A stretch of DNA of 10,339 bases from Chamaesiphon sp. Its GTDB lineage: Bacteria > Cyanobacteriota > Cyanobacteriia > Cyanobacteriales > Chamaesiphonaceae. The notes under the pieces are model-generated. The model saw only the letters and a list, made by a program, of their open reading frames with translations, searched no databases and was not told where the DNA came from. Shown here one piece after another: positions 1 to 10,339 of the stretch (its first letter is position 1; each line of letters opens with the position of its first letter). The stretch spans positions 1-10,339 of the forward strand of contig CBDFFH010000006.1 in assembly GCA_965246715.1 (NCBI GenBank), read 5' to 3'. Position numbers and translations under genes: made by a program.

Positions 1-93
1 TATTCTAACTCTTAATATTATCGATCGAGTGAATTGTTCGATCGGATGGGAGCCGCTCGATCGAGTTCTGCCTCATCCGCAACATCAGACGAT

Positions 94-115
94 TACCTCC
101 GGTAGGCTACGCCAA
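94..115 (-). repeat. Short dispersed cyanobacterial repeat (TTGGCGTAGCC + small hairpin TACC-GGA-GGTA)
   Basis: The minus strand reads TTGGCGTAGCCTACCGGAGGTA. A related copy, TTGGCGCAAGCCTGCCGTAGGCA, is at 4422-4444. Confidence 0.5.
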
Positions 116-117
116 AG

Positions 118-138
118 TCCAGATCGTTGGCGATCGGA
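118..138 (-). terminator. Possible 3' hairpin / weak terminator of smtA
   Basis: Minus-strand TCC-GATCG-CCAA-CGATC-T-GGA, 12 nt after the smtA stop, is followed only by CTTT. Confidence 0.3.
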
Positions 139-150
139 TTGAGTGGGCAT

Positions 151-324
151 CTAAGCTTTGCTACTACATCCACAGCCTGTATTTCCGCAACCTTGTCCGG
201 CGGGATGACCGTTAGCACAAGCTTCGCTACAGTAATGTTTATTATCTTTGACGAGCGCATCTGATAGTGAAACTATGCATAAACAAGGTTCGCACGCACA
301 TTTCATTTGGGTAACAGTAGACAT
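151..324 (-). CDS. smtA: Bacterial (cyanobacterial) metallothionein, SmtA/BmtA family, 57 aa
   Basis: Manual translation of the minus strand: MSTVTQMKCACEPCLCIVSLSDALVKDNKHYCSEACANGHPAGQGCGNTGCGCSSKA*. It has the KCACEPCLC, YCSEACANGH and GCGxTGCxC motifs (9 Cys) typical of SmtA, an AGGAG RBS upstream (plus-strand ctcct 331-335) and a TAG stop at 151-153. It is below the ORF-track size cut-off. Confidence 0.96.
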   Translation of the reverse strand: MSTVTQMKCACEPCLCIVSLSDALVKDNKHYCSEACANGHPAGQGCGNTGCGCSSKA

Positions 325-359
325 ATCAGGCTCCTAAAATACCTTTATGTTTATATCTT

Positions 360-385
360 AACATATGAATGATTATTCAGGCATT
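360..385. promoter_or_regulatory. SmtB/ZiaR (ArsR-family) metal-responsive operator, 12-2-12 imperfect inverted repeat
   Basis: AACATATGAATG-AT-TATTCAGGCATT has the TGAA-N6-TTCA core (366-369, 376-379) of SmtB/ZiaR boxes. It lies 35 bp upstream of the smtA start and abuts an extended -10-like TGTTAAGAT on the minus strand (355-363). Confidence 0.85.
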
Positions 386-528
386 TATTTTTACAGCCAG
401 GGCAATTGGCGCATCGATCGAGAATTACCATGCTCAAGCAGCAAACCTGGGAAATAACGTCGCCACGCCAGCTAGATCGGTACGGGCATCTGGTAAAGTT
501 ACCAATAGCGGCGAATTGGGATTAGATC

Positions 529-2259
529 GTGAATCAACTTTGGGCATATTTAATCATTGAAGAATTGGTCAGAAATGCGATCGATTACTTTGTCATTTCG
601 CCGGGTTCTCGATCGACACCATTAACGGTCAGCGTGGCTCAAAACTCGTCAGCTCAACATATTATTTGTATAGACGAACGCGGTGCGGCATTTCATGCAG
701 TTGGCTACGCGCGTGCTACAGGCAAACCAGCCGTATTAATTTGTACCTCTGGCTCGGCTGCTGCTAACTATTTCCCCGCAGTAATCGAAGCAGCTACAGA
801 TGGTGTGCCGATGATAATACTATCTGCCGATCGACCGCCAGAATTGCGGCAGACGGGGGCAAATCAGACGATCGAGCAGGTGAATTTATATGGGGCATAC
901 CCCAACTGGCAATTCGATTTACCTTGCCCTACCGCCGAAATTGAGCCGAAAATGGTGTTGACGACGATCGATCTAGCCGTCGCTCGATCGCAACAATCTC
1001 CCAGTGGTGTGGTCCATCTCAATTGCATGTTTCGCGAACCATTAGCACCCACAACCGCACCGATCCACCTACCCCTGAGTTTGCAGCAATGGCAAATAAG
1101 TGGGGCTCCTTATACCCGTTATGCGGGTAAATTAACCATTCCGGCTGCTGTCGAAATCCAGTCTCTAATTAACATCATGCAACGCACGATTAAAGGCGTT
1201 GTGGTAGTAGGGCAACTAAAATCTGCGGTAGAAAGCAAAGCTGTATTGCGATTGGCAGCTAAGTTAAATTGGGCTGTGTTTGCTGATATTCAATCGGGGT
1301 TGCGATTGAGTGACGATTTGCCGAATTTAATCCATTATTTCGATCTATTATTACTCACAGATCGATCGATCTTACTCGATCGGATCGATACGGTAATTCA
1401 GTTCGGCACCAGAATCGTCTCTACCCGGTGGCTAAAATGGTTAGAGCAAAATCCGCCCATCCATTATGTCGCGATCGTTAATGATGCCGAACGTCACGAT
1501 CCCAGTCATTTAGTCTCACTGCGGATCGAAGCTGACATCGCCGAGCTGTGCACTCGATTAGCGCGAGATTTATTACCATCCTCGCAGTCGCCGTGGGTAC
1601 GCAAATTACGACAGGCTTCAGATCACATCGGGGTTTCAGTCGATAAATTTTTAAAAACCGCTAAATTAACCGAACCCTCGATCGCGCGAATTATCTCTCA
1701 ACTCATCCCCTCTCAGCATGGTTTATGGGTGGGGAATAGTATGCCGATTCGCGATCTAGATATGTATGGGGTCAAAGATAAAATCGGCTTACGGATTGGG
1801 GCAAATCGGGGCACGAGTGGGATTGAAGGTGCGATCGCTGCTGCAACAGGGTTTGCAGCGGGTTTACAAGCGCCAGTGACAGCAATTATCGGCGATTTAG
1901 CCAGTCTGCACGATTTAAATTCGCTGGCATTATTGCAGCGAAGTTTACAACCAGTAGTTGTCATCATTATTAACAACGATGGTGGCGGGATTTTTTCGTT
2001 CTTACCGATCGCTAAATCCACCGATATCTTCGAGCCTTATTTTGGCACCCCGCATGGCTTAAATTTCGCTCATGCAGCGGCAATGTTTGCGATCGACTAC
2101 TATCATCCACTCGATCGATCTGAGTTTATCGCCAATTATACCCAATCGTTAGAGCTTGGACGCACTGCCATCATTGAGGTCACAACCGATCGAGCTGAAA
2201 ATTGGCAATTCCATCAAGCTCTTCAGCAATATCTTCAGTTGAGAGAGGATAGGGGATAG
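529..2259 (+). CDS. menD: 2-succinyl-5-enolpyruvyl-6-hydroxy-3-cyclohexene-1-carboxylate synthase (MenD; phylloquinone/menaquinone pathway)
   Basis: 576 aa with MenD motifs ISPGSRSTPL, DERGAAF, CTSGSAAAN, ADRPPEL..GANQTI, VHLNCMFREPL, GNSMPIRD, NRGTSGIEG, the ThDP-binding GDLASLHDLN...NNDGGGIF and FGTPH. Confidence 0.97.
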   Translation: MNQLWAYLIIEELVRNAIDYFVISPGSRSTPLTVSVAQNSSAQHIICIDERGAAFHAVGYARATGKPAVLICTSGSAAANYFPAVIEAATDGVPMIILSADRPPELRQTGANQTIEQVNLYGAYPNWQFDLPCPTAEIEPKMVLTTIDLAVARSQQSPSGVVHLNCMFREPLAPTTAPIHLPLSLQQWQISGAPYTRYAGKLTIPAAVEIQSLINIMQRTIKGVVVVGQLKSAVESKAVLRLAAKLNWAVFADIQSGLRLSDDLPNLIHYFDLLLLTDRSILLDRIDTVIQFGTRIVSTRWLKWLEQNPPIHYVAIVNDAERHDPSHLVSLRIEADIAELCTRLARDLLPSSQSPWVRKLRQASDHIGVSVDKFLKTAKLTEPSIARIISQLIPSQHGLWVGNSMPIRDLDMYGVKDKIGLRIGANRGTSGIEGAIAAATGFAAGLQAPVTAIIGDLASLHDLNSLALLQRSLQPVVVIIINNDGGGIFSFLPIAKSTDIFEPYFGTPHGLNFAHAAAMFAIDYYHPLDRSEFIANYTQSLELGRTAIIEVTTDRAENWQFHQALQQYLQLREDRG

Positions 2260-2294
2260 GGAATAGGGAATAGGGAATAGGGAATAGGGAATAG
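2245..2294 (+). repeat. Heptamer tandem repeat (GGGAATA)5 plus two degenerate units; STRR-like
   Basis: GAGGATA GGGGATA followed by five perfect GGGAATA units (2259-2293). It overlaps the last codons and the TAG stop of menD. Confidence 0.92.
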
Positions 2295-2452
2295 TACTCG
2301 TTCACATTTCCTCATCTCAATCCTTAAATTAAGAGTGACAATCTAGTACTTTATGCTGAAACGCTCGGTTTTGAGTAACTCCGAGCGGAAATTAGGCGCA
2401 GTAGCGTGTAGCTATTTGACGAGAATATTTCTACTTTCTAAATTTAAAATAT

Positions 2453-3409
2453 ATGCGTACTTCCGATCGGTTAACGGCAATTTTGACAGGAACGGCAGTC
2501 GTTAGTGCGATCGTCATCACCTTGCCTCATGCGGCTCAAGCTTTGCCAGGTTCCCAGATTAATGACATTGCGCGGGAAGTAACTGTCTTAATTCGCGGCG
2601 AGCAGGGACATGGTTCTGGGGTAATCGTCAACAAAAAGGGTAGTACATACTATGTTTTAACTGCCGAACATGTAATCAGACAAAAAGATGACTTTAAACT
2701 TATAACAGCCGATAAGCAGGCATACACAATAGACTATAGCAAGATCGAAAAAATTAAGGGAGTCGATTTAGCGATCGTACCATTCACCAGCGATAAAAAT
2801 TACCAGACTGCAAAAATTAGCACCGCCAAAGCTAACGAAGGACAAGCGGTATATCTCTCTGGTTGGCCTTTAAATGGCGCAATCGGGAATGCGGCTGGGG
2901 GCGAGCTAGTTCGTCAATTTACCAGTGGTAGTATCTCTGCCTTCCTGCCCCAATCACTGAATGGTTATAGCATGATCTATACTAATGTCTCCCGTGCGGG
3001 GATGAGTGGTTGTCCAGTCCTGGACACTGCGGGCAGATTAGTTGGGATTCATGGCATGGGGGATAAAGAAGATCCGCATCAACTGATGGAATCCGGATTG
3101 AGTCAAGAAACGGCATCAGGTTTGGCTGCTAAAATCAAACCTGGATTTAACTATGCTGTGCCAATTGGTGTGTTCTTAGAACAGTCGCAATCTGTTGGGC
3201 TAGATGCCAATGCCCTGACGATCGATAAATCTGCCGCTCCAGAACCAGGTGAGGCTTATGTTGCTGGCGAGAAGCCAGATCCGCGTGATAAAATCGATGA
3301 TATCCAGATCACATTAAAAACGGTCAAAGGGATCACTAAAACTTTGAAGGATACTCGCGAAACAATCCAAGATTTCCGGGATACGATCCGCAATCCGTTT
3401 GGGTTCTAA
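2453..3409 (+). CDS. Trypsin-like (S1/Trypsin_2) serine protease with N-terminal signal peptide, no PDZ/TPR domain
   Basis: Hydrophobic N-terminus ending AQA, GSGVIV, and the catalytic triad motifs VLTAEHV (His), DLAIV (Asp) and AGMSGCPVL (Ser), followed by LVGIHG. Confidence 0.9.
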   Translation: MRTSDRLTAILTGTAVVSAIVITLPHAAQALPGSQINDIAREVTVLIRGEQGHGSGVIVNKKGSTYYVLTAEHVIRQKDDFKLITADKQAYTIDYSKIEKIKGVDLAIVPFTSDKNYQTAKISTAKANEGQAVYLSGWPLNGAIGNAAGGELVRQFTSGSISAFLPQSLNGYSMIYTNVSRAGMSGCPVLDTAGRLVGIHGMGDKEDPHQLMESGLSQETASGLAAKIKPGFNYAVPIGVFLEQSQSVGLDANALTIDKSAAPEPGEAYVAGEKPDPRDKIDDIQITLKTVKGITKTLKDTRETIQDFRDTIRNPFGF

Positions 3410-3460
3410 ATTAAATACTCAAATCAGCCGATCGACATTTAACTTAAATATTCAACAGTG

Positions 3461-3528
3461 GTGAGGGTAGGTTTTGCCGAGAAATGCCTGGTAAATATCG
3501 CATCATGCTTGCATAAACCTACCCCTAC
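3461..3528. repeat. REP-like GTAG-type palindromic element
   Basis: GTGAGGGTAGGTTT (3461-3474) and AAACCTACCCCTAC (3515-3528) form an inverted pair (12/14) around a 40-nt spacer. Confidence 0.65.
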
Positions 3529-3535
3529 AGATTCT

Positions 3536-3668
3536 GGCGTTGCTGATTTGAGGTATGAAATGCACAAATAATTTTTGTAGGGGTAATGCCTTGTGCTTAC
3601 CCCGCATCGATTCAGGGTACCCACGAGGGGCACCCCTACAAAAAATCATACATCATTTCAGCAATGCC
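3536..3668. mobile_element. MITE (133 bp), 23-bp TIRs, 8-bp target-site duplication CAGATTCT; possibly IS1-type ends
   Basis: Left end GGCGTTGCTGATTTGAGGTATGA (3536-3558) versus reverse complement of right end GGCATTGCTGAAATGATGTATGA (3646-3668): 19/23 match. CAGATTCT occurs at 3528-3535 and 3669-3676. An internal REP-like doublet spans 3572-3644. Confidence 0.9.
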
Positions 3669-3749
3669 CAGATTCTAACCTGAAGAATGAAATAGTCCTG
3701 TCTACTGTCCACTCAGCTAGATTAGGATAAGATAAACACTAGCAAGATT

Positions 3750-4340
3750 GTGCCTCAAGTTTCTCTAGATAATTTAATTATTGCGGCTAAAGCTGGTAAC
3801 TTAGTCAGCTTTCCCACCGATACCGTGCCTGCCCTCGCAACACTACCCGACTGCGCCGAATTAATATTTCAGACTAAACAGCGAAGTCAAGATAAGCCAC
3901 TGATTTTAATGGTGGGTGAAGTAGCCGATCTATGGCAATTTACGCAGGGAACCGATCTCGAAATTAAGATTTGGCAAGCAGTTGCCGATCGATATTTACC
4001 TGGTGCTTTAACTTTGGTTTTACCTGCATCAGCTCGCGTTCCAGTTGTGATGAATCCACTGAGGAATAATACAATTGGCGTGCGAGTTCCCGCCCACGCT
4101 CTCGCGAGATCGATCCTCGATCGTACAGGGGCTTTAGTAACTACTAGTGCTAATTTATCTGGTTGCCCGCCACTGTTGACAATGGCAGAAATTAGCGATA
4201 ATTTTCCTCAAGTGTTCACATTAGATGTTGGCGTTGATGCGGCGGAGCCAGCTCGATCTCAACCATCCACAGTGATTAAATGGACGGGTAATAGTTGGCA
4301 ATTACTCAGACAGGGTGCAATTAATTTTATCGGTGTTTAA
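3750..4340 (+). CDS. tsaC: L-threonylcarbamoyladenylate synthase (Sua5/YrdC/TsaC family)
   Basis: 196 aa with motifs SFPTDTVPAL, IFQTKQRSQDKPL, PGALTLVL, IGVRVP, TTSANLSG, PSTVI and LLRQG. Confidence 0.92.
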   Translation: MPQVSLDNLIIAAKAGNLVSFPTDTVPALATLPDCAELIFQTKQRSQDKPLILMVGEVADLWQFTQGTDLEIKIWQAVADRYLPGALTLVLPASARVPVVMNPLRNNTIGVRVPAHALARSILDRTGALVTTSANLSGCPPLLTMAEISDNFPQVFTLDVGVDAAEPARSQPSTVIKWTGNSWQLLRQGAINFIGV

Positions 4341-4344
4341 ATTA

Positions 4345-4505
4345 TAGCGATAGCCAAGGTCGTTAGGACGTTTTCTAATTAGTCTGCGAATGCAGACTTT
4401 GCATCACTAGCGGTACTCGCGTTGGCGCAAGCCTGCCGTAGGCACAGCGTATCCGATAGGATGGTTTCAATCGCTGTAGTGTCCTAACAGCCTTGGCAGT
4501 TGCTA
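4345..4505. mobile_element. MITE (~161 bp) with IS630/Tc1-type ends and TA target duplication
   Basis: TATAGCGATAGCCAAGGTCGTTAGGAC (4343-4369) versus reverse complement of 4481-4507, TATAGCAACTGCCAAGGCTGTTAGGAC: 22/27 match, with TA on both sides. Internal hairpins at 4381-4398, 4434-4444 and 4451-4462. Confidence 0.85.
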
Positions 4506-4528
4506 TATAATTTCGATCGTCCAACAAT

Positions 4529-6439
4529 GGGGTACAGCCGAGATACGGATACTGTTGGCGAATTCAAAAATCGATCGAGCGGGTGGGCAGACGGTCGGGT
4601 CAATGTGTGGATGAAAGTAGGTTGCCACTCAAACAACAACTCACAAATTTTGCGAGAGTATCGATCGGTTAAAATAAACTTATCGGATTGAGGTGAGCAT
4701 ATGTGTCTACATCCTGAATTAATTCCTCCCGTTCCAGAAATCACTGCCAAAGTAGCCAAAGCAGCATTCCCCAAAGGCAATAAATATATGCGGTTGAGAG
4801 ATGAGCTGGGAGTGTTTTACCAAGATGAAGAATTTGCTGAATTATATCCAAATCGAGGGCAGTCAGGAATTGCCCCCTGGCGATTAGTGATGATTCTAAT
4901 CATGCAGTTTTTAGAAAATCTATCAGACAGGCAAGCAGCGGATGCCGTCAGAGGAAGAATTGATTGGAAGTATGCGTTATCGCTAGAATTAGAAGATGAC
5001 GGATTTGACTTTTCAGTTTTAAGTGAATTCCGCGTTCGCTTGATATCAGGTGGCAGATCTCAACAAATCCTAGATAAAATGTTGTCTAAATTTGGAGAGT
5101 TAGGACTATTAAAATCAAAAGGAAAAGCGCGGACTGATTCAACTCACATTCTGGCAATTGTTCAAGAACTAACTAAAATAGGACATCTTGAAGAAACTTT
5201 AAAGTCTGCTTTAAATACACTAGCGAAAGTAGCTCCGAATTGGCTAGAGAGAATTATTGACAGTGATTGGTACGATCGCTACGGTCAAAAAGACGGATAT
5301 TCAAGAAAGACTAGAACTACCGAGGAAAAAGAAGCTAAAGCTATTGAGATTGGAACTGATGGTTTCTACCTACTTGAAGCGATCTACCATGAGACTACTC
5401 CCGATGCAATCCGCCAAATCCAGGCAGTAGAAGTACTACGTCAAGTCTGGCTCCAGCAATATTATGCACCCACAGAAGGAACAGTTCTACTACGGACAGA
5501 AAAAGATGGCCCACCTAATGCCACCAGAATTTTTTCCCCTTATGAGACTGAAGCTCGTAAAAGTATCAAACGCTCTACCAAATGGACTGGTTATAAAGTT
5601 CATTTAACCGAAACTTGTGAGGAAGATTTACCACATTTAATTACTCATGTCGAAACTACGGTAGCGACAACGCAAGATTCTACAGTTTTACCTTCAATTC
5701 ATAAGGCTTTGGCAGAAAAGGAAGTTTTACCTCAATATCATTTAGTTGATATGGGCTATACTTCTGCACAGTTAATTGTCAGTAGCCAACAAGAATATGA
5801 CATCGATTTGGTTGGCCCAGTTGCTCTAAATGCTCAATGGCAAGCTAAAGAAGAAGCAGGATTCGATTTGTTTAGCTTTCAAGTTAATTGGAAACGAAAA
5901 GTGGTTTATTGCCCACAAGGTAAACGTAGTCGGCTCTGGAAAAATAGTCATGATGCTTATGGAAAACCAACAATCCATGTTGAATTTAGTAAAAGTGACT
6001 GTTCTGCTTGTCCGGTGCGTAGTCAATGCACTCGTGCTCCTGTCAATCCGCGTGGTTTAACTTTTATGATTCAAGCAGATTATGAGGCTTTAGTTAATGC
6101 TCGTGCCAGACAAAAAACGGCAGAATTCAAGCAAGAATATTCTTTGCGATCGGGAATTGAAGGGACTATCTCTCAAGGTATTCGTGGTTTTAATTTACGC
6201 AAGTGTCGTTATATTGGATTAGAAAAAACTCGGCTTCAACATACTTTGACCGCAGCAGCGATGAATCTAGAGCGGATTTATGCTTGGCTCGAAGAGATTC
6301 CTCTGGCTCAAACTCGCCGTTCTCATTTTGAAAAAATGGCTCGTCGGAAGCGCGTGACCTGAATCGCCAGCGTTTCGCAATCGCCAGAACCGATCGATTT
6401 TTGAATTCGCCAACAGTATCCGTATCTCGGCTGTACCCC
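4529..6439 (+). mobile_element. IS1182-family insertion sequence bounded by a perfect 49-bp inverted repeat
   Basis: 4529-4577 GGGGTACAGCCGAGATACGGATACTGTTGGCGAATTCAAAAATCGATCG is the exact reverse complement of 6391-6439 and encloses the transposase. The IS proper may be 4548-6420 (see findings). There is no direct repeat outside 4529/6439. Confidence 0.9.
4701..6362 (+). CDS. IS1182-family DDE transposase, apparently intact
   Basis: 553 aa. It has a DUF772-like N-terminus (LSDRQAADAVRGRIDWKYAL...FDFSVLSEFR), RTDSTH, GYKVHLTET, LVDMGY, a Cys cluster CPQG...CSACPVRSQC and YSLRSGIEGTISQ...RYIGLEK. RBS GAGGTG lies upstream. Confidence 0.93.
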   Translation: MCLHPELIPPVPEITAKVAKAAFPKGNKYMRLRDELGVFYQDEEFAELYPNRGQSGIAPWRLVMILIMQFLENLSDRQAADAVRGRIDWKYALSLELEDDGFDFSVLSEFRVRLISGGRSQQILDKMLSKFGELGLLKSKGKARTDSTHILAIVQELTKIGHLEETLKSALNTLAKVAPNWLERIIDSDWYDRYGQKDGYSRKTRTTEEKEAKAIEIGTDGFYLLEAIYHETTPDAIRQIQAVEVLRQVWLQQYYAPTEGTVLLRTEKDGPPNATRIFSPYETEARKSIKRSTKWTGYKVHLTETCEEDLPHLITHVETTVATTQDSTVLPSIHKALAEKEVLPQYHLVDMGYTSAQLIVSSQQEYDIDLVGPVALNAQWQAKEEAGFDLFSFQVNWKRKVVYCPQGKRSRLWKNSHDAYGKPTIHVEFSKSDCSACPVRSQCTRAPVNPRGLTFMIQADYEALVNARARQKTAEFKQEYSLRSGIEGTISQGIRGFNLRKCRYIGLEKTRLQHTLTAAAMNLERIYAWLEEIPLAQTRRSHFEKMARRKRVT

Positions 6440-6440
6440 T

Positions 6441-6653
6441 AAACCATCTGATTGTTGTACTGGATTTCGCCCACTCCCAAGCCGTTTTGACACCCTGCTC
6501 GAATAGTCTGGCATTCTTGACCCCTGCTTGTGCGCCGATCCAGTACCGAGTTTCCCTTTCGATAAAATGGATTGTCCATCCTTTACTGGCTGAGGGGGAA
6601 AGGTTCTCGCCTACGCGAGTATATACTTCGTCTCCCTCTATTGTTACCTCTGC
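6441..6653 (-). pseudogene. Internal fragment of an IS1-family-like DDE transposase
   Basis: Manual minus-strand translation AEVTIEGDEVYTRVGENLSPSASKGWTIHFIERETRYWIGAQAGVKNARLFEQGVKTAWEWAKSSTTIRWF. The EGDExYTRVG motif resembles the first catalytic Asp region of cyanobacterial IS1-like transposases. There is no start codon, and the fragment ends at the 49-bp IR. Confidence 0.7.
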
Positions 6654-6656
6654 TCA

Positions 6657-6760
6657 GTGCCTTATTACTGACTATGGCATTGCGTTATGGTGGACGGCAA
6701 TGGTGATGACGACAATCGGATCTGACTAGATCGCCGCGAAGGTTCGACAGTATTTTGCCA
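6657..6760 (+). pseudogene. Fragment of an ion-transporter / K+-channel-family gene (pore helix)
   Basis: Reads LITDYGIALWWTAMVMTTIGSD*, resembling the ALWWTAMxMTTxGSxY pore region of bacterial Ion_trans_2 proteins, then a stop and degeneration. Confidence 0.6.
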
Positions 6761-6889
6761 AGGAATATTCGCCAATGAGTTAAGATTATGCCTGCTTTGC
6801 TATCTTCTTCACAACTTCCTCAACTTGTTTGCCTACTGTAGAAGAGAACGAGATTGTAAAGGAAAGTTCAAATCATTAGGAGCATAATT

Positions 6890-7354
6890 ATGTTAGACAT
6901 TGATGAAATGAGTTCTCAAGAAATCTACGAACTCTTACGCAAAGTCGGCTACGGACATCTTGGCTTCATCCATGAAGGGAAACCCTATGTGATGCCAATG
7001 CATTATTACATTGAAAATGAAAATATTTATCTGTTTACCACGGAGGGAATGAAGACTCATGACATTGATGCTAGTCCAGAAATCTGCCTCCAAGTCGAAG
7101 AAATAATTGACGATCCGCTCCACTGGCGCAGTGTAATCGTAGCAGGGCAAGCCAAACGATTGACCGAGAAAACAGATATCGAACGAGTACAAAAATTAAT
7201 TAAAGAGATTAATCCGACACTTTCTCCCGCGCTCAATCGCACTTGGATTGACTCGTGGGGACGGGCAGAAGTAGTGGCGCTCTATCGCGTCTATCCGAGC
7301 GAAATGAGCGGGCGCACGACTGATGGTGTCAGCAGTCGAATAATGGTTGGATGA
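6890..7354 (+). CDS. Pyridoxamine 5'-phosphate oxidase-family (NimA-like) flavin-binding protein
   Basis: 154 aa with GYGHLG...PYVMPMHY...IYLFTTEGMK...PEICLQVE...WRSVIVAG...MSGR. AGGAG RBS at 6878-6882. Confidence 0.88.
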   Translation: MLDIDEMSSQEIYELLRKVGYGHLGFIHEGKPYVMPMHYYIENENIYLFTTEGMKTHDIDASPEICLQVEEIIDDPLHWRSVIVAGQAKRLTEKTDIERVQKLIKEINPTLSPALNRTWIDSWGRAEVVALYRVYPSEMSGRTTDGVSSRIMVG

Positions 7355-7422
7355 ATAAATCGATGCTCACAATGAAAGGCTCTTGGTTACGAACCGACTA
7401 ATTTAGTTGAGGCAACAGACTT

Positions 7423-8290
7423 ATGGTTTCTCCAGTCATTCGGCTAGAAACTACACAATCCGTGGCTGGCTTATCCGCTCGAGACGCAATCGCCAAGCTC
7501 GATCGCGATGGCTATTCGGTTGGTGAGTCGCTTATTTGGGATTGCTTTAGCCAATAGTCCGGACAGTTTTTCAGAAAACGTCTGAAGCCCTTGATTTCTC
7601 GTCAGTCGTTTCACCGTAGAATAAGGCTGAAACCCTTGCTCTATCGTCACCACTCTAAAAGTGTCCGGAGTATTGTTAGCGTTATGTGTGGCAATTGTCC
7701 TAATTTATGGAGCTACCACTGGAGATTGGATCAAAGGAGTCCTCGCCGGGATTACGCTGGCGATGGCAATTTTGCCGAATGAATTTCCAGTCGTTGTGAC
7801 GATCTTTCTCGCCTTGGGAGCTTGGCGGATTTCACAACATCACGTTTTAGCACGTCGTACTTCTGCTGTTGAAACAGTTGGTTCGGCAACTGTTTTATGT
7901 GTGGATAAGACAGGGACACTGACGCTAAATCAGATGGCTGTGCAGCAGTTATTCGCCTATAACCATCCCGAAAATCCTCAGCCTTACGATTTAGCATTAC
8001 ACTCACGAGTGCCACTCCCTGAGTCGGTTCACGAGCTAGTCGAGTTCTGTATTCTCGCCAGCCAAAGAGATCCATTCGATCCGATGGAGAAGGCATTTAA
8101 GGAATTGGGAGATCGATCCTTAGCAAATACCGAACATTTGCACAACGATTGGATGCTATTAAAGGCATACCCACTCTCACCGGAGTTGTTGGCGATGTCC
8201 CATGTTTGGCAGTCAGCAGATGAGAAACAGTATGAAATTGCTACCAAAGGCGCACCGGAAGCGATCGCCGATCTCTGTCATTTTACGCCT
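7423..8290 (+). pseudogene. Cation-translocating P-type ATPase, N-terminal half (paralogue A), fragmented
   Basis: 7423-7515 encodes MVSPVIRLETTQSVAGLSARDAIAKLDRDGY (Cation_ATPase_N-like). It then jumps with a frameshift to RLVSRLFGIAL (7517-7551), is interrupted by a MITE, and resumes with ALCVAIV...AMAILPNEFPVV...SAVETVGSATVLCVDKTGTLT...DPFDPME...KGAPEAI. It is cut off at ~8290 by the IS110 remnant. Confidence 0.9.
7552..7675. mobile_element. MITE (124 bp), 19-bp TIRs, 5-bp target-site duplication TTAGC
   Basis: CAATAGTCCGGACAGTTTT (7552-7570) versus reverse complement of 7657-7675, CAATACTCCGGACACTTTT: 17/19 match. TTAGC occurs at 7547-7551 and 7676-7680. Excision restores the ATPase frame (FGIALALCVAIV). 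Confidence 0.93.
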
Positions 8291-9036
8291 TCTAATCCAT
8301 CAATTTGAGTAAAATCTATGCCACTAATTCGATAGAGATGGGAGCGCAGATCGAAATTAGGGGCATTGCGGCTAGGCTTCTTACCTTTAGGTCTCGGTGG
8401 GAGTGGCTCGTCACTTTGGCTATCAAACTGTGACAAACACTGTTCGATCTGTAGGTCGCATTGTTGAATTTGCTGTTGATAGGTATCATACAAACTCAAT
8501 TCCTGTTTGAGTACAAATAGATGCTCCTCTCGGTAATCTCCGACTAGTGCTGCGGCGATTTCGGCAATACTGCGTTTAGCACGAGGATCTTTCAATGCTG
8601 CCAATCGCTGTGGGTCGCGCTCCCCTGACAGAATGGCTCGAATAATTGCCATTCCAGTTACTCCGGTAACATCACTGACCACCCGATGCAACTGTACATT
8701 CATTTCGGTCAAGGCTTTTTGCATCCGCTGAATATGAACGCTAGCACTTTTAGTGAGACGGTCACGCTGTCGGATATAACTGCGAAATACGCATACTTGG
8801 TCATCAGGAGGAATCCAATATACTCCGGTTGATTCCATTGCTACTGTGGTAATCCCTCTCGACTTTAGCCATTCGGCTATGGCATACAGGTCGGCGGTGA
8901 AACAGCTAAATTTACGAACTGGTTCTGGATCTAATTCTGCTGGGATACTGACCCAATGCTCTGATCCTCCAATATCTATTCCTGCTGCTTTGGGATGAAC
9001 TTGCGCTAGTTCCGGTTCTACTTTTGGTCTCACCAT
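8290..9036 (-). pseudogene. IS110-family DEDD recombinase/transposase, internally deleted and C-terminally truncated
   Basis: AAGIDIG and VAMESTGVYWIP supply the first two catalytic residues and are fused directly to PDDQVCV..RQR. The LVN...GRKxDxxD segment is missing (junction 8808/8809). The frame ends after FTQIDGL, so the C-terminal domain is absent. AGGAGG RBS at 9042-9047. Confidence 0.92.
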
Positions 9037-9065
9037 TTTTTCCTCCTTTTGGGTGAAGAATAATT

Positions 9066-9212
9066 GCTCTGACCTGAGTTGGTCGCTGTAAAGTCTTCTA
9101 AACGGGATAGGATGATTATTCCTTCGCCAATCTCATTACCACGTAGCTCAGAACCATGCTCCGTATCGGGCTGCTATCGCACCAGTGAGGCTTCGGTCTT
9201 AACTGTCAGAAC
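9066..9212 (-). ncRNA. Candidate IS110 bridge/seek RNA in the non-coding end upstream of the recombinase
   Basis: About 147 nt closed by the stem GTTCTGAC (9212-9205) / GTCAGAGC (9073-9066). It contains two similar internal modules (CTGGTGC..GCCCGATACGGAGC and TTGGCG..TCCCGTTTAGAAGA), with a -10-like TATGCT just upstream (9226-9221). The position matches IS110 non-coding ends. Confidence 0.6.
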
Positions 9213-9305
9213 ATAGATATAGCATAATTGCTTGCCAGTATTCTCAAGCAGTTTCTTTCACCCATTAGACTACGTTTTTCGTTGGCTCTATTGCTCCGAA
9301 TGAGA

Positions 9306-10339
9306 ATCGTCAAATGTTATCAAGCCGGAATTCAGGTCACGATGGTGACGGGAGATTATGGACTTACCGCTCAAGCGATCGCCCAACAAATCGGCATAGT
9401 AGAGGGTAAAGCCAGAATCGTTACAGGCGAAGAGATGGGACATCTTTCGGATGCTCAATTAGCACAGATCTTGCACCAAAAATCTGGGTTGATTTTCGCC
9501 CGCATCCAGCCCGAACAGAAGTTAAAGCTGGTGCAGGCTTATATCAGAATGGGTCATGTCGTCGCCATGACAGGCGATGGCGTAAATGATGCACCCGCCT
9601 TGAGAGCCGCCAATATCGGGATTGCGATGGGGCTAAACGGTACCGATGTAGCGCGGGAAGCAGCCGATCTCGTGCTGATTGATGATAACTTCGCGACAAT
9701 AGTCAGTGCGATCGAGCAGGGACGAGCGGTTTATCAAAATATTCGCAAGTTTATCACCTATATCCTTTCCTCCAACATCCCAGAATTGCTGCCTTTCCTA
9801 GCGATGGTCTTTTGCAAGATTCCTCCCGCGCTAGTTATCTTGCAAATTCTCGCGATCGATCTCGGTACAGATATGCTACCAGCTCTAGCGTTGGGCGCAG
9901 AACCACCCGAAGCAGGTACCTTGCTGCAACCTCCCCGTAAAAAGTCCCAACAATTACTGGATAAGTCGTTGCTGCTCCGGGCTTTTCTCTTTCTCGGATT
10001 GCTCGAAGGGGTGGCAGGGATGAGCGGGTTTTTCCTAGTTTGGTGGTCAAATGGCTATGGGATAAATGAGTTGCGATCGCTCAATTTTTCGGCTAGGCTT
10101 TTTTAGTAACCCTTCGATCTGGCTGGGTATTGCGGCTGAATTGGCACTGATTCTAGCGATTATTTATATCCCACCCTTACAAAAAGTTTTTGGCACCGCA
10201 CCGTTATCCGCATGGCAATGGTCGGTACTAATTATTTGCCCACCATTAATTCTGGTAGCTGATGAAATCCGCAAGTCGATCGCGGCTAGGAATACAGATC
10301 GAGATCGTGTAGCGATCGCCAATAAGTCGGTGGGTGCAA
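9306..10339 (+). pseudogene. Cation-transporting P-type ATPase (type II), C-terminal half (paralogue B), N-truncated and frameshifted
   Basis: IVKCYQAGIQVTMVTGDYGLTA...FARIQPEQK...AMTGDGVNDAPAL...DDNFATIV...SSNIPE...ILAIDLGTD. From 10078 the +1 frame continues RSIFRLGFFSNPSIWLGIAAE...QKVFGTAPL...DEIRK and is open to the window edge. The first ~26 aa of ORF 9228 are non-homologous IS/flank sequence. Confidence 0.9.

Follow-up and report, generated by a model that had tools for sequence, protein, structure and literature searches.

An IS1182-family element between two Tn3-family transposon tips in Chamaesiphon, and probable targeting of Tn3 ends by its lineage

A two-layered inverted repeat in a Chamaesiphon contig

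The window, as we call the whole stretch of DNA analysed here (10,339 nucleotides from Chamaesiphon sp.), makes up the entire contig C6 of assembly G000. A search of the window for inverted pairs returned 64 pairs. In the longest, the 49-nt arms (4529-4577 and 6391-6439) show 100% complementarity; the runner-up measures 29 nt at 76%. The arms enclose an intact transposase gene, in agreement with a previous sequence-only reading of this DNA that had described a perfect 49/49 inverted repeat around an IS1182 element and had taken the repeat to be two-layered. The layering is likewise borne out: the insertion sequence (IS) ends at 4548 and 6420, and the outer 19 bp are separate sequence. The features of the locus are as follows.

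3750..4340, forward strand: tsaC-like gene forming the left context (TIGR00057, 107.7 bits, below the cut-off of 123.2)
4508..4528, forward strand: spacer after tsaC, whose homology to genome G002 extends exactly to the point of Tn3 insertion
4529..4547, forward strand: left tip, formed by the 19 outermost bp of a Tn3-family terminal inverted repeat; intact ends adjoin PF01526 transposases, and the site is empty in G002
4548..4577, forward strand: IS1182 left inverted repeat, with the true IS end at 4548
4701..6362, forward strand: IS1182-family DDE transposase, intact, 553 aa (NCBIfam NF033551; Pfam DUF772 and DDE_Tnp_1_6)
6391..6420, reverse strand: IS1182 right inverted repeat, with the true IS end at 6420
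6421..6439, reverse strand: right tip, formed by the 19 outermost bp of another Tn3-family terminal repeat and having the same sequence as the left tip
6440..6655, reverse strand: transposase fragment, presumably IS1-like, cut by the Tn3 tip just before a conserved TDG

Assignment to the IS1182 family follows from the product of the open reading frame at 4701-6362, which scores 336 bits against NCBIfam NF033551 (cut-off 270), and from the terminal inverted repeats flanking the gene, which are perfect over 30 bp; the IS proper spans 4548-6420 (1873 bp). Invariance across 18 alignment rows points to D146, D350 and E487 as candidate catalytic residues, and invariance also suggests a four-cysteine motif. 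The structure model of the transposase is of low confidence (pLDDT 66), and a fold search with it gave no match at E<=0.001; its best rows, a piggyBat transposase (E 0.003) and RNase H-like nucleases, were not counted as evidence. A sequence search for a relative of solved structure returned none.

A deleted IS copy on contig C36, 92% alike, ends at the bases matching 4548 and 6420 and has a 7-bp direct repeat, full-length copies in G005, G013 and G034 also measure 1873 bp and have other flanks, and contigs from public runs (X1, X5, X15 and X16) either end or depart from the window sequence at positions 4548 and 6420. Because copies and run contigs alike end at the inner bases, we conclude that the IS repeat is 30 bp long and that the outer 19 bp are target DNA. 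At three loci (L036, 868; L040, 1303-1355; L221, 1883) an IS end is duplicated in short tandem, as if the IS inserted into its own end, which resembles the duplicated left end reported for IS1272.

The outer layer corresponds to positions 1-19 of a Tn3-family terminal repeat. The sequence-only reading had proposed a separate GGGG-type transposon end and suggested searching for other elements ending in it, and that search led to Tn3-family ends. Fifteen of the family's 39 genomes contain the outer-layer pattern, as do at least 118 stretches of the genome collection, many of them by chance; many matches run on into a conserved AT-rich inner part in place of the IS, and the 19 bp recur unchanged in three loci (L100, L137 and L144). 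Intact, GGGG-starting ends with this tip lie some 50-160 bp from Tn3 transposases, and 7 of the 21 proteins scanned near such ends match Pfam PF01526 at 457-501 bits; a tyrosine recombinase adjoins one such end. When ends were read downstream of 28 Tn3 matches in the genus, leaving the window motif unused, they included the sequences that flank the IS, one of them a single base off the window tip, while another common end type of the genus was never found beside an IS end. Since only bp 1-19 of a full end of about 38 bp are left in the window, its tips are a relic and not a working Tn3 end. In annotation, the 45-49-bp "long IRs" of these elements should be split into an IS end and a Tn3 tip. 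In a Bacillus record, a reading frame close to a Tn3-type end (L103, 3720-6545) matches binary-toxin B domains.

The two tips mark two different insertion sites, one in the spacer after tsaC and the other in the middle of the IS1-like gene. In G002 the site after tsaC is empty and is followed by hpf and thrB. The fragment at 6440..6655, which we take to be IS1-like from a sequence motif, returned no match in a family search, its label being supported by a full relative in L045; it is cut exactly at 6439/6440, where relatives and runs X15 and X16 have the gene intact and continue with ...IRWFTDG..., so that the breakpoint noted in the earlier reading is real. That reading had also called the left flank unrelated and the target duplication missing, and the flanks of the two tips do come from different loci, with no 5-bp Tn3 duplication outside the window's tips.

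The window contig probably derives from a second population, perhaps outside the genome of G000, as judged from the recurrence of menD, the protease gene and tsaC elsewhere in G000 at 76-78% identity. We found no Tn3 transposase in G000 and no copy of the outer 17-mer besides the two in the window (up to two mismatches), though a profile scan picked up a few degenerate ends; the lack of a transposase says little if C6 belongs to a second population. For the same reason, a search for the partner half of the tsaC-side insertion was uninformative, with hpf-thrB of G000 lying in another context and showing no Tn3 or IS trace. Further observations on the window include second copies in G000, at 68-78% identity, of menD, protease, tsaC and flavin-binding genes (529-4340 and 6890-7354); a palindromic MITE-like repeat after tsaC (4343-4507), absent in G002 and with many partial copies in G000; a second palindromic repeat of about 135 bp (3532-3674) with many copies in G000 at 88-92%; a 67-bp repeat just beyond the IS1-like fragment (6662-6728), common in relatives; and a P-type ATPase-like gene in pieces (7380-10339), interrupted at about 8278-9309 by a broken IS110-family element.

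Insertion preference of IS1182 clades for Tn3-family ends

IS ends were gathered by IS letters alone, and those with less than 25-30 bp of flank were left out of the counts; all figures are among the matches listed, the target labels are patterns written after the flanks had been seen, and related copies are not independent. Among 33 distinct ends of the close clade, 16 have GGG exactly at position -19 (background 0.011), and none of the same 33 has it at -14 to -17 or -20 to -24. A further 6 border directly on the repeat's inner half, and 11 lie at degenerate or unrelated sites, most of which share the 7-bp core. A target profile trained on ends beside confirmed transposases and applied to 51 looser IS ends called 27, compared with 0-1 at shifts of 1-8 bp and 5 at a shift of 10 bp, again among the matches listed. 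Insertions that have the outer half of the repeat at one IS end and its inner half at the opposite end show 6-7-bp duplications, the 7-bp stretch duplicated by simple insertions being represented in the window by 4541-4547, inside the left tip. Derivatives of about 100 bp that lack the gene occur in the same register (L062, L334 and L069). The flank comparison suggested by the sequence-only reading thus gave other flanks and recurrent Tn3 ends, and no long terminal repeat.

These data make it very probable that the IS lineage inserts at positions 13-19 of Tn3 terminal repeats through sequence targeting. The targeting is a preference and is not exclusive, 67 of the 109 two-ended copies of the wider group having a Tn3 end on neither flank among the matches listed. 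Some members of the window's clade (L460, L484, L485 and L505) lie in other repeats, which are not Tn3 ends, with 7-bp duplications and a passenger gene aboard.

A tree of 52 transposases, 45 of them distinct, recovers three clades with 100/99-100 support. End type 1 occurs in 7 of the 14 rows of the clade that includes the window, the other 7 being away from Tn3 ends; type 2 occurs in 7 of the 12 rows of the second clade and type 3 in 6 of the 7 rows of the third, and none of these clades contains another type. A fourth transposase clade has none of its 10 rows at Tn3 end types. No clade mixes end types, a clustering that relatedness inflates. In the transposase alignment, residues 195-215 and 280-295 vary from clade to clade. 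In G060 and G001 the type 2 end lies next to a Tn3 transposase, while type 3 is less firmly assigned to Tn3, because a Tn3 fragment lies nearby in only 1 of 16 loci.

Target choice is likely encoded by the transposase protein, since end type follows clade, the gene-less derivatives share the register and the IS non-coding DNA holds no guide-like match to the target, the longest being 6 nt, which equals the mode of shuffled sequences. That non-coding DNA matched no Rfam family either, and a split guide RNA may still be involved. Three clades with nearly the same ends and three defined targets amount to a natural swap experiment on the target specificity of DDE transposases. The mechanism of IS1182 is listed as unknown in one source (PMC6199540, in excerpt), and the mechanisms of the family are described as varied in another (PMC12056078, in excerpt); target choice in IS1182 is poorly understood, which gives defined, clade-specific targets their value. 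An IS1182 lineage residing in Tn3 ends represents one mobile element parasitising another, whereby Tn3 ends would be frozen, interiors erased or Tn3 cargo passed to an IS composite.

Origin of the tip-IS-tip arrangement

We sorted 109 two-ended copies, completing the classification by hand after dropping L382 (false tip call on the right flank) and L505 (false on both sides). Among the matches listed, 9 of the 109 are simple insertions with outer and inner halves and a 6-7-bp duplication, with 4 more having one side under threshold; 10 are clear tip-IS-tip loci (the window, L036, L038, L069, L466, L472, L473, L477, L504 and L506), and 4 unclear ones (L468, L480, L240 and L272) were kept apart; 2 have the reciprocal inner-IS-inner form; and about 10 combine one Tn3 side with one unrelated side. 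Three of the 14 tip-IS-tip loci listed (L466, L504 and L506) retain a 5-bp duplication outside both tips, which indicates that a single Tn3 element lost its whole interior. Two of the three are on complete plasmids: L504 is plasmid epsilon of the laboratory strain Nostoc PCC 7120, and L506, from a Tolypothrix plasmid, has the same sequence in each of three complete records. Absent outer duplications say little, because only 1 of 7 intact two-ended Tn3-type elements has one. Besides its tip-IS-tip relic, plasmid epsilon holds a type-1 end with a simple insertion (L504, 1090-2474 and 4839-7237).

The tip-IS-tip form of the window probably arose when an IS inserted into one Tn3 repeat and the DNA between it and a second repeat was then lost. 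In the first step, an IS1182 element would insert at bp 13-19 of one Tn3 terminal repeat with a 7-bp duplication; in the second, the resident IS could attack another Tn3 end intramolecularly or, alternatively, two same-direction IS copies in two Tn3 ends could recombine. A rearrangement before or together with the deletion is suggested here by the two tips bordering different sites: either the Tn3 element would have rearranged its own flanks before the IS took the interior, or two occupied ends would have recombined, the rearrangement being driven by Tn3 or by the IS. That tip-IS-tip loci outnumber the reciprocal form would fit deletions that lose a circular product.

Such an insertion would immobilise the Tn3 end by parting the cleavage end from the main transposase-binding part. 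In the Tn4430 structure, the main specificity domain recognises bp 21-36, and bp 1-6 form the cleavage end (PMC9579193, in excerpt); as an insertion at bp 13-19 separates the two, the tips are likely inert. The insertion likely disables the host Tn3 transposon, and the insertion habit likely often deletes its interior.

An unlikely alternative to insertion followed by deletion is replacement in one step, in which one transpososome joins the same position in both Tn3 repeats and drops the interior, along the lines of the stem-loop replacement put forward for IS1272, which deletes inverted-repeat targets (PMC5678879 and PMC4923244, both in excerpt). Clear tip-IS-tip loci are about as common as simple insertions among the matches listed, three of them keep the outer 5-bp duplication and two-ended mini-elements of 140-350 bp exist, all of which such a mechanism would accommodate. 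However, simple insertions with 7-bp duplications and a doubly occupied element already supply all the intermediates of the two-step route, and L038 joins tips of two different end types. Later rearrangement is moreover common anyway, as 35 of the 67 copies away from Tn3 ends lack a duplication among the matches listed.

The doubly occupied element, L572 (G602:C6, 1421-10655), is a 9.2-kb Tn3-type element without a transposase that has a 5-bp duplication and identical IS1182 copies in both ends. It is the expected intermediate in inverted orientation, such that recombination between its copies would invert, not delete, the DNA between them; same-direction double occupancy of a Tn3 element was not seen among the matches listed. 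L572 also constitutes a ready-made IS composite around Tn3 cargo. A broader proposition, which we regard as doubtful, is that the IS1182 radiation consists of protein-guided Tn3 hunters, one end type per clade, that engage both ends and either replace the interior in one step or fill both ends to yield an IS1182 composite.

Assembly error is a distinctly less likely account of the window, in which both junctions are real and the assembler linked flanks of two different IS copies. The left junction is present without differences in a contig of run X16 (4457-4558, reaching 30 letters beyond the outer edge of the tip), and X16 belongs to the same study as X15, which may be the source sample of the window contig; no contig of the public runs spans the whole element. 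Contig depth over the IS in both runs is 13-14, about twice that of the flanks (~7-10), X15 contains other tip-IS junctions and the window flanks come from different loci, as a mis-join would predict. Against it, the assembly resolves near-identical repeats of up to 5.4 kb inside contigs, with 1744 of 1746 long repeat matches internal, and the tip-IS-tip form also occurs in complete plasmids. The targeting result would be untouched even by a mis-join.

We consider it very unlikely that, as the sequence-only reading had offered among its mechanisms, the IS entered an empty 36-bp palindromic mini-element at its midpoint, duplicated 2 bp and formed a composite that a Tn3 transposase could move. 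An IS1182 relative of another clade does lie within a hairpin formed by a pair of type-2 Tn3 tips and shows a 7-bp duplication (L468 / L536, 1888-3762), and three tip-IS-tip loci have Tn3-type 5-bp duplications. Yet no empty palindrome was found in 8.2 Mb (2.0 Mb of loci and the 6.1-Mb assembly, up to four mismatches), the apparent CG duplication is an accident of symmetry in a lineage that duplicates 7 bp, and the tips lack bp 21-36 read by TnpA (PMC9579193, in excerpt). A mobile composite akin to a TIME would occur at several sites, and the same tip-IS-tip unit was found at no second site in a small sample of nine genomes and one plasmid search. Hardly credible, finally, are the remaining suggestions of an IS that duplicates one of its flanks in inverted form or whose genuine end is 49 bp long: tips are identical at the window, L466, L473 and L477, but IS copies with 92-95% similarity have their ends at the inner base and lie in other flanks, the identity breaks off precisely at the Tn3 terminus, and the tips of L504 and L506 differ inside one Tn3 5-bp duplication and so were not copied from one flank.

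Comparison with known systems

The paired Tn3-type ends found 140-350 bp apart in relatives resemble TIMEs, which are short, carry no genes, have Tn3-type ends and show 5-6-bp duplications (PMC4133298, in excerpt), and such elements are likely hosts of the IS. By comparison with TIMEs, the window retains just 19 bp of each end, and the mobility of the cyanobacterial elements in trans is putative.

IS4321 and IS5075, of the IS1111 group in the IS110 family, insert at a fixed place in the terminal repeats of Tn21-type (Tn3-family) transposons (PMC5001619, in excerpt), and the window lineage likewise hits a fixed place in Tn3-family ends. The IS110 family consists of RNA-guided recombinases (see PMC11208160), whereas the window lineage has a DDE transposase, makes 6-7-bp duplications, shows no guide-like match and displays three clade-specific end types with frequent interior loss. 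Family searches returned no IS110-family match for the window transposase, which therefore shares with IS1111-type elements neither the recombinase nor a non-coding guide matching the target.

In Staphylococcus, the IS1182-family elements IS1272 and TnSha1 use inverted-repeat targets and lose target DNA without making a duplication, and the targets of IS1272, 21-85 bp long, share structure and not sequence (PMC5678879 and PMC4923244, both in excerpt). The window element belongs to the same family and has in common with IS1272 the inverted-repeat targets and the duplication-free products with target DNA lost. Unlike IS1272, which is marked by the absence of both duplication and target consensus, its lineage uses a sequence register in the end of another element, with a clear consensus, and its simple insertions duplicate 7 bp.

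IS231A, of the IS4 family, reportedly prefers the ends of the Tn3-family transposon Tn4430, and is thus also a DDE element in Tn3-family ends, although it differs in family and host; we know of no radiation by clade and end type, nor of interior replacement, for IS231A. Duplication-free IS insertions with deletions have been described (10.1101/2024.06.02.596822, in excerpt), and the available portions of three further sources (PMC3281130, 10.1101/2025.04.28.651035 and 10.1101/2025.07.22.666184) contain nothing on IS1182 in Tn3 ends. The literature searched contained no report of IS1182 in Tn3 ends, and a prior mention in ISfinder, TnCentral or reviews is possible. Transposon-end targeting as such is known; what appears new is a lineage of DDE IS1182 elements with clade-specific targets and recurrent loss of the transposon interior.
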